Of a DNA stretch of 64,000 nt, positions 1-64,000 are shown piece after piece (the first letter of the stretch is position 1; every line of letters begins with the position of its first letter). Source of the DNA: a virus; the IMG/VR virus record IMGVR_UViG_3300032331_002826, positions 10,204 through 74,203 of that record. One strand, written 5' to 3'. Below the pieces are notes generated by a model, which was not told where the DNA came from, searched no databases, and worked only from the letters and a program-made list of their open reading frames with translations. The translations under genes and the position numbers were made by a program.

Positions 1-589
1 CCACAGGAGCAACAGCAGTAGGATCTGCTGGAGCAACAGGTGCGGCTGGAGCGATAGTAGGATCACATGGTACAGCAGCGGTTGGATCTGCTGGAACGGC
101 AGGTGCTACAGGAGCAACTGCGGTTGGATCTGCTGGAACGGCAGGTGCTACAGGAGCAACTGCGGTTGGATCTGCGGGAGCAACTTCACCCTCTTCATCG
201 AGTCCACCTTCCTTCTCCAACTCAGCAATAATTTCTGCCAAATCAGCATCGGTGATTTCCTCTACTCCCTCTTCTTCCATCGAACCAGCGACGTGACCAG
301 CAGAGTGGCCTGGATCTTCGGTCTGATGACCTTCTTCTTCAAGATGACCATCAAAATGTTGTGAACCCTTTTCCGTCTTTGGTTCTTGAACTGGCTTCTT
401 GTTGTCACCATGACCGATTGCGGATGGAACAACGTTTTCTTCTTCAGCGACTTCATTCTTGAGTCGTTCTGCAAACATAGCTTGAATGCGTTCACCGAAA
501 GCTTCTTCAAGTGCTACTTTTGCGTTAGCAAGAGCAGTAGCACGAACAGCTTTAGCGTCCGCAAGCGCTTCTTTCAATAGATCTGACAT
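1..589 (-). CDS. Prohead scaffold/core protein (gp22-like), truncated by the window edge
   Basis: ATG at 589 gives MSDLLKEALADAKAVRATALANAKVALEEAF..., an acidic coiled-coil with Ala/Pro repeats. It lies in the head module and is missing from the ORF track because it runs off the window. Confidence 0.65.
   Translation of the reverse strand, partial: MSDLLKEALADAKAVRATALANAKVALEEAFGERIQAMFAERLKNEVAEEENVVPSAIGHGDNKKPVQEPKTEKGSQHFDGHLEEEGHQTEDPGHSAGHVAGSMEEEGVEEITDADLAEIIAELEKEGGLDEEGEVAPADPTAVAPVAPAVPADPTAVAPVAPAVPADPTAAVPCDPTIAPAAPVAPADPTAVAPV
78..175. repeat. 42-bp in-frame tandem repeat encoding (VAPVAPAVPADPTA)n
   Basis: Unit gcggttggatctgctggaacggcaggtgctacaggagcaact starts at 78, 120 and, partially, 162. 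Confidence 0.9.
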
Positions 590-742
590 AATTGTGATTT
601 CCTTTAGTTCTGAAGTTATTGGGGAGGAACTTCAATGAGAATTGGTATTCGTCTGGCAACAAAGAGGTTGTTGCATTTTGAAATAAATATATACAAAAAT
701 TCGAAACGAATAAAAATGTTGAGATTTGTATGTATTAGTGTC

Positions 743-750
743 TATTTATA
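743..750 (+). promoter_or_regulatory. Putative late promoter motif TATTTATA
   Basis: Lies 13 nt upstream of ATG 764; the same motif recurs upstream of many structural genes. Confidence 0.6.
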
Positions 751-763
751 CATTACGAGTATT

Positions 764-1480
764 ATGCCATCAAAAACACCAGCACAACAACGTCTGATGG
801 GACTTGCCCTATCCATTAAAAGGGGCAAAAAAAGCATTTCTAGTCTTCCAAAAGGACTACAATCAAAAGTGCGTCCTCTTCTACACATGACGGATGACCA
901 ACTATCTGATTTTGCTAAAACCAGATTCAAAGAAATAGTTGCTGACATTGTAAATGAAATCTTGAATGAAAACGATGATAGCAATATTTCGGATAGCAAA
1001 GACATTGAAGTTGCAAACTTTGAAAACTATTTGAAACTGCCAGAAAACATTGGTATCTCATTTACTCAGAAAGAAAAAGATGCAACACTAATTCCAAATC
1101 TCCCCGCTCCTTTTGCTAAAAGCATATTTGAAATACGTTACAAGAGCGTCGAAGGGGTGATGTCAGATGGATCAGAAGTAAAAACCAATAAAACTACGGT
1201 CATTAAAAAGATTCGTGTTGGTGAAACAATGATGTACAAATCGTTTACATTGTTAGAGCCAGCAGAGGAACCAAAAAAGGACGGATCAGGAGATGAGTTA
1301 AAAGAAGCCGATGTTCCTCCTACAGGTCAACAACCAAAACCGACTGCTCCTCAACCAACACCCGAACAAAAGAAACAAAAAGTGATAGAAAAAACATCAC
1401 AGAGTTTCACTACCACACAGGGAGATGTTGAACTTTTTATCAACTTCCTAAAAGACGTAAACGAAGATATAAGATTGTAA
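764..1480 (+). CDS. Hypothetical protein (DUF3008-like N-terminus MPSKTPAQQRLMGLALS)
   Basis: ORF 635..1480; the start is moved to 764, just after the TATTTATA motif. Confidence 0.6.
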   Translation: MPSKTPAQQRLMGLALSIKRGKKSISSLPKGLQSKVRPLLHMTDDQLSDFAKTRFKEIVADIVNEILNENDDSNISDSKDIEVANFENYLKLPENIGISFTQKEKDATLIPNLPAPFAKSIFEIRYKSVEGVMSDGSEVKTNKTTVIKKIRVGETMMYKSFTLLEPAEEPKKDGSGDELKEADVPPTGQQPKPTAPQPTPEQKKQKVIEKTSQSFTTTQGDVELFINFLKDVNEDIRL

Positions 1481-1483
1481 CAT

Positions 1484-2416
1484 ATGGATACCGCAACACA
1501 TATTATTAATCTCCACAACCCAAATAAGGAAGGAAAACATCCACATCTTATTCAAAAAGGTGGTGGTAGAACAACAACTCATACAAACAAAACGTTTGAG
1601 GAAAAACAACCACATCCAACATTGGTTGCACTAAAAGACTGGAAAATCAATGACATTGAGTTGTTTGCAAGCATGGGTTTCTCGGCCGAGAAACATGGTG
1701 AAGATGGATATTATATGGAAGAAGATATTCTTCCTATTGGAGACGGAGAACCACAAAACTTTGTTCGTCGTATTTCAAGAACCAAAGACCATAAATGGAT
1801 ACTAGAAAAGAAATCAAGAGAAAACGTTCAAGATGATTTCAAGTTAGAAAAAACATTTAACCAATTGATGGGTACAGAAAGTAATCCCGGCCTCTTGGAT
1901 TATTTTGATACTTTAACCGATAAATTGACTGAAAGACTATATTTATACAAGCATATGAAACTCAAAACCATTCTCGAAAACCTACCACCAGCAGCGCCAC
2001 TGTCTCCATTGAAACAAGACGTGACACAAGTAAGCAAACACGGTCAAGCAGAAGAAGCTGTAATCAATCGTGGATTGTCAAAAGAACAAAAGAAAATGCT
2101 CCAAGAATTGGTAATGGAATATAACCGTTACAACGAAGTATTGGAAGCACGTAAAAAACTTATGGAAGTTGCCACAAAAATGGCCAATATCGGAGATCTT
2201 GCCGAAGCATATCTGACCGAAAAACTTCACGAAGGTAACAACGACGAAAACGCATGGTTTGAAGAAAAGACCATTCGTAGAAACACCTCAGAAATCAAGA
2301 AATTTGCAGCAGAGTTCAAGAAGTCAGCAACAGACTGTGACCAACAAATGAAGGGTATGCAAACCATGTACAAAGAATGTGGTATGTTGCTAGAACGTTA
2401 TTTCAATATGGAGTAA
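1484..2416 (+). CDS. Hypothetical protein, with a probable internal start at 1955
   Basis: 310-aa ORF; internal TATTTATA (1940-1947) precedes an in-frame ATG at 1955. Confidence 0.65.
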   Translation: MDTATHIINLHNPNKEGKHPHLIQKGGGRTTTHTNKTFEEKQPHPTLVALKDWKINDIELFASMGFSAEKHGEDGYYMEEDILPIGDGEPQNFVRRISRTKDHKWILEKKSRENVQDDFKLEKTFNQLMGTESNPGLLDYFDTLTDKLTERLYLYKHMKLKTILENLPPAAPLSPLKQDVTQVSKHGQAEEAVINRGLSKEQKKMLQELVMEYNRYNEVLEARKKLMEVATKMANIGDLAEAYLTEKLHEGNNDENAWFEEKTIRRNTSEIKKFAAEFKKSATDCDQQMKGMQTMYKECGMLLERYFNME

Positions 2417-2430
2417 GTTGAGTTTCATAT

Positions 2431-2468
2431 AAAAAGAAAACCCACCGATTTGTTTCGGTGGGTTTTTT
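2431..2468. terminator. Bidirectional intrinsic terminator
   Basis: AAAACCCACCGA-tttgtt-TCGGTGGGTTTT with A- and T-tracts, between convergent genes. Confidence 0.85.
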
Positions 2469-2506
2469 CGTGCGTGGATGTCGTTGTTCAACGACTCATG
2501 TTATTA

Positions 2507-5500
2507 TTACTTGTAGAACTCTCTATAGATCTCAGGTGAAATGAACTCTTCCTTAAGATTCTTGAAAGCAGGAGACTGATCAAACGTCTTGTCAGAGTAA
2601 CTCAACTTCAATACATCATCGGTATCATCACGGCCCGATTTAGCAAGAGAATTAAGCTTGTCAATATAATTCTTACCTTTTTCAGGATCAATTGCCTGTG
2701 ATCCATTCTTAGATACGTAATTCCATTCTCCATTGTAATATTGATACATAGAGTTTGGTGTCAACGGTTTTTCTTCTGCCTTTGCTCTAATAATAGTCTT
2801 TTCTTTTGGTTTGAATGAATCAGAAGTCTTCTCAGCTTCTTTGCCAGCATCAGCAGTCTTTGCTGCATCCGTACCACCGAGAATATCGATTCCTTGGAAT
2901 GCACTGTCAATTGTCTTATCGACCTTGCCTAGACCCTTCTTGCCGCTTGTACCAACGATCATGTCGTTTATATCCAATACCACTGAGATGATGGGTTTCA
3001 ACGATGCCTTGGTTGCTTTTATAGGATCAAATGATTTGAGCAAAGTAGAAAGATCGATCAATCGTGACAAGAACAATTTTACTTGTTTGATATCACTTGC
3101 ATCAATCTCAGTGCCAGTCGAAGACGCAGCAACAGCGGATTCATCTTCTTTAACAACATTAGGATTCTTCTTATTCACCATTTGACGAAGTTCAAATGTC
3201 AATCCGATGATGTTTGGAAGAAGAGTGTTAACCTCTTTTGTAAATGCAACTATGTCAGCACTCGTCATAGTTTCAGCCAACATTGATTTTCTGAGAGCGT
3301 TAACATTACCGCCGAGTTTCTTCATCACTTCAGCTTTGTACTTTGGATTTTCCAAAGCATTCTTGATTGCGATCACCAATGATTTTACATACTTTGCATT
3401 CTTAGGATCATTTTGATCTCCCTTCAAAAGTTTTTGAATTCTCGATTGTAGACCACCCGAAAGTAAAGGACTACCTTTCAATGCCGTCAAATATGTAGTA
3501 AATCCGTTAGATACACCAGCAGGAGTTGTACCATCACCGGGAGTTGTTCCGCCCGGAGTTGTTCCACCACCACCTCCGCCTCCGCCTGGGGTTGTTCCGC
3601 CTGGGGTTGTTCCACCACCACCTCCGCCTCCGCCTGGGGTTGTTCCGCCTGGGGTTGTTCCACCACCACCTCCGCCTCCGCCTCCGCCTGGGGTTGTTCC
3701 GCCTGGGGTTGTTCCACCACCACCTCCGCCTGGGGTTGTTCCGCCTGGGGTTGTTCCACCGCCGCCGTCTGGTGTTGCTGGTGTAGGTGGAGTGGATGCT
3801 TCTTTATCATCTACAACGACATCTTTTGGAAACTCCAATTTATACTTTGGAAACTCTCCAAGAATACTATCAATAATTTCAACAGCAGATTTTGCCTTTG
3901 GTTCTTTTCTTAATCCGTCTAACAATTCAGTTGTAGTTTTACCTTTTATTTTAAAGGTCTTTGCAACATCCTTGATGTATCCACGGATTTCTTTATCAAT
4001 ATTCTTCTTTAAATTTGCAACTGCGTCTTGTTGATTTCCAGATAACTTGTCTGGATTCACAGGAGGGTTGCCTGGAAGAACAGGAGGAACTGCGCCTGGA
4101 GCAGCTGCTTCAGCTTCAGACATTACTGATTTAACAATATCAGAAAGTTTAAATGATTCTTTGATAACTGGGGGTTTTCCGGATGCACCAACTGATGCAC
4201 CTGCACCAATTGCACCACCAGCTGCACCTGCAACACCACTTGCAGCACCCTGTGTTACTCCCAAGTAAATATCATTAAATGCTTTTGTTGCGGCTTGTGC
4301 ATCATTATTTGCTGCCATAACAGCGTCATAATTTTTAAATGCATTTACAAGCTTGGTATTGTTAGGGTCGTTTGCAATTTGACTAATTACCTTTTTGATT
4401 TCAGATAATTGTTGTGGAATTTTATTTATAATTGTTTCTGCACCAGCTTGATCCCCTGATCTAAACACATTCCAAGCATCGTCACTCAACTTATTAATAT
4501 TATCCGACATGGATTTAATATAAGCAGCATTCTCTGGAGTTGTTACTATATCCATATCAATACTTTGACCGGATGAAAAACTTTTACCGCTGAATCCCTG
4601 AAATATGGTTCCTTTATTTGTAACGCCTCCAACCATATGTTGTTGATAGTTGGTATACAACTTCAACTTTTCATGTACCCATCCTTTGCCAGTTGCATCA
4701 GTAACTTTATTAATGACATCTGGTTGAAGTATTGCTGGTTGTGGCACTTTGATCATATTATCAAAGATTGGACCAACCACGGTACTGATAAGTTTTCCTG
4801 TAATCCAACCAACAGCTGCTGCTTTCAACGCACCACCAACTGCTGTTGATGCACTTTCACCTTTCAACAATCCCAAACCGGTTCTCAAGAAGAATGCAAC
4901 TGCACTAGTAAGAATTGGCAATTGAGTTGCAGTAAGAATACCAAGTCCCAATGTACCCGCACTCAAACCGATAGTAGTCGTCATCAATGCAATAATAACA
5001 CCAGATTTGCCTGGATTCTTTTTTGCATATTCTGCCAATGCATCAACTGATTGTAAAATCTTTGAAGTTTCTTTACCCTCTTTGTCTGTTTTTGACAACT
5101 TATTACGTAAAGATTGTTTCTTTTCTTCAAACAAACGATCAAAGTCTTGAACAGGTTGTGTATTTTGAATTTTCTTCCATTGAGCATCAAACACTTCATT
5201 GAGTTTGTTGGTCAATTGTTGTACACCATTTGCACCAGCAAATGCGGTTCCGATAAGTGCAGCACCTGGCAAACCTACTCCAGCTAATGCCAAACTACTA
5301 CCACCTTTCAAAACTTGTCCACCTTTTTGAGCAATACCTTTCAACCATCCACTTTTCTGTACAGGAACCAAACCAATTTTATCTGGTATAGTATTGTCAA
5401 ATGTTTTTAGTTGACCGAGATAATCACCCAAACTTCTTGTGAAATTCTTATTTCTGGCGTTAATATATGCTACACTACCATCTTTATCTACATTAATATC

Positions 5501-5830
5501 TAACTTGTTTTGTGCCCAATTACCAAGTTTACCGCCTAATCCTGCTCCGGTAGCAAGTTTTCCAACAAGAGTTGTTGCCTTTGAACCAAGACCCGCTACT
5601 CTCGCAGCAAACTGATCACCAAACTTCTCTTGAAGAATCTTCTCACTAATTTCGACACACTCTAATGCAAGAATCAATTCTTTCTGGACATTCAGTCCGT
5701 CACGATAATATTCAAAAAATTCTTGAGTACGATCACCCAGCAAAGAACTATATTGTTCGTTGAATGCAACTTCTTCGTTGAGAAGTTGTTTAAAATACAA
5801 ATTTTCGATGATAAGTGTTGTATCAGTCAT
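2507..5830 (-). CDS. Large hypothetical virion-associated protein (1107 aa) with hydrophobic segments and a Gly/Thr/Pro linker
   Basis: Long ORF in the head module; no recognisable catalytic motif. Confidence 0.6.
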   Translation of the reverse strand: MTDTTLIIENLYFKQLLNEEVAFNEQYSSLLGDRTQEFFEYYRDGLNVQKELILALECVEISEKILQEKFGDQFAARVAGLGSKATTLVGKLATGAGLGGKLGNWAQNKLDINVDKDGSVAYINARNKNFTRSLGDYLGQLKTFDNTIPDKIGLVPVQKSGWLKGIAQKGGQVLKGGSSLALAGVGLPGAALIGTAFAGANGVQQLTNKLNEVFDAQWKKIQNTQPVQDFDRLFEEKKQSLRNKLSKTDKEGKETSKILQSVDALAEYAKKNPGKSGVIIALMTTTIGLSAGTLGLGILTATQLPILTSAVAFFLRTGLGLLKGESASTAVGGALKAAAVGWITGKLISTVVGPIFDNMIKVPQPAILQPDVINKVTDATGKGWVHEKLKLYTNYQQHMVGGVTNKGTIFQGFSGKSFSSGQSIDMDIVTTPENAAYIKSMSDNINKLSDDAWNVFRSGDQAGAETIINKIPQQLSEIKKVISQIANDPNNTKLVNAFKNYDAVMAANNDAQAATKAFNDIYLGVTQGAASGVAGAAGGAIGAGASVGASGKPPVIKESFKLSDIVKSVMSEAEAAAPGAVPPVLPGNPPVNPDKLSGNQQDAVANLKKNIDKEIRGYIKDVAKTFKIKGKTTTELLDGLRKEPKAKSAVEIIDSILGEFPKYKLEFPKDVVVDDKEASTPPTPATPDGGGGTTPGGTTPGGGGGGTTPGGTTPGGGGGGGGGGTTPGGTTPGGGGGGGGTTPGGTTPGGGGGGGGTTPGGTTPGDGTTPAGVSNGFTTYLTALKGSPLLSGGLQSRIQKLLKGDQNDPKNAKYVKSLVIAIKNALENPKYKAEVMKKLGGNVNALRKSMLAETMTSADIVAFTKEVNTLLPNIIGLTFELRQMVNKKNPNVVKEDESAVAASSTGTEIDASDIKQVKLFLSRLIDLSTLLKSFDPIKATKASLKPIISVVLDINDMIVGTSGKKGLGKVDKTIDSAFQGIDILGGTDAAKTADAGKEAEKTSDSFKPKEKTIIRAKAEEKPLTPNSMYQYYNGEWNYVSKNGSQAIDPEKGKNYIDKLNSLAKSGRDDTDDVLKLSYSDKTFDQSPAFKNLKEEFISPEIYREFYK
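3535..3770. repeat. Tandem repeat encoding (G)n-TTPGGTTP
   Basis: Five units of GGGG(G)nTTPGGTTP with variable Gly-tract length. Confidence 0.9.
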
Positions 5831-5834
5831 AAAA

Positions 5835-6467
5835 TTACTTAATTTCAGATATAATGTCTCGAATCAAACTCTCTACCTTTTCATATCTGTTTGCAATCTG
5901 ACGTTCTACAGATTCTTTTAGTTGTTCCGCTGGAAACAAAAAAGCACCTCTAGTCGAAGGATTGCTTACAAAATCAAACGCGATTAGTTCAAAATCGTCT
6001 TGAACTTCATCTGCGTTTTCTCTTACGTTCTTGCGAACACTTCCGAGTCCACGGCTACTAATACCGAGTTTAATTCCTGCCTTAAAAAGTTGTTTGAGAA
6101 TGTTACCATTTGGAGTTGGAAGAAGTTCTACCTTGCCAACCAAATCATCACCATTCCACATCATTTCCACCACGTTGTGACTTACGTTTTGTAGATTTAC
6201 TACACTGCTATCTGGATGATCCAACTCACCCAACGCACGACGTTCTTTCACAAAGTTTTGATCGTATTTTTGAACTTCACGTTGCAAAATATCTTTTGGG
6301 TAAACACGACCGTTTTGATTTTTTACGTTAGCTCTTTGCAAAACACCTTGAACGATCACCGTAGAATCGGGATCATCAAATGATTCATTCAAATTGCCTT
6401 TAGCTGGTTCAAACCAGATGCAATTTACCAACAAATCATTGGTTGTTTTAGAAATTATGTTTTCCAT
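5835..6467 (-). CDS. Prohead core protease (T4 gp21-like)
   Basis: Motifs NQNGRVYP, ALGELDHP, VSH, GISSRGLGS, DFVSNPS. Confidence 0.95.
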   Translation of the reverse strand: MENIISKTTNDLLVNCIWFEPAKGNLNESFDDPDSTVIVQGVLQRANVKNQNGRVYPKDILQREVQKYDQNFVKERRALGELDHPDSSVVNLQNVSHNVVEMMWNGDDLVGKVELLPTPNGNILKQLFKAGIKLGISSRGLGSVRKNVRENADEVQDDFELIAFDFVSNPSTRGAFLFPAEQLKESVERQIANRYEKVESLIRDIISEIK

Positions 6468-6468
6468 A

Positions 6469-7023
6469 TTATTTTGGGTTTTGTTGTGTAGGCACTACAG
6501 GAGGTTGTTTTGGAGCAGCAGGAACTCCTGGAGGAGTGCCTGGCGGCTTAACAGAGGGTTCAGTTGATACCTTAGGTTTCTTTTCCCTCTTTGGTTTTAA
6601 CGGTTCTCCTTGACCAAGAATTGTAATCTTGAAACCAGTTTTCAGAAAATACTCCTTGTCATGTTCGTCGCGAAAAATGACAACATAACGGTCATAGAAA
6701 TAATCCAAACTTGTGCCTGTAACAGAAATAACATAGTCTCGAATTGGTTGACCGTATCCTTTTGATGCCTGAATGGATACTTTCTTTCCCAGAACTCGAG
6801 CGTTCAAATTACGAAGAAATGCTGCTTTTGATTGTTCGGTAGCATTAGCAATTTTGCTTTCAAAATCCGAAAAATCAGCACTAACATTATAGTCAATAGC
6901 ACCAGAGGGCATAGGTTGTCCGCCAGCAGTAGATGGTGCTGGGGCAACGACTGGTTCTTGTTCCATGATCAATTTGACTAGAGAAATCATATTATCGGTG
7001 AAATGTTTTGAGTCTTGATTCAA
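6469..7023 (-). CDS. Hypothetical protein with Pro-rich termini
   Basis: ORF packed between head genes; the true start may be 6991. Confidence 0.6.
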   Translation of the reverse strand: MNQDSKHFTDNMISLVKLIMEQEPVVAPAPSTAGGQPMPSGAIDYNVSADFSDFESKIANATEQSKAAFLRNLNARVLGKKVSIQASKGYGQPIRDYVISVTGTSLDYFYDRYVVIFRDEHDKEYFLKTGFKITILGQGEPLKPKREKKPKVSTEPSVKPPGTPPGVPAAPKQPPVVPTQQNPK

Positions 7024-7672
7024 GCGACTTTAGACGACTACGAATTTCAGCAATACGTACCTCAGTACGCTTCCACAAATCGTCCTTTGGAATATTTAGT
7101 TCAGTCTTAAGTTTTTCGTTGACAGTCATCAAAAAATCCACTTCTCTCAACATTTTGGTGATTTCTTGTACCACCATAGAAATCTTGGATCTGTCCTTCA
7201 TCGGATGAGTCTTGAAACGATTATAACGAGAAACTGCTTCGTCCAACTTTTCAAGGTCATCAAGATGTTTTTTGATTTTCTTTACCGCATCCTTCTTTCC
7301 AGTCTTTTTTGACACATCCAAACGTCGTCTCAACAAATACTCATCTGAATCTGTTGCTGGTATTCCATCATTGTCAACATCGTCATCTTCTTTACCCACT
7401 GGATCCAACTTTGACTTCTTTCCGACCTTCTTTCCGACTTTCTTTTCGTCGATTTCTTTAGCAACAGTAAAACCCATACTCGTCATTGCGTCGGTTGCTT
7501 TCTTTCCATGAGACTGACCTTTCTCTGAAAATGCTGCTGGTCCAGTTACAGCACCAATTGCGCTCGTGCCGGTCATTTCTTCCAATTCTTTACGAATGAT
7601 CGACTTGATAAGTTCTTTCAATTTATCTTCGCCGGTGATCAATTTTGCGGTTTTATGTTTTTGTTCACTCAT
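6992..7672 (-). CDS. Hypothetical head-module protein
   Basis: 226-aa ORF with an acidic DDDVDNDG loop and a coiled-coil C-terminus. Confidence 0.65.
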   Translation of the reverse strand: MSEQKHKTAKLITGEDKLKELIKSIIRKELEEMTGTSAIGAVTGPAAFSEKGQSHGKKATDAMTSMGFTVAKEIDEKKVGKKVGKKSKLDPVGKEDDDVDNDGIPATDSDEYLLRRRLDVSKKTGKKDAVKKIKKHLDDLEKLDEAVSRYNRFKTHPMKDRSKISMVVQEITKMLREVDFLMTVNEKLKTELNIPKDDLWKRTEVRIAEIRSRLKSLESRLKTFHR

Positions 7673-7673
7673 A

Positions 7674-8537
7674 TTACTTCAAATTGCTTAGTTCTTTGAT
7701 AAGTTCGTAAGACAACATCAGTGTCATAACATGACTGTCTTTAACAACTGTGGACGGTTTGATACGACTCAAAACCTTGGAAATTTCATTGAGTTTAATC
7801 TTGACAACATCGTTGTCATTGATATTTGACGCAAATACAGACAGTTGTGACTTAATCTTCTCAACCTCTTCACAAACAAATTTTGAAAGAGCATTGGTAT
7901 TTGAAACGTTGAGAATATACTCTCTCAAAAGTTTCTTTTGATTTTCGTCGAAATCTTTATACTTGTTATTGATACCTTCCAACAAAATCTTGTATGCGAT
8001 TAATCTAATATCTTCGCTTTGTTGTTTATAGTATTCAACCAACTTTTCCTCAGCGTCACTCTTGCGAGAAAGTTTGTTTACCAAAGAATCGGTAACGGAT
8101 TCTCTTGCTTTAACAATATCATTGACATCGGTTCTGGCAGACGAACGATTTTCAAGTATCTTGTATACAGATGCCAACACTCTATAGTTTTTGATATTAC
8201 CCTTCAAGAAACTTTCAATTGGATACACACCTTTGATCTCTTTAATTAGATCATATTTTTGTTGAGCCAACTTTCTATCATCCAATTTTGCGCGAGATTC
8301 CAACACCACATTTACGATCCTATCGGCGTGTGTCACGTCCCTTGCCTTTTCGTTCAACAGAAAATTGTAAAGTTGATACTCCCTGCCCAGTTCAGTATTT
8401 TCTGTAAAATACTTGAAAAGAATTTGTTTTGCAGCTGAATGATCGTTACCAGCAAGAATATCGGCCGTGATCTGTCTGGTAAGCAGCTCAAACAAAATTC
8501 CCGTATTTTTGAACTTTGAATGCTTAGATTTATGCAT
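7674..8537 (-). CDS. Hypothetical head-module protein (KHSKFKNTGILFELL)
   Basis: 287-aa helical ORF downstream of the portal, preceded by TATTTATA at 8554-8561. Confidence 0.7.
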   Translation of the reverse strand: MHKSKHSKFKNTGILFELLTRQITADILAGNDHSAAKQILFKYFTENTELGREYQLYNFLLNEKARDVTHADRIVNVVLESRAKLDDRKLAQQKYDLIKEIKGVYPIESFLKGNIKNYRVLASVYKILENRSSARTDVNDIVKARESVTDSLVNKLSRKSDAEEKLVEYYKQQSEDIRLIAYKILLEGINNKYKDFDENQKKLLREYILNVSNTNALSKFVCEEVEKIKSQLSVFASNINDNDVVKIKLNEISKVLSRIKPSTVVKDSHVMTLMLSYELIKELSNLK

Positions 8538-8591
8538 ACTGTTAGTTATAAGTTATAAATATATCAATGTTTATTGAAACTCCCATATTTG

Positions 8592-10484
8592 TTATTCCAA
8601 TATGTTGGTTTCATCCATAATGGATTTTTGTTGATTTTCAGAGATTAGTTCTTTCTTTTCCTGCTTGACAGTTTTGAGATACGAGTCCAATTTCATTAGA
8701 TCTTTGTCAGGAAGAACAGCTTCAAGACTAAAAGGTGAACCTCCAGCATATGCGTGTGATATAGGATTTGATCTAGATTTACTATTGTTTTCCAAATTAC
8801 CCAAAGGATCTTCTCCAAATGGATAGTTAGATGCTTTTTTCAATCCAACTTGGGACGGTCTTTCATATTCATCTTTCTTTTCCTTCAACGGAGGAGATCC
8901 TGCATCTGAAGGTTCTTTTCCACCACTTGGTTCTGGTTCTGGTTCACCTCCACCACTTTCCCCTGATTTAGCCGTCGATCCATCCTTATTTACCTTTTGG
9001 AATGATTTTGCTGGATCATTACCTTCTTCTTCAATTTGCTTGAATCGATATGCTTGTTTTGCGTCATCAATAATATCGTTCTTTAGTGCATCAGCATCAT
9101 CTTCCGACATGTTAAATACTTCGTGATATACCCACTTTTTACTGAAAAGTTTGTTTTCGATCATGTCTTTTGCGACACTGACCTTATCAGTCCAAATTGC
9201 AACTTTTTCCTTTTCATACACAGTAGATGGATTTGTAAGTTCAAGACTAAACTCCACCAGACTTTCATCTCTATATCCTTGTGAATACAAGTGGACGATA
9301 CCAATCTTAGTCAATTCACTGATGATGATTTGTTGAATACGTTGAATGGTACGAGAAAAACGAACGTCCTCTTGAGCCAATGTAGCTTTACCAGATAGTG
9401 ATTCATCGTATCCCAAGAATGCCTTTGGAATTTTCAATGCACTCATCATCTTGTTTCTTAGATACTCAATGTCATCGGTTCCTGTGAATTCCATTCCACT
9501 CAATGTATCAATAGATGTACCACTATCACCACCACGAACGGGCAAGTAAAAGTCTTCAACCATGTTCTGAAGGTTGAATTTAAGATTGTAATCACCCGTT
9601 CTCTCATCAATGTATGGAACCTTCTTCATCTTACTGATGGCTTTTTCCATGTAACTATCGATTTCATTGGGAGGAATATTACCAACGTCAATTTTAAAGA
9701 TACGCTTTTCAGGCGCTCTCATAATACGATGGATCAACATTGCGTCTTCCATCAATGAAAGTTGTTTCCAAACACGTCTTGCTCCTTCAAACATACTCTT
9801 ACCATATGGCAAGAAGTTGCTGTCGCTCAACAAACGAAAATGTGCAATTTGATAGTTTTCCAAATCTTCCACTTTACCACCGTCTGGCAAATTAACTTGG
9901 AACTTAACATAGTTCTTGTTATATAGATCACTATTTTCAACACGGGTAACGTTATAAGCACTAATTGGTTCCACCATGTAAACACCGTATTCTGGTGAAA
10001 TGTACAATCGAAGATAAAAATCACCGTATTTGCACATGTTACGAGTGTAACTCCAAAGGTTAAACTCGATATTCATGATGTCGTAATACAAATTACGAAG
10101 AATCTGTTTGATATTATCATTCGGACTCTTAATGATCAACATGTCACCCAATTCATTACGGGTCAGACATTCATCCGCATAAATGTCTAGAGCAGAACTT
10201 AGAATTGGATCCATGTCCATAGTATCATAATCTCTAAAGAGTTCGATACGTGCTGCTTGATAACTGAGTGTAAAATCTCTGCTGTATTGATTATATGCAG
10301 ATGTACGAATACGATTGAAACGGTCACGAAGAGTGTTTCTATCAGTCGCGTATGCAACCTCATCGGTATCTACAACCTTTAGCTTTTTACCACCAATGTT
10401 ACGAACAATAACGTCTGTGGAAAATAGACGCTTTAGTCTTGCAAATAATGATCTGCTTTTTAAATCTGTAGGTAGTTCTGCCAT
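8592..10484 (-). CDS. Portal protein (T4 gp20-like)
   Basis: LMEDAMLIHRIMRAPEKRIFKIDVGNIP, EDFYLPVRGG, DDIEYL..K...ALKIP. Confidence 0.95.
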   Translation of the reverse strand: MAELPTDLKSRSLFARLKRLFSTDVIVRNIGGKKLKVVDTDEVAYATDRNTLRDRFNRIRTSAYNQYSRDFTLSYQAARIELFRDYDTMDMDPILSSALDIYADECLTRNELGDMLIIKSPNDNIKQILRNLYYDIMNIEFNLWSYTRNMCKYGDFYLRLYISPEYGVYMVEPISAYNVTRVENSDLYNKNYVKFQVNLPDGGKVEDLENYQIAHFRLLSDSNFLPYGKSMFEGARRVWKQLSLMEDAMLIHRIMRAPEKRIFKIDVGNIPPNEIDSYMEKAISKMKKVPYIDERTGDYNLKFNLQNMVEDFYLPVRGGDSGTSIDTLSGMEFTGTDDIEYLRNKMMSALKIPKAFLGYDESLSGKATLAQEDVRFSRTIQRIQQIIISELTKIGIVHLYSQGYRDESLVEFSLELTNPSTVYEKEKVAIWTDKVSVAKDMIENKLFSKKWVYHEVFNMSEDDADALKNDIIDDAKQAYRFKQIEEEGNDPAKSFQKVNKDGSTAKSGESGGGEPEPEPSGGKEPSDAGSPPLKEKKDEYERPSQVGLKKASNYPFGEDPLGNLENNSKSRSNPISHAYAGGSPFSLEAVLPDKDLMKLDSYLKTVKQEKKELISENQQKSIMDETNILE

Positions 10485-10512
10485 ATTTCGTTAAATAAAT
10501 AGTGTGTCTTCC

Positions 10513-12117
10513 TTATAATAACCAAGTTAGAGACTCTTTTTGGTCCATTGTCCCTGCAACACCCGTCGGCATCTCCCATGAATGTTTACCCATAGCAGTC
10601 TTTGTTGTATAAACCGGACCGCCATCCGACTTTGATACATTTATGTGTGATAACATACTTTTTGTAAGCTCAGTTGCTTGTGAACGCAACTTCAAAGCAG
10701 TATCTCTAACCCAAAATCCGATTCCCAGCGACATTACCAAGTCGTCGTTATAATTCTTCATTGCCTCAGGTCTACCGTTATTCCAAATAAACGTGTAAAA
10801 CTCATCAATAGTTCTAACCGACTGAATATTCACTTCTTTCTCTCTCATGTAACTTTCCAATCGAGAAATGATCAGCTGTCGAGTAAGAGATGTGGTAGTA
10901 AATCCAGGCGTAAGCTTCTTCTCTTGTGCGTTGATTTTGTTGGACATTTGATTTTCAACATCCACATATTTCAAATCAGAACTGCTGTAAAATAGATTAG
11001 GATATTTACGATCTATGACCTGTTGAATTGCACCCCACCCGACATTCATATTTTCTACCACCAACAACGCAGTATTATATTCAGTAGAAATGTTTACCAA
11101 CAGATTTCCATAGTCCTTTGTAGATATCAGACCCTTGTATTCAGCCACTTGCGTCATGGTATCAATATCCAACACGTGAAATGCGCTAAAGTCTCCACCA
11201 TCACCACGGGCAACGTCCGCACAAACAAGATACGACCGAGTATAATCAGGATACTCCCAAATCCACAGTGACTTGTCTATGCCTCTTGTTTCTACAGGGT
11301 TACGAACTTTGCTGTGTTTATAGAAATCAAGAACCGGAACTTCAATGACCGTATTACCTGATGTAGCAAAGTCACAATCGCATTCTTGTGCTGCCATCTT
11401 TGGTCCGAGAAGTTTTGTTTGTTCATCTCTCCAAACTTGATCTCGTTCTGGATGAAGAGACCATGGCAATCTAATCGTATGAAATTTGTTCTTTTTAGCG
11501 TCAGCTTCAACCCATGTTCTATGGAAAAAGTTACCCACACCGTTTGGTGTTGATAGAACAATAGCTTTACCTCCCGTTGATAGAGTGGATTGTGCAGATG
11601 TCCAAATATCATCGATGTTATCAATAAATGCAGCTTCGTCAATAATCAACATTGACAGAGCAGACGAACGACCGGCGGTTCCAGAAGATGAAACTGCTTT
11701 GATTTGAGATCCATTTTTGAGACGAAGACTCAAACGATTATCTTCTACACATTCCACTTTCAACCAACTTGGAAGGTTGTCGTTAGCAAACCTAACACGT
11801 GTAACAATTTCTTTTGAGGTCTCTTGAGTAATACTAATACACAGAATGTTTTTGTCACTATGGAAAATCATCAACCACAAACTATATGCAGAACTCAATG
11901 TGGTGATACCCAACTGACGACTTTTCAGAATGATGTTGTAGTCATTGTCGATCAAATCCTGCAAAGCCGATTCCTGAAAAGGATACAGCTCAAACGGAAT
12001 CGTACCTCTTTTTGGATGTTGAATTTTGACGTATTTCTTCATGAAATACATCGGATTCTCAAGACACTTTTTGTACTCAGCCTTGATTATATCTCGTAAT
12101 GACCTATCATTCGACAT
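10513..12117 (-). CDS. Terminase large subunit (T4 gp17-like)
   Basis: LYPFQ, Walker A KSRQLGITT, Walker B IIDEAAF, STPNG, nuclease DVARG..D and DDLVM. Confidence 0.95.
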   Translation of the reverse strand: MSNDRSLRDIIKAEYKKCLENPMYFMKKYVKIQHPKRGTIPFELYPFQESALQDLIDNDYNIILKSRQLGITTLSSAYSLWLMIFHSDKNILCISITQETSKEIVTRVRFANDNLPSWLKVECVEDNRLSLRLKNGSQIKAVSSSGTAGRSSALSMLIIDEAAFIDNIDDIWTSAQSTLSTGGKAIVLSTPNGVGNFFHRTWVEADAKKNKFHTIRLPWSLHPERDQVWRDEQTKLLGPKMAAQECDCDFATSGNTVIEVPVLDFYKHSKVRNPVETRGIDKSLWIWEYPDYTRSYLVCADVARGDGGDFSAFHVLDIDTMTQVAEYKGLISTKDYGNLLVNISTEYNTALLVVENMNVGWGAIQQVIDRKYPNLFYSSSDLKYVDVENQMSNKINAQEKKLTPGFTTTSLTRQLIISRLESYMREKEVNIQSVRTIDEFYTFIWNNGRPEAMKNYNDDLVMSLGIGFWVRDTALKLRSQATELTKSMLSHINVSKSDGGPVYTTKTAMGKHSWEMPTGVAGTMDQKESLTWLL

Positions 12118-12715
12118 GACTCAAACCTTTCAGTGACTTCTCAAGAGTAGCAATACTTTTATTGATTTTCTTCAGATCTTTTTTTAGATCCTTAATGATC
12201 AAATCACGTCTCTCAATTGTCCACTCATCCGATGTTCCATCTCCGTTTGGAAATGAAATCTTCTTGTTGTTTTCAATAAATGAAATACTTTCATCGATCT
12301 TGGTTTTCAATTCTCTAGAAATACTCAGTTGATTGCTAAAATACTTCTTTTGTTCATAGTCCTCGAACTTACCTTGAAGTCTGAGTTTCGATTCATATTT
12401 AGCAACACACTCCTGACATCTGCCTGTCTTATTGAAAAATATCTGATCGTATCTATTACCCCATTTTATTTCCATGGAACAATCTTTACAGACCTGTTTA
12501 GTAGCATCTACAGTTGCTGCATTAACACTGTTGATGGCCTTCTTGAATCCATTTTTCTTGATCCACCTTTTACCGTTTACGTCGGTCCAAATTTCACCGT
12601 TTTTTCTAGCAGCAACATCCGAATCAGATGTATAACCTACTTGAACAAATGGTCTATTACCATCAAGGTAATCTTTTACGATTGACAAATTACTTTTTCC
12701 AGATGCATGTTTCAT
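12107..12715 (-). CDS. Hypothetical protein with CxxC...CxxC
   Basis: CKDC and CQEC motifs, coiled-coil C-terminus. Confidence 0.65.
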   Translation of the reverse strand: MKHASGKSNLSIVKDYLDGNRPFVQVGYTSDSDVAARKNGEIWTDVNGKRWIKKNGFKKAINSVNAATVDATKQVCKDCSMEIKWGNRYDQIFFNKTGRCQECVAKYESKLRLQGKFEDYEQKKYFSNQLSISRELKTKIDESISFIENNKKISFPNGDGTSDEWTIERRDLIIKDLKKDLKKINKSIATLEKSLKGLSHVE

Positions 12716-12780
12716 ATAACTTAACTATTCCTTTATTGTTTCAACGTGTTTTTATATTACCAAATTACAGTGTCAGTATG

Positions 12781-14901
12781 TTATGTTGCCTTGTATGCGG
12801 GAACCTTGTATCCAGCAACGTCTAACCAAGCGTCTGGCGGAGTTGCGCCGGCCACATTAGGAGGTCGAAGAGGAACTCCCGATGTCCAACTTATTGCGTT
12901 TATAGTGACAGTTCCTACAGGAGAAGATTGATCCATAGTAAGAGGATAGTCCGTTCCAGAAATAGTAACTTTTCCGGTTGGAGTAAACGGAGTTATTGAT
13001 ATTATCCCCGTTGGAGTCACAACATCGGTAGTAACAGGAGTGGTTATACCACCAGATGATACTGTCGCTGTACCAATGCTTGCCCCATCCGGATCAAAAG
13101 CAGCAATGGTAGTAAGATTCGAATACACCAATTTATGATCGATATCAAATAATTCCGATTTGAATTTGAACTGTTGATTTTTCTCAGAAACGGGACATGG
13201 AATTGTAGAAACAAATATGGATGGAGAAAAAGAAACATCCGTATAATTTTTCAATGTGATCTGTGAAACAGTAGCATTACAATTTTTTGTATAAATCACG
13301 ACCGTTCCAGCAAAATCATTAGCAAATTGACTGTAAAATGAAATGGGATTGTCTACTTGATATAACGATGAAGTACCCGACCCAAGAACTAGTTCTCCCA
13401 ACCTTATCCCTTTTTGTGGATCAAAGTCTAAATCCGCAGAGATTTTATCATATTGAGACGATGTAAAGTAAAACCCAATAGACGCATCTTTTGTTAGATC
13501 GACGGAGTTCTTAGTAACAATAGCTTTGAAAGACAACTCATATGGAATGTTTGCGGAACATGAAATGAAATTACTGTCATACGATTGTGCATCTGTAGGA
13601 AATGTATACGCATGATACTCTCCATTTTTTATATGAAGTGGATCGGTATCAGTATCATTTTTTACTATGACATATCCCTCGTCAGTAGGTCCACCGGAAT
13701 TAACAATAGACATACCATCCATCAATTTGGTTCCATCTCTGGATATAGTAATTGATGTAGGTTTAGTAAACCAATAATGATTAACGAATTCATTTGCAGA
13801 ATTAAATCCTCTAGGAAAACTTCCCAATGAACTAAAATAAGAATTGGTAGAAACGGTATCTGATAGAATATCGACCGGCGTTACAAGAGCATCCGCAATC
13901 AATTGATAGTCTCCGGACGAAACCAAACTCTTTCTATATAGTTTGTGTCTATAGACATTTCCGCTAAATGTGTCTATGTTTGAATACGTTACTACCGCCA
14001 AAGATTGTGAATATGACGTAGTAGCAGTAGCATCATAGGGAATATCAGCAACAGTAGCAGAAAAAGTTCCGGCAGTAACATCAGCTATAATCTTTCTATT
14101 TCTACTGTCATATGTGTATATTGGATATTTCAATCTTACGGTAGTATCGTTTAATACCTCTGAAATGATGTTTTTTGAAGTCATAGAAACTGTTCCGACA
14201 TCATTTAACTGAGTTATTGTTAACACTATTTCAGACTCAACCATAGACGACACATTGAGATTGCCATTGATTCCGCCTGAGTTAATTGTAAGAACGGCTC
14301 TGTAATCAACGTTTTGTTTTGATGGATCAAATTGACCGTAATCGTCGCCTTTTCTTGGAGTGACAGCAAAAGATTTAAAGTCGCCCGATACGGTTTTTAT
14401 GATGGTAGCAATTGAAGACTTTGAATTGCCTGCTGGACTCACCAATGAATCAATTTTCAATGTCGGCGGTTTGTAAAACACCACGGATGAATGATTCTCA
14501 AGTGTAGGGTATATCTGAATGTTAGCTGTCCATCTTACTTTTTTTCCTGTAGGGGTAGTACCAACAAGATATAACTTACCTATTCCTTGACGTGTGGTAC
14601 TATAAACATGAACTGCAACTCTCAATGCTCCGCCTTCAGTATATGATATACTGTTTGATCGTGCCACCTCTACATACAAAGAATTGTTGCTAGAGTCAAG
14701 AACCTCAATTTGAACGGGTGAATTTATTGATAAGTTTGGAGATCCGTTTATTAGAAACGTGTTTTTTCCACCAGAGAACTTTGGTTCAAATTCAGACAAC
14801 ACAAAGTAGTTAGATAGATATCCATTGTCTTCAATGTCTACCGCCAATCTACCCAAATTAAGTACCTGACCCCGTTTTCGTATATTAGAGATTATAGCCA
14901 T
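12781..14901 (-). CDS. Putative virion structural protein (beta-rich)
   Basis: 706 aa, Ser/Thr-rich, composition like the tail proteins. Confidence 0.6.
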   Translation of the reverse strand: MAIISNIRKRGQVLNLGRLAVDIEDNGYLSNYFVLSEFEPKFSGGKNTFLINGSPNLSINSPVQIEVLDSSNNSLYVEVARSNSISYTEGGALRVAVHVYSTTRQGIGKLYLVGTTPTGKKVRWTANIQIYPTLENHSSVVFYKPPTLKIDSLVSPAGNSKSSIATIIKTVSGDFKSFAVTPRKGDDYGQFDPSKQNVDYRAVLTINSGGINGNLNVSSMVESEIVLTITQLNDVGTVSMTSKNIISEVLNDTTVRLKYPIYTYDSRNRKIIADVTAGTFSATVADIPYDATATTSYSQSLAVVTYSNIDTFSGNVYRHKLYRKSLVSSGDYQLIADALVTPVDILSDTVSTNSYFSSLGSFPRGFNSANEFVNHYWFTKPTSITISRDGTKLMDGMSIVNSGGPTDEGYVIVKNDTDTDPLHIKNGEYHAYTFPTDAQSYDSNFISCSANIPYELSFKAIVTKNSVDLTKDASIGFYFTSSQYDKISADLDFDPQKGIRLGELVLGSGTSSLYQVDNPISFYSQFANDFAGTVVIYTKNCNATVSQITLKNYTDVSFSPSIFVSTIPCPVSEKNQQFKFKSELFDIDHKLVYSNLTTIAAFDPDGASIGTATVSSGGITTPVTTDVVTPTGIISITPFTPTGKVTISGTDYPLTMDQSSPVGTVTINAISWTSGVPLRPPNVAGATPPDAWLDVAGYKVPAYKAT

Positions 14902-14935
14902 ATGTGTACTGACCTAACAGTACATACATATAGAT

Positions 14936-17900
14936 TTATTCGTAATTTATCCTTGAAAACCCTCCATCCTTATGGATTTCGACTCGACTGTCCACCATAT
15001 CTTTCATTGCATCCAAGTGACTGATGATCCAAATAAAGTCAAAATTAGACTTCAAAAAGGAGAACAATACACTCATTACAGCAAGATTATCAGCGTCAGC
15101 ACATCCAAATCCTTCGTCGATTGCAATGAAATTTGGACGAGGTAGATTCGATATATTGATTAAAGCCACCCTTATTGCCAAAGAACTCACAAACTGTTCC
15201 AATCCACTTGCCAGTTCGAGTTTCCACTTTTTATCTTCATAGACAATAAAAGTAGATACGTTTTTACCATCAGTTTGAAGTGAAACCGTAAATTCCACAA
15301 TCTGACTTAAAATGGTATTTACCTCTCGTTCAATCTCAGGAATAGCTTTGGATATGATGTTATACTGCAATCCGTCTCTTGATACTGCTTCGGTATACAT
15401 GCTATATGACGCATTTACCTTCTCAATCGTCTTTATCTCCTTGAGTGTGTCTTCGACCTTGCTCTTCTGAAATGTCCATGTATTGACCCGCCCGGACATA
15501 TCAGCGATGGTCTTATTGCATTGTGTGATCTCAAACTCAAGATTCCTTACTGTTTGCTTGATCTTATCAATCGTGGTTTGAACAACTTTGTTGGTTTCGA
15601 TTGCATCTTTTGAATCATAGTAATCTTTGATTTGAGTCTTTATTGTGTCTAGAGCATTTGTTTCTTTTTCAATTTGAGTCTCTCGTTTTGCAACACGAAT
15701 GCTTACAGTAGAAATGTTTCCATTCAACTTATCGATGTTAGATACCAAAGTCTTGTATTCCTGATGCAACGTAACATTTGGTTCAAGATCCAAAATTTGT
15801 TTCTTCAATTCGTTTTGTTTGTTAAACAGTGCAGCAACTTCAACTTTATCATTTTGAAGATCCGCTTTGGTATTGATAGCATCTTTTACAAACACATTGT
15901 TTACACAATACTCGCAGTTAGGATCATACTTGTGGTCCTCAAGTTTCTTCAACTTTTCAAGCTTATTGTTAACCACCATTTTCTTTTTGTCGATATCACG
16001 TTCAACCAGCAACAACTCTGATTTCAATTTGGTGTAATCATTAACCTTGGATTCCAGATCTTGATCTTTGAACGTCTCCACCTTTTCAACAAGAGGAACA
16101 GACTGACGTTTTAGATCTTCGATGGTCGTATTATCAGTTTGGTTTTGTAATGTGTAAGTTTTGATGTTTTCTTCAAAAGAAATTCGATTGCGTTCCATGG
16201 AAGCAATGTCAACCGAAGTATTTGAAATTTTCATCAACTTCTTTGTTTCTTCAATGAGAGAATCGTTGGTATCATTTTTATCCGATGTCAACTTATCTAC
16301 ATTCTTGGTTGTGACTGCAATCACAGATTCGGCATTAGAAATGTTCTGAGTAAGAGACGCTAGTTCCGATGCGTGGTCAGTCTTCAACAGATTTTTCAAC
16401 AACACCGATGTTTCTTTTGTCTTTTCGTTTGCCAGTTCGTGGAGTTTGTCAAATACCGTCAACCCCATAAACTGCGCCAATAGATCCTTACGTTCGGTCT
16501 GACCTAAATTGATGAATGATCCTGTTTTTCCGTTTTGAATACTCAACACGGTCAAAATAAAGTCATCATAAGTTCCGAGATAATCTCTAATAAGGTCGTT
16601 GGTGTTTCTGCGTGCCTCTCCGTTGAGTTCAATAACTTGTCCATTTTCTTCCTTCCAAAACTTAACATCCACTTTTACGTTTCCCTTTTTATCAGCGGAT
16701 CCTTTTCGTTCAATGAAATAGTCAATCTTGTTAATTTCAAAATTGAACTTGCATCTAAACGACTGTTTTTGACTATTCATGACCTCCGCTGCTTTGAAAG
16801 TTCGTTCACATTTATCAAATATACAAAATGACAATGCTGACAATACGGTGGATTTTCCACTAGCATTTGGGGCAAACAATCCCATGACTCCTGTCATTTT
16901 TGAAAAATCAACAACGTTTCCTTCACCATAACTAAACATGTTGTCGAACTCTAATTTCTTAGGCTTCCAACGAATACTCTTGACACTTGAATCTTTTTCA
17001 ATTGATGAGTTTAAAGTTTGGTTGATTTTAGATACCGCCTTCAAAACATCTTCCGTAACAGTAGGATGCTTCTCTTTGATGTAGTTGGCGATCAATTCAT
17101 TCTGATAATCAACATCCGTTATGCTGTTGATTTTGAAATCAGATGAGTTTACAATAGCATTTTTAGTCGATTTCGGACTATCGACTCGCATATAACTTAC
17201 ATCAATAACCTCGGTTTGTTTTTTGATTTCGTCTATAATAGATTTTGTGTCAGATGCCAACGTCTCAAAACAACGATATCTAAGACGAGTCTTCTTAGGT
17301 ATATCCTTGGTATCCGTTTCCAGAACACCGTTATTGATGTCAATAGTATAAAACCCGTAGTCGTTTGGAACTTCAATATGTTTGTATGCTTTGTTGGCAA
17401 GGTTCCAATAAACAAATCCGTGACCTTTTAGAGTTTCTCCGTGATTCTGTTGAATTAAAGAACCAGAATAAACAATAGCAGGCAAACTTTGAGAATTGTC
17501 ATATTGTTGAAGAATCTGATATTTGTGAATATCACCCAACAACGCAATATGATGACCATCAAACAAAGAGTTTGCAATCGCACGATTCGTAATTCTGAAT
17601 CCTACGTCTGTTACAGCATCGTTTACACCTCCGTGATACAACGCCACAACATGGTTGGCGTTTCTCACATAGATCTTAGGAATATCTGCAAACTTAACAT
17701 ATTTTTCAGGACTGTGTTCGTCAAACACAGAGAACGTGTTAAACAATATATCTCCCAAAATATAGATGCCAGTATCCCGCAAATAAAACAGATTGTCATG
17801 TTGAAGAGCATTAACGATTGGACTCAAACAATCCATTCGGTTTTTGTTTGCTAGAGTAGCATCATGATTTCCAGCAATCAAAACTGTTGGGCGACGATCT

Positions 17901-18142
17901 GCCAGATTCTTTAGAAAGTTGGACCCAATTTCCACACATTCGGGGCTAAGATCGCTTTTGTTGTGAAACACATCACCCAATACACAAACCACTGTGGTTT
18001 TGGGTGTTTTATCAACGGCGTCATACAAACGGTTAAACACATCAACATATTCATCGTGACGTTTTGTCAATCGAATATGAATGTCTGCAACATGCAGAAT
18101 GTTGGTGAAGTTAGTGACGGAACATTTTAGTTGTGTAGCCAT
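14936..18142 (-). CDS. Fused Mre11/SbcD nuclease and Rad50/SbcC ATPase (gp47-gp46 fusion)
   Basis: ADIH, GDVFH, GNHD, GDIH; Walker A APNASGKS, zinc hook CEYC, signature ASGLE, Walker B IDEGFG, H-loop ISH. Confidence 0.92.
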   Translation of the reverse strand: MATQLKCSVTNFTNILHVADIHIRLTKRHDEYVDVFNRLYDAVDKTPKTTVVCVLGDVFHNKSDLSPECVEIGSNFLKNLADRRPTVLIAGNHDATLANKNRMDCLSPIVNALQHDNLFYLRDTGIYILGDILFNTFSVFDEHSPEKYVKFADIPKIYVRNANHVVALYHGGVNDAVTDVGFRITNRAIANSLFDGHHIALLGDIHKYQILQQYDNSQSLPAIVYSGSLIQQNHGETLKGHGFVYWNLANKAYKHIEVPNDYGFYTIDINNGVLETDTKDIPKKTRLRYRCFETLASDTKSIIDEIKKQTEVIDVSYMRVDSPKSTKNAIVNSSDFKINSITDVDYQNELIANYIKEKHPTVTEDVLKAVSKINQTLNSSIEKDSSVKSIRWKPKKLEFDNMFSYGEGNVVDFSKMTGVMGLFAPNASGKSTVLSALSFCIFDKCERTFKAAEVMNSQKQSFRCKFNFEINKIDYFIERKGSADKKGNVKVDVKFWKEENGQVIELNGEARRNTNDLIRDYLGTYDDFILTVLSIQNGKTGSFINLGQTERKDLLAQFMGLTVFDKLHELANEKTKETSVLLKNLLKTDHASELASLTQNISNAESVIAVTTKNVDKLTSDKNDTNDSLIEETKKLMKISNTSVDIASMERNRISFEENIKTYTLQNQTDNTTIEDLKRQSVPLVEKVETFKDQDLESKVNDYTKLKSELLLVERDIDKKKMVVNNKLEKLKKLEDHKYDPNCEYCVNNVFVKDAINTKADLQNDKVEVAALFNKQNELKKQILDLEPNVTLHQEYKTLVSNIDKLNGNISTVSIRVAKRETQIEKETNALDTIKTQIKDYYDSKDAIETNKVVQTTIDKIKQTVRNLEFEITQCNKTIADMSGRVNTWTFQKSKVEDTLKEIKTIEKVNASYSMYTEAVSRDGLQYNIISKAIPEIEREVNTILSQIVEFTVSLQTDGKNVSTFIVYEDKKWKLELASGLEQFVSSLAIRVALINISNLPRPNFIAIDEGFGCADADNLAVMSVLFSFLKSNFDFIWIISHLDAMKDMVDSRVEIHKDGGFSRINYE

Positions 18143-18143
18143 A

Positions 18144-19106
18144 TTATACTGTTAGTTTAAATTTGAATAGTGATTCGAAATCCAACACGTCGGATGAATT
18201 AATCATATCCCATGTTTTTTCAAATCCAATATCAGATGGATCTTTACCATCTAGTTGTACTAGTTTTGTTTCAATGTGGTTTTTAGCCAAGAATTCACAG
18301 ATTCTAATTGAATCTCTCATAGCATCGTTGTCAAGAACCACATTTACTTTCTTTACTTGATGTGTGATAAAAGCGGATTTTAGTTTATGTGAAAGTGTTT
18401 TTCCAAACAATGGAACCGCATTATTTCGCACTGCGATAGCATCAAATGCACCTTCAACCAATGTGATTGGCTGATTGTAATCTAAGAACATTTCAAAGCC
18501 AATAATGTCTTTCGACACCATCGAATTTACATACTTTATCTTTGCGTTCTCATAAATACTTCTTGTTGAAAAGAAGTTCAAGTTTCCATTTTCGTCGTAT
18601 GATGGAACTAGAATTCGATCTTTATATTGACCGGATTCACAATATCCAATGTTGTATCTTAAAATGTCGTATTTTGTTATACCTCGCCGTTTTAGATAGT
18701 TCAGCGCATGTTTTCCAAACAAGGTTATGTCATCTTCAAAAAACGACCGACATTCACTTGGCAGAAAAAGTTGAGGTTTAGGTTCTTCCGTTTCAACGGT
18801 AAACAGTTTGACAACCAAATCCAAATCAGGACGAGGAAGTTTTTTTAACGACTGCGTGTTTCTCTGAACTTGTGTTAGAAGTTCCGATGACAATCCGAGT
18901 TTCTTAAATAACGTTTTTAATGACGTGCCAGACAAACCGCATACCCAACAATGATATTTTCCCGTAACGGTATTTATCTCCAACTTGCGTTTGTAATGTT
19001 TGCAGTTAGGACAATGATAAACAGCATCAGTGCCCTTACGAATACGGGCTGACTGATTCAACGCTTTGTTTAGAATTGTCACCACCTCTGTCTGATACAA
19101 CAACAT
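18144..19106 (-). CDS. DNA primase (DnaG/gp61-like)
   Basis: Zn finger CPNC...CWVC; TOPRIM motifs VEGAFDA and LDND. Confidence 0.9.
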   Translation of the reverse strand: MLLYQTEVVTILNKALNQSARIRKGTDAVYHCPNCKHYKRKLEINTVTGKYHCWVCGLSGTSLKTLFKKLGLSSELLTQVQRNTQSLKKLPRPDLDLVVKLFTVETEEPKPQLFLPSECRSFFEDDITLFGKHALNYLKRRGITKYDILRYNIGYCESGQYKDRILVPSYDENGNLNFFSTRSIYENAKIKYVNSMVSKDIIGFEMFLDYNQPITLVEGAFDAIAVRNNAVPLFGKTLSHKLKSAFITHQVKKVNVVLDNDAMRDSIRICEFLAKNHIETKLVQLDGKDPSDIGFEKTWDMINSSDVLDFESLFKFKLTV

Positions 19107-19112
19107 ATCAAC

Positions 19113-19140
19113 AGTGTACCATACATCTCAATGAAATCAA
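19113..19140 (-). promoter_or_regulatory. Sigma70-type promoter, probably giving a leaderless primase mRNA
   Basis: TTGATT-N16-TACACT with a TGn extension; the -10 ends 7 nt before ATG 19106. Confidence 0.55.
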
Positions 19141-19146
19141 CTTTTT

Positions 19147-20079
19147 CTATCGTGTAAGAAAAACTGTTCCAAGGGAACTCGTAAGAGATGAAGAATAAGC
19201 AACGGTAAACCCTATCGATGTGAATCGATCAATAACTGTTTGAACGTTAGTTCCGTTGTTATAATGAAATTCAAACAGAATAGTGTGGGTATCAGAAAAA
19301 AATTCATCTGACGTACTGGATAACACATCGTATTCTCCTCCTTCGATATCAATTTTGAAAAATGTAGGTTTCTTTAAATTGTTGACGTGTACAAACTTTT
19401 CCAAGTTAATTCCATCAACCTTATATTCTCCGGTGTCTTTTATAGAACCACCCACTGATCCGCCGCCTCCAAAAGACAGTTGTTTGAAATCGTTGAACAC
19501 TGCTTTTTCAAAACAGGTCACATTTTTACCATATCGATCACAGTTCTGTTTGAGATATTTAAAATTCTCTGGTTGTGGTTCAAATGCATATATAGCTTTC
19601 ACGTCATAATTTGAACACATCAACGAAAACACGCCAACATTAGCACCCAAATCATACACAACATCTCCATCACGAACTTTAACGTTGTCTATGAACTCTT
19701 TTTCATAGAAAAGAGAATAATACGGATTGTACGTAATTTCAGCAATATTAGACTTTAAATCCAAATAGACTGATCTTTTGTTTTTGTGAAATGATTTTTC
19801 GTGTAAAAGAGTTTTGAATGTCTTATCGTACACTTCAATTTTAAATCCGGGATGATCCTTCTCTTTAAACACAAATACATTGAAATTATACGTCCAATAA
19901 TTGTGCTCTGATGCACAATCGTGATAACACACGTCTGTGGTCAAATTACAATCCAAACTCTTTATTACAACAATGAACTCTTTACGTTTTCCAAATTCGG
20001 ACCCCACCTGAAAAGTGCCGTCCTCGTTGAAATGAAACTCGATTTTGCCAAACTCTCCGATATCAGTGGAATATAACAT
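19147..20079 (-). CDS. FkbM-family SAM methyltransferase
   Basis: YDLGANVG, AFEP, KIDIEGGE, FEFH. Confidence 0.9.
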   Translation of the reverse strand: MLYSTDIGEFGKIEFHFNEDGTFQVGSEFGKRKEFIVVIKSLDCNLTTDVCYHDCASEHNYWTYNFNVFVFKEKDHPGFKIEVYDKTFKTLLHEKSFHKNKRSVYLDLKSNIAEITYNPYYSLFYEKEFIDNVKVRDGDVVYDLGANVGVFSLMCSNYDVKAIYAFEPQPENFKYLKQNCDRYGKNVTCFEKAVFNDFKQLSFGGGGSVGGSIKDTGEYKVDGINLEKFVHVNNLKKPTFFKIDIEGGEYDVLSSTSDEFFSDTHTILFEFHYNNGTNVQTVIDRFTSIGFTVAYSSSLTSSLGTVFLTR

Positions 20080-20080
20080 A

Positions 20081-20584
20081 TTATGGTTGATACAATGCGC
20101 AAACTATTGCGTCATACATATCACCATTTCGTTCATCCCACCCACCTTTGGGTCGTTTTTTGTCGTATTTGGATACGTCAATATGAACACCAATGTTCAT
20201 CTTCACATAATCCTTAGGCTTTATACCTTTAACACGACTCTTGCCAAACAATTGCTTTCGCATCGTATTGACATTGCAGAGATTTACTTTCAGTCCCGTT
20301 TCTTCTGAGATGATGTATTCAAACAAAGCATTGAATCGTGCAAGTTTGATAATCACTTGTTGACTGGTTCTACCACCAGCAAAACCACTCAAGGCAGCCT
20401 CTAGGTTGACCTCAGTGACGTGTTTTAGATGTGCAGTGGATCGAATATGATCCAGAACAAAAAGAGCCTTTTCCTTGTTGGTTTCTTTTTTTGAAATATC
20501 AAGAAAACCAGCATCAACGATTTTACCGTTGTCAGAAAAGGCCCAACCTACCGTAGACGTACTAGCGTCTAACCCTAATATCAT
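20081..20584 (-). CDS. RuvC-like Holliday junction resolvase
   Basis: ILGLDASTSTVGWA, conserved E, DMYDAI (RNase H fold). Confidence 0.8.
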   Translation of the reverse strand: MILGLDASTSTVGWAFSDNGKIVDAGFLDISKKETNKEKALFVLDHIRSTAHLKHVTEVNLEAALSGFAGGRTSQQVIIKLARFNALFEYIISEETGLKVNLCNVNTMRKQLFGKSRVKGIKPKDYVKMNIGVHIDVSKYDKKRPKGGWDERNGDMYDAIVCALYQP

Positions 20585-20601
20585 AACTTATTATTTGATT
20601 G

Positions 20602-20910
20602 TTACTTCTTGTACCTATTGTTGTTAAATCCATTCAAACCGATTGTTGCAGATCCACCGATTCTACCAGAGAGATTAGAATTACCCTTTTTTACGTCTTT
20701 GAAATCACTAATCGTGAGTTGGTTTTTTTTATCAAGAACGAATCCTGTCGCAGCATCATTTGCAAAGTTATCAACTGGATTGTTCTGTCCACCTTTAACA
20801 CCTGCTGCACGGGCATCATAGGCTCCACCAACGTTTTGTGTAGCATAACGTGTAGCCAAGTCCTTTGTTAAGGATTCACGGTCGATGATTTTGTCCCAAG
20901 GTTGTGTCAT
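20602..20910 (-). CDS. Hypothetical protein
   Basis: 102 aa, preceded by TATTTATA at 20928-20935. Confidence 0.65.
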   Translation of the reverse strand: MTQPWDKIIDRESLTKDLATRYATQNVGGAYDARAAGVKGGQNNPVDNFANDAATGFVLDKKNQLTISDFKDVKKGNSNLSGRIGGSATIGLNGFNNNRYKK

Positions 20911-20938
20911 ATGATTTTAGGTTTGATTATAAATATTG

Positions 20939-23290
20939 TCACACGTCCCATTTAATCAAAAAATTTAGAGGGTATTCACCGCTGTTCTTCACCGGAGATG
21001 AAAGTTTAGCCACAGCAACCAAGTCTGTACCCGAATACAAACCAATTGTAGTAACATACGGTGCCAAATAAGATCCAGTCACATCAAGCGAGGAACTATA
21101 TCCATATTCAGAAAATACACTCTTTTGAGTAGGAACCCCATCAGTATTAGCATATTTGGATGTCAATGTAGTCAAATATGCAACGCCATCAGATAGTGTC
21201 TTTCTAGTAGAAAATGGATTGATTAATCTCTGATAACTATCTGTATCAAGCCCCGCCACAAAGTATTTCCAAAGTATTTTGGCATCATTGATCGTAATTT
21301 TTCCATCGCCATCAAAATCGAATTTCGATTCAAGAGAACGTAGAACGGAGATATACTGTTGATACTCAACCTTCAAAGTGAATCTACCGTAATCATATCT
21401 ATTTTTGTAATACTCAAACAAACTTCTCTCAGTTTGAGTTTCAATTACATATTCGTCCCAAAAAGTATCGTCAGTAGCAAAGTTTGGACTTCCAGGTGTA
21501 TTGATATCCACGATGTACAAAAGAATCAAATTGATGTCTCTGAATGTAAATTCTCCGCTTCCGTGTAAATCAAAGATAGGATCTACAAGATCCAATGCAG
21601 TATAGTTTGTACTTACATTGAACTCGCCAGGACTAACCGTACAGATTATTGATTTTTCATTTAACGTATAATATCCACGATAGTTCAAGTCATACTTGAA
21701 CTCTTGAGTATCATTCGTTTTTAACATGTTAGTAAATTGAGATCCCGTGTTAGAAAACACAATCTCGCCATTTCTATAAAACACATTACCAGCGTGATAA
21801 TCAGTTCTAATAGAATCAAGTGAAGAAATGTATACGTGACCTTTTACGTTAACCAAATCTGATTGTTGAATAGGAAGAGTAAAAGTGTTACTAGAGGTTG
21901 CGTCAGTCAATATAAACGGCGCACCCATCAATATGGCTTTCTCACTAATAGCAACATCATATCCATATGTCAAATACGGATATCTATACTGTTTTTTCTT
22001 GTTGTCGTAAGTTACCGTATTAACTAAAGATCCGGATCTCTCAAAATACACGAATTGACCAAGGACCACGGGAAAATCATCATATGATTCATTCAACGAA
22101 GACGAGATACTAGATGTAGTATATCCATAACTGGAAGAAATACATCCAGCAATAATCTTTCCGTCATATACACCAACCGAACACCCTAGTTGATTTCCTT
22201 TGATCGAATTTTCATCTCCAATATATTTTTCTTCGAGATCCCAATAGGATTCTGAAATATCGTTGTAAACACTAGAAGTTGTGTTTGTTGTAAATGTGTA
22301 ATCAGATGGACAATCTGTTCTTCCGTAAATGTACACAGCACCCTTTGAATATTGTGTTGACGATCCAGAATATTCGTAGTACGAAGAATCAAGAGGAGCA
22401 CCAATTACAATTGTCCGACCATCAATCGATATGCTTTTTCCAAATTGGTCGTAGGGATTTTTGACATAATTGTATGATTCAAACTGATCAAATGGTACAT
22501 TTTTTGAGCCTGTAATTGATGAAAATACATGCGTTTTGTTCCACCCACCAGATGAACTTTCATAGAGATATACATTTGGATTCTCCAAAGAAGAACTTTC
22601 TGCAATCAATATGTTATTCGTCCCAGAATGATCAATTTTTACTTGGGAACCAAAAAACTTACCAGCGGTATCTCCAAGAATATGTTGTACCAGAGAATAA
22701 GAAAATACCGATCCAGTTGTATAACTGTAAATGTAAATTCCTCCCTCTTGAGATCCACCTTCCTCATTTGCACCTACTACAATGTACTTGTTATTAACAG
22801 AAACCGATGTACCGAAAGAATTTTTTGACGTTGATATAGGAGAATTGATCTTGCGAACCGAATACATGGTCTGTCCTAGCGTGGATGACACAGAAGAGGT
22901 TTCATTCAGAACATACACATCTACAAGACTCTTGTGAGAATATGGATTTCCATCATAACTTCCTGAGAAAAATGGATCGCCGACAATGAAAATGTTGTTG
23001 TGTAAAGCAAATGACAAACCATATGAATCCGCAACCACCGTTGCACTGCTTCCCGCTGTTCCTGCCGTTCCATTTCCCGACGTTCCACTCGATCCATTTG
23101 CTTTGATCGATTGTGATGTTCCGTAATAAGAATATGCTCCTTTAGACGCATCATAACGATACACATCAATACTACCAGATCCGTGTTGATTCTGATATTG
23201 TCTATTTGGATTACCTACCGCAGCAAACTTTCCGTGAGCTTCTACCTTGTACCCAAATAGTGTATTTGATCCTATAGTTCCTGTGGGCAT
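20939..23290 (-). CDS. Tail/baseplate protein with an FG-GAP-like beta-propeller and an EF-hand/dockerin-like insert
   Basis: FG.S.SI.....IGAP repeats; DFDGDGKITINDA; C-terminal IGLY...LVAVAKLS.P. Confidence 0.75.
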   Translation of the reverse strand: MPTGTIGSNTLFGYKVEAHGKFAAVGNPNRQYQNQHGSGSIDVYRYDASKGAYSYYGTSQSIKANGSSGTSGNGTAGTAGSSATVVADSYGLSFALHNNIFIVGDPFFSGSYDGNPYSHKSLVDVYVLNETSSVSSTLGQTMYSVRKINSPISTSKNSFGTSVSVNNKYIVVGANEEGGSQEGGIYIYSYTTGSVFSYSLVQHILGDTAGKFFGSQVKIDHSGTNNILIAESSSLENPNVYLYESSSGGWNKTHVFSSITGSKNVPFDQFESYNYVKNPYDQFGKSISIDGRTIVIGAPLDSSYYEYSGSSTQYSKGAVYIYGRTDCPSDYTFTTNTTSSVYNDISESYWDLEEKYIGDENSIKGNQLGCSVGVYDGKIIAGCISSSYGYTTSSISSSLNESYDDFPVVLGQFVYFERSGSLVNTVTYDNKKKQYRYPYLTYGYDVAISEKAILMGAPFILTDATSSNTFTLPIQQSDLVNVKGHVYISSLDSIRTDYHAGNVFYRNGEIVFSNTGSQFTNMLKTNDTQEFKYDLNYRGYYTLNEKSIICTVSPGEFNVSTNYTALDLVDPIFDLHGSGEFTFRDINLILLYIVDINTPGSPNFATDDTFWDEYVIETQTERSLFEYYKNRYDYGRFTLKVEYQQYISVLRSLESKFDFDGDGKITINDAKILWKYFVAGLDTDSYQRLINPFSTRKTLSDGVAYLTTLTSKYANTDGVPTQKSVFSEYGYSSSLDVTGSYLAPYVTTIGLYSGTDLVAVAKLSSPVKNSGEYPLNFLIKWDV

Positions 23291-23293
23291 AGT

Positions 23294-23782
23294 TTATAAC
23301 GATGAAGTAATTTCTGTGTAGTTTATGAAATGGGTTCCTTCAACTTGAAGGTTTCCATATGCATCATCAACAATGGTATAAGGTTTGTCTTTGGAGAAGT
23401 CGTCGATTTGAACAGAATCAGGTTGAATCTTTTCTCCAAAATATGTTCTTGGAACTATGATTCTTACAAGCGACGGTTGCAAAATCTTGATAACCTTATC
23501 AATATCAAGTGTTTCCAAACCAAATGCTTTAACCACGTCATTTACATAATATGCGTTCTTTACGACGTTATATACAAGTCGTTTGTATGAACCATCAGCG
23601 TTTTGTGGTTCAACTGGAAACCCATAGGTATAACTCGACGCAGAATCGTAAAAGTTGAAACTGCTGCTTACAAAATAGCCCTCTTCAACCGTTTGAACCG
23701 ATGAACTTGAACTTAATGTCCAAGATTTATTTGATAGAAACGGTGTGTTGAAGATCTCATCCGATTGGATAGGCTTGATCAT
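23294..23782 (-). CDS. Putative baseplate/tail protein
   Basis: In the structural operon; FGEKIQPDS and DDAYGNL motifs. Confidence 0.6.
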   Translation of the reverse strand: MIKPIQSDEIFNTPFLSNKSWTLSSSSSVQTVEEGYFVSSSFNFYDSASSYTYGFPVEPQNADGSYKRLVYNVVKNAYYVNDVVKAFGLETLDIDKVIKILQPSLVRIIVPRTYFGEKIQPDSVQIDDFSKDKPYTIVDDAYGNLQVEGTHFINYTEITSSL

Positions 23783-23786
23783 TGAA

Positions 23787-25073
23787 TTAGAAGTCTAGTC
23801 GTACTTTGACCAACAATTCGTTAGTGAAGGTCTTTTGTGCCGGATTGCTCAATTTGGCCACAGCAACCAACTCATTGTTGCTGTTGTAAAGTCCGACACT
23901 GGTTGGATACACCTTAGGTTCCGTCAAAAAGTCAGTCTGAATGATATCACCTTTTTGATGGAAATTTCCACTTGTATCGGTTGTAGCCGTCTGATATGAG
24001 AATGTAGGATTGTTTGTATAATTAAACTCTCTGTTTTTTACACGTACAAAATAGTGACGAGATGGAACATATTCAGATCTGCGAATTCTCAACTTTTCTC
24101 CAGCAACACAGTCAGTAGAAATTAGCATTTGGTATACCGCTGTTTTTATATTATTATTTTTATTGATTAAAGCGTCGGCGGTAGGATCATATGCTCTATA
24201 ATTTCCGGAACCGGCACCTACTGCATCTGATAGTATGGGAATCGCAATCCCTACAGGCCCACTATTAGAAATCACACTCAAAAAATCAACATTGAATATA
24301 ACCACACCCGATTTTGGATAAAATAGTCCGATTCCGCCAGAGTAAGATCCTACTGCCGGATAATACTGAGCTTGAGACGATGTTCCTACGTAGTGTTGTG
24401 CAGATGTCAATCCGCCGTTCGTTGTTCCCGGACCGGATGCACTTGAAGACCAATATGTAGCTGTTCCATTTGAATCATATTCACCCAATACCAAATTGTA
24501 TACATCAGATGATCCGCTTTGTGGAGTCAAGGTGGAATCATCAATGATTCTCCAAAGTTTAGGTGTACCTCCGGATCCACTAGTTTGAAGAGTCAACTGA
24601 AATTGACCCGCGTCAAGAGTATCTTTGGTTTTTTGCGAATTGAAAGATAGGGCAACAAAATCTGTACTCAGCGATACAGAAGATACAGTTCCATTTACAG
24701 AAGATTGAGATTTAACCGAAAAAGACTGTCCTCCGTTCAATTCGTTTACATACTGTCTCCAAACTGCCTGAGTAGGATGAACTTGAACATTTGTATATTC
24801 ATCTGCACTGGTACCATATCCATTTACGTTTCCATATGCGATGCTGAAAATTTGATCAGCGGAAGTAGTGTCGGCTGAATCTGGAAACACATCCAAATAG
24901 TAATATCCATTATAGATGTCGAATCTATTTGATCCTGATATTGTCTCTTGGGTACTGCTAGATACAAACGAACTTTGCAACGTAGTCAATGCGCCGTCAG
25001 CAAAGAATCCGGTAGATACCTTTGTTGCTCTTCCCGATACAATGTCGGCCTGTTCAAATGCTTTGTAAATCAT
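23787..25073 (-). CDS. Putative baseplate/tail-fibre attachment protein
   Basis: C-terminal EFNYTNNP...VGLYNSNNELVAVAKLSNP is paralogous to the 783-aa protein. Confidence 0.65.
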   Translation of the reverse strand: MIYKAFEQADIVSGRATKVSTGFFADGALTTLQSSFVSSSTQETISGSNRFDIYNGYYYLDVFPDSADTTSADQIFSIAYGNVNGYGTSADEYTNVQVHPTQAVWRQYVNELNGGQSFSVKSQSSVNGTVSSVSLSTDFVALSFNSQKTKDTLDAGQFQLTLQTSGSGGTPKLWRIIDDSTLTPQSGSSDVYNLVLGEYDSNGTATYWSSSASGPGTTNGGLTSAQHYVGTSSQAQYYPAVGSYSGGIGLFYPKSGVVIFNVDFLSVISNSGPVGIAIPILSDAVGAGSGNYRAYDPTADALINKNNNIKTAVYQMLISTDCVAGEKLRIRRSEYVPSRHYFVRVKNREFNYTNNPTFSYQTATTDTSGNFHQKGDIIQTDFLTEPKVYPTSVGLYNSNNELVAVAKLSNPAQKTFTNELLVKVRLDF

Positions 25074-25077
25074 ACGT

Positions 25078-25710
25078 TTAAGAAATTCTTACTGTGATTG
25101 GGATAGTGATAGATCCGCCGCTTTCATTTCCTACAATTGTCAATGAAGTAGAAGTTGTCACAGTTAGTGATGCGTTTGGAACAAATCTGAATCTATTTAC
25201 TACAACCACCTGTGAAGTGGTAGAAATCAAATCTCCTGCAAATGATGGAACTGTGCTGTTAGAGCTGTTCACTGCATTTGCCTGATCAACAATCAAAGTT
25301 CCAACCTTTTTGTTACCCAAAATAGCGGTATATCCAAGAGTTAGATTGTAAGCTGGATTTGTGGTTGGAGAAATAATGAAATCTGACTTGTTGTCTTTTT
25401 GAGTGTCAATAGAAGACAACGAAAGACTAATGACAGGAATAGAAGTGATTCCTTGAGCCAAGGTAATCAATTTGTATTTCAATGACTGTGTTTCATCGGA
25501 GAGAGGTTGAAACACCGGAGTATTACGAATGGAGATATCGTAATATGCACTTCCCTGTGGGTGGTTTGGATTGTAAAGTGAGTAATCCACCTCGTCGTCT
25601 GCCAACGCAAATGAAGTGATATTCAAGTTCCCCGTTTGAGCGAGAAGTTCACGACCTCTCTTTGTCAGAACCGCGTCAACGGTAATAGTCTTGTTGTCAA
25701 TATATGCCAT
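25078..25710 (-). CDS. Putative baseplate/tail structural protein
   Basis: LTKRGRELLA...ITSFALADDEVDY resembles tail-fibre collar N-termini. Confidence 0.6.
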   Translation of the reverse strand: MAYIDNKTITVDAVLTKRGRELLAQTGNLNITSFALADDEVDYSLYNPNHPQGSAYYDISIRNTPVFQPLSDETQSLKYKLITLAQGITSIPVISLSLSSIDTQKDNKSDFIISPTTNPAYNLTLGYTAILGNKKVGTLIVDQANAVNSSNSTVPSFAGDLISTTSQVVVVNRFRFVPNASLTVTTSTSLTIVGNESGGSITIPITVRIS

Positions 25711-25760
25711 AAGTCTTGTCTATAAGTATTGGTTTAGAACTCTTTTTTCTTTATTTTTTG

Positions 25761-28700
25761 TTAACGTACCGTCAAAACACCATTGTTGTTTGTAACGATA
25801 GAAGTGTTGGTCACAATAGTGCTTACAATCGGACTTGTTTTATCTGGATCTCCACAGTGATCCACCGTGTAATCGCTGGTCTGACCATTTCTCTTGAACA
25901 CACCATAATGAGTGCCGTCTCCCGACAAAATTTTCACCGAATCAGATGTAAATACATTGTTTCTATGACCCAAATAGTTTTTTGTACAGCCAGGGTTAGG
26001 CGTTCCAATAGAAGCGTATGTTGAATATGCACTTATTGGCGTAGCAATGATCTTTTGAAAAGTTTTATAGTAATGATGAACTTGATCGTCAACATCATAT
26101 GATTCAACCGATGCGCTATATGGTATGCTCCAAATATAGTATGGAAGTGAACGTGTATTGTTGATATAATTTTGCGATGGATCAGTTACTTTAAAATCCA
26201 AATATGTAATGTACAATCCAGAGCCATTGTTTTCTCCACACAAAATCAACTCTTGATCGGTACTAACATCTGAAATGTAATTTCCACCAAAATTGTTGTT
26301 TAGACCAATTGTGTCAGAATATGGGTTTGCCTGAATTCCAGGTTTATCCACAAACTTGTCAAGGGTTCCTACGACATCAGGATTGTAATACTGATCATTA
26401 CGCCAAATGGATATGTTCTCTGCGTCGTTGGTATTTACTATATCAGAATAAGTGACATCGGTTTCTACCAATTCCATATTGATTGGTTTCAACGGAAACT
26501 TGGTTCTCTCCAAAATCGTTGGTTCAATCAAAATACCTGTCAACAATTTGTTTCTGGCAGCAATAACATTTCGGATAGATTCGAAAATGCTAGAATCAAA
26601 ATAGACTTTGTATATCGTTGTAAACTCTTGATAAAGCAATCGTCCTGTACTTGGAGGATCTCCTGCTTCATAGTATGTACTTCTATACAAATCAAGTGGA
26701 GAATAACTTTGAGAAAATTCTAGTCTTGGATCTCCCAATTCGTTGATGATTGTCTTATCACCAAAAAATTGAAGTATGTCTGCATTTTTGCTAGACACGG
26801 GCGATGCAAACACACCTACCAAATTGGAATCCACGTTTTTATTGTATGGTGTGGATTTTTGAAATGGAGTTATAGATGTAACATCAGATTTTTCTTTTAC
26901 TGAAATCTTGTTGTTCCACAATAGATTTGGCCCGTAGTTAGAAATTCTGTACGCTTGATTTACCGTGTATTCCAAGAAATTGTATGGGAACTGTGAAGGA
27001 ACTTCTCCCAAACAAAGACTTGAATATGGATACAACGAACTTGTATCATAGGTTCCACCATATGTTTTACGAGCCTCTATTGTATCTTGATAAAGGTAAG
27101 GATTATCCGTGACTGCATTATTCGTTATACTAGAATCGGTTGACACCGATTGTATATTGTACAAATGTGCAGTTCCGCTCGAGCCGTATGTGAACGATTC
27201 ATCGACGGTGTTCAGTGGTCTTGGATAATCATATGCCAATCGGAAGAACAAATTGTTTCTTATGTTGGCGTAGTCATCTTGATAATATGAATCAAAATTG
27301 TTAGTATGTTCGACGAAATTATCATCGGACAATGGAATTGTCCATACATTGATTTTGTCAATTGATCCACTAAACTGATTTGATCCGAACTTCAAATAAG
27401 AGTCTACATCATCGGCAAAAAGATCATTCTGATCCGAACCGAACAATCCAGATGTTTTAGAATGTAGACGTGATTGTCCTTCCTCAGTAATATCAACTAG
27501 AAGATCGTATTGAGTTGGAACTAGGTTTTCGTCAATGTTTGATGTGTATAGTGAAGATGGAGTATTTTTTCTGATCATCACGCTGTACACACTACCGTCA
27601 AACAAAGGCAACATTTTCGATGAGATGTACTGATCTCCTATTTGGAAAATGATTTTACCGTTGTTGTTTAACGACTGTTTATACGCGTAAACTCGATAAT
27701 CCAAACTTGACGTATGTGAATATTTCTCAAGCAGATTGATCTCAGCTTGGAGATTATACGATTTGCTGTATAGGTTACTAAACGCAATTTTGAACTCTAC
27801 TGTATTAACTGACGATGTGTATGGCATCGTGATATATGAACTTTGATTCATACTCAATAGATGCAATGTTTTATCGAAGGTGTAGAGAGATTGAGACACA
27901 TCAGAGTAAGATCCAAACTCTCTTACAGTCAAAATGTTTTCTGGTACACCGTAACATGAAAGAATTAGCTTGACCGATTCAATTGTTCCTTTTGATTTCA
28001 ATATCGCAGGAAGCGTATTCAAAATACGATTATTGATTATGTTAGCTTTATCTGATATTGACGATACGGCGGTGGAGTTAATGTAGTTAGCAGACAATGT
28101 TGTATCATTAACCAAAGACTGCATGTTCCAACCAAACGATGACAACATACCATCAAGAATGTTGTTTGGAATAAGTTTTTCCAATCCACCCGAATTGTAA
28201 GTCAATAGAGGGAACTTATCAATGTACACATAAATGTTGTCGAAATGATGTCCAATCATTGACAAAAAAATCAAAAACTCGTCGTTAGCTGAATCAACAA
28301 GAATATATTCAGGCAAATTGTTGATCAAACTGTCTCTGTTGTTTGAATCGTATTCCCCCGCTTCATCTTCATATGATTTTGGAAATATTTCGAGGTTATT
28401 GTAAAAGTCATTGGTGTACAAGTAATACTCATATCCATCAAATGACAACAAGATATCATTAATTTCAGATTGAAGACTATTGGATTTACTAACCGTGTAT
28501 ACGTCTGAGTATGACACGGAATCTATTTGAGCTTTTGCTGCAAGCTTAGAATTCAAGGAATTAAGCTTGTTCTTGTAAATTGTAATACGCGTCTTTGCAG
28601 ATGAGTACACAACAAAATTTTCAAACTTAGTATAATCAACATTGATTGTTGAAAATCTCTTTTTCAATACCACATCGACACTTGATGAATCATCGATATC

Positions 28701-30008
28701 ACTTGTGTCGTTTAGATTAACAGTAGAAGATGTTCTTTTATCATTAACCTTAAGATTGAAATTTGCGTTTTTGATGTTGAACGTATTGTATGTAGGCAAC
28801 GACTCCAATACGACATCCTGTACCACCGGCGCAAGTGATGTATTTGTTATCCAAAATGTGTTATTTACACCAAATGTGTTTGGTAACTGATTTTGAAGTT
28901 TGATAACCAAACTTCCATCGGAAAATTTCTTACTTGATAGGATCTTGAAAAATGTATTGTCGCCAAAATTGATCGAATTTTTCAACGGACCAACGTATTT
29001 GGTGGAGTAATCATAATTCACCGCATTCAGGTATCCCTGAATTTGACTGTTGAAAACACTGAACAAATACGTGTTGCAAACTTCGCTGTCGGTGTTTTGA
29101 ATGTCGTGAATAGACTTCAATCGAAGATTAATGGTCTCCGATACAATTGACTCCAATATTTTAGAATATTCTTCGTAGCTAAAACAATTATTGTAGTTTT
29201 CATACAACATCAACATGATGTGTGATGAAATACCAATGAAAGTTTGGTTTTTAGAAACACCATTTTCAGAACTTGCAACCAATTGATATCCATTAAAAAT
29301 ACCATTGAAAAGTTCATACAAAGCATCAGATCCCGTAACAGAATATCCTTTGCTGAACGACTGTTTTACGTTATCCGGAATGACGTTTACAAAATTAAGG
29401 ATGTACGTTTGTTTTAGATATGACTCGAAATCTGGCAGAATATCTCTAGACTCAATTTTTCCACTGACAAAGCAATCAAACTCACTTTGAAGGTTTGCTT
29501 TATCTACATTGGTGAAATTCTCTTTATCAAGCAATAGCGTTGCTTTTATTTCTCTTCTCGATGGTGATACTTGTTTAATGAGAAAGCATTGCTTGTCATA
29601 TGATCCAACAATGTTGGATTGGAAATTGTACACCAATCTATAACTTCCGCCGGATAGACCTAAATTTTGAAGGTCCGTTTTTGGATCCAACAAAATCTTA
29701 CTGTTTTCATACAACGTGAAACTAGGAACAAATTCACGATACGTAACCGTGTTCGTATTATTTTTAGAGTCCTGATATTGAACTTGACGATCTTTATATG
29801 TTGGTAGTTGTACAATTGGAACCCACTTGTTCAAATTGTCTTGACTGTCAAATATGGATAATTCAATGTAGTCGTCTTCCTGCGATCCAAAAAACTTCTC
29901 GGACGAAACCGGAGTCTTCTTCATCAACGATGAAATATCCGTTGGAAGATACGAAGCATAATTAACACGGTTCGTGTAATTTGTTACCGTTGGAAATGGA
30001 ATTGCCAT
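25761..30008 (-). CDS. Large baseplate wedge protein (gp7/P2 gpI-like segment)
   Basis: LPAILKSKGTIESVKLILSCYG; position in the baseplate cluster. Confidence 0.65.
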   Translation of the reverse strand: MAIPFPTVTNYTNRVNYASYLPTDISSLMKKTPVSSEKFFGSQEDDYIELSIFDSQDNLNKWVPIVQLPTYKDRQVQYQDSKNNTNTVTYREFVPSFTLYENSKILLDPKTDLQNLGLSGGSYRLVYNFQSNIVGSYDKQCFLIKQVSPSRREIKATLLLDKENFTNVDKANLQSEFDCFVSGKIESRDILPDFESYLKQTYILNFVNVIPDNVKQSFSKGYSVTGSDALYELFNGIFNGYQLVASSENGVSKNQTFIGISSHIMLMLYENYNNCFSYEEYSKILESIVSETINLRLKSIHDIQNTDSEVCNTYLFSVFNSQIQGYLNAVNYDYSTKYVGPLKNSINFGDNTFFKILSSKKFSDGSLVIKLQNQLPNTFGVNNTFWITNTSLAPVVQDVVLESLPTYNTFNIKNANFNLKVNDKRTSSTVNLNDTSDIDDSSSVDVVLKKRFSTINVDYTKFENFVVYSSAKTRITIYKNKLNSLNSKLAAKAQIDSVSYSDVYTVSKSNSLQSEINDILLSFDGYEYYLYTNDFYNNLEIFPKSYEDEAGEYDSNNRDSLINNLPEYILVDSANDEFLIFLSMIGHHFDNIYVYIDKFPLLTYNSGGLEKLIPNNILDGMLSSFGWNMQSLVNDTTLSANYINSTAVSSISDKANIINNRILNTLPAILKSKGTIESVKLILSCYGVPENILTVREFGSYSDVSQSLYTFDKTLHLLSMNQSSYITMPYTSSVNTVEFKIAFSNLYSKSYNLQAEINLLEKYSHTSSLDYRVYAYKQSLNNNGKIIFQIGDQYISSKMLPLFDGSVYSVMIRKNTPSSLYTSNIDENLVPTQYDLLVDITEEGQSRLHSKTSGLFGSDQNDLFADDVDSYLKFGSNQFSGSIDKINVWTIPLSDDNFVEHTNNFDSYYQDDYANIRNNLFFRLAYDYPRPLNTVDESFTYGSSGTAHLYNIQSVSTDSSITNNAVTDNPYLYQDTIEARKTYGGTYDTSSLYPYSSLCLGEVPSQFPYNFLEYTVNQAYRISNYGPNLLWNNKISVKEKSDVTSITPFQKSTPYNKNVDSNLVGVFASPVSSKNADILQFFGDKTIINELGDPRLEFSQSYSPLDLYRSTYYEAGDPPSTGRLLYQEFTTIYKVYFDSSIFESIRNVIAARNKLLTGILIEPTILERTKFPLKPINMELVETDVTYSDIVNTNDAENISIWRNDQYYNPDVVGTLDKFVDKPGIQANPYSDTIGLNNNFGGNYISDVSTDQELILCGENNGSGLYITYLDFKVTDPSQNYINNTRSLPYYIWSIPYSASVESYDVDDQVHHYYKTFQKIIATPISAYSTYASIGTPNPGCTKNYLGHRNNVFTSDSVKILSGDGTHYGVFKRNGQTSDYTVDHCGDPDKTSPIVSTIVTNTSIVTNNNGVLTVR

Positions 30009-30011
30009 ATG

Positions 30012-32084
30012 TTAAAATTTCTTTGCGAGGAACGATTGATTTCTGTTTATTGCATTGTGTCCGATGATATTCGTACCCATCACATATCTTTGGTTATCAA
30101 CATTCATGTGCATATATTGATCATCACGTAGATAATTAACGCTATTGACCTTTACATTTGTTCCTTCTGTGGTTTTAACAAAGTCTCCTGCCTTGATATC
30201 TGTAACTTTGACCCATTGGTCATTTCCCAGATACCATTTATGGGAATGGTCAACATCAAACACTTGTCCGTCAATGTCCACTCTATAAATAGGTGCCACA
30301 TCAATATAAGCGACGTTAACTCTATTCCAAACGCCAGGAACCGAGTCTCTTAAATGCATTCCTACCGTTATATGTCTCGCTTCTACTACTCCCAGTTCTT
30401 TAGTTTCCATCAATTGCCATACAGCAGGACACCCACCTCCGCCTTCACCCGTTGTGGTTGGAACAGAAGAAACAGGACATTTCAACTGGTATAGTTCAAA
30501 TGAGTAACTGCCCTCACCACCTTTTGAATCGAATATGTCAACGATTGCGGTGTAATCGTTGGATACACTTGGTTGTTGTGAAAGGGTAACACTTGAACGC
30601 CCTTGCAATATCTTCAATGTCAATTGAGGGTTAATTTGATCCAACCCATCATTAAAGAACAGAGATTTCTTTTGAATGTCGCCGTGATTTTTTTCATTAC
30701 TATACGAAGCTGACTGGCCTTTTATTGTGATTTTCAACGTATGATCAATATTTCCTACGAAACTATAAACCTTGGTAGGCACAGGATTATCACATCCTTG
30801 TTTAGGTGAAACAGTCGGTGAAACCGGTTGTGCAGCATACGATGTCATTGACAAATTACCACTACACTCTTGATAGTCTTTAGCGTTATAAGCCATTCTC
30901 GAATTCCATACAACTCGTCCATTATAAATGATGGAAGCAGCGACGGAATGTGGACCACCCCAATTTTTATAGAATAGATTGACGTTCTTCCAACCAGCTG
31001 TGAGAGTTTTGGTCGTAGCATGATCACCCAAATATGCCTCTACTTGACTTGCATATGGAGAAGAACTATTTATGTCAGACAAATCAATCAGTTTAACACC
31101 ATCCATGTCGATGTATCCAGCATTATCAGCAGAGAACTTAATAGTGTAACTTCCATCTGTTGGAATGTATACCTGATACGGGAGGGTATCTGAGGTTTCC
31201 CGTTCATACGTTTCAGATACCTTTTCACTATACACGCCGTAGGTATTAATCATTGGACTAGTCTGTAGACCAAGACTTTCCCACACGCCTTTATACTTTC
31301 CATACTTGTAAAACAGTTCTTTACAAGAGGTCTGTGGCGCAGCTACAGCAGCAACAGCCATTTGATGTATTGGTAATTGAACGGGAGCCGGAGGAGGAGT
31401 AACAATAGTTATCGGAGTAGGAAAAACTGGAACCGGACCTTTAATAACAAGATCGGTTGGTGGTATAATTTGAAGATCTTGTTGTACGGGACAAATATCT
31501 CCCTGTACTAATGTCTGTGTCACTGATGTTCCCACTTTTGCGGTAGAAGACATGGACGTATCTGATGTTGACTGATTTACATTAGTTGAAGATGATGTTG
31601 TCTGCGTCGATGGTGTTGTCTGTTGAGTGGGCGACGAATTGATTCCTGATGAATCTGATGCTTTTGCAGCAGCAGAGAATAGAGGGAGATATGGAAATGC
31701 AGTATTAAAATCAGACGGAATAGATCCTTCTCCTGCTTTTATTCTTAGAGATACAATAACATTTCTACTAGCATTGATAAGAGTATCTTTTTCAGACGGA
31801 TTTACAGATTGTAAACGTGTAGTTAAATCTGAAATTTGTTTTTGAAGATTTGTCTTTTCAGATTCAAGCGATGCCACTTTTTGGTTCGGTGCAGATGATA
31901 CTTCTTTAAACTCCTCTATCTCAATGTTGTACACCGATGACAACGACTGTTGTTCATACACTTCTGGATTTAAAATAACCGAAAGATATTTGTCTGAACC
32001 TTCAACTATTATCAAGTTGCCAAATTCATCAAACTCATTCGTATATTCACCTGTACTTGTAAAATTGCTTTGGGTGGCATTCAT
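30012..32084 (-). CDS. Tail-associated protein with a PA14-like domain and a C-terminal Hint domain
   Basis: YTIKFSADNAGYIDMDG..L...KNWGGP (PA14-like); GGGG-CPA...HKW...GHN (Hint). Confidence 0.7.
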   Translation of the reverse strand: MNATQSNFTSTGEYTNEFDEFGNLIIVEGSDKYLSVILNPEVYEQQSLSSVYNIEIEEFKEVSSAPNQKVASLESEKTNLQKQISDLTTRLQSVNPSEKDTLINASRNVIVSLRIKAGEGSIPSDFNTAFPYLPLFSAAAKASDSSGINSSPTQQTTPSTQTTSSSTNVNQSTSDTSMSSTAKVGTSVTQTLVQGDICPVQQDLQIIPPTDLVIKGPVPVFPTPITIVTPPPAPVQLPIHQMAVAAVAAPQTSCKELFYKYGKYKGVWESLGLQTSPMINTYGVYSEKVSETYERETSDTLPYQVYIPTDGSYTIKFSADNAGYIDMDGVKLIDLSDINSSSPYASQVEAYLGDHATTKTLTAGWKNVNLFYKNWGGPHSVAASIIYNGRVVWNSRMAYNAKDYQECSGNLSMTSYAAQPVSPTVSPKQGCDNPVPTKVYSFVGNIDHTLKITIKGQSASYSNEKNHGDIQKKSLFFNDGLDQINPQLTLKILQGRSSVTLSQQPSVSNDYTAIVDIFDSKGGEGSYSFELYQLKCPVSSVPTTTGEGGGGCPAVWQLMETKELGVVEARHITVGMHLRDSVPGVWNRVNVAYIDVAPIYRVDIDGQVFDVDHSHKWYLGNDQWVKVTDIKAGDFVKTTEGTNVKVNSVNYLRDDQYMHMNVDNQRYVMGTNIIGHNAINRNQSFLAKKF

Positions 32085-34537
32085 TATCGAACTACTTTGA
32101 AATAAGTATTGTTGTCAATCACCTCGACAGCTCCATCTATCTCGGTTTTAATGAGAATCTTGAAATATCTTTCTTGTGGAAGACCCGTCATATCCAACAT
32201 AAAGTAGTTACCATTTGAATCACAACTCAATTTTGTTCCTTCATCAAAGTCAATTACAACTTCTTCGGTTTCGGTGTCTTTTATCGAATAGTAAGTTTCA
32301 ACAGGAAGATATTTTGGAGTCAATTGTGATGTCTGCTGTGTTGCTTTAGTAAAATTCTTCAGCGGAAACTTTTCTCTAGCAAAAACATTCACTCTAACAA
32401 TACTGTTGTGTTTATATTCCTTCTTTATGTTTTTCAAAGTAACAATAAACGGAATATTACCATCAATCGGTTCCAAAGAATCGGTGACAAATTCTGAGTC
32501 ATCCCATGTTATATCCAAACATGGAGTATAAATTGTATTTGTCTCTTTACTATAGAATCCCAATGCACCATTAGAAAGTGTACTCAACTCCTCTGAAGTC
32601 AATAGAATAATTCCCTCATTAGGAATACATCCGCTTATCCAAGATTTTACAATTGGAGTCACGTCCATTTTAATATCAGATGACTCATATGAAAAACTTT
32701 GTGACATTATCAACGAACTTCCTGTGATCAATGTGTCATAAAATGGAGAATCAAACGACTGTGTTAGACTACCCGATACACTAGATGATGTTTCTGCCTT
32801 TACAACTTCAATTTGTTGATTGATGTAATACAACAAACTTGAAGAGAAATCGTTGGTAGCGCTAGATGTAAACTGAGCGGTCATCAATGACAAAGAACTT
32901 GTCAACAATGACGGCGACATACTTGCACTTACATAGATCAAATATGGATCTGTAGTACCGAGAGCCTCAGACAAACTAGAAGAGAAATCGGTGTATACCG
33001 TATTTACATTGATAGCATACAAACTAGCAGATGTGGCGTTCGCAGACCAATCATTCAAAATCGAATATACCTCATCAAATGTAGTCGGATTCAATCCATA
33101 CATACTACTCGAAAGATATACATCATAAGCGTAGGCATTATCAGAATAATAAGCAGCTGAGGATGAATCATTCAGGATCGTCTGAATACTAGAACTCAAG
33201 TGGTTAACAAACAACGTACTTGAACTGTATTCACTTTGGTACAACGAACAAGAACTACATGCAAGTGATGAGGTAGTATTGATTGTTGACAAATAATCAG
33301 CAATGCTACCCGATGTATTTTCGTATGTAGGTACTGCGATTGATCTCAATAGATCGTTAGCCGCATCAGCATTTTGTTGTGATATAGTCGAGTCGGCCAA
33401 CACTGACGCCAAACTTGAAGACAAAATACTGTCAAAACTGGAACTTAAGTTGGAATCTAGACTTGACGAATATTGTTGATCGAATGTAGGAATTGAAATC
33501 TCTCTAGTATAAAAAGGAGTTTGAACACTAGATGTAGGATTGATAAACGATGATGGAACACTATAACACCATGTTCCTCCGCCATTACGAAACGCTGTAG
33601 ATTTGTTTGACTCATTGGTCAAATAGTCAGATAATTGAGTAGTCGGATTGTAAGGATACCACACCTCACCTCCATTTTCATCACGATAGTTCCAACTTGC
33701 ACCCAAATCAGTTCCATCATCTGCAAATCTTCCGTCACCCATAGACCAACTTTGACTGATTGGGTAAGCATAGATCGTATAATCAAACGGCAATTCCGAT
33801 TGACGCAACACTTTCACTGAAAGAGTAAACTTTGGATCGACGACTTCACCTTTGCTGATCGAACTCGAAATTGAGGTTATATCAAATTTAATCATTGATC
33901 TCGTCAACACCTGTGAAGAACTCAATGTAAAATGCGGTTCGTAATATTCGTAACTTCCAGATATAGACCCCAACAAAGTTCCCGATACTCCGTTCAAACT
34001 TCCAGAAAAATTGAATAATAGACCCGTCACACTTCCTGATATTTCTCCTGTTACGGCTGATCCGGACACGCTTCCTGAAAGATGTGTAACACTTCCGCTT
34101 GAATTAGGATCAGATACTACAATCTCATCCGAGTAAGACACTCCGTTAATAGTAGCATCGTAAACATATCCGTTCAAACTTCCTGTAAAGTCTCCGGTAA
34201 AATCTGATGTGACGAAGTTTGAACAACTCATTTCGGCTGGATTAACATACCCAACTACGTTTCCGTTTACAACAGTAACATCTGATGAAGGGTCAGATAC
34301 GATAACGTTTATTGTACTTCCAGAAAAGTAGGCATCACATTGACCTTGAAAGTTTACAACGTTTTCTACAAATACGTTTGATGAACTGACATTGCTAGAC
34401 TGATAATATGACACCTTTTGAACGGTGTTAGTCTGTGAAGCGACAGTCAGTATTTCATCAATACCAAAGTTCTTGTTCTCCAAGGTCTTTAGATTGGTAA
34501 TATACGTGTCTTTAGATGGAAATAGAAAATGGTGCAT
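32084..34537 (-). CDS. Virion structural protein (DNRLRE-like beta-sandwich with Ser-rich insertions)
   Basis: KDTYI..NFGIDEIL, RSMIKFDI, MDVTPIVKSW..NEGIIL, FYSKET..P.L.I.W. Confidence 0.65.
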   Translation of the reverse strand: MHHFLFPSKDTYITNLKTLENKNFGIDEILTVASQTNTVQKVSYYQSSNVSSSNVFVENVVNFQGQCDAYFSGSTINVIVSDPSSDVTVVNGNVVGYVNPAEMSCSNFVTSDFTGDFTGSLNGYVYDATINGVSYSDEIVVSDPNSSGSVTHLSGSVSGSAVTGEISGSVTGLLFNFSGSLNGVSGTLLGSISGSYEYYEPHFTLSSSQVLTRSMIKFDITSISSSISKGEVVDPKFTLSVKVLRQSELPFDYTIYAYPISQSWSMGDGRFADDGTDLGASWNYRDENGGEVWYPYNPTTQLSDYLTNESNKSTAFRNGGGTWCYSVPSSFINPTSSVQTPFYTREISIPTFDQQYSSSLDSNLSSSFDSILSSSLASVLADSTISQQNADAANDLLRSIAVPTYENTSGSIADYLSTINTTSSLACSSCSLYQSEYSSSTLFVNHLSSSIQTILNDSSSAAYYSDNAYAYDVYLSSSMYGLNPTTFDEVYSILNDWSANATSASLYAINVNTVYTDFSSSLSEALGTTDPYLIYVSASMSPSLLTSSLSLMTAQFTSSATNDFSSSLLYYINQQIEVVKAETSSSVSGSLTQSFDSPFYDTLITGSSLIMSQSFSYESSDIKMDVTPIVKSWISGCIPNEGIILLTSEELSTLSNGALGFYSKETNTIYTPCLDITWDDSEFVTDSLEPIDGNIPFIVTLKNIKKEYKHNSIVRVNVFAREKFPLKNFTKATQQTSQLTPKYLPVETYYSIKDTETEEVVIDFDEGTKLSCDSNGNYFMLDMTGLPQERYFKILIKTEIDGAVEVIDNNTYFKVVR

Positions 34538-34538
34538 A

Positions 34539-36494
34539 TTATACTGCTGTTGCTTTGATATCCGTTTCTGGGTTTTTCAATTCAAACACACATGGATCCA
34601 ATGAAGGATACACAATTTTGTTCACCGTGGCTGCATCAATGTTGTATTCAATTGGAGAATACGATCCATCTTTGCTTGTCAAATTTGTTAACTTGAGTGA
34701 AGCAACCGATTGAACTCCCTCCACCTTAGCAATTTCCAACTCCAATTGGCTCAAATTGATTGGTTGAGAGAATCCCCAAATGTCAATATTGAAAAATGAT
34801 TTAACTGCATTTACGCAATTTACTAACACTTCTTTTTTGTTGAAATTGTTGTATGTGACAATTTTGAATTCAACTCCAATGTTCACCACATATCCGTCGA
34901 TCAAATTGATGCCATCCGTCATCATACGATACTGGTTCAAATACTGTCTGATGTTGTGGAATAGAGCAGGATTAGGTTTTACCAAGTTTTTGTTTTCATC
35001 GTATGACAACAAAAACACATTGATTGAAAATGGATTTTTCAAATTTCCACTGATGTTGCGATTAGACAATACTTCGCTTTCTTGTGTCAATGATCCATTT
35101 ACAATCGAATTTGCGTTTAGATTGTTATCCGAAGTTACCGTTGCCTTCGCAATAGATCCAAACTTAGCGGGCAGCGCGTAGATACGAGCAATATAATCAT
35201 CTGCGGTAACAACACGATTTTGTGCAGCGAAGAATGCTGTGGCATTCTGTTTGATTTCATCAATCGACTCAGGTCCATCTCCACCAACTGCTGGTATGTT
35301 ATTTTCCACCGCAAGCGAATTCTTTACCACCTGGAAGAGGTTTTGTTCAGGAGTTGTAAGAAGAGTAAGATCGTTCTCAAACTCAACGCCTACGATGCTT
35401 TTAATGTCACCCGTCTGACTGTTTGATTCAACCCCACCACCAACAAGATAACGAACGGTAAATTGAGTTCCCTTCTTTGGATATATACCAAACGCATCCG
35501 AATTGATGATGTTGGTAGGATCGAGAGATACATTAAGGGTTCTAAGATTGCTCAGACTAACACCTAGTATTTCAGCAGATGGTACTATAATTTCATCGTT
35601 GACACCTTCATTACCCGGACCGAACTCAAGATATGTTAGATCATCTGAGTTTATGTTGGACGTAAACTTTCGTTGGGTTCTAAGCAACTTCAAAATATTT
35701 GGCACCGAAGATTGGTACTGAATATAACGATCATCATTCAACGAAGAGTTTTCATATGATGTGATAACAACATCCTGTGCGAGATAATCAACTTCATACC
35801 ATTTTATGTTGTCTTGGTCTCTAACATCCAATATATCCAAAACATTGTTTTCATCCAAATACAGTTTGTAAAAGGATTGATTCTCATTGACCGTGAAAAT
35901 CTTTTGAACTATTTTACCCGATATACCATTTACCGTTTTCTTCAATAGGAAAAATTGAGGAATTCCATAGTCATCTCTCGAACTCACAGATACTTCTCTT
36001 GGAGACTCGGAACTATCCAACGAAAAATCAATCAAATCAGTAGTTACAAAATATACGCCAGCACTATTGACCAACTGCATACCTTCTTTGATGCGAAGAC
36101 AATACTTGTTGTCAGGAACATAGGATCCAGTGGAATCTTTTACCGATGGAACTACTTGATACACATCGAAATTTGTAAGTGACGGCCTAGAAACTTTTGG
36201 TTTGTATCCCAAAAACTTTGAAAGAGCAAGGACATTCTTTTTTTCCTCTGTATATGGAAAGATACTCTCCTTAAATTGTTGATCCAAGTAAAATGACAGA
36301 ACATCACCAACATATGATGCCATTTCAATAAATATCGTGCCAGGAGATGAGTCGGAAAAATCCTGATAGTTCTTTGGAAAATATGACTTGGTATAATCAA
36401 TTAGATTCTTCTTGAACTGAGAAAAATCTCTGTTCAAATACGAAACATCCTTGTTAGTCAAGGGTTTGAACGTTTTCTGTATAGTTGATGCCAT
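34539..36494 (-). CDS. Baseplate wedge protein (T4 gp6-like)
   Basis: DFSQFKKNL, YQDFSDSSPG..E.ASYVGDVLSFY, GGDGPESIDEIK..A..QNRVVTADDY. Confidence 0.9.
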   Translation of the reverse strand: MASTIQKTFKPLTNKDVSYLNRDFSQFKKNLIDYTKSYFPKNYQDFSDSSPGTIFIEMASYVGDVLSFYLDQQFKESIFPYTEEKKNVLALSKFLGYKPKVSRPSLTNFDVYQVVPSVKDSTGSYVPDNKYCLRIKEGMQLVNSAGVYFVTTDLIDFSLDSSESPREVSVSSRDDYGIPQFFLLKKTVNGISGKIVQKIFTVNENQSFYKLYLDENNVLDILDVRDQDNIKWYEVDYLAQDVVITSYENSSLNDDRYIQYQSSVPNILKLLRTQRKFTSNINSDDLTYLEFGPGNEGVNDEIIVPSAEILGVSLSNLRTLNVSLDPTNIINSDAFGIYPKKGTQFTVRYLVGGGVESNSQTGDIKSIVGVEFENDLTLLTTPEQNLFQVVKNSLAVENNIPAVGGDGPESIDEIKQNATAFFAAQNRVVTADDYIARIYALPAKFGSIAKATVTSDNNLNANSIVNGSLTQESEVLSNRNISGNLKNPFSINVFLLSYDENKNLVKPNPALFHNIRQYLNQYRMMTDGINLIDGYVVNIGVEFKIVTYNNFNKKEVLVNCVNAVKSFFNIDIWGFSQPINLSQLELEIAKVEGVQSVASLKLTNLTSKDGSYSPIEYNIDAATVNKIVYPSLDPCVFELKNPETDIKATAV

Positions 36495-36496
36495 AG

Positions 36497-36886
36497 TTAG
36501 TTGTTTTCCAGAAACATCTCAATCGAAGTAGTATCGTTATTAACGGAAATCGTAAGATTGATGTATAGTCTATAAATATCTACATCTTCCTTTTTTAGGA
36601 CTTTAATGTCGATATTGTCAATGTTGGCAATGGGAACCCAATAGTTTATATCCTGAGTCAACGATTGTTTGATTCTTTGAGGAAGAGTAGCGTCGTTTTG
36701 ATCAAATACAAATTTGTTAAGAGAATGACCAAACGTGGGCTGCATACGACGTTCGCCCTTTCTGGTATTCAACAAATTAACAATGTTAGTCTTTGTCTGT
36801 TCCAACGTATATATGGTTTGAGCAAAAAAACCACCCTCTCCGTTTTTAATAGGCAAAGTTAACCCGATGGGATATAGGGTAGCCAT
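36497..36886 (-). CDS. Baseplate wedge subunit (T4 gp25-like)
   Basis: NIVNLLNTRKGERRMQPTFG. Confidence 0.9.
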   Translation of the reverse strand: MATLYPIGLTLPIKNGEGGFFAQTIYTLEQTKTNIVNLLNTRKGERRMQPTFGHSLNKFVFDQNDATLPQRIKQSLTQDINYWVPIANIDNIDIKVLKKEDVDIYRLYINLTISVNNDTTSIEMFLENN

Positions 36887-36887
36887 A

Positions 36888-37328
36888 TTACATCATTGAT
36901 ACATTAGAACTTGATGATCCTCCGGACTTTTTCTTATTATCAATAGCCTTCATCAAAGAAGAATAGTTCTTTGTAAGAGCTGTCGCAATAGGAGCGGGAA
37001 CACTTTCAATATGGTCCAATACAGAGTTGGCAGATGGTCCCATATTAGATGAAACCAACGATCCTTCTTGTGGTACACCACCAACCGTCTCATTAAGAAC
37101 CTTATTCAGTGCCTCATTTTTTGTGAATATCTTGTATTCCTTTTTTGGTTGAGGAGCAACGACCGATTTAGTTGTGCGTTCTATGGTTTTTTTAACAGGT
37201 TCAGATTGGTGTACAACCTTTGAAGAGAAAACCTCAGCCATGATCTGAGGCAAAAGAGATGGCAGAGTCTCTCTAACTTCTTGTTGCACCATCTCCTTGA
37301 TTAGTTGTTTGAGTGAATCTTTTGTCAT
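36888..37328 (-). CDS. Hypothetical protein
   Basis: 146-aa ORF within the operon. Confidence 0.65.
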   Translation of the reverse strand: MTKDSLKQLIKEMVQQEVRETLPSLLPQIMAEVFSSKVVHQSEPVKKTIERTTKSVVAPQPKKEYKIFTKNEALNKVLNETVGGVPQEGSLVSSNMGPSANSVLDHIESVPAPIATALTKNYSSLMKAIDNKKKSGGSSSSNVSMM

Positions 37329-37370
37329 AGTATAATTAAATATCAGAGTTTTGTTTGTAAAGTGACACTA

Positions 37371-39053
37371 TTATTCAGGACGTTCACGTCTTATTTTACC
37401 ACGGAATCCGCCTGGAACTCCGTCTCCATTGTACGTATTAACACTAACAGGTTGTGATCCATCTGTTATATTTTCTCCGTCTTGACCCGGAGCATATCCT
37501 CCGCCCGTCAAAAACACTCTACGGCTCATCAAATTGTAGAGTCGTTGTTCAAGATCAAGCAAAGGATTTAATTGAACACGTTCTTGGGTTTGATTAGGAT
37601 CCGCTCCGCCAGCATCTGGATGACTGTGATCATACCAATGGGTATGAATTCTAAGCCACTCACATAGATCATACAACCAATCGACCGTTGTTTGACCTAA
37701 CAATGCTGGTTCGTTTGTTTCATCGTACTGACCAAGATATATCACAGGAGCGTTGATGACTGCTTTTTTATGAGTAGTTAAAACAACCTGATCATGAGCA
37801 TCAACAGTAAACTCGTTATCAGTGATAATACCATATCGTTTTTTAGAGAAGTGAAAAGTCTCTCCAAATCGGCTACTTAAAATGATACGATCAGTATTTA
37901 GAATCAACTGATCTTTGTTTAGTACCGGCCAAGTAAAGTTGGTGGCACCATCAGGACAAAAAGCATCAACTTCTTCACGGGTATCATTTGAAAATATCTT
38001 TTTGTAACAAGTTGTCACAAACTTAGATATTGTACAACCAGATGTTATGTGGATCGATGTACCATCGTTATTTATATCTTCCAACATGAACCCACCAACA
38101 TTTCTCTCAGGATGTCCATGATCATCCAACTCGATCTTTTCAATGATAGGAAGAAGATCGTGCAATTGAATGTCTCGATCTTTTTTTAAAGGTCTTTGTC
38201 TGTTACGAATAAGGACCATTGGATTTCCACCACCAACCTCCGGTTCGTCTTTGAAAAATGTATTCTTTTTACCCTCTCCTATAGCATAATCATCATAACC
38301 CCAAAAATTATCAAAGGGATTAAGACTATATCCTTTATCGTTTGATCGATCATCGTCATACGCACCAAACCTAATTGATGATCCAAATCTACTTTCAAAA
38401 ACCGTATCTCCTTCAAATCGTTTCAATGAACGAATATTTGGGTTGTTCAAAAAATATCTACCCAATGCACCTTCAAATCCATATCCGCCTTGAGCTCGTA
38501 GTTTACTAACCGGCCCTTTGTAGTCAACAAATTGAGGATCGTTTTGATCGGTCAATTCTTCACGGTTTCCCATTCCACCGCCGTATGTCAACTCAAACGC
38601 AATATCAGCATTGTTGTTGATGAAGTTTTTGTAGTTGATTTTACGGGTATAGTAAAGGTTGCCGTGGTGTTCTACCACACCCACGATTTCATTAACAAGA
38701 GGATATTCTGATATGTTGTTCTCCAATGGAAGTGCCCATGGAAGACCTTCTTTTGGAACGCTAGTATGAGATCTAAGAAGTCGAAGTTTGACTCGTCCTA
38801 TCCAAGTGTAATCTACATCGGAAAAATCTGTAGGTTTCCCGACATAATTTTCAGGCCACTGTGTCGAGTCAACGTAGTGTCCATTATTTGCCAACTCAGG
38901 ATGTGTCTCATCCAATATGATATCCAAAACAACGGCAGGTTCGACTTGAATTGTGTCGGACCTATCCATTGAAAGGAATTTGATGTCTCGTTTGGTCGCC
39001 AAAAGATTTGTATCTTTTGACATATCCATTGGAAGAGGATTGTTACTTGTCAT
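37371..39053 (-). CDS. Baseplate hub/central spike protein (gp5/VgrG-like)
   Basis: N-terminal OB-like GRVK...P..NE.V; EGD...ESRFGSSIRFG; apex motif HTHWYDHSH. Confidence 0.7.
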   Translation of the reverse strand: MTSNNPLPMDMSKDTNLLATKRDIKFLSMDRSDTIQVEPAVVLDIILDETHPELANNGHYVDSTQWPENYVGKPTDFSDVDYTWIGRVKLRLLRSHTSVPKEGLPWALPLENNISEYPLVNEIVGVVEHHGNLYYTRKINYKNFINNNADIAFELTYGGGMGNREELTDQNDPQFVDYKGPVSKLRAQGGYGFEGALGRYFLNNPNIRSLKRFEGDTVFESRFGSSIRFGAYDDDRSNDKGYSLNPFDNFWGYDDYAIGEGKKNTFFKDEPEVGGGNPMVLIRNRQRPLKKDRDIQLHDLLPIIEKIELDDHGHPERNVGGFMLEDINNDGTSIHITSGCTISKFVTTCYKKIFSNDTREEVDAFCPDGATNFTWPVLNKDQLILNTDRIILSSRFGETFHFSKKRYGIITDNEFTVDAHDQVVLTTHKKAVINAPVIYLGQYDETNEPALLGQTTVDWLYDLCEWLRIHTHWYDHSHPDAGGADPNQTQERVQLNPLLDLEQRLYNLMSRRVFLTGGGYAPGQDGENITDGSQPVSVNTYNGDGVPGGFRGKIRRERPE

Positions 39054-39429
39054 TTTTAATAGAAGGTACTTTGATTGGTTTTTTTAGAGTTGCGTCAATA
39101 TCATCAATTTCTTTCATCAACTGACGCTTTTCTTCTTCGGTCAACATAAACGCTCCACCTGAACCTTCAGGTCCAGCATTTCCTCTCGACATGATACGCT
39201 GTACTACAGCTGCAAGTTTAACCAACTGTTCATCATTTTTAACCCGTACATCAAAATAGTCTCTGATCAAAGGAACAATCAATAGCGCGTCATTTGCTGT
39301 TTTGACCAACGATCTCAGGTCGCTAATAAGGATATCAATTTGATCACGATTACTTTCCGAGTTACTTACAATGTCCTTACATAGATCTGAAAACTTCTTG
39401 TTTTTATATATCTCAATGTCGTTATCCAT
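39043..39429 (-). CDS. Hypothetical helical protein
   Basis: 128 aa, preceded by TATTTATA at 39445-39452. Confidence 0.65.
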   Translation of the reverse strand: MDNDIEIYKNKKFSDLCKDIVSNSESNRDQIDILISDLRSLVKTANDALLIVPLIRDYFDVRVKNDEQLVKLAAVVQRIMSRGNAGPEGSGGAFMLTEEEKRQLMKEIDDIDATLKKPIKVPSIKNDK

Positions 39430-39453
39430 ACCAGTATATCAGTGTATAAATAG

Positions 39454-39480
39454 AAAAACCACCCCAAACGGAGTGGTTTT
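39454..39480 (-). terminator. Intrinsic terminator
   Basis: AAAACCAC/GTGGTTTT hairpin with a U-tract on the minus strand. Confidence 0.7.
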
Positions 39481-39503
39481 CCTTATTTTATTTTAGAGTC
39501 TAA

Positions 39504-40394
39504 TTACAACGCTCCTGCATCAGAATAGGATTTGGCTATCGTGGTTTGATAGTTTTTCATCCTATTGATGACCTTTGTTATTTGTTGGGTTTTACAAGAT
39601 GAAATCTCACGGATGTACAAATACAATGCTTTTTTATTGAAAGCATCGATTCTATCACTATTTCTAAACAGTTCAATTACCGCATTAGCAATGTTAATAT
39701 CTCTCTGTTTGGTGAAGATCTTATTGATGTTCTTCTCCCAATAATCCACCATCAAACCAATGAACTCACGGTTTTCTTTTTCTCTGTAATGCGTATCTTC
39801 TTGCTGTAGTTTACATGTACCCTCACCATTGTCCTCACTAATTTCAACGTGTTGATTGAAACGTTTGTAGTTGGTGTTGTTTTGAAAAATAAGATAATTC
39901 TTGGCGATGATACTAAAGTATCCAAATGCTTTACCTTTGCATTTGTCAAACTTGTGCATATTTGCTACCAAATGAGCTACTGTTTCTTTTTGTACTTCAA
40001 GTGGACCCGTCTCAAAATAACAGAATTTGAAAGTGTTAAATACGTTTTCTACCAATTTTTCAAACGGATACTTAATGTGAGTATTATAGATGTCATCTCT
40101 AGTGTCCTGATCATCCGTCGTGTTGTAAGTGATGATTGCGTCTTCTGTATTAGAGGTGAAATACATTTTGTCTTTAGAAGACTTTTTCTTCTTAGAAGAC
40201 TCTGATGCAACATCAATATCAACTTCAGCGTCTACAACAATTTCTTCAATTGGCATTTCAACAGAACTAGTCTCTGTTTTTGAAGTCTTTTTTAGAACCT
40301 TTTTATTTACGGACTTTTTCTTATTAACAGCGGGTTCTGTGCGACTTTTCTGTTTCTTAAGAACTTTGGTTATTTTCTTTTTGGTTTTTGACAT
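39504..40394 (-). CDS. Late-transcription sigma factor (T4 gp55-like)
   Basis: Sigma region-2-like segment HLVANMHKFDKCKGKAFGYFSIIAKNYLI; Lys-rich disordered N-terminus. Confidence 0.65.
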   Translation of the reverse strand: MSKTKKKITKVLKKQKSRTEPAVNKKKSVNKKVLKKTSKTETSSVEMPIEEIVVDAEVDIDVASESSKKKKSSKDKMYFTSNTEDAIITYNTTDDQDTRDDIYNTHIKYPFEKLVENVFNTFKFCYFETGPLEVQKETVAHLVANMHKFDKCKGKAFGYFSIIAKNYLIFQNNTNYKRFNQHVEISEDNGEGTCKLQQEDTHYREKENREFIGLMVDYWEKNINKIFTKQRDINIANAVIELFRNSDRIDAFNKKALYLYIREISSCKTQQITKVINRMKNYQTTIAKSYSDAGAL

Positions 40395-40656
40395 CAGATT
40401 CAATCCTTGTATTTAATTTTTCGATTATTGTAACAATGTCCAAAAATATCACGCCGACCTCATCATCTTTTTGGAAAATCTGTTTATCGTCCAGTTGTTG
40501 GAGTTGGGTATAGACATTATTGACATCAGTCCTAAACTCTAACACCCACTGTTCATATATGTCAATTTTTTTCTGTCCTATATAAACAAGATAACCCAGT
40601 ATCACAGAAGCTGTCACCGACACTATAACCAATATAACTAGTAAAGCTATTAACAT
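40357..40656 (-). CDS. Small membrane protein
   Basis: N-terminal TM helix followed by a coiled-coil. Confidence 0.6.
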   Translation of the reverse strand: MLIALLVILVIVSVTASVILGYLVYIGQKKIDIYEQWVLEFRTDVNNVYTQLQQLDDKQIFQKDDEVGVIFLDIVTIIEKLNTRIESDVKNQKENNQSS

Positions 40657-40659
40657 ATT

Positions 40660-40800
40660 TTAGTCGTTGTCTTCATTTTCACCGTAGTCATGACAATAAT
40701 CTTTGATATACATCAAAGCATCGTCAACTATTGTCCAATCTTTAGATTCAATAGCGTCGTTCAAAATTTCAACGAGTTCACAAATTTCTTGTTGATTCAT
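40660..40800 (-). CDS. Small acidic hypothetical protein (46 aa)
   Basis: MNQQEICELVEILNDAIESKDW..., below the ORF-track cutoff and abutting the next gene. Confidence 0.55.
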   Translation of the reverse strand: MNQQEICELVEILNDAIESKDWTIVDDALMYIKDYCHDYGENEDND

Positions 40801-40896
40801 AGTAGAAATATCAGATTAATTATTTACAATACTCTGACTTGATAACGCCATGAGCAAAGTTAAATAGTGTAACGTCAGTAAAACTATCAGATATTT

Positions 40897-41913
40897 TCAC
40901 CTATGTGCAAAATAACGCTTGAAAAAGTCATCTTGTCCTGACTTTTTTGCAGGATCGGGTTTTTCACTGGTCACAGTAATCGTTGGTTCTAGTACACTCG
41001 ATTCGGAAATATTGTTGGACGGTTCAGTTACAATTTCTTTTTCTTCAACCACATCTGATTTTGGTTGAATAACAGGTTCCGGCTTTGGTTGTGGGATAGA
41101 TTCTGGTGCAGTAGCATAAATTGCATATTCTCTGTTGATCGCAACGTTATATGCTAAAACCAATGCCACTGCGAGGGGATCGAATACACATATCAATATC
41201 AATATGAACCACTTTGCAACAGTGTTAATACTAACACCGGCAGACTCGGCAACAAATTTGAAGGTCTGAATATCTTTTGCTGAAGATGATGTAAGTTTAA
41301 GTTCGGTAATTTTCTTGTCTACATTATCTATATCAGTAGAATATGATTGAGATTTATCATTTTCCGATTTGATATTTTTGTCTGTTTGATCAATAAGTTC
41401 CATCGTCTGTTCCTGTACCTGACGAAATTGAATTGGATTTCTTGCCAACAGTGAGTTTGTATTAACCTGACTCAATCGATCCTCTTGACTCTTTCTTAGA
41501 GAGGTCAACGACTCAATACGTTTTTTTACATCATCGATCTTTACAAGAGACAATTTCTTCTGATTCTCCAATGACGTAACTTGTTCTTGCATCATTGTAT
41601 ATTGTATCGAAGACTGTTGATACGCACTTGTCAAGTATCCAAAAACACCTAAAGATGTAATACCCATCAAAACGATGACAGCAATACAAAGGTATGATTT
41701 TAGTAGAAATTGAGATTTTTTCCAAAATCGATATAGAAATGAGGTAGCAACAAGTTTGCCTAACTCAAGTGAAGATGCCATCACCATTGCAGCAATTGAT
41801 GCTCCAGAGAATAATAACCCAATGCCCCATATGGAGAAGAATGCAGCACACCCAGCAATGAATAGTGCTGAAAATCCCAATAGGTTATTGAAATTAAGAA
41901 AGTTCTTGTTCAT
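40897..41913 (-). CDS. Membrane protein with a coiled-coil (three N-terminal TMs, one C-terminal TM)
   Basis: AAFFSIWG...LELGKLV...FGYL; VFDPLAV; TATTTATA at 41918-41925. Confidence 0.75.
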   Translation of the reverse strand: MNKNFLNFNNLLGFSALFIAGCAAFFSIWGIGLLFSGASIAAMVMASSLELGKLVATSFLYRFWKKSQFLLKSYLCIAVIVLMGITSLGVFGYLTSAYQQSSIQYTMMQEQVTSLENQKKLSLVKIDDVKKRIESLTSLRKSQEDRLSQVNTNSLLARNPIQFRQVQEQTMELIDQTDKNIKSENDKSQSYSTDIDNVDKKITELKLTSSSAKDIQTFKFVAESAGVSINTVAKWFILILICVFDPLAVALVLAYNVAINREYAIYATAPESIPQPKPEPVIQPKSDVVEEKEIVTEPSNNISESSVLEPTITVTSEKPDPAKKSGQDDFFKRYFAHR

Positions 41914-41969
41914 AAGATATAAATATCACCAAAAACAAAAAACCCCACCTAAATGGTGAGGGTAGTGTA

Positions 41970-43268
41970 TCAAACGTCAACGTTCAACTTGTTTTTATAC
42001 GAACCAAGTTCTCTTCCCATTATGTCATACGATTTGACTTCATAATGTAGGTTTTTGTTATCCGCAAGTAGTTGCAAATGAACGTTAAACGAAACTTTGT
42101 CGGGGCGATTCTGCCAGAATCCTATAATTTCCGGACCAAATGTATTCACCTGAATCAATCTATTTCTATCATCATATACAGAAACGGTTAATTTATTGAC
42201 CGATTTGTTATTCAATATAGACGGATTCAAATCTATACTTGGAGAAACAGAAATGATGCTTAAAGTGATGGGATCGTGTCCGTCAACATAGTTTTCATTG
42301 TATGGAGTTGGAGCTAACTTACCTGACAAAGTGTAAATACACACTTCTTTGGTGGAGAATTTAACACCAGCATATCTCTCATATTCACTTAAAGTACGAA
42401 CCTTTCCAAAGTTATATTTGTCAGATATGACAATTGCGTCATCTTGTTCCATTCCAAACAAAACTCGATTTCTCTTTTGTGACTTGATATCACGTTCCCA
42501 CCAAGATTGTTTGATTCCTTTGATGTCTTGTTTAGTGAGATCATGATCGTCCCAATGCTTAAACCTGGCAGATCTAGTATATTCATGCCAACACACGACT
42601 TTGTGTGGATGATACAAATCGTATCCGTGGGTAAATGCTCTTACCGCAATACTGATCTCTTCACCGTAGAAATAAAACTCAGGATCGTGCGGAACCTCTT
42701 CACAGAATTTACCATCAGCAAACGCAAAATGAGCAGAGTAAAATCTCGACGGAACAGGTGTTGTGCAAAACTCATAATCGTTTATTGGAGACGGCACAAA
42801 GAAAATGGGACCGTCTGAAAGAAACTTATGAAAGTCCATTTTCCACGGAATCAGTTCATATGTACTTTTATCCGCAAATGGATCGAAAGCCGGAATATAG
42901 GCAGTGATTAAGGGTTTTTCACTGCCCATATTTTGACACTGATTATACATCGTCTTTAGTTCTGTATCCCACCCCTGAACAAATCGATGATGTGAATCCA
43001 ACTGCATCGTATAACGTTGTCCGTTATACCTACGTTGAATTTGATTTCTTGCCCAACACGCGCCTTTACTTTCGTAATATGGAATGTCAATAATTTCGAT
43101 ATTTGGATACGACTTTAATACATCTAAATTTTCAGAGTCGTCGTGTTGCCAACATATACAAACATGCAACGCTTCGGGATTGTGAGCATTTTCGTACATA
43201 TCCAAAATGGTTGGCACCAATTCTGGATCTCTGTACGATGCAATTTGTACAAATATCGATTCGTCCAT
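41970..43268 (-). CDS. Glycosyltransferase (GlcNAc-transferase/GT60-like)
   Basis: IFVQIASYRDPE, GACWAR, QLDSHHRF..WD, PHDP.F.F.GEE. Confidence 0.85.
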   Translation of the reverse strand: MDESIFVQIASYRDPELVPTILDMYENAHNPEALHVCICWQHDDSENLDVLKSYPNIEIIDIPYYESKGACWARNQIQRRYNGQRYTMQLDSHHRFVQGWDTELKTMYNQCQNMGSEKPLITAYIPAFDPFADKSTYELIPWKMDFHKFLSDGPIFFVPSPINDYEFCTTPVPSRFYSAHFAFADGKFCEEVPHDPEFYFYGEEISIAVRAFTHGYDLYHPHKVVCWHEYTRSARFKHWDDHDLTKQDIKGIKQSWWERDIKSQKRNRVLFGMEQDDAIVISDKYNFGKVRTLSEYERYAGVKFSTKEVCIYTLSGKLAPTPYNENYVDGHDPITLSIISVSPSIDLNPSILNNKSVNKLTVSVYDDRNRLIQVNTFGPEIIGFWQNRPDKVSFNVHLQLLADNKNLHYEVKSYDIMGRELGSYKNKLNVDV

Positions 43269-43271
43269 AAC

Positions 43272-43934
43272 TTAGTCGTTTTCTTGTCTCCACATATCAT
43301 ATTCACACCGACAACTAAGATAGTCAGCAACGTGAACGATTCTCGGAAGGTTGGTTTTCAACTCATGATCCGGGTTGTATGATTTTAAATATGAAGTATT
43401 AGCCTCATGATACAATCCGTCAGAAAGTTTAATTGCTAATGTCTCCTTCCAATTACACACAATTCCATATTGCTGTAAAATAAACAGAGCACGATCTGTT
43501 ACATCCATATATTGAAGATTTGCGTTGAACTTGTAAATCTCCGACTTGTTCTTTCGATGCCACTCACTATCCTGTGGAAGGTAATAGTCTCCCTGTTCCT
43601 TATCACCCAACTTTCCAAGATCGTGATGAATTGTGGCAAACGCTAGTTCCTCGTCGGTAAAATCAACTGTACCACCACGCATTTCGTACAACTTTTTAAC
43701 ACCAAATGAAGTTGTCAATACGTTGGTAATATGATCAATGTATCCGCCAGGATACGCGTTGTGATAGTGTTCTTTAGCACTAGCAGGAGCCAGTGTCAAT
43801 CTATAACCATACTCATCTTCACTATAAAGATGATTGAGTTTCTTTAACCTTTCACCGGAAAAATATTTCGGCAAAAGTTCCATGAATTTTTCATAATTAG
43901 CAGCAAGTTGTTTTTCAGTGTATGTCTTTGTCAT
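43272..43934 (-). CDS. HD-domain phosphohydrolase
   Basis: APAS..HYH.AYPGG..DH, IHHDLGK, HVAD; start moved downstream of the promoter at 43943-43970. Confidence 0.85.
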   Translation of the reverse strand: MTKTYTEKQLAANYEKFMELLPKYFSGERLKKLNHLYSEDEYGYRLTLAPASAKEHYHNAYPGGYIDHITNVLTTSFGVKKLYEMRGGTVDFTDEELAFATIHHDLGKLGDKEQGDYYLPQDSEWHRKNKSEIYKFNANLQYMDVTDRALFILQQYGIVCNWKETLAIKLSDGLYHEANTSYLKSYNPDHELKTNLPRIVHVADYLSCRCEYDMWRQEND

Positions 43935-43942
43935 AGACATCA

Positions 43943-43970
43943 ATACTACACCAAAACCCAACAATGTCAA
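43943..43970 (-). promoter_or_regulatory. Sigma70-type promoter
   Basis: TTGACA-N16-TAGTAT. Confidence 0.7.
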
Positions 43971-43976
43971 TTATGT

Positions 43977-44468
43977 TTAAACCGTGAATTCGACCGATCC
44001 GTTTGGAGTTGTAAGTTTTATTGATGTGACTATATCTCCATCCTTCTTATTGAAACCACAAGAAAAAGGAGAGTAAACCGATGCAGGAATTGTATCTGAA
44101 CTTCCGTTGTAAGAAATGATGGTATCACTATAAACAAATCCGTCACCGTCAATGTACACCCAATTATACTCAACTACCGGATGAACTTCAATAGATGTAA
44201 CGGTAGGTGGAATTGCAGGTGTAGCTACAGTAAACACATCAGAACTAGTACATTCTCCTTCTGATGTGACTACACGTATTGTGAACTCACTTGATACTCC
44301 TTCGGGAATAGCAAATGCAATTTGAGTAGAGTCGTAATACTGAACGGTATTACACTTGACACCACCAACATATGCGATGGTGTCGTTATCTATGAATCCT
44401 GTTCCATAAACATACGTCCATTGACCAACTGGGCCCGTATGTGGAAGAAAATCTGTAATTATAGGCAT
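43977..44468 (-). CDS. IPT/TIG (Ig-like) domain protein, two repeats
   Basis: PIITDFLPHTGPVG..VYGTGF; second repeat P.VTSI...I.G.GF. Confidence 0.75.
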   Translation of the reverse strand: MPIITDFLPHTGPVGQWTYVYGTGFIDNDTIAYVGGVKCNTVQYYDSTQIAFAIPEGVSSEFTIRVVTSEGECTSSDVFTVATPAIPPTVTSIEVHPVVEYNWVYIDGDGFVYSDTIISYNGSSDTIPASVYSPFSCGFNKKDGDIVTSIKLTTPNGSVEFTV

Positions 44469-44483
44469 ATCACCCTATAAATA

Positions 44484-45209
44484 TCATCGAACCGATATTT
44501 GTTTCAATCGAGTCACAATAAATTTTACCAATGCACTTCTTACAATATCATTCTCATCAAATTCAAACACGTGAATTCCATTTTCTTTACTCTCATCATC
44601 ACGAAATTGTTCAGTGAGTTTTATGAATCCGCTTTTTGACCCAATATCACTTTGTTCTGGATCACCAAGAATAAACACTTTACTGAATTCACCAACGCGT
44701 GTAACCAAAGTGACCAACTCTTTATGAGTCATGTTCTGTGCTTCATCAGCAATGATGCAACGAGCGTTCCAGTTCAATCCACGGAGAAATCCAATAGGAA
44801 TACTGTCTACGTGTTTTTCTTTTTGCAACCAATCAACTGTTGACTTATTCAAAAATTCAGACAACTTCTCAACTAGAGGTTGAATATATGGTGCCATTTT
44901 TTCCTCAGCTTCTCCTGGCAAAAAACCGATCTTACTATCAGAGCTTTCCACTGCGCTTCGTAGATAAAGAAGATCACTAACTCGTTTCTGATTCATCAAT
45001 TTTAGTGCTGTCAACACAGCCAAATATGTCTTTGATGATCCGGCCGGGCCGCTTACAAATACTAGTTTTGTGTTTTTATCTAACGCTATATTAAGAAATT
45101 CTTTTTGTTTTTCCGTCAACTCTCTGTGAGATATGTCCATCTCAGTTTTAATTTTGTGTTTTTGTGGAACAGTAGGACTAGTATCTGGAAGTTTCTTGTG
45201 TTTTTTCAT
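44484..45209 (-). CDS. phoH: PhoH-family ATPase
   Basis: GPAGSSKT, IGFLPG, FLRG, DEAQN, TRVG, GDPEQSD, IVRS. Confidence 0.93.
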   Translation of the reverse strand: MKKHKKLPDTSPTVPQKHKIKTEMDISHRELTEKQKEFLNIALDKNTKLVFVSGPAGSSKTYLAVLTALKLMNQKRVSDLLYLRSAVESSDSKIGFLPGEAEEKMAPYIQPLVEKLSEFLNKSTVDWLQKEKHVDSIPIGFLRGLNWNARCIIADEAQNMTHKELVTLVTRVGEFSKVFILGDPEQSDIGSKSGFIKLTEQFRDDESKENGIHVFEFDENDIVRSALVKFIVTRLKQISVR

Positions 45210-45541
45210 TAGATTTTAGTTTTGGTATCCAATAACAATTCTAGTTTTTTCACTCGGGCGCACAATTCATACTTCTCCTCTTTTATGTAAAAGTTGTATA
45301 TGTGGCTGACATTTTCACGAAACTCAGTTTGTGAAACCGTAATGACGAAATCTGAATTTTTAAAAGCGAAAACCTCCACCATAGGTAGGTTTTTTTCAAC
45401 GGCGAACTCAATTGAAGAGATGACTTTTTCCGTCAAGTCTATTTTATTAGACTCAACGTATGATTCTAACTCAGTAAAGTTAGAAGGCAATACAAACGGT
45501 TTGTACTTTGCTTTTTTTGTCATATCAATAACAGTTGACAA
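45209..45541 (-). CDS. Hypothetical protein with a UVR-like C-terminal helix
   Basis: EEKYELCARVK. Confidence 0.55.
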   Translation of the reverse strand: MSTVIDMTKKAKYKPFVLPSNFTELESYVESNKIDLTEKVISSIEFAVEKNLPMVEVFAFKNSDFVITVSQTEFRENVSHIYNFYIKEEKYELCARVKKLELLLDTKTKI

Positions 45542-45572
45542 TAAATATCTTCAACGTTGTTGATAAACAAAT

Positions 45573-45599
45573 AAAAAACGCCATCCGAAGATGACGTTT
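45573..45599 (-). terminator. Intrinsic terminator
   Basis: AAACGTCATC-TTCG-GATGGCGTTTTTT on the minus strand. Confidence 0.8.
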
Positions 45600-45626
45600 A
45601 CAGTAGATCAAAATGTATCAAACAGG

Positions 45627-45845
45627 TTAATTTTTCTTCTTTGAAGACTTCTTCACAGGGGATGTTTTAGAAGGAGCGGTTTGTTCGGAATCCTGAGTGC
45701 TCAGTTCAATGATTCGATTCTTGGCGGTAGAGTTCCAAGAATTCTTTGTTCTATCAGATGCGAACCCATATGACTTGCCACCAGCAAGTAACTGAGACAC
45801 TTCCGCTTCTGATCCTGCGTTTTTAATTTGCTCTCTTAGTCCCAT
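45627..45845 (-). CDS. Small basic hypothetical protein
   Basis: 72-aa ORF. Confidence 0.6.
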   Translation of the reverse strand: MGLREQIKNAGSEAEVSQLLAGGKSYGFASDRTKNSWNSTAKNRIIELSTQDSEQTAPSKTSPVKKSSKKKN

Positions 45846-45851
45846 AATAGT

Positions 45852-46040
45852 TTACCAAATACGATGCTTTTTTTCATCCTTCTCAACAACTTCAATGGTC
45901 GAACCATCCGGCCATCGTTGAATAAGTGACTTCCAATGTTGCACTTCAGTGTTCGCTTCGACCGGAGTATCATACTCCTGATCAGAAACACGAAGTCCGC
46001 TACGGACAACTACATACTTTTTAGTTTTAGTATCAGACAT
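45852..46040 (-). CDS. Small hypothetical protein
   Basis: 62-aa ORF downstream of a sigma70 promoter. Confidence 0.6.
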   Translation of the reverse strand: MSDTKTKKYVVVRSGLRVSDQEYDTPVEANTEVQHWKSLIQRWPDGSTIEVVEKDEKKHRIW

Positions 46041-46090
46041 AACTGTACTCTTTGTTTATTGTTGTTTACACACTTCGATCTACATTTTCA

Positions 46091-46118
46091 AGTATATCAC
46101 ATCGACATATGATGTCAA
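46091..46118 (-). promoter_or_regulatory. Sigma70-type promoter
   Basis: TTGACA-N16-TATACT with an extended -10 TG. Confidence 0.75.
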
Positions 46119-46126
46119 TGGTTTAT

Positions 46127-46453
46127 TCACCAAAATCTGTGGTTTTCTCTTATGACTTCAAATCCCGCCGTTTCAGACAAATGCCAATGTCTAACTCTAT
46201 GTCCGTTCTCATCTACGGATTCAAGAGTATCTGGAACTTCAACAACACGCAAATCTGCTGTATCACCATTAGCTCGTTCCTGAAGAAATTCAATGACTTC
46301 AATTAGCTTTTGGTTTGTGCGTTCTTCTTGATTGTAGAAACTATATGGCTCTGTTACACCAAGCATATCACATGCTTCTTTTGAAAGTTTGTATCCACAT
46401 TTACTATCTCTATTTTCTTTAGTACCTTTTGATCGATTTACTACAATTTTCAT
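46127..46453 (-). CDS. Hypothetical phage protein
   Basis: 108 aa; RT.QKLIEVIE...ANG..ADLRVVEVPD. Confidence 0.65.
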   Translation of the reverse strand: MKIVVNRSKGTKENRDSKCGYKLSKEACDMLGVTEPYSFYNQEERTNQKLIEVIEFLQERANGDTADLRVVEVPDTLESVDENGHRVRHWHLSETAGFEVIRENHRFW

Positions 46454-46463
46454 ATATCTATAA

Positions 46464-46739
46464 TTAGTCTGAATTCAATTGTTCTTGTACAAATTTGCAA
46501 AGATCTTTGGCTTTTTCATCTGTAATGATTACTGTGTCTGCCCAAAGATGACCATGTATAAGTATATGTTTTATCCACCTAAATCTCTCTTTCCAATTCA
46601 TAACCCTCTGATGTCCCTCACGTGCCCATATGGTTAAGTTAAATCCTTTATCCACATTGTCGTACTTGTATCTTTCAATCTCAAGGGTATGACAACTACA
46701 TTCACATTTTGTGTAATAAGATATTTCAGTGGGTTTCAT
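46464..46739 (-). CDS. Hypothetical protein
   Basis: 91-aa ORF. Confidence 0.6.
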   Translation of the reverse strand: MKPTEISYYTKCECSCHTLEIERYKYDNVDKGFNLTIWAREGHQRVMNWKERFRWIKHILIHGHLWADTVIITDEKAKDLCKFVQEQLNSD

Positions 46740-47164
46740 ATGTCTGTAAATCTATAAGATCCTCCTTCTGGATGAACAACAACGCTTTCATAGTGAAAAC
46801 ACTGCATCATTTCATACACCGTATTGTATATTGTAACTCCTCCATTTGGAAAGCATGGGTCTCCAACTCTATGAGTTTTGTACAAGTATAGTTTGTAAAA
46901 GTCTGGGTATTTTGCGACCAACACACGTGTGCCTTTTGGAGTGATTTCGTTTACTACGTTGGTTTTGTCAACATTAATAAACACCTCAAAAATGGTTCCA
47001 TTTGTACCAATGATCTTAGGTATACTTTTGTAATACCTATTTGATTCATCTGACTCAGTAATCTTCTTCGATTTCTTCTTTACTTTTTTGGCGTCGTCCG
47101 CCGGATCAATAATCTTGGCTTTGATATCATCCAGACGTTCTTTTTGTTTTTTGATTTTTTTCAT
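46736..47164 (-). CDS. Hypothetical protein
   Basis: 142-aa ORF with ATGA overlaps. Confidence 0.6.
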   Translation of the reverse strand: MKKIKKQKERLDDIKAKIIDPADDAKKVKKKSKKITESDESNRYYKSIPKIIGTNGTIFEVFINVDKTNVVNEITPKGTRVLVAKYPDFYKLYLYKTHRVGDPCFPNGGVTIYNTVYEMMQCFHYESVVVHPEGGSYRFTDI

Positions 47165-48480
47165 TTAACTGTTAGCTCGCACAACTTGTTATAGTCACTG
47201 TTTATCTGATCGAGCATATTCGCAGGAATCAAATCTACACTATCTAACAATCGACGACAAGATTTTTTTGATTCATCATATTTTTTCAAATACATAGCTG
47301 ATGTATAATGATAATACAAAGGTTCATAGTTTGTGTCGGGATATGCACATTTGTTTAAGAAAAACTCTCGTTGTTTTTCAACATCAACATGATTGTTTTG
47401 TATGGACAACAATGAGTATAAATACGTCATTTTATGATCCTGTTTTTCAACGTAATATCTACATAAACACAAAAGTCCTTCGTTTCTGGTGTGGTCAATC
47501 CGATAACTATTTATCAAATATTGAATTCCGTCTTTCTTATCGTCGTAACATCTAAGTATAAGTTCACCCATGTAACAAAAAGCAACATACGCCATTTCGT
47601 TTGTGTATCCCAAAGTTGTGGGAATAGATTCATACATTATTGATAAGTTGGTATCATCTCTTATTCCCATTGTTAATTCTAAATATTTTCTGTAGTAGAA
47701 AATGCTTCTGCGTGCTATTTCTTTTATGTGATCGTCGCCAAACATCATTTTCATATTGGCAAATTTGTGGTCCGATGATCGGTAGTTTTCGAGAAAGTCA
47801 TAATAAGACTTTGCAAGATACCAAACATAATAAGCATCATAGGAAAAGTCAGGGTCGTTTCTATCTTTGATAGGAGTTAGAATCAATTGATGTTCAAGTT
47901 CTTTAGCGTCCACATAGAACTTCAAAGGATTAGTAGAACTATGACTTCCTTCTACCATGATGATTCTTAGATTTTTTGACAGATATCCAAGTTTCCACTT
48001 CTCTCTAGATTTACGTCGAATCAATTCATGTGCTCTGCTTGGAACAAACTCCCAGTCAATTTTAGCATTCAAAATCCAAGGTCTATATACAGATGTGTCA
48101 CCAAAACTCGTTTTTGAATGAACATACCATTCATCACAATTAAACAGTTGGTCCCAATCAAAATCGTCGTCCACTTCAAGTCGTTCATCAGCATCAACTC
48201 GGAGAATATAATCACATCCATGATCCGATTTCAAACACGTTTGAGTTGCATCGTTTCTATTGTGACCATGGCTAACCCACGGAGTATAATACAGAAACCC
48301 AGGAATGTTCTTCTCTTTGAAAAAACTAGTAATCAACTGTTGAGTTCCATCTGTAGATCCGTTGTCTTGAATAACCCAATAGTCAATGTATTTGTACACG
48401 GTTTCAAGCATAGGAATAATGACTTTGGCTTCATTCTTCACCATGATGTTAAATACGATTTTGATTTTATTTTTGGGCAT
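47161..48480 (-). CDS. GT2 glycosyltransferase with a TPR-like C-terminus
   Basis: IMVKNEA, DNGSTDGT, RN, VDADE, HE; start set at MPKNKIK. Confidence 0.85.
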   Translation of the reverse strand: MPKNKIKIVFNIMVKNEAKVIIPMLETVYKYIDYWVIQDNGSTDGTQQLITSFFKEKNIPGFLYYTPWVSHGHNRNDATQTCLKSDHGCDYILRVDADERLEVDDDFDWDQLFNCDEWYVHSKTSFGDTSVYRPWILNAKIDWEFVPSRAHELIRRKSREKWKLGYLSKNLRIIMVEGSHSSTNPLKFYVDAKELEHQLILTPIKDRNDPDFSYDAYYVWYLAKSYYDFLENYRSSDHKFANMKMMFGDDHIKEIARRSIFYYRKYLELTMGIRDDTNLSIMYESIPTTLGYTNEMAYVAFCYMGELILRCYDDKKDGIQYLINSYRIDHTRNEGLLCLCRYYVEKQDHKMTYLYSLLSIQNNHVDVEKQREFFLNKCAYPDTNYEPLYYHYTSAMYLKKYDESKKSCRRLLDSVDLIPANMLDQINSDYNKLCELTVK

Positions 48481-48511
48481 AACGATGTTACAGTTAACTA
48501 TATCAGCGCAA

Positions 48512-48541
48512 AGAAAAACCACAAACTTTCATTTGTGGTTT
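48512..48541 (-). terminator. Intrinsic terminator
   Basis: AAACCACAAA-TGAAAG-TTTGTGGTTT followed by TTCTTT. Confidence 0.8.
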
Positions 48542-48546
48542 AACTT

Positions 48547-48707
48547 ACAGACTACTCCTCACTTCTATTCTGAGGGGAAGTTAACCCCAAGTCTACCTCA
48601 CGGCGTAGACCGCCTTACTCAAGTTTCGAAACAATTCAAGTTTCTACTTTTATGTCGAGTGCGCCCATGTATCCATACTAAGGGCAATTTATTGAGTCAT
48701 CGTCTGT
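48547..48707 (-). ncRNA. Unclassified multi-stem structured RNA
   Basis: Closing ACAGAC/GUCUGU; internal ACUCAA/UUGAGU, GCCC/GGGC, GUCUAC/GUAGAC, CCUCA/UGAGG; followed by a terminator. Confidence 0.5.
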
Positions 48708-48913
48708 CAAACATCTTCTTCTTCAACTGGATTTTTGATGGTTGGAGAAATTGCTTCAGCTTCTTCTACAACTGCTTTAATCTCATTCTCCAAATCTTTT
48801 ATCTTCTCTTTATATCCAGCGGAGATATCCTTAAAATCTTTCTTAGTGAAGATCAACTTTTCAGTAAGTTCGTAAACTTTCTTTTCTGCTTCTGATTTAG
48901 ATATTGTAACCAT
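48707..48913 (-). CDS. Small coiled-coil protein
   Basis: 68-aa ORF. Confidence 0.6.
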   Translation of the reverse strand: MVTISKSEAEKKVYELTEKLIFTKKDFKDISAGYKEKIKDLENEIKAVVEEAEAISPTIKNPVEEEDV

Positions 48914-48977
48914 TTTAATGTATAACCTTTCTATGTAATAACTATTGGTATGTGTAACTAAACTGTCGGAAAAAAAT

Positions 48978-49368
48978 TGGTGGACGTGGCGGGATTCGAA
49001 CCCGCGTCTTCAAAAATATATTCTACATCAGACTACACGCTTATGAATTTTTTGACCGCACAACAACCATAATCTAAAATCCCAAACTTATGATTGTTTA
49101 TGTTTGTAAGTTTCAACAACATATCCAAACTATATGTCATCAAGCCTGATAGAGTACACCCAACACAATTATCAGACATCGTTGTATTGGATGTGCAGCA
49201 ACTTAAGCTGCGAGTAGTGCAACGTCTTCTCTCTTAGAAGTGAAGTCGTAGCTGATTACTTTGCTTTTCTTAGCATTTATTTTTTGAACAGATGATTAAA
49301 GAGGCCGACCGTTCATCCTCTGCGTGCCTAACATGAACTAATCTTTGAATCGAGACCAGTACACGCCC
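48978..49368 (-). ncRNA. ssrA: tmRNA
   Basis: Acceptor GGGCGUG/CACGUCC-A-CCA with G3:U; T-arm GCGGG UUCGAAU CCCGC; tag AKKSKVISYDFTSKREDVALLAA-stop at 49274..49203. Confidence 0.95.
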
Positions 49369-49394
49369 AAATTTTGAAAGAACAACTATAAGTA

Positions 49395-50024
49395 TCAGAT
49401 CGATTTAGGATCGTATCCGAATTTCATAAATGCATCATGATAGAAATGAGCAACAATGTCAATCTCTTTTTGAGTATAATAACTCTGCCAATCACTTAAC
49501 GTTGGATTGTTTTTATTCCTTCTCAGAATAAACTCGGGTCCAGAACCTCCACTTTCAGTGTAACTATTTTGAACAAGTTGATTTTGAATTATAGATTGAA
49601 CATTCGGATCTTTTAAATCCACAAAAGGAATTTTGGCAAGATCTTCCATATAATTTTCAATCCTAACATAGATGTCTGGTTGTTTTTTGTATGTTAGAAT
49701 TGGAGAAAATTCACCCATTCCTGTCATACCTGATACCCATTCTGGAAAAGTCTGACGTATGATGATATTATTGTTTTCATCGATGTCAAAATTCCTCCAA
49801 TGCCAAACAGATAAAACGTGTGAATATGGATTACGTACATTACATATCACCAAATAATCGTCACACCCCGCCGGTATTCCTATCTCATGAGTTCCTTGCT
49901 CTTTGATGTGACATTGACTTGCAGCGTTGTAAAAATCGTAGTATTCCAAAATGTAAGACATCGATCTACTGGCTGTACGAGGCGGCAACCACCACACCGC
50001 TTTATGTTTATGATTTACAAGCAT
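49395..50024 (-). CDS. Sulfotransferase-family protein
   Basis: PAPS-binding-like PPRTASRS and VRNPYS; YYTQ..I..VA.FY..F..FGY. Confidence 0.8.
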   Translation of the reverse strand: MLVNHKHKAVWWLPPRTASRSMSYILEYYDFYNAASQCHIKEQGTHEIGIPAGCDDYLVICNVRNPYSHVLSVWHWRNFDIDENNNIIIRQTFPEWVSGMTGMGEFSPILTYKKQPDIYVRIENYMEDLAKIPFVDLKDPNVQSIIQNQLVQNSYTESGGSGPEFILRRNKNNPTLSDWQSYYTQKEIDIVAHFYHDAFMKFGYDPKSI

Positions 50025-50105
50025 ATTATGTATCCTATATCGAATACATATGTTTATGTTGAGTAATATTCAGAAAGAAATGTCTGAATTAATATCTAAC
50101 AAATT

Positions 50106-50179
50106 TGGAGCGGGTAGTGGGAATCGAACCCACACATCAACCTTGGCAAGGTCGAAGGCTACCACTACATCATACCCGC
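50106..50179 (-). tRNA. tRNA-Gly(GCC)
   Basis: Cloverleaf, anticodon loop UUGCCAA, U73, CCA. Confidence 0.92.
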
Positions 50180-50191
50180 ATTATTAAAATT

Positions 50192-50267
<76 letters not shown>

Positions 50268-50400
50268 ATTTAATATCACCAATACATAGTGATAAAAAAT
50301 TGAAAAAAACACAAACCGTGCTATTATACGCTAAAAAGCAATGCGGCACATGCGCCCAAACCCTTACGGAATCCTCCTATCGGGTGTTTGTGTTTTCAAT

Positions 50401-50556
50401 TGGATGACCGTGACTTGCGAATATATGGGGATTTCACGAAAAACGTTCCTAGTATTGAACAGGACATGATCCACTGTTCACCAGTCTATCCCACCAACTT
50501 CAGTCTCTTATACCCTCCCACGGGTATCGTGCATTAATTCTATACACCAACGATCA
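50401..50556 (-). ncRNA. tRNA-like RNA with a large insertion at the T-arm position
   Basis: Acceptor UGAUCGU/ACGGUCA-U-CCA, D-like GUGUA/UGCAC, AUACCC/GGGUAU hairpin, then an insert of about 90 nt. Confidence 0.55.
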
Positions 50557-50561
50557 AATTT

Positions 50562-50918
50562 TTAATCTCCTTTTTGGAGTCGAATACTATCTTCATCAAA
50601 ATGTTGTGTACTGAATTCAAACAACTCAGTGTCTTCAATTGCATACATTTGATGTTTCAGTCCAATTGGAATATGAAAATGGTCACCCTTGTTTAATGCA
50701 ACAGATGTAGACTTATTAATATCATCGTGCCAACCATAATACAATATAATCTTTCCACTTTGGACATAAAATGTTTCATCCTTAATTTTGTGATAGTGCC
50801 AACTACACTTTCGATCCTTCACAAGATAAAGAATCTTGCCACAATACTTTTCATTGTTGACAATCCACTTTTCAAATCCCCATCCCTTCGGTACAATATG
50901 TAATCTTTGGTAATCCAT
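50562..50918 (-). CDS. Cupin-domain protein (sugar isomerase-like)
   Basis: KGWGFE, SWHYHKIKDETFY, IP.G..H. Confidence 0.85.
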   Translation of the reverse strand: MDYQRLHIVPKGWGFEKWIVNNEKYCGKILYLVKDRKCSWHYHKIKDETFYVQSGKIILYYGWHDDINKSTSVALNKGDHFHIPIGLKHQMYAIEDTELFEFSTQHFDEDSIRLQKGD

Positions 50919-50925
50919 AAATTAA

Positions 50926-51213
50926 TTTGACACAGCCGTAGCCGATGTTCTGTTCTATTCCTACATTTATCTCAATATCTCTATTGGTCATCCATTAAAG
51001 ATGACTGCTCCAACCTTGTCCTGATAACGTGCAGCACTACACTCGGACACTTTAGGATTACTGCTAATTTGTGGTGTTAACGAGGGGGACTATCACAATG
51101 AAGTGGTCTTAGCCGATTTGGACTCGGTTTACAATGCCCTCTCCCAATCATCTGCTGTGCAGCATCGAACTTCCTCTAGGATATTATCCCAGCGTAGGAT
51201 CGCTTATGTCAAA
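50926..51213 (-). ncRNA. rnpB: RNase P RNA (catalytic subunit) with a divergent S-domain
   Basis: P1 UUUGACAUA/UGUGUCAAA, P2 UCCUAC/GUAGGA, P3 hairpin, CR-I GAGGAAGUUCGAUG, CR-IV AGAUAAAUG, CR-V ACAGAACAUCGGCUAC; forms P4 with a bulged U. Confidence 0.85.
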
Positions 51214-51235
51214 ATTTCAGTCAGTGTTTGATAAA

Positions 51236-51454
51236 CTATTGCTTTGCAAACAAATGCAGATTCTCTGCTTTCAACGTATCCATTTGTTTTTCTATGACTT
51301 TGCGTTTTGTAACGTCATTTGTTTTCTCCCATTTTACCACAAGCGAACTGTATTGCTTGCGATACTTTTCAATGGTGAGTTTTTTGGTTACGTTGTCTGC
51401 GCCAAATGCATTCAATGCAAGTGTCAATACGATTGTTGCTAGAATTGTTTTCAT
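51236..51454 (-). CDS. Small secreted protein
   Basis: Signal peptide MKTILATIVLTLALNAFG; start moved so it does not overlap the tRNA. Confidence 0.65.
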   Translation of the reverse strand: MKTILATIVLTLALNAFGADNVTKKLTIEKYRKQYSSLVVKWEKTNDVTKRKVIEKQMDTLKAENLHLFAKQ

Positions 51455-51481
51455 ATGTTCAACAATACATATTGATGAAAG

Positions 51482-51557
51482 TGGTCGGAGTGGAGAATTT
51501 CGCAATCTCAACCTCCTGTCTCCAAAACAGGCCGTCTACTTTTGACATTACACTCCG
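51482..51557 (-). tRNA. tRNA-Pro(UGG) with an atypical T-arm
   Basis: CGGAGUG/CACUCCG-A-CCA, loop UUUGGAG, T-loop UGCGAAA. Confidence 0.8.
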
Positions 51558-51565
51558 ATAAAAAT

Positions 51566-51639
51566 TGGCAGGGGATAAGGGAATCGAACCCCTACAAAGG
51601 GCTTCAAAGGCCCCCGCACTACCATTATGCAAATCCCCA
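51566..51639 (-). tRNA. tRNA-Gln(UUG)
   Basis: Loop CUUUGAA, G73, CCA. Confidence 0.9.
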
Positions 51640-51648
51640 GTTCTAAAT

Positions 51649-51739
51649 TGGCGGTGAGGGAGGGATTCGAACCCTCGGTGGTTTTTTAGTCCACAACAGT
51701 TTAGCAAACTGTCTCTTTAGACCACTCAGACACCTCACC
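51649..51739 (-). tRNA. tRNA-Ser(GCU)
   Basis: Long V-arm, loop UUGCUAA. Confidence 0.93.
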
Positions 51740-51821
51740 GTAAAATATTTGACATCTCCGATTTCTTCAAGGGACGATTTTATCAGTCCTCGGCTCTAAG
51801 TCAAGTAGAGTTGTATTAAAT

Positions 51822-51909
51822 TGGAGGAGAGAGAGGGATTCGAACCCCCGGAGGCTTTCACCCCTACGGTTTTCAAGACCGTCGCCTTAGACCACTCAGC
51901 CACCTCTCC
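51822..51909 (-). tRNA. tRNA-Ser(UGA)
   Basis: Long V-arm, loop CUUGAAA. Confidence 0.93.
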
Positions 51910-51929
51910 ATTTTGAAAGAACTATATGT

Positions 51930-51957
51930 AGTATAAACACAAACGTGTTGATGTCAA
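51930..51957 (-). promoter_or_regulatory. Sigma70-type promoter for the tRNA-Ser cluster
   Basis: TTGACA-N16-TATACT. Confidence 0.75.
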
Positions 51958-52077
51958 CTACAAACTAAATTTTCTACCGTTTAAAGCCGTCTTACCATTC
52001 AAATAAATTTGAATGCGTCTAAGCAGGGTTTTCGCCCCTCGTTCACCATATGGTGAATACGTCTAAACTAGCAAAAT

Positions 52078-52153
52078 TGGTGGACCAGGTGAGAATCGAA
52101 CTCACAACAGATTGCTTGCAAAGCAGTCTCGCTCCCTTAGAACATGCCAGCCC
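52078..52153 (-). tRNA. tRNA-Ala(UGC), second copy
   Basis: G3:U70, loop UUUGCAA. Confidence 0.88.
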
Positions 52154-52161
52154 GTAAAATT

Positions 52162-52248
52162 TGGTGGGTGTAGAGGGACTTGCACCCCCATGCCTTTCGG
52201 CAGCTCGTTTTAAGTGAGCCGTGTATACTAATTCCAAACCATACACCC
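52162..52248 (-). tRNA. tRNA-Leu(UAA)
   Basis: Long V-arm, loop CUUAAAA, T-loop UGCAAGU. Confidence 0.88.
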
Positions 52249-52260
52249 GTTATCTAAACT

Positions 52261-52338
52261 TGGTAGCTACGACTGGATTCGAACCAGCACTATTCTATTT
52301 TTGAGATAGACGACTCCTCCCAATTGGTCTACGTAGCC
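52261..52338 (-). tRNA. tRNA-Leu(CAA) with a short V-arm
   Basis: Loop CUCAAAA, A73, 5-nt variable region. Confidence 0.82.
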
Positions 52339-52348
52339 ATTAAAAATT

Positions 52349-52432
52349 TGGTCGGCATGATAGGACTTGCACCTACACCCCTTTCGGGACGAGCTTCTAA
52401 GACTCGCATGGCTTCTATTACATCACATGCCG
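52349..52432 (-). tRNA. tRNA-Leu(UAG)
   Basis: Long V-arm, loop CUUAGAA, T-loop UGCAAGU. Confidence 0.85.
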
Positions 52433-52435
52433 ATT

Positions 52436-52513
52436 TGGTGGCGACGACAGGATTCGAACCTGCACTACCGGAGTTCTCAACCCCGTGACTCCTTCCAGTT
52501 GGTCTACGTCACC
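52436..52513 (-). tRNA. tRNA-Leu(GAG) with a short V-arm
   Basis: Loop UUGAGAA, A73, 5-nt variable region. Confidence 0.82.
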
Positions 52514-52531
52514 ATATCAAAGATCAAAAAT

Positions 52532-52605
52532 TGGTCGGCCACGTCAGAATTGAACTGACTCTCTATGCTCCCAAAGCACACGTGCTACCGTAACACTTGT
52601 GACCG
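52532..52605 (-). tRNA. tRNA-Pro(UGG)
   Basis: CGGUCAC/GUGGCCG-A-CCA, loop UUUGGGA. Confidence 0.88.
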
Positions 52606-52612
52606 ATTAAAA

Positions 52613-52690
52613 TGGTCGGAGTGACAGGATTTGAACCTGCAACTTCTTGCTCCCAAAGCAAGCGCTCTAGCCAAGTTGAGCTACACTCCG
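52613..52690 (-). tRNA. tRNA-Pro(UGG)
   Basis: Canonical cloverleaf, loop UUUGGGA. Confidence 0.95.
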
Positions 52691-52699
52691 ATAATACTG

Positions 52700-52879
52700 T
52701 TACTCTACATTCAACAACTTCAAATACTTATTCTCAGGTTCAGGGAAGATACTGTCAGCAACCTTCTTGATTGCCATGTAGTAACTATACGTTGGAAACC
52801 TCTCCAACATCATCCTGTTTCTAAGGTACTCGAACTGTACCTCGTTGTCAACATCATTCTTCAAGTTGTAATCAGACAT
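52700..52879 (-). CDS. Small hypothetical protein (59 aa) within the tRNA array
   Basis: MSDYNLKNDVDNEVQFEYLR... fills the gap between two tRNAs exactly. Confidence 0.55.
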   Translation of the reverse strand: MSDYNLKNDVDNEVQFEYLRNRMMLERFPTYSYYMAIKKVADSIFPEPENKYLKLLNVE

Positions 52880-52897
52880 ATTTTCTTTTGTTAAAAA

Positions 52898-52973
52898 TGG
52901 TACGTGGGGAGGGACTCGAACCCCCGATAGGCACGGTGTAAACGTGCTACTTTGGCCACTAAGCTACCCACGC
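52898..52973 (-). tRNA. tRNA-Val(UAC)
   Basis: Loop UUUACAC, A73. Confidence 0.93.
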
Positions 52974-52990
52974 ATCTCAGTTGTTCATAC

Positions 52991-53018
52991 ATACTAACAC
53001 CAAATTTCAAATTGTCAA
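52991..53018 (-). promoter_or_regulatory. Sigma70-type promoter for the tRNA array
   Basis: TTGACA-N16-TAGTAT with an extended -10 TG. Confidence 0.7.
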
Positions 53019-53027
53019 GGAACTATG

Positions 53028-53064
53028 AAAAAGAAAAAACCGTTGGTTTTTAGACCAACGGTTT
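53028..53064 (-). terminator. Intrinsic terminator (possibly part of an attenuator)
   Basis: AAAACCGTTGGT/ACCAACGGTTTT stem plus a U-tract. Confidence 0.85.
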
Positions 53065-53092
53065 TGAAACTTACCTTCAACCGTCGATCCGT

Positions 53093-53167
53093 CTAGCCGA
53101 GGCTAGGTTGTGGGGCAGCACTTAGAAGTGCTGAGACCAAACTGGATGACGACAACTGAATGTTCAT
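53093..53167 (-). CDS. Putative leader peptide MNIQLSSSSLVSALLSAAPQPSLG
   Basis: 24-codon ORF just upstream of mutually exclusive hairpins. Confidence 0.4.
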   Translation of the reverse strand: MNIQLSSSSLVSALLSAAPQPSLG

Positions 53168-53190
53168 ACGACAATACATATCACGAAAAA

Positions 53191-54123
53191 TTAAAAACGT
53201 ACATTATTTTTGAACCAACTATATGTTTTTTCAAGACCGTCCTTCAAATTTGTTTTTGGCTTCCATCCCATAGAACAAATTCTGGACGAGTCCATTAGCT
53301 TACGAGGAGTTCCATCTGGCTTTGCTGTATCCCACACAACTTCACCTTCATATCCCACCACGTCTTTGACCAAATAAACTGCTTCTCGTATAGACAAATC
53401 AGATCCATACCCAACATTGATGTGAAGTGAACCATCATAGTTGTTCATTAAAAACAAACAAGCATCTGCCAAATCATCCACGTAAAGAAACTCTCTCAAC
53501 GGAGATCCAGTTCCCCAACAAACCACCTCCGGTTTGTTGTTTATTTTAGCTTCATGAAACTTACGAATCAATGCTGGCAACACATGTGAACTCGTCAAAT
53601 CAAAGTTGTCGTTGTCACCGTACAAATTACAAGGCATGGCAGAAATGTAGTTGCTTCCATACTGATGTTTGTATGACTGACACATCTTGATGCCTGCGAT
53701 CTTTGCGATGGCATAGGCATCGTTTGTTGGTTCAAGCAGTCCTGTGAGTAGATGTTCCTCTTTAATCGGCTGTGGAGCGAATTTAGGATAGATACAACTG
53801 CTTCCAAGAAACAACAACTTTTTCACGTTGTGAGTGTAACTCATGTGAATAAGATTATTTTGAATCTGCAAGTTGTTGTATATGAATTCTGCCTGTTTTG
53901 TACTGTTGGCAATAATTCCACCAACAGTAGCAGCAGCTACAAAAACATACTCTGGTTGAACTGTGTCAAAAAACTTTTCTACTTTGCTTTGATCTCTAAG
54001 ATCAAGATCTTGACTTGTGACACCCGACAAATTTGTGTATCCATTGTTTATCAATGTTCTCCAAATTGACGATCCAACCATACCACGATGTCCGGCGATA
54101 TAAATTTTCGAGTCTTTGTTCAT
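53191..54123 (-). CDS. fcl: GDP-L-fucose synthase
   Basis: [49 protein letters not shown]. Confidence 0.95.
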
Positions 54124-54773
54124 ATTTGACCATCTGAAGAAAATTCCAGATTACAATTAACTAGTTTGTTCTTGGCACAAAACACCTTCATATTGTTGAA
54201 ATTCAAATATAGCTGTGTATCGATTTGATATTCAAACGGTTTCATATGCATAATCTTTTTTGCACCAATCGGTGATAATAGAAATCCGTATAGACAATTC
54301 AGTTGTCCTTTTGGTATAACCAAATTGTCGGTATATGGTTCAAACCTACAATTTGATCCAACACAATATCCAAGGTAACATAAATCAAAATCTTCTGGCA
54401 ATTCATTTTGAATCAATTGAAGATCTGAATCAAACGTATCGGATATGGTTATGTCATCTTCAAAGATCAAATAGGTGTGTTGGTTTGTCTCAGCCTCACT
54501 ACACAACTTCATGTAACTGTATAATATGGCAAGAGATCCTGTGTTAAAATGTATGCCGTATTCGTTTTTTGGCGGATTGTGAATCCTATTAAAAGCATCA
54601 GTTGTGATGATGTCATGTGAACCATTTGAGTCAATTAGGTTTCCATCTACCGCAGTAAAAATCTTGTATGAGTTATTCAACCGATTTGATTTTGTAAACT
54701 CATTCTGTATGTGCAGTCGTCGATCTAAACGTCGTTGAAGATTCAACACATAAATTTTGTCTATTGATATCAT
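54120..54773 (-). CDS. GT25 glycosyltransferase
   Basis: YVLNL.RR.DRR, AVDG, LIFEDD, D..YLG, QIDT. Confidence 0.88.
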
Positions 54774-54803
54774 AACAAAAAAACCGCCCGTAGGCGGCGA
54801 TGT

Positions 54804-55049
54804 TTATCCGTTCAACTTTCCTTTTTCATGACAATTTCTACTCAACGATAAAATCTCATCAAGACTCTCTTTGACGCGAATTGGATGCTGTAGATTGTTT
54901 TTTGTGAAGATCAAACTGTGAACCACCGATGGTTCAATGTTGATTACCATATCAAGATTGATAAGGTTAGGAATGTATTTTCGATTGGTTGTATTCTCGG
55001 TTCCATCGTGACCCGGATCCAATACGTTTAGTTTAACGAAGTGCGCCAT
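54804..55049 (-). CDS. Small FlbD-like hypothetical protein
   Basis: FVKL...INLDMVINIE...IRVKESLDEI; start set at 55049 after a late-type motif. Confidence 0.55.
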   Translation of the reverse strand: MAHFVKLNVLDPGHDGTENTTNRKYIPNLINLDMVINIEPSVVHSLIFTKNNLQHPIRVKESLDEILSLSRNCHEKGKLNG

Positions 55050-55070
55050 ATTTTGTGTATATAAATGATT

Positions 55071-55103
55071 AACCGGCACCAACTGTAACATTGGTGCCGG
55101 TTT
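55071..55103 (-). terminator. Hairpin terminator after the OMP gene
   Basis: AACCGGCACCAA/TTGGTGCCGGTT. Confidence 0.65.
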
Positions 55104-55126
55104 ATGTCAACTGATTTTTAGTTCAA

Positions 55127-55825
55127 TTAGAACGTGAACTTAACTCCGGCAGAATATACAACCGTACCGGCGAACTCACGGGTAGCAAAGTTGTAGTCCT
55201 TCGTCTTGAAGTCGTTATCAAACCAACCAACTTCAGCATAAGGAGTCACCGTACCAATACGAGTAACAAAGGAACGAGCCAACGTACCCTTAACCTGAAG
55301 CGTTTCATAGTTGTTGACATAACCATACTCGACTGCTGGAGTTACGGTAACTCCATAGAACAACTTCTGTGTGCGATATGCACCGACAAACACACCGTTC
55401 TGATGCAAATCAATGTCGAATGCACCACGAACATATGGCGTCACGTATGGATTGGCCAAAGCGAGCTTGGTCCCAAACTCAGTAGAGTTAGGAATTCCCG
55501 CAATACCGCTTTGGTGACGAGTGACATCGCCGGTCAAACGAATTGAGAAGTCCTTGTTAAGTTCAACACTCTTGCCTGCACCAAGCACCCAGTGACTCTG
55601 GTCGAGTCCGCTGTTTGGCAACAGTGTACCGCCGAGATACACATCTCCAACGCCAAATGACTTGATAGCACCAACTGTCAAAGCTGGGGTATTGTCAGCA
55701 CGGGATACTCCGTTTACAATGTAATGGTTGTTATAGCCGGCATCAACGGAGATATTAGCAACATCAGCTGCGTTGATAGAGACGACAGCAATAAGAGCTG
55801 CCCACAATACTAGTAGTTTCTTCAT
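55127..55825 (-). CDS. Outer-membrane beta-barrel protein
   Basis: Signal peptide MKKLLVLWAALIAVVSINA, amphipathic strands, C-terminal BAM-type motif YSAGVKFTF. Confidence 0.8.
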   Translation of the reverse strand: MKKLLVLWAALIAVVSINAADVANISVDAGYNNHYIVNGVSRADNTPALTVGAIKSFGVGDVYLGGTLLPNSGLDQSHWVLGAGKSVELNKDFSIRLTGDVTRHQSGIAGIPNSTEFGTKLALANPYVTPYVRGAFDIDLHQNGVFVGAYRTQKLFYGVTVTPAVEYGYVNNYETLQVKGTLARSFVTRIGTVTPYAEVGWFDNDFKTKDYNFATREFAGTVVYSAGVKFTF

Positions 55826-55932
55826 ATTTAATTTTTTCTTTATTTTAGGTTTACCAAATCCATCGACACTCGTCGAATTCATTGTCGTTCGACCGGTCAG
55901 AAAAAATCCGAATCGAACATTAGTGAGTCATA

Positions 55933-55961
55933 ACTTTATCTCAAAACCATGATATTGTCAA
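55933..55961 (-). promoter_or_regulatory. Sigma70-type promoter of the OMP gene
   Basis: TTGACA-N17-TAAAGT. Confidence 0.6.
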
Positions 55962-56016
55962 TGATTTTAATTGGAAACAATACATAGTGTGTTTCTTTTT
56001 ATAACATCAATCATTT

Positions 56017-56850
56017 TTAGGAGGTTATCATAACCAAATTGTTTGTAGTATATTTATCTATTGAAGAATGACATGGAAGCAAACTGTTTTTTTGAAAATC
56101 TGATATCGACATCGGATTGCCATTGATAAAAAACGGTTCGAGATTTCTGAAGTCAATGACCTCAAAATTCTCAATTAACATTTCATTGTATCTGGAATCA
56201 TTCATTGGAAATCTAAACTCCCCGTAAGAATAATAGAATCTCCAAAACCACTCCACCGGCGATTTCTCAGGATTGTACATCGTCAGATTCTTTGTTTTTA
56301 GAAACGATGCAAAAATGTTGACTTCGGAAGAATGGTATCGATCAATTCCTTCGTACATAAATTCTCCGCTAATATTTGCATCATACATTTCTTTGTATGT
56401 CTTTTGAAGGTTTACAGTTTTTCCACCAACTATATGATCTCCGATATGATACGGTCTATCTATAACCCAACTTATGTTGCTACCATACAACTTTTCTGGA
56501 TCTCCATTTTTTATCTTATCAACAAGATACTGTATGTTTGAAATTGACATGTCCGTTCTAATTCTGACACTGTACATCGAATTAGATAAAAGCATACCTC
56601 TATGTATTTGTAACGATTGATATGCGCTGCTCAGGTAATACGGATTGTTTTTCAGTTGTACGATTTCTGTGTCACAACTCAATACTATGCAGTCATACAA
56701 GTCGTAATGTTCCGGCTTTATTTTTGTAACGTCACATTTATACGTAGATAGAATTATCCTTCCGTGTTTTTTAAGTTCGGAAAGCATTGATGTGTGGGTG
56801 TAATCATACTTACCTGTTATTACAAATGTAAACTCATTGTTTGTATTCAT
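56017..56850 (-). CDS. WavE-like glycan biosynthesis protein
   Basis: IILST, Q....GM, VRIRTD, HIGDH..G, SE motifs. Confidence 0.55.
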   Translation of the reverse strand: MNTNNEFTFVITGKYDYTHTSMLSELKKHGRIILSTYKCDVTKIKPEHYDLYDCIVLSCDTEIVQLKNNPYYLSSAYQSLQIHRGMLLSNSMYSVRIRTDMSISNIQYLVDKIKNGDPEKLYGSNISWVIDRPYHIGDHIVGGKTVNLQKTYKEMYDANISGEFMYEGIDRYHSSEVNIFASFLKTKNLTMYNPEKSPVEWFWRFYYSYGEFRFPMNDSRYNEMLIENFEVIDFRNLEPFFINGNPMSISDFQKNSLLPCHSSIDKYTTNNLVMITS

Positions 56851-56907
56851 GTCAGAGATATATAGGTGCACAAAAAATGCCAGAGAACTTAATCTCTGGC
56901 ATTAAAT

Positions 56908-56991
56908 TGGTGGGTATGGAGGGAGTCGAACCCCCACGCCTTTCGGCGCAGCATTTTGAGTGCTGTATGTCTGCCATTCCATCACATACCC
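56908..56991 (-). tRNA. tRNA-Leu(CAA) with a long V-arm
   Basis: Loop CUCAAAA, canonical structure. Confidence 0.93.
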
Positions 56992-57020
56992 ATTAAAATT
57001 CAAAAGAACAACTAAAAATC

Positions 57021-57105
57021 TGCGGGTATTGAAAGATTCGAACTTTCAATGCGGATATAAAGTGACCTGTTATATTCCGCTACTACTCCAAGTAGACACA
57101 TACCC
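57021..57105 (-). ncRNA. tRNA-like RNA with an elongated anticodon arm
   Basis: GGGUAU/AUACCC acceptor, T-arm GAAAG UUCGAAU CUUUC, about 10-bp central arm, ends in GCA. Confidence 0.55.
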
Positions 57106-57112
57106 ATTAAAT

Positions 57113-57280
57113 TGTAGACCGTGGTGGGATTGGATCACCCACAACTAGTTTCAAGGCTGGTTAAGCTATATCTAGCACCCGTCTGATGGACACAATTTGA
57201 TTCAACTACACTTGGAAACCACTCCAAGTAACGTACTTCGTGCTACCCATCATCCGTATGTCTAATTCCATTACACAGTC
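57113..57280 (-). ncRNA. tRNA-like RNA with about 110 nt of structure replacing the anticodon arm
   Basis: GACUGUG/CACGGUC acceptor, Leu-type D-arm AUGGAAUUAGACAU, T-stem GUGGG/CCCAC. Confidence 0.6.
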
Positions 57281-57284
57281 AAAA

Positions 57285-57491
57285 TTATTTTGTCTTCTTA
57301 CGATTATGAATAAAAACATAACCTACAGTGGCCAAAACAAACACTCCAGAAGCATATGTGCTTGTTTCAGGAACAATACAATGTTCATATTTATCATCAC
57401 GATATTCGTCACGATGTTCGTCACGATGTTCGTCGCCTGCCAAGACAGTTAAAGATGAAACGGCAATTAAAAATGCAATCAAATATTTCAT
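57285..57491 (-). CDS. PEP-CTERM-type mini-protein
   Basis: Signal peptide, (DEHR)n repeats, then VPETSTY + TM helix + RKKTK. Confidence 0.75.
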   Translation of the reverse strand: MKYLIAFLIAVSSLTVLAGDEHRDEHRDEYRDDKYEHCIVPETSTYASGVFVLATVGYVFIHNRKKTK

Positions 57492-57692
57492 ATTGAATTA
57501 AGTGTTTTTGTTGGTTGTTGGTCAGGATAAACGTTTTTAATAAATTGAGTTACTCCACCGTATATTAAGGAAATTACTATAACATATAGAATCAACTCTG
57601 TCAAAAACATTTGTCGTCTGAACCTATTAATGTAATGTACTTGTTTTTGTTTCATACTAAGATTCTTGAATGCATCTACTAGGATTAAAAAA

Positions 57693-57786
57693 TGGTAGCC
57701 TCGCCCGGATTCGAACCGAGACTGCGCTCAAATCTAGAGCATATCAGAGGTATAAGCTCTGCATTCTACCATTAAATTACGAGGCT
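57693..57786 (-). tRNA. tRNA-Ile(UAU) with a long V-arm
   Basis: AGCCUCG/CGAGGCU-A-CCA, loop CUUAUAC, 24-nt variable region. Confidence 0.8.
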
Positions 57787-57797
57787 ATTATTAAAAT

Positions 57798-57884
57798 TGG
57801 TAGCGGGAGAGGGATTTGAACCCCCGAGGCACTAAGGCACCACGTTATGAGCGTGGCCAGATACCGGACTTCTGACATCCCGCA
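57798..57884 (-). tRNA. tRNA(CAU), atypical Met/fMet-like
   Basis: Loop CUCAUAA, U1-U72 mismatch, extended V-region. Confidence 0.75.
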
Positions 57885-58012
57885 GTCCATAAATTTTCAA
57901 AAAAACAGTGATTAGGTTAACCCCAACATCCATATGTTACGTTCTATATTTCGTCCACAAAGAATGCCTTCTTTGTATCTCCGATTTATATCTTTGTTGG
58001 CTAATCAAAAAT

Positions 58013-58086
58013 TGGTTGCGGGTGAAGGAATTGAACCTCCAGCTTCAGCTTATGAAACTGACGAGTTACCGTTACTCTAACCCGCA
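58013..58086 (-). tRNA. tRNA-Met(CAU), initiator-like
   Basis: UGCGGGU/ACCCGCA-A-CCA, A11-U24, loop UUCAUAA. Confidence 0.85.
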
Positions 58087-58106
58087 ATTGTAAAAGAACA
58101 AAAAAT

Positions 58107-58290
58107 TGGCCCGACTGTTTTTTTATTGAATCCTAATCCAGTCGGACGATTAGGATACCATGACTCATCCCCGCAACCAAGAAGTTTTTAAGAGACTTCC
58201 AACTCTAGGGGTGTTTTGGTTATATACCCTCCACCACCGGTTTCTTTAGCGCCCACAGTGGCAACCGGAAAGTTCCTGCTGAGCGTTTTG
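58107..58290 (-). ncRNA. Structured RNA ending in an H-type pseudoknot plus CCA
   Basis: S1 AUCCUAAUC/GAUUAGGAU, S2 CCGACUG/CAGUCGG, A-rich connecting loop. Confidence 0.55.
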
Positions 58291-58305
58291 ATTTTTCAAT
58301 CAAAT

Positions 58306-58380
58306 TGGTAGTCCGTAGGGGAATCGAACCCCTCTTACTGCCGTGAAAGGGCGGTGTCCTAGCCGATAGACGAACGGACC
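58306..58380 (-). tRNA. tRNA-Glu(UUC)
   Basis: Loop CUUUCAC, canonical structure. Confidence 0.93.
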
Positions 58381-58383
58381 ATT

Positions 58384-58491
58384 TTAAAGAACATCATTGT
58401 CACGATTTGACAAACCACAAAATCTACCCACCATCACAACAAAGACGGCGTATACTATCACTCCTATTGCCACATAAATAGTTGTAATCAT
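58384..58491 (-). CDS. Small single-TM peptide (35 aa)
   Basis: MITTIYVAIGVIVYAVFVVMVGRFCGLSNRDNDVL. Confidence 0.45.
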   Translation of the reverse strand: MITTIYVAIGVIVYAVFVVMVGRFCGLSNRDNDVL

Positions 58492-58504
58492 AAAATCTTG
58501 TTTA

Positions 58505-59346
58505 AAAGTGTTTGGCGTGAGATTACCGCCTTCACTGTTGACCTTCGGTTGTATTATACCCATCTTGCGGACAGGCTTCCCAACTTATCCACGATCACGA
58601 CCTTGCGGCCTATAACCGTATTCAACATGACTGCCTTTTTAGGGTTGTGGCTTTTCAACCTTAATCTAAGACTATTCAACCTTCATCCATCCGTCTGCCT
58701 TGCGAGCAGTTAAGTCTTGCGGACTCCGTTCAGACTCCAATCAACAACTAGTGTCTTGCGGACATTTCGTTGTCTGTGTTACCTTTCGGCCACAGAGTTA
58801 AGTCACTTTCATCTTAGACAAACAACGACTTTGCGTTTTAATATATGAATCGGATTTGCACCGACAACACATAGCGTACAAGGCTATTGCTCTACTGTTG
58901 AGCTATCATGCACCTAACAGTGACGTGCGTTGTTTGTCGTTTCATATCCTTTTGGGATACAATATGCGACACGCCACATGCGTTTCTCTTGCGGATACTT
59001 CACCGATTTTCAAGATTGTGTACTCAGTTGCCCATGTCCACTCTCTATCAATCTACATACGAGCATTTGATTGCGGTCTCACACCCGTATCTTTGGCTTA
59101 AATCTTATTCTTGACTGTTCCACTTGGGAATCAATAGTGCTCGTCGGTATCGTTAGTAGACAACTTACAGTGTTACCCTCAGTCATCATTTATTGATCCA
59201 GCTTCAGACATACTTCCACCTTTTGGATGAAAGTCACAGACTTTGTCAGTTGCTTGAGTGTCCTAGTTACCTAGGCGAGGGTCCGTTAGGGGACATCCTC
59301 TTTCATGAGTATTGCTACTCACTATCTTAAGGGAGTCAAGCCTCCC
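58505..59346 (-). ncRNA. Giant ornate ncRNA (GOLLD-like) with a nested tRNA; boundaries approximate
   Basis: About 840 nt with no minus-strand ORF, six CGCAAG hairpin loops, many stems, inside a tRNA array, upstream sigma70 promoters. Confidence 0.65.
58841..58912 (-). tRNA. tRNA-Thr(UGU)-like module nested in the giant RNA (no CCA)
   Basis: D GCUC/GAGC, anticodon arm AUAGC CUUGUAC GCUAU, T GUCGG UGCAAAU CCGAU, weak acceptor stem. Confidence 0.7.
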
Positions 59347-59452
59347 AAATCTTTTTACTACACTTACAAAGAACATTTGATGGATTCGGTTCCTAGTCAC
59401 TCTTTTAAGTTGATCTACAGTATCAACTCCATCCAAATCTTATCGTTCGTAC

Positions 59453-59481
59453 ATCTTACCACCGTATCTCGGTTGTGTCAA
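59453..59481 (-). promoter_or_regulatory. Sigma70-type promoter upstream of the giant RNA
   Basis: TTGACA-N17-TAAGAT with TG; a second one, TTGACA-N17-TAGGAT, lies at 59543-59571. Confidence 0.75.
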
Positions 59482-59545
59482 CAACTTTTTGAATCTTTTT
59501 TTGACTCGTTCGTTGTTGATATACGAACTTGATTGTGGATTTATC

Positions 59546-60451
59546 CTACACCACAACTAGGTTGCTGTCAACAGAAAAGTTGTTTACCAACGTCATTTGT
59601 GGTCGAACATACTGATTCACTGAATGAAAAACCATCTCTGGATTAACTCGAAAATCATTCTTTTCGTCGATGATAAGTATCTGAGTATTTTCGTTTCGAT
59701 ACATTTCAATCAATTCTTTTGTAACCTGTAATCCAAACACATTTGCGTCTGGATACTGAGTTATGAATGGTTCTACCACCCGTTTAACATCCGAAAATAA
59801 TTGACTCAACTCTGAGGATTTTGGTTCTTTTGCCAACTGGTAGATGTTAGAAAAGAACGCATAAAATTCGTTTAACTTGACTTTGGAAACAGATGCATCC
59901 GAATCTCCAATAACATCATCATACATCCTTTTTATCTTAACAACGCTTTCATGTTTACTGTAACTACAATAATTGAAAAACCTTTTAAGACCAAAAGTAA
60001 CGTATCTAAAATTGTTGATCGTTTCAATGTTTACGTTTGTGCCAAATCTAATTGCCTCATTGGCATCCTTAATACGTTTGACTTCGTATCGTGTATTGTT
60101 GAACTTAAGATCGCCCTTGTCAATTCTCACCGAATCTCGAAACAACAAATACAAAGCAAACTCTCCTTCACCAACTTGGACTTTCTTGTATTCCAAAAGT
60201 TTAGGGTTGCTCTTGATAAAAGAAAATGCAGATTCTATAGTTTGATCCGTCAATCTAAACAACGTCAAATAGTTAACCAACAATTGATGATCATCATTGG
60301 AAACTTCAGTACCAAAAAACACTTTCCATTTGAGCTGAACATATTCATCGATGCTAAATATTTCTGGAGTTGAAGTCAATGATTCGATTGTTTCTTTTGA
60401 AACAATATAACGAGCGGACTTTGGCTTGACTTCAACTACACAATCAAACAT
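59546..60451 (-). CDS. Putative PD-(D/E)XK endonuclease
   Basis: VGEGEFAL...KGDL......YEVK. Confidence 0.5.
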   Translation of the reverse strand: MFDCVVEVKPKSARYIVSKETIESLTSTPEIFSIDEYVQLKWKVFFGTEVSNDDHQLLVNYLTLFRLTDQTIESAFSFIKSNPKLLEYKKVQVGEGEFALYLLFRDSVRIDKGDLKFNNTRYEVKRIKDANEAIRFGTNVNIETINNFRYVTFGLKRFFNYCSYSKHESVVKIKRMYDDVIGDSDASVSKVKLNEFYAFFSNIYQLAKEPKSSELSQLFSDVKRVVEPFITQYPDANVFGLQVTKELIEMYRNENTQILIIDEKNDFRVNPEMVFHSVNQYVRPQMTLVNNFSVDSNLVVV

Positions 60452-60526
60452 GCCCTATAACTAGGGCAATACATAAGATTGACTCTGGAAATTTTAAAAA
60501 TTCTTGTGGGTCAACTCAATGAAACT

Positions 60527-61222
60527 CTATTTCCATGCGTATATCATGGATTGAAATGGTCTGGATAGTACAGTTACATAGTAAAATCCATTTTCAGATA
60601 GTTTTGCAGCAAAGTTAAACCGTTCAGCAGTTCTCTGTTGTTCGGTAATGGTTTGATCTTCATGATATTCAATTGCCATTTTTTGTATCTTATCCCACGA
60701 TGTGTTACTTACGTTATTGAACACAGTTTTTTCATGTCCTTCAATATCAACTTTTAGAAAATCAATTCGATCAAAATTGTGTTGTGCAACGTATTGATCA
60801 AATGTAATACACCGTACCTTTCGTGTATTTGCATATGGCCACTGATTGACATCAATTGATCCTTCTGATTGTGAGATTGCAACGTTGTCAACAATCCAAT
60901 TTGATGATTTATTTCTCAATAGAGCCTCATAACAATCAACATCGGGTTCTACACAGTATATCTTTCCTGCTTTTCTTCGTTCTGCATTTAATGCAGCCAT
61001 ACCAATGTTTGCACCCAAATCAACGCAAATATCACCCTCGCTTATTCCAGGTCCAACACTGTTTAGATCATCGTGAATCAAATTACTCCACGCCATTGTG
61101 GCTTCCCATCCATATTTGACACCCAATTCATTACATGATAAATTACGTTCAAATCTAGATACATCTACGATTTTTCCACCCAAGGTATATAACTGTTGAT
61201 ATCTATCTGATATAATTGCCAT
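60527..61222 (-). CDS. FkbM-family methyltransferase
   Basis: VDLGANIG, VEPD, LKVDIEGHE, IEYH. Confidence 0.9.
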   Translation of the reverse strand: MAIISDRYQQLYTLGGKIVDVSRFERNLSCNELGVKYGWEATMAWSNLIHDDLNSVGPGISEGDICVDLGANIGMAALNAERRKAGKIYCVEPDVDCYEALLRNKSSNWIVDNVAISQSEGSIDVNQWPYANTRKVRCITFDQYVAQHNFDRIDFLKVDIEGHEKTVFNNVSNTSWDKIQKMAIEYHEDQTITEQQRTAERFNFAAKLSENGFYYVTVLSRPFQSMIYAWK

Positions 61223-61320
61223 AACTTTTTGAATATATAGATGATCGTTAAACTAGAAGTTCGTTAGTTTTTGTGAACAAACCGATTGAGATATTGTTCA
61301 TAGAACCGATCATCAAAAAT

Positions 61321-61398
61321 TGGAGCACCGTGTTGGATTCGAACCAACGATTTTAGAGTTTTGCAGACTCTTGCCTTGGGCCACTCGACCAACGGTGC
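61321..61398 (-). tRNA. tRNA-Cys(GCA)
   Basis: Loop CUGCAAA, U73. Confidence 0.92.
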
Positions 61399-61405
61399 GT
61401 TAAAT

Positions 61406-61480
61406 TGGCTGACACTGTAGGACTTGCACCTACAATCTTTCGGGTCAGAACCGACTGCGTTTCTATTACGCCAAGTGTCA
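61406..61480 (-). tRNA. tRNA-Gln(CUG)
   Basis: Loop UUCUGAC, G73, T-loop UGCAAGU. Confidence 0.83.
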
Positions 61481-61489
61481 ATCTTAAAC

Positions 61490-61566
61490 TGGAGCCTCAT
61501 GACAGACTTGCACTGTCCTCTTTAGTTTACGAAACTAACACATCAAGCTATCTATGTTTATGAGGC
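61490..61566 (-). tRNA. tRNA-Thr(CGU)
   Basis: Loop UUCGUAA, T-loop UGCAAGU. Confidence 0.82.
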
Positions 61567-61571
61567 GAAAT

Positions 61572-61649
61572 TGGGGTGTACGACGAGATTCGAACTCGCA
61601 TCTGCTAGACTCACAATCTAGGGCATTAACCAATTATGCTACATACACC
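61572..61649 (-). tRNA. tRNA-His(GUG)
   Basis: Encoded G-1, C73, loop UUGUGAG. Confidence 0.92.
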
Positions 61650-61665
61650 ATTTTGATTAAAAATA

Positions 61666-61742
61666 TGGAGCCTTATTCCAGACTTGCACTGGATTCTCAA
61701 GTTTACCGAACTTGCATAATAAACTACTTATACTAATAAGGC
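61666..61742 (-). tRNA. tRNA-Thr(GGU), atypical (C33)
   Basis: Loop UCGGUAA, T-loop UGCAAGU, weak D-stem. Confidence 0.7.
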
Positions 61743-61747
61743 AATTA

Positions 61748-61896
61748 TTTGAACACAGTTGGATTATTTATACCAACACAGTATCAATTCTTAGAGCCAG
61801 TTACGATTCAGAGTCGCACCGTGGATACTTCACTCGGCAGTTAGCTGGATACGTTTTCCAGTCGTCTTAGCGACAAATATTCGCCTTGTGTTCAAA
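61748..61896 (-). ncRNA. Unclassified multi-branch RNA
   Basis: 10-bp closing stem UUUGAACACA/UGUGUUCAAA with several internal hairpins. Confidence 0.45.
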
Positions 61897-61898
61897 AA

Positions 61899-61975
61899 TG
61901 GTGGGCATGGCAGGATTCGAACCTGCAACTTCGAGTTTCGAAGACTCGCACTCTATCCAATTGAGTTACACACCC
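61899..61975 (-). tRNA. tRNA-Arg(UCG)
   Basis: Loop CUUCGAA. Confidence 0.92.
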
Positions 61976-61995
61976 GTTGTTAACTAACTGTCTAT

Positions 61996-62023
61996 ATCCT
62001 ATCACACTTTTTTAAAATGTCAA
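61996..62023 (-). promoter_or_regulatory. Sigma70-type promoter
   Basis: TTGACA-N16-TAGGAT with TG. Confidence 0.7.
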
Positions 62024-62030
62024 CAAAAAT

Positions 62031-62106
62031 TGGTGCTCATAGTAGGAATCGAACCTACAATCTCCTCGTTAGGACCGAGTTGCTTTATCCGTTTAGCTAT
62101 ACGAGC
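62031..62106 (-). tRNA. tRNA-Arg(CCU)
   Basis: Loop GUCCUAA. Confidence 0.87.
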
Positions 62107-62229
62107 AAAATGTTTGGTGCTAGTTGATCTGCCAGTTCGTTCTCCTTCGCCAACTACTCACACACACGAAACGATAAAAAGTGCGGTTAACACCAAACAC
62201 TCATATACATAGTGTGTCATTTCTAAAAA

Positions 62230-62306
62230 TGGTGCTGTCGAGAGGAGTCGAACCTCTAACCTGATGATTCGTAGTCATCTGCTCTATCCAATTGAGCTAC
62301 GACAGC
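62230..62306 (-). tRNA. tRNA-Arg(ACG)
   Basis: Loop CUACGAA. Confidence 0.94.
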
Positions 62307-62321
62307 ATTGATCGATCATAG

Positions 62322-63014
62322 TTAACTCACGTATGCAATTACTTCGTATCGTGGGTTAAATTGGTCACCCGAAAGATTTTCCCACGTGAAATTTATTCTG
62401 CTGTTACCAACACTTTCTCCACCCTTCTTGGAAAAAGTCAACAATCTTGTTCCTTTTTGACCTAGAAGAATATCGCCAGTAACCATATCAAGTTCAAATC
62501 CTGCAGCATCCAACGCTTTGGAAATCAATCCAAGTGTGCTCTTAAAACTTTCAAGTTTCTTCAAACCTTTCAATTCAGGAAATACTTCTAGATTTTTTGC
62601 AATCAACTTCTTTTCCTGTGGAGTAATTCGATATCCTTCCACTTTTGCTTCATCATATTGATCTGGTTCATACTCATCCTGATCATTGTAAGAATCCGCC
62701 ACACGATCAAAAATATCGTTCTGTAACTGTTCCAAATCAGAATCGGATAGATCAATCTCTTTGCCAGTTGAATCTTTTACACTTTCAATCTCAATTGACG
62801 CATCTTCATCTGGCTCCAATTGAAGACCCGTTCCACGTTCACGTGCACCACGGGATGCTGGATAATATGTGTATGTTACAGTAACATCAACCTCTTCTTC
62901 AACATCAGTTTCAGGATTGGTGATGGTCAATGTTGTATCAAACACGCTTTCATTCAGATTTTTTCTGAGTTTAAACATGTTGTCGCCGATATTTTCAAAA
63001 AGTTTTTTCTTCAT
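62322..63014 (-). CDS. Hypothetical acidic protein (late-expressed)
   Basis: ORF preceded by TATTTATA at 63022-63029; start set at MKKKLFEN. Confidence 0.65.
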   Translation of the reverse strand: MKKKLFENIGDNMFKLRKNLNESVFDTTLTITNPETDVEEEVDVTVTYTYYPASRGARERGTGLQLEPDEDASIEIESVKDSTGKEIDLSDSDLEQLQNDIFDRVADSYNDQDEYEPDQYDEAKVEGYRITPQEKKLIAKNLEVFPELKGLKKLESFKSTLGLISKALDAAGFELDMVTGDILLGQKGTRLLTFSKKGGESVGNSRINFTWENLSGDQFNPRYEVIAYVS

Positions 63015-63075
63015 ATGTCCATATAAATAGTTGTTATTATACACTTGAACAAAAATTTATATCACAATCAAAAGT

Positions 63076-63152
63076 TGGTGCACCCGGCAGGACTTGAACC
63101 TGCAACCTTCTCGGTAGAAACGAGTTGCTCTATCCAATTGAGCTACGAGTGC
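63076..63152 (-). tRNA. tRNA-Arg(UCU)
   Basis: Loop UUUCUAC. Confidence 0.9.
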
Positions 63153-63159
63153 ATAAAAT

Positions 63160-63233
63160 TGGTTGTCTCTGACGGTAACGCTCCGTCGTCTATCGATTAT
63201 CAGTCGATTGCTCTGCTATTGAGCTAAGAGACA
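63160..63233 (-). tRNA. tRNA-Ile(GAU) with an atypical T-loop
   Basis: Loop CUGAUAA, T-loop AGCGUUA. Confidence 0.82.
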
Positions 63234-63240
63234 ATTAAAA

Positions 63241-63319
63241 TGGCGAGGGTAGCCGGATTCGAACCGAGCAAGTCTGCACAGTGACAGTGTGCGATGTTAA
63301 CCAGTTACACCATACCCCC
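63241..63319 (-). tRNA. tRNA-Asp(GUC)
   Basis: Loop CUGUCAC, G73. Confidence 0.9.
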
Positions 63320-63517
63320 CCAGTAAATTGGATTTTTGAAAGGATTTCACGATAAAATGTGTTCTACATTCGTTAAGGAGTCGCACCTTAAATCTCCCGC
63401 TTTCTTTTTATGGCGGGCGTTCTTCTCTTAAACTACATTCGTATCTATCTTCAAGGAAAAAGTATCAGGAGCGACCCAATACAAACCTTTTTGACTAGCT
63501 TTGTCAAATAACTAAAA

Positions 63518-63592
63518 TGGTAGGACTCCACGGTAACGATCCGTGTTCTACTGGTTAAAAGCCAGTTGCTTCACCGTTAAAGCTTGAATCCC
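63518..63592 (-). tRNA. tRNA-Lys(UUU) with an atypical T-loop
   Basis: Loop CUUUUAA, T-loop AUCGUUA. Confidence 0.83.
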
Positions 63593-63842
63593 ATTGAAAT
63601 TGGTGGGTTCTTTCCCTCTGTCATTCATCGTGGTGCGAGAGTTCATCCTCTACCACTATCGGAGCGAATTGCCGTCGAACTTCTAAATTGGTGCTGTGCT
63701 CTCCACGCCGTCTCTGTGTTTTACCGAATGTACCGGTCGGCAGTCACTTATGGGGTCAGTTACCCATTACTAAATTGGCAGTTAGTTTAATGTGTCTTTA
63801 CACAAAAGATTTAACTACTAACTGTTCAGTGTTAGCTGAAGA

Positions 63843-63920
63843 TGGTGGATGCGGTGGGATTTGAACCCACAACCTTTCGGGTAAGAGCCGAATACTCTGA
63901 TCCAGTTGAGTTACACATCC
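63843..63920 (-). tRNA. tRNA-Lys(CUU)
   Basis: Loop CUCUUAC, canonical structure. Confidence 0.92.
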
Positions 63921-63959
63921 ATAAAAAATTGTATCTACTATTGTCAACGAACTATAATC

Positions 63960-63987
63960 ATCTTACCACACTTTATCCGCCCGTCAA
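63960..63987 (-). promoter_or_regulatory. Sigma70-type promoter
   Basis: TTGACG-N16-TAAGAT with TG. Confidence 0.7.
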
Positions 63988-64000
63988 CAATCTTCTTAAA

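Follow-up and report, generated by a model that had tools for sequence, protein, structure and literature searches.

What is an RNA resembling RNase P RNA doing among the tRNA genes of a phage? Few ribozymes are universal; RNase P RNA is one of them, and its gene is counted among the core genes of cells. The case considered here is a 288-nt stretch (50926-51213, minus strand), with its ends placed at the outer ends of P1, in the window, by which we mean the whole 64-kb stretch of DNA analysed. The window is a fragment of IMGVR_UViG_3300032331_002826, a 74-kb IMG/VR record estimated to be 28% complete; it derives from a real tailed phage, as portal and large terminase genes are present. Freshwater and lake metagenomes from 16 studies contain the stretch 50926-51213. 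A sequence-only reading had described it as a phage RNase P RNA of only about 290 nt with a remodelled specificity domain (S-domain), and its length is in line with that description.

The surroundings are rich in RNA genes. A search of the whole window with 4227 Rfam models yielded 31 tRNAs or tRNA-like elements, a tmRNA and a GOLLD RNA, all on the minus strand, so that all 31 tRNAs share the strand of the RNase P-like RNA, with the tmRNA and GOLLD less than 8 kb away from it. The principal features are:

48978-49368, minus strand: tmRNA (Rfam 133 bits) with the tag peptide AKKSKVISYDFTSKREDVALLAA
50106-63920, minus strand: array of 31 tRNA predictions, of which 30 encode the 3' CCA; trailers A/U-rich, of the AAUUU type
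50562-50918, minus strand: cupin-domain ORF (PF07883), an insertion peculiar to the window phage
58514-58977, minus strand: full-length GOLLD RNA (Rfam 203 bits), within the tRNA island

At position -1, 21 of the 31 window tRNAs carry a U. An element resembling tRNA-Thr, without a CCA end, is nested in GOLLD at 58840-58913. Non-canonical T-loops occur in seven of the 31 predictions, this nested element included: UGCAAGU in two tRNAs for Leu, in Gln-CUG and in Thr-GGU, AGCGUUA in Ile-GAU, and AUCGUUA in Lys-UUU.

Read on the minus strand, the stretch contains AGAGGAAGUUCGAUGC, GAGAUAAAUG and ACAGAACAUCGGCUAC, the CR-I, CR-IV and CR-V strings of RNase P RNA, and it can be resolved into the following elements:

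50926-51213, minus strand: whole RNA, from a hand map checked on an alignment of 16 members; nhmmer matches both halves
51202-51213, minus strand: P1 5' strand UUUGACAUAAGC, with its partner GCUGUGUCAAA at 50926-50936; P1 is UUUGACAU(A)AGC/GCUGUGUCAAA
51194-51200, minus strand: P2 5' strand AUCCUAC, with its partner GUAGGAAU at 50957-50964
51176-51192, minus strand: P3 hairpin CUGGGAU-AAU-AUCCUAG, from constrained folding in most members and covariation
51163-51177, minus strand: CR-I AGAGGAAG and P4 5' strand AGU(U)CGAUG with the bulged U; the string UAGAGGAAGUUCG is invariant in all members
51159-51162, minus strand: P5 5' strand CUGC, with its partner GCAG at 51061-51064; 100% paired, two covarying positions
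51153-51155, minus strand: P6 pseudoknot 5' strand GCA, with its partner UGC in the P17 loop at 51034-51036
51141-51150, minus strand: P7 5' strand UGAUU, with its partner AAUUA at 51065-51069; 89% paired, with a one-U overlap with the invariant UGGGAG
51082-51141, minus strand: variable S-domain arm, made of the base helix GAGG/CCUC and an insert of about 50 nt with two hairpins
51070-51081, minus strand: S-domain 3' element GUUAACACCACA (U[A/U]NNA-CC), conserved, with A150, C151, C152 and A153 invariant
51009-51060, minus strand: J5/15 UAA, P15 UCC/GGA, P16 GUCC/GGAC, P17 GUGUA[GUGC]UGCAC and the L15 3' side AAGGUU, from covariation and the Rfam alignment of relatives
50973-51005, minus strand: two hairpins at the P18 position, GUCAUC-UUUAAUG-GAUGAC and then CAAUA-GAGA-UAUUG (GNRA loop)
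50940-50972, minus strand: CR-IV AGAUAAAU, P2 3' strand, CR-V AGAACAGAA and P4 3' strand CAUCGGCU, with invariant columns

The strings of the universal core, namely CR-I (GAGGAA), CR-IV (AGNNNNAU) and CR-V (ACAGAA...GGCUA), appear in the correct order, as AGAGGAAG, AGAUAAAU and ACAGAACAUCGGCUA in the window, and the CR-IV/CR-V region agrees with the Rfam consensus uAGAugAAUG...ACAGAACCCGGCUUA as aligned for L085, a relative from another viral contig. CR-I and CR-V are joined by a P4 helix with a bulged U that is pseudoknotted with P2, and the features of bacterial type A are present in a P15-P16-P17 arm with an internal-loop GGU and a P6 pseudoknot that starts from L17. The catalytic domain (C-domain) is complete, comprising P1-P2-P3, the P2/P4 pseudoknot with its bulged U, CR-I/IV/V, P5, the P6 pseudoknot and P15-P17 with the L15 GGU; the earlier statement that P1-P4 and CR-I/IV/V are intact holds for every one of these elements on the minus strand. 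The L15 GGU, which the sequence-only reading had not been able to discern clearly, is in fact there: AAGGUU lies at 51012-51017, with the P15 3' strand after it. The GGU is conserved in the family in the form GGUU or GGUA, and Rfam places the same GGUAGG (L15) in L085 and in a second relative, L127.

An unusual part of the core is P4, AGU(U)CGAUG/CAUCGGCU, for which compensatory changes had been proposed. Such changes are found: compared in an ungapped register with the sequence of E. coli M1, five pairs are changed compensatorily. In an alternative register, in which J3/4 is one A shorter and P4 one pair longer, A67, G68 and the bulged U69 are kept and C70-G357 is replaced by an invariant U-G. 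Whichever register is chosen, P4 has eight pairs and the bulged U.

Is this RNA recognised by the established models? Rfam returned no RNase P match for the window at the gathering thresholds, and none at E<=10 (4227 families, 50270-51565); it fell short of the RF00010 gathering threshold of 100 bits, a search of its own record with RF00010 found no match, and over 50270-51565 neither RF02357 (type T) at E<=10 nor any model of the RNase P clan matched. However, relatives of the RNA do match. L085, which tRNAs flank in a genome of 168 kb that has terminal repeats, scores 191 bits with RF00010 over its full length, in an alignment that covers P1-P12, J11/12, L15 GGGUAGG and P18, and L072, which has the same odd CR-I string as the window and L085, scores 145 bits, again over its full length. 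Intermediate members range from E 9e-14 to 4e-5. L127 scores 54 bits (E 9e-14), with Rfam aligning the C-domain only and skipping the S-domain; the L056/L094 type, from a complete 365-kb genome, scores 44 bits (E 2.7e-13) and has the S-domain junction strings of the window, save for one Y position; L106 scores 32.6 bits and L055 28.4 bits. The best Rfam match of L134 is to RF00011 (RNaseP_bact_b, type B), at 38.5 bits, and L105 has no Rfam RNase P score, like the window. The family as a whole forms a graded series from full type A (191 and 145 bits) through members of 54-28 bits to members without any score.

The two Rfam-verified relatives L085 and L072 also yielded a sequence-only nhmmer profile, which we ran on the 64-kb window. 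It matches only at 51224-51136 (E 5e-4) and 51027-50934 (E 9e-3), the next match having an E value of 9.8; the two matches are collinear, lie on the minus strand and flank the S-domain. Together with the graded Rfam scores of the relatives, these matches place the window RNA, by sequence homology, in a lineage of RNase P RNA restricted to phages, of which it is a divergent and AU-rich member. The lack of an Rfam match, which the sequence-only reading had named as evidence against itself, is outweighed because of this chain of homology and the covariation described below; on the same two grounds we uphold the description as a phage RNase P RNA with a remodelled S-domain, for which catalysis is predicted from sequence.

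Members of the family were gathered from viral contigs in several ways. In exact scans with a 15- and a 16-mer, both strings were found on one strand in 11 viral-contig loci, 189-346 nt apart; viral loci with a single one of these strings were as frequent as chance predicts, and only two-motif loci were counted. A degenerate scan with UAGAGGAAGUNCGNNGC, filtered for a complementary CR-V, gave at least 30 loci with at least 24 distinct sequences. Among the matches listed, a variant CR-I/P4 with its matching CR-V is present in 30 of about 118 viral loci versus none of the 120 cellular-genome loci that have the CR-I string, a count which, being one of the matches listed, does not prove absence from cells. 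In the GenBank phage collection, blastn found no match to the window RNA and none to L085. The viral contigs that carry the family measure roughly 4 to 365 kb, several of them exceeding 100 kb (the size of jumbo phages), and three are complete according to CheckV (365, 168 and 167 kb). The tRNAs in every family locus lie on the strand of the RNase P RNA, which in 10 of 24 members is separated from a tRNA by 0-11 nt. Reduced members have roughly 237 to 288 nt, and the largest inserts bring the length up to about 480 nt.

Several members have peculiarities of their own. In L006 (10166-10591), L018 and L023, the GNRA hairpin that precedes CR-IV gives way to a second insertion of about 100 nt; in J2/4 of L019, beside CR-V, there is an additional UUCG hairpin; and L134 (11961-12456), with a CR-I to CR-V span of 430 nt the longest member, contains two additional hairpins in a P5.1-like position, between P5 and P7. 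The 167-kb complete genome with the reduced RNase P RNA L105 (6659-6983) encodes a permuted two-piece tmRNA of betaproteobacterial type, which hints at the host group. A conserved non-coding element, homologous to window 50304-50558 or 50308-50394, comes within 1-5 nt after the RNase P RNA in L004, L002, L008 and L014; it may itself be a structured RNA. A near-consensus sigma-70-like site, TTGACA-18-GATAAT (with TG) at 51212-51183 on the minus strand, lies inside P1 and the P3 loop; it is conserved among close relatives only and not in L013 or L019, and we take it as coincidence.

Evidence that the RNA is maintained comes from covariation. Sixteen members were aligned with MAFFT and evaluated on a hand-mapped structure of 74 pairs, with slid 3' partners and 500 shuffles as controls. 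Of all cells, 90.8% pair, compared to 34-46% in the slid controls; both sides change in 50 of the 74 pairs; and the covariation score is 0.429 versus 0.157 for shuffled alignments, with none of the 500 shuffles reaching any observed measure. The support extends to every helix, including P4 and P6. In P1, 10 of 10 pairs vary on both sides and 91% of cells are paired, in P2 both sides change in five of seven pairs (90% paired), in P6 all three pairs vary on both sides (92% paired), P17 is 95% paired with three covarying pairs, and at the P18 position all pairs (6, 3 and 2 per helix) vary on both sides. P4 is paired in 100% of the 16 members, with covarying pairs AU:8/CG:8 and UA:9/CG:4/GC:3, and its two free positions, always compensated, take six forms in related viral contigs: GAUG/CAUC, GGGG/CCCC, GCGG/CCGC, GCCG/CGGC, GGAG/CUCC and GCUG/CAGC. 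By inspection, P5 occurs in the wider family as CUUC/GAAG, CAAC/GUUG, CUCC/GGAG, CAUC/GAUG, CUAC/GUAG and CACC/GGUG, and P6 of L019 is CGACUC/GAGUCG. Constrained single-sequence folds independently recovered P1-P3 and the 3' hairpins in most members. The minimum free energy of the window RNA is unremarkable (z = -0.92), a measure that is uninformative for a pseudoknotted RNA. The fold is kept by compensatory evolution.

The S-domain is a different matter. In type A, it forms a cruciform of P7, P8, P9 and P10/11 together with P12, P13 and P14; here only P7 and a GG/CC contact remain of it, and the domain is reduced to P7, UGGGA opposite U[A/U]NNA-CC, and a variable arm. The window RNA has no canonical CR-II/CR-III, as had been noted before, and likewise no P8/P9, canonical J11/12-J12/13 or P13/P14; the spacer between P5 and GGGAG measures 13 nt and leaves no room for P8/P9. 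After this spacer follow the invariant UGGGAG, the covarying base helix of the arm (100% paired, with three of four pairs covarying in the 16 members), the insert, GUUAAYACCACA and the P7 3' strand. The domain is indeed remodelled, as proposed, but it is not featureless, since the invariant UGGGA and U[A/U]NNA-CC flank the variable arm. The core of the module that docks the tRNA elbow consists of two T-loops with conserved AG..A and UG..A (PMC3664808). Of the 22 non-canonical members, 21 have UGGGA, which fits UG..A, and 21 have the pentamer U[A/U]NNA before CC, which is of the form U..A and not AG..A; L085 has the canonical pentamers AGAGA and UGAUA. Judging by sequence, one canonical-looking and one T-loop-like pentamer survive, which may fold as T-loops.

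The insert behaves like a cassette that is exchanged between near-identical phages. The flanks in the C-domain share 94-100% identity with those of L006 and L008, whereas 51079-51139 is unalignable; L004 has a quite different arm of 90 nt, although the neighbouring ORF91 protein is 98.7% identical. With the shortest arms, hairpins of 13-15 nt in L075 and L139, the whole RNA measures about 237 nt. The window arm (51094-51108, CCGA-GUCCAAA-UCGG) and the L019 arm (CCUGA-GUCCAAA-UCAGG) have the hairpin loop GUCCAAA in common, which other members lack; otherwise the two arms are unrelated. We also considered whether loss of the S-domain tracks odd tRNA elbows, but TTCRA T-loops make up 93% in the group with full, 100% in the group with intermediate and 90% in the group with reduced S-domains. 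With T-loops canonical at 90-100% whatever the S-domain type, the domain was not reduced in adaptation to odd elbows.

A protein partner is not apparent among the phage genes. The earlier observation that no rnpA is visible holds for the 74-kb record, in which RnpA (PF00825) is absent, as it is from the three complete related genomes of 365, 168 and 167 kb; protein-only RNase P (PIN_5/HARP) was likewise not found in the record or these three relatives. Pfam identified only the cupin domain in the flanking ORFs, and these ORFs were rejected as candidate partners, since ORF91 lies beside the RNA in just one relative, L004, and weakly so in L100, and no relative has the cupin ORF there. From the absence of the gene in the phage we infer that RnpA of the host, whichever bacterium that may be, is used. 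As for expression, the cupin ORF but not the RNA is represented in three of the four metatranscriptomes, although these are contigs only, for which lack of cover is not evidence; one contains a 218-nt contig (50940-51157) inside the RNA, with ends and strand unreadable, which could be DNA carry-over and is at most a weak hint of transcription.

Taken together, these data make it likely, as far as sequence can tell, that the element is a functional RNase P RNA, an rnpB homologue derived from bacterial type A, of a tailed freshwater jumbo phage, located in an island of tRNAs, tmRNA and GOLLD. Its role would most likely be the 5' maturation of the 30 CCA-encoding tRNAs of the phage together with host RnpA. 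In the mechanism we propose, the RNA would be transcribed on the tRNA strand, released from the transcript and assembled with the RnpA protein of the host, which is invoked because the phage encodes none. Pre-tRNAs would be bound mainly by contacts to the acceptor stem and leader and by pairing of the L15 GGU with the encoded 3' RCCA, and their 5' leaders would be cleaved at P4. In RNase P RNA, the L15 GGU binds the tRNA 3' RCCA, a J5/15 adenosine reads N-1, and the bulged U of P4 is a metal-binding site. The CCA encoded in 30 of 31 tRNAs and the U at -1 in 21 of 31 are the ligands of the L15 GGU and the J5/15 adenosine, so that enzyme and substrates appear to fit. The two T-loop-like pentamers may constitute a minimal platform for elbow docking, with the variable arm being peripheral. 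The phage would gain its own maturation capacity for about 30 tRNAs, and probably for the tmRNA, during infection. A 2024 review describes C-domains without an S-domain as still active on pre-tRNA, albeit with weaker binding (PMC11143913). Counting against this reading are the missing Rfam match of the window, the weak sign of transcription, and an elbow module that is no longer intact (AG..A and UG..A T-loops, P8/P9, P13/P14), given that in E. coli removal of S-domain residues 94-204 abolished cleavage of pre-tRNA-Tyr (PMC11143913).

Other explanations have to be weighed against this one. That the element is a functionless relic of a captured host rnpB in decay, or a chance resemblance, might be suggested by the missing Rfam match of the window and the truncated S-domain; however, widespread compensatory change in at least 24 distinct sequences, invariant core nucleotides, and the pairing of CR-I/P4 with a matching CR-V in viral as opposed to cellular loci (among the matches listed) make this so improbable as to be negligible, the covariation effectively refuting it. 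A decoy or sponge would need no catalysis: the protein face of the C-domain could capture host RnpA, either starving the host's tRNA maturation or protecting RnpA. P2-P3 and CR-IV/CR-V are regions known to contact the protein, and that they are the most conserved parts would agree with a decoy, as would the absence of RnpA from the phage. Yet a decoy has no need for a bulged U, for the exact geometry of P4 with its six compensated variants, for the P6 pseudoknot or for the L15 GGU, and the full-length, Rfam-typical L085 and L072 occupy the same genomic context, so we hold a decoy to be very unlikely.

Retargeting is a further alternative, according to which a ribozyme derived from RNase P has kept its C-domain, with S-domain and arm now aiming at substrates other than pre-tRNA, be it the tRNA-like elements of the island, tmRNA, GOLLD or host RNAs, in parallel to the divergence of RNase MRP from RNase P. 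The complete replacement of the arm between phages as close as the window phage, L004, L006 and L008, the loss of the canonical elbow module and the presence of several structured non-tRNA RNAs in the island speak for it. So does an E. coli RNA with a deletion in the S-domain, which no longer cleaves pre-tRNA-Tyr but retains cleavage of pre-4.5S RNA (PMC11143913). On the other hand, the elements that read the 3' CCA and N-1, the L15 GGU and the J5/15 adenosines, are conserved here, and the phage tRNAs encode CCA; arms of 13-15 nt exist, which makes the arm look dispensable rather than specificity-bearing; and the tRNA T-loops are canonical irrespective of the S-domain type. Retargeting is therefore unlikely in our view. 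It is doubtful, too, that the hypervariable arm and the UGGGA/U[A/U]NNA core constitute a new substrate-recognition module by which the viral RNase P acts differently from the cellular enzyme. If they did, the RNA might for example work protein-free or with an unrecognised phage protein, or pick phage over host precursors or the tRNA-like RNAs of the island, and it would be a viral device for the takeover of tRNA maturation instead of a spare copy.

Returning to the RNA as a type A-derived RNase P RNA for the tRNAs of the phage, what is new about it? Our literature search, whose coverage is incomplete, yielded no description of an RNase P RNA encoded by a phage or another virus, although an earlier one is possible. 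A survey of huge phages reports tmRNAs and tRNAs and does not mention RNase P RNA (PMC7162821), and the 2024 review of RNase P mentions phage tRNAs as substrates only (PMC11143913). The new points are the existence of a phage-restricted lineage, its tolerance of compensated rewriting of the normally invariant P4 helix, and a natural series leading from full type A to RNAs of about 237 nt with almost no S-domain. This series is a natural experiment on the purpose of the S-domain, as the reduced forms would serve CCA-encoding tRNAs with normal elbows. It also exposes a blind spot of annotation, most members, the window RNA included, being below or wholly outside the Rfam thresholds. The RNA would add to the translational independence of large phages, beside tRNAs, tmRNA and GOLLD, and, being small and having a modular arm, it is an appealing minimal ribozyme for structural studies.

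How does the phage RNA compare to known systems? With bacterial type A (RF00010; E. coli M1, T. maritima) it has in common the order of P1-P4, the P2/P4 pseudoknot, P5, P6-L17, P15-P17 with the L15 GGU, the GNRA hairpin before CR-IV, and nearly identical CR-I, CR-IV and CR-V. It differs in the CR-I/P4 string, GAGGAAGUUCG..G in the phage versus GAGGAAAGUCCGGG, in the invariant U-G pair of the family beside the bulged U and the variable distal P4 pairs, and, in the window RNA, in the lack of P8/P9, of the canonical J11/12 AG..A T-loop and of P13/P14, and in an extra hairpin between P15 and the GNRA hairpin. The type T RNA of Pyrobaculum and relatives (RF02357) is said, following work by Lai and colleagues in 2010, to be small, to keep the C-domain with most of the S-domain lost, and to have escaped standard searches for years. 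It resembles the phage RNA in being a natural RNA with its catalytic domain kept and its S-domain mostly lost that was missed by standard models; however, it is archaeal and works with archaeal proteins, pointing to an independent reduction, and the phage RNA keeps P6 and P15-P17 with the GGU, all of bacterial type, as well as P7 and a small conserved S-core. A functional precedent is provided by engineered bacterial RNAs without an S-domain, in which a C-domain of type A or type B by itself cleaves pre-tRNA at reduced affinity, whether protein is present or not (PMC11143913), but these are laboratory deletions, whereas the phage RNA is natural, under purifying selection, and equipped with two conserved T-loop-like pentamers. 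A natural loss of the J11/12-J12/13 elbow-docking module is likewise seen in mitochondrial RNase P RNAs (PMC3664808), where it accompanies tRNAs without a normal elbow, while 90% of the phage tRNAs keep the canonical TTCRA T-loop. Comparable in setting are the tmRNA and GOLLD of the phage itself, which occupy the same niche and strand of the island; beside them, the RNase P RNA would be a ribozyme whose substrates are products of the island itself.

What the first reader, a model, noticed from the sequence alone, without database searches (positions are those of the whole stretch)
58505..59346. Giant ornate RNA with a tRNA-Thr nested in an 11-bp stem
Seen: about 840 nt with no sense-strand ORF; CGCAAG loops at 58564, 58602, 58699, 58716, 58755 and 58988; tandem promoters upstream. 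A tRNA-Thr(UGU) cloverleaf (58841-58912, no CCA) is enclosed by the perfect pair 58817-58827/58928-58938. No free Thr(UGU) occurs in the window. Known: GOLLD RNAs are about 800 nt, phage- and tRNA-associated, can contain tRNAs, and have no known function. Inference: a GOLLD relative or new class; the nested tRNA could be a cleavage site for the phage RNase P.
Basis: partly seen in the sequence, partly recalled or inferred. Interest (0 to 1): 0.8.

Follow-up and report, generated by a model that had tools for sequence, protein, structure and literature searches.

The report
Phage GOLLD RNA with embedded tRNA-Thr
This gene-free 0.85-kb stretch of a freshwater jumbo-phage contig encodes a genuine member of GOLLD, a known family of giant cage-forming phage RNAs, with a tRNA-Thr in its central linker; the layout is already published, so it is a well-supported but ordinary example.

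Summary
The interpretation "GOLLD relative" is right; "new class" and "phage RNase P site" are not supported.

- **Family:** Rfam GOLLD (RF02032) matches window 58514-58977 (minus strand) over the full model, at 203 bits against a cut-off of 150.
- **Extent:** conservation in four related viral contigs puts the unit at about 58505-59350, including a covarying 5' domain.
- **The 11-bp stem:** it is not special to the tRNA. It is the conserved pseudoknot helix that closes the GOLLD linker (J13/15). It covaries in 16 relatives, with or without a tRNA, and matches covarying pairs 467-471/555-559 of env-38 in Kretsch et al. 2025.
- **Nested tRNA:** tRNAs in this linker are published. Here 11 of 19 related GOLLDs carry one.
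- **Expression:** freshwater metatranscriptome contigs carry the RNA in one piece across the tRNA. One is 775 nt at depth 98, with no cover on the flanking genes.
- **Small new details:** the nested tRNA is the only one of 31 without an encoded CCA. It evolves faster than the scaffold, yet keeps its cloverleaf and UGU anticodon.

The scan has found close relatives of this RNA before on other DNA (e1-5392628, e1-5392612, e1-5740755) and reached the same verdict. It is a new member of a known kind.

The parts
58505..59350 (-). Whole GOLLD RNA unit (about 845 nt)
   Evidence: Conserved block against L024 (87% identity), L021 (74.5%) and L038/L039 (87.8%). RNA contigs cover 58548-59322, 58914-59337 and 58504-58652.
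58514..58977 (-). Conserved GOLLD 3' domain (Rfam RF02032 model 1-416)
   Evidence: 203.3 bits, gathering score 150, E 6.3e-56. The same hit is found in the whole contig.
58978..59350 (-). 5' domain (variable half of GOLLD), subfamily-specific
   Evidence: RNAalifold on 5 sequences predicts 88 pairs, 30 of them with compensatory changes. Identity to L038 is 87.5%.
58920..58977 (-). First hairpin of the 3' domain: outer stem (58971-58977 with 58920-58926) and inner stem, with invariant loop CAAAAG
   Evidence: Helices 1-3 are 87-99% paired with compensatory changes. C24 A25 A26 A27 are invariant in 16 sequences. In the solved structures this loop makes an inter-chain minor-groove contact.
58928..58938 (-).
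   Evidence: All 8 core pairs change on both sides across 16 GOLLDs, 84% of cells are paired, 0/500 shuffles reach this. It equals env-38 467-471.
58817..58827 (-). 3' arm of the linker-closing pseudoknot helix; it overlaps the start of the long-range helix by 4 nt
   Evidence: It equals env-38 555-559.
58841..58912 (-). Nested tRNA-Thr(UGU) in linker J13/15
   Evidence: Features: 7-nt anticodon loop CUUGUAC, U1-A72, G2-U71, C3/A70 mismatch, A18/G55 elbow, no CCA.
58913..58919 (-). 7-nt single-stranded spacer (UGUUAGG) between the outer stem and tRNA position 1
   Evidence: Read.
58828..58840 (-). Conserved J13/15 motif UAAAACGCAAAGU; G58834-C58833 are the kissing nucleotides
   Evidence: Alignment A2 columns 164-176. 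Column 171 covaries with column 250. Published bridge B7, L20 with J13/15.
58750..58765 (-). Hairpin with CGCAAG loop (L20 candidate); G58759-C58758 is the partner of the J13/15 GC
   Evidence: the loop reads CCCAAG exactly in the three sequences whose J13/15 reads GG.
59453..59481 (-). Proximal promoter-like site: TTGACA, 17-nt spacer, TG-TAAGAT
   Evidence: Conserved in L024. The block of similarity to L038/L039 spans this site.
59543..59571 (-). Distal promoter-like site: TTGACA, 17-nt spacer, TAGGAT; it overlaps the end of the upstream ORF
   Evidence: A -35/-10 pair lies at the same place in L024 and L021.
59364..59375 (-). boxA-like TGTTCTTTGTAA about 17 nt before the first GOLLD hairpin
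   Evidence: The only exact match in the window. Similar GTTCTTTG/GATCTTTG is present in L038, L024 and L021. The count is not above chance.

Best explanation
This is a GOLLD RNA gene (Rfam RF02032) in the tRNA/tmRNA island of an uncultured freshwater T4-like jumbo phage.

Shown:
- An RNA of about 845 nt is made from the minus strand and accumulates in lake and freshwater communities as one piece that includes the embedded tRNA.
- It has the family's 3' domain. It also has a covarying 5' domain.

Inferred by homology with the solved env-38 and S. agalactiae GOLLDs:
- Copies assemble through these loop contacts into a closed homo-oligomeric RNA cage.
- The 5' domains form the caps and the 3' domains the rings.
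- The linker, here holding tRNA-Thr(UGU), points into the interior.

Inferred and uncertain: the tRNA stays mostly tethered as a cargo or handle rather than being a routine tRNA precursor. It is the only tRNA of the island without an encoded CCA, and the bridged form is what is seen in RNA libraries. A processed fraction that supplies Thr(UGU) for the phage's commonest Thr codon (ACA) is not excluded.
For: - Rfam GOLLD hit over the full model, 203.3 bits against 150.
- 19 of the 33 viral-contig loci retrieved by a 3'-end motif scan also pass the cut-off, and 11 of those 19 carry a tRNA at the same place.
- The linker-closing helix covaries: 8/8 pairs change on both sides, 0/500 shuffles reach this, and slid controls fall to 30-45% paired. 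It matches R-scape pairs 467-471/555-559 of env-38.
- The J13/15-L20 covariation is present, and the CAAAAG loop is invariant.
- The 5' domain has 30 compensatory pairs among 5 sequences.
- Metatranscriptomes: X13 has one 775-nt contig at 58548-59322 with 1 mismatch, depth 97.6, and zero cover on 55500-58073 and 59478-62500. X17 and X18 contigs also bridge the tRNA.
- All 30 free tRNAs end in CCA; the nested one does not. The same contrast holds in L024, L025, L018, L022 and L034.
- Literature: tRNAs occur in the GOLLD linker, which faces the cage interior (PMC12286853; PMC12990946).
Against: - Cage formation is inferred only; no structure or oligomer data exist for this sequence.
- Logan contigs cannot give ends, strand or the ratio of cut to uncut RNA. 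'Mostly tethered' therefore rests on presence of the bridged form plus the missing CCA.
- Points in favour of a working tRNA: a canonical 7-nt anticodon loop; UGU kept in window and L038 through compensatory stem changes; no other Thr(UGU) in the 74-kb contig; ACA is the most used Thr codon (395 of 1076).
- MFE z-score of the 5' domain alone is only -0.85.
Confidence: 0.93

Rival explanations
1. Precursor model. GOLLD is a carrier transcript from which RNase P (5') and RNase Z plus the CCA-adding enzyme (3') release a working tRNA-Thr(UGU). The two GOLLD halves stay together through the outer stem and the linker-closing helix.
For: - Canonical cloverleaf and 7-nt anticodon loop, 53.6 bits.
- UGU is conserved in window and L038 although the tRNA is only 70% identical between them.
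- It is the only Thr(UGU) in the contig, and ACA is the commonest Thr codon.
- It shares the phage's own A18/G55 elbow variant with four free tRNAs.
- In the L013/L040 contig, where the nested anticodon loop is aberrant, ARAGORN calls a free Thr(tgt).
Against: - No encoded CCA, against 30 of 30 free tRNAs with CCA.
- Weak acceptor stem with a C3/A70 mismatch.
- RNA contigs bridge both tRNA ends in three studies.
- Many related inserts cannot decode: anticodon loops of 6 or 8 nt, class-I 'Leu' and 'Ser', CUA. Eight of 19 GOLLDs have no Rfam-detected tRNA in the linker.
- No Rfam RNase P RNA in the proposed phage RNase P region at E<=1.
- In solved homologues the linker lies inside a closed cage.
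Confidence: 0.3
2. A new class of giant RNA that only resembles GOLLD.
For: The 5' half is not covered by the Rfam model. It aligns only within a narrow subfamily: L024, L021, L038/L039, L040.
Against: - Full-length match to all 416 model positions, well above the cut-off.
- All tested family helices and contact motifs are present.
- A variable 5' half is itself a defining trait of GOLLD.
Confidence: 0.02
3. Not one RNA: an ordinary tRNA gene with unrelated non-coding flanks, or a small protein gene.
For: Short ORFs exist: 81 aa on the + strand, up to 59 aa on the - strand.
Against: A single 775-nt RNA contig spans the region. There is extensive compensatory pairing on both sides of the tRNA. 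Relatives differ by indels that are not multiples of three.
Confidence: 0.01

Closest known systems
GOLLD RNA, Rfam RF02032 (Weinberg et al. 2009). Solved examples: env-38 833-nt 14-mer cage (PDB 9MEE; Kretsch et al. 2025, PMC12286853) and Streptococcus agalactiae 12-mer (9L0R) and 3'-domain decamer (9LMF), as listed in PMC12990946.
   Same: - Full 3'-domain consensus.
- Linker-closing pseudoknot.
- CAAAAG loop.
- J13/15-L20 kissing pair.
- Terminal GUAAUCUCA hairpin.
- Variable 5' domain of about 370 nt.
- Total length about 845 nt.
- Phage origin, inside a tRNA island.
   Different: Sequence only. The 5' domain belongs to a freshwater subfamily. The linker holds a tRNA, whereas env-38 has a 42-nt disordered linker. 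In this copy the linker-closing helix is a perfect 11 bp, extended by 3 bp that compete with the base of the inner hairpin.
GOLLDs with an embedded tRNA, e.g. Mycolicibacterium GOLLD with tRNA-Phe in J13/15 (Morgado et al. [quoted passage not shown]
   Same: A tRNA sits at the same place, between the outer stem of the first 3'-domain hairpin and the conserved AAACGCAAAG motif.
   Different: The isoacceptor is Thr(UGU). Here the contrast with 30 CCA-bearing free tRNAs in the same island, and the expression of the bridged form in environmental RNA, are documented.
ROOL RNA (the other cage-forming phage RNA found near tRNA islands)
   Same: Large phage RNA near tRNAs, a homo-oligomeric cage and an interior disordered linker.
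   Different: Unrelated sequence and fold. No ROOL hit in the window at the gathering threshold.

Membership tests
GOLLD RNA (RF02032) | Covariance-model score at or above the curated gathering score over the conserved 3' domain | tested here: met
   203.3 bits against 150, model positions 1-416 of 416, E 6.3e-56 (repeated).
GOLLD RNA (RF02032) | First 3'-domain hairpin, plus a pseudoknot helix between its 3' bulge and the segment before the long-range helix, enclosing the variable linker | tested here: met
   Window 58928-58938 pairs with 58817-58827. The helix covaries in 16 sequences. It corresponds to env-38 pairs 467-471/555-559.
GOLLD RNA (RF02032) | Inter-chain contact motifs: invariant A-rich loop of the first hairpin, and the J13/15-L20 kissing pair | tested here: met
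   CAAAAG is invariant. GC/GC is present in the window, and GG/CC is co-changed in L019, L031 and L026.
GOLLD RNA (RF02032) | Less conserved but structured 5' domain of about 400 nt, total length about 800 nt or more | tested here: met
   58978-59350: 30 of 88 predicted pairs have compensatory changes. The conserved unit is about 845 nt.
GOLLD RNA (RF02032) | Phage or prophage location, usually next to tRNA genes | tested here: met
   IMG/VR virus record. Portal, baseplate-wedge and SbcCD-like genes are present. There are 30 free tRNAs plus a tmRNA on the same strand.
GOLLD RNA (RF02032) | Expressed as a stable long RNA | tested here: met
   RNA-library contigs of 775, 424, 405 and 377 nt cover it, with no cover on the flanking ORFs in X13. 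Strand and ends are not determinable from contigs.
GOLLD RNA (RF02032) | Self-assembly into a closed homo-oligomeric cage | not testable with these tools
   Needs mass photometry or cryo-EM of the transcript.
Functional elongator tRNA-Thr | Cloverleaf with a 7-nt anticodon loop, U33, purine 37, and an intact elbow | tested here: met
   Loop CUUGUAC. The A18/G55 elbow variant is shared with 4 free tRNAs of this phage. tRNA model score 53.6 bits.
Functional elongator tRNA-Thr | A matured 3' end: encoded CCA as in the phage's other tRNAs, or evidence of processing and CCA addition | tested here: not met
   No CCA, against 30 of 30 free tRNAs with CCA. No evidence of cleavage; contigs bridge both ends.
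   No RNase P family at the gathering score in the window, nor at E<=1 in 50300-51600.

The most novel reading that the evidence does not exclude
The linker tRNA is not a tRNA precursor. It is a permanently tethered tRNA-shaped cargo or handle. Selection keeps the cloverleaf, the elbow and, in this lineage, the UGU anticodon. It does not keep a CCA end, so each cage would display a set of inward-facing uncharged tRNA bodies. These could bind or hide from a tRNA-recognising partner, for example an anticodon nuclease, a modification enzyme, a synthetase or the ribosome. In that case the insert's fast turnover between strains would track that partner.
Probability: 0.3. Interest if true: 0.6.

Novelty: new member of a known kind. 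Interest (0 to 1): 0.3.

Why it matters
It adds one more well-documented GOLLD to a family whose function is still unknown.

Its practical value lies in four points:
- The insert is a clean, canonical tRNA-Thr, where most relatives carry aberrant ones.
- It shows a sharp internal control: 30 CCA-bearing free tRNAs against one CCA-less tethered tRNA.
- Close natural variants exist that differ mainly in the insert (L038/L039, L024, L021).
- Its RNA is abundant in public freshwater metatranscriptomes.

Together these make it a good natural test set for the open question of whether GOLLD stores, delivers or merely displays its linker tRNA. It does not change what is known about the family.

Tried and rejected
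- **Protein-based search:** a search for syntenic relatives with the upstream 301-aa ORF gave three loci at 34% identity and no GOLLD hit. It was not useful.
- **Single-sequence fold:** MFE of the 5' domain has z = -0.85, which is uninformative for a pseudoknotted multi-domain RNA.
- **X16 contig break at 58910/58914, beside the tRNA 5' end:** first considered as an RNase P trace. Rejected, because it is seen in one study only and lies at the border of the strain-variable tRNA segment (X18 joint 58839/58908). De Bruijn graph branching explains it. The same applies to the contig ends at 58758-58760 in X16 and X17, which sit next to SNPs at 58754 and 58762.
- **No RNA-contig cover between 59337 and the predicted start near 59446:** absence of cover is not evidence, so the 5' end is left open.
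- **boxA-like motif:** there is an exact copy at 59364-59375, but 5 matches against 2.6 expected (12 of 100 shuffles reach this) is not significant.
- **The extra 3 bp that make the helix 11 bp here:** they are partly kept in relatives (A-U in 11/16, C-G in 10/16) but compete with the base of the inner hairpin. No case for a switch could be made.
- **Supplement text search:** Kretsch's supplement gave no hit for helix names. The covariation table served instead.
- **Morgado 2020:** PMC7549688 is not held.

Full report
**What is there**

The window is positions 10204-74203 of a 74.2-kb IMG/VR virus record. CheckV estimates the record at 28% complete. Portal, baseplate-wedge, major-head and SbcCD-like genes mark it as a large T4-like phage. 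DNA holders are lake and freshwater metagenomes from 14 studies.

On the minus strand lie 30 free tRNAs and a tmRNA. Between tRNA-Glu and a 301-aa ORF there is a stretch with no ORF of 60 aa or more on that strand.

- The six CGCAAG loops are at the stated places. That is 6 of the 13 CTTGCG copies in 64 kb, all within about 840 nt.
- The tRNA is at 58841-58912.
- The 11-nt arms are perfectly complementary.
- There is no other Thr(UGU) in the window or the contig.
- Two promoter-like sites lie upstream.

**Identity**

Rfam GOLLD (RF02032) matches 58514-58977 (minus strand) over all 416 model positions, at 203.3 bits against a gathering score of 150. The model covers only the conserved 3' half.

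The full unit was delimited by conservation:
- L024 is 87% identical over 59362-58492.
- L021 is 74.5% identical over 59350-58515.
- L038/L039 are 87.8% identical over 59536-58509.

The 5' half (58978-59350) is a real structured domain. RNAalifold on five sequences gives 88 pairs, of which 30 keep pairing through changes on both sides. The single-sequence MFE is uninformative.

**The 11-bp stem**

A motif scan of IMG/VR returned 33 loci. Nineteen of them pass the GOLLD cut-off.

- One arm lies in the 3' bulge of the first hairpin.
- The other lies in the segment just before the long-range helix.

The 8 core pairs all show changes on both sides. 84% of cells are paired, 0 of 500 shuffles reach this, and sliding the partner by 1-3 columns drops pairing to 30-45%. 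The helix is equally present in members without a tRNA, such as L012, L017, L005 and L008.

It crosses the outer stem of the first hairpin, so it is a pseudoknot and does not appear in Rfam's nested structure line.

Kretsch et al. 2025 list the same pairs as significant covariations. These are env-38 467-559 through 471-555, next to the disordered linker 497-538. The linker is called J13/15 by Kretsch, and L15 by the Su laboratory for a construct that lacks P13. From this I infer that the helix is P15, but I could not see the figures.

So the stem is a family feature that closes the linker. It is not an adaptation to the tRNA. In this copy it is 3 bp longer, at the expense of the base of the inner hairpin. 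Those pairs are only partly kept in relatives.

**The nested tRNA**

tRNAs in the GOLLD linker are published (PMC12286853 discussion; PMC12990946 conclusion citing Morgado 2020). Among the 19 related GOLLDs, 11 have an Rfam-level tRNA at the same offset.

Many of those inserts are aberrant by ARAGORN:
- anticodon loops of 6 or 8 nt;
- class-I bodies with Leu or Ser anticodons;
- a CUA anticodon.

The copy here is one of the clean ones:
- It has a 7-nt loop CUUGUAC with anticodon UGU.
- It has good D, anticodon and T stems.
- Its acceptor stem is weak (U1-A72, G2-U71, C3/A70 mismatch).

Three further facts bear on its role.
1. All 30 free tRNAs of the island end in an encoded CCA followed by an A/T-rich trailer. 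The nested one does not. The same contrast is seen in L024 (11/11 free with CCA), L025 (18/19), L018, L022 and L034.
2. It is the fastest-evolving part of the RNA. Identity to L038 is 70%, against 88-94% for the scaffold. Yet the cloverleaf is kept by compensatory changes, and UGU is kept in window and L038. The L024/L013 lineage has an 8-nt (or 6-nt) loop, and ARAGORN calls a free 82-nt Thr(tgt) elsewhere in that contig.
3. It carries the A18/G55 elbow variant found in four free tRNAs of this phage, while its L038 and L024 counterparts have G18/U55.

ACA is the phage's commonest Thr codon.

**Expression**

Four metatranscriptomic runs from four studies were laid on 55500-62500.
- X13 gives a single 775-nt contig over 58548-59322 with one mismatch, at depth 97.6. 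It shows nothing on the flanking protein genes, which argues against DNA carry-over.
- X17 (58758-59162) and X18 (58696-59003) also bridge the tRNA.
- A second X18 contig has the tRNA body replaced by 70 other letters. This fits an L038-like strain.

Contigs cannot give strand, ends or cut/uncut ratios. The breaks seen in X16 coincide with the borders of strain-variable sequence and are not counted as cleavage.

**Mechanism**

Shown: this is a GOLLD-family RNA that accumulates as a long RNA including the tRNA.

Inferred from homology:
- The invariant CAAAAG loop matches contacts that hold the solved cages together.
- So does the J13/15 GC with the L20-loop GC, which change together to GG/CC in three relatives.
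- I therefore expect a closed homo-oligomer with the linker, and so the tRNA, inside.

Whether the tRNA is released is open. I put about 0.55-0.6 on 'mainly tethered' and about 0.3 on routine excision; both may occur. Nothing supports a phage RNase P. No Rfam RNase P model matches the region proposed for it, even at E<=1.

**Comparison and novelty**

Every testable defining feature of GOLLD is met. The embedded tRNA, the linker-closing covariation and the tRNA-island context are all in print.

The scan has already reported close relatives on other DNA with the same verdict. e1-5392628, e1-5392612 and e1-5740755 share 34-44 of 171 words with this stretch. Several other GOLLDs with tRNA inserts have also been reported.

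New here, in detail only:
- the CCA contrast within one island;
- the elbow co-variation;
- the rate contrast between insert and scaffold;
- the environmental RNA evidence.

Verdict: a new member of a known kind, of modest interest.

Noticed in passing
window 50106-63920 (all tRNAs); nested tRNA 58841-58912: All 30 free tRNAs encode a 3' CCA followed by an A/T-rich trailer. The nested Thr(UGU) is the single exception. Relatives whose free tRNAs carry CCA show the same contrast (L024, L025, L018, L022, L034).
   Followed up: partly
window 52162-52248, 52349-52432, 61406-61480, 61666-61742, 58841-58912: Five of 31 tRNAs have T-loop UGC (G55) together with D-loop AG (A18) instead of UUC/GG: Leu-UAA, Leu-UAG, Gln-CUG, Thr-GGU and the nested Thr-UGU. 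The nested tRNA of the close relatives L038 and L024 has the usual GG/UUC.
   Followed up: partly
L038 340-3831 compared with window 58306-61398: The GOLLD cassette sits at a different place in the related phage. L038 order: tRNA-Cys, CUA-tRNA, GOLLD, 231-aa ORF, 305-aa ORF, tRNA-Glu. Window order: tRNA-Cys, 231-aa ORF (FkbM-type methyltransferase), 301-aa ORF, GOLLD, tRNA-Glu. The GOLLD unit with its proximal promoter behaves as a movable block.
   Followed up: partly
window 59376-59446 (-): An extra segment of about 71 nt lies between the proximal promoter and the GOLLD start. It is present in the window, and the block of similarity to L038/L039 runs through it. It is absent in L024. Its function is unknown.
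   Followed up: no
window 49373-49384 (-), 58382-58393 (-), 59364-59375 (-): TGTTCTTT[G/C/A]NAA, resembling a boxA antitermination box, lies 1-17 nt upstream of three stable-RNA genes: tmRNA, tRNA-Glu and GOLLD. The total count in the window is not above shuffles.
   Followed up: partly
The only hit there is an extra tRNA-like element at 51485-51557 (36.8 bits, UGG anticodon) that ARAGORN did not list.
   Followed up: partly
L038 661-736; L034 nested insert: tRNAs with a CUA (amber-reading) anticodon occur in related phages, both as a free gene next to GOLLD (L038) and as the GOLLD insert (L034).
   Followed up: no
L037 9718-9963; L031 12532-12733: Group I introns (Rfam RF00028) lie in the tRNA islands of two other GOLLD-bearing phage contigs. 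In L037 the intron is directly downstream of GOLLD.
   Followed up: no
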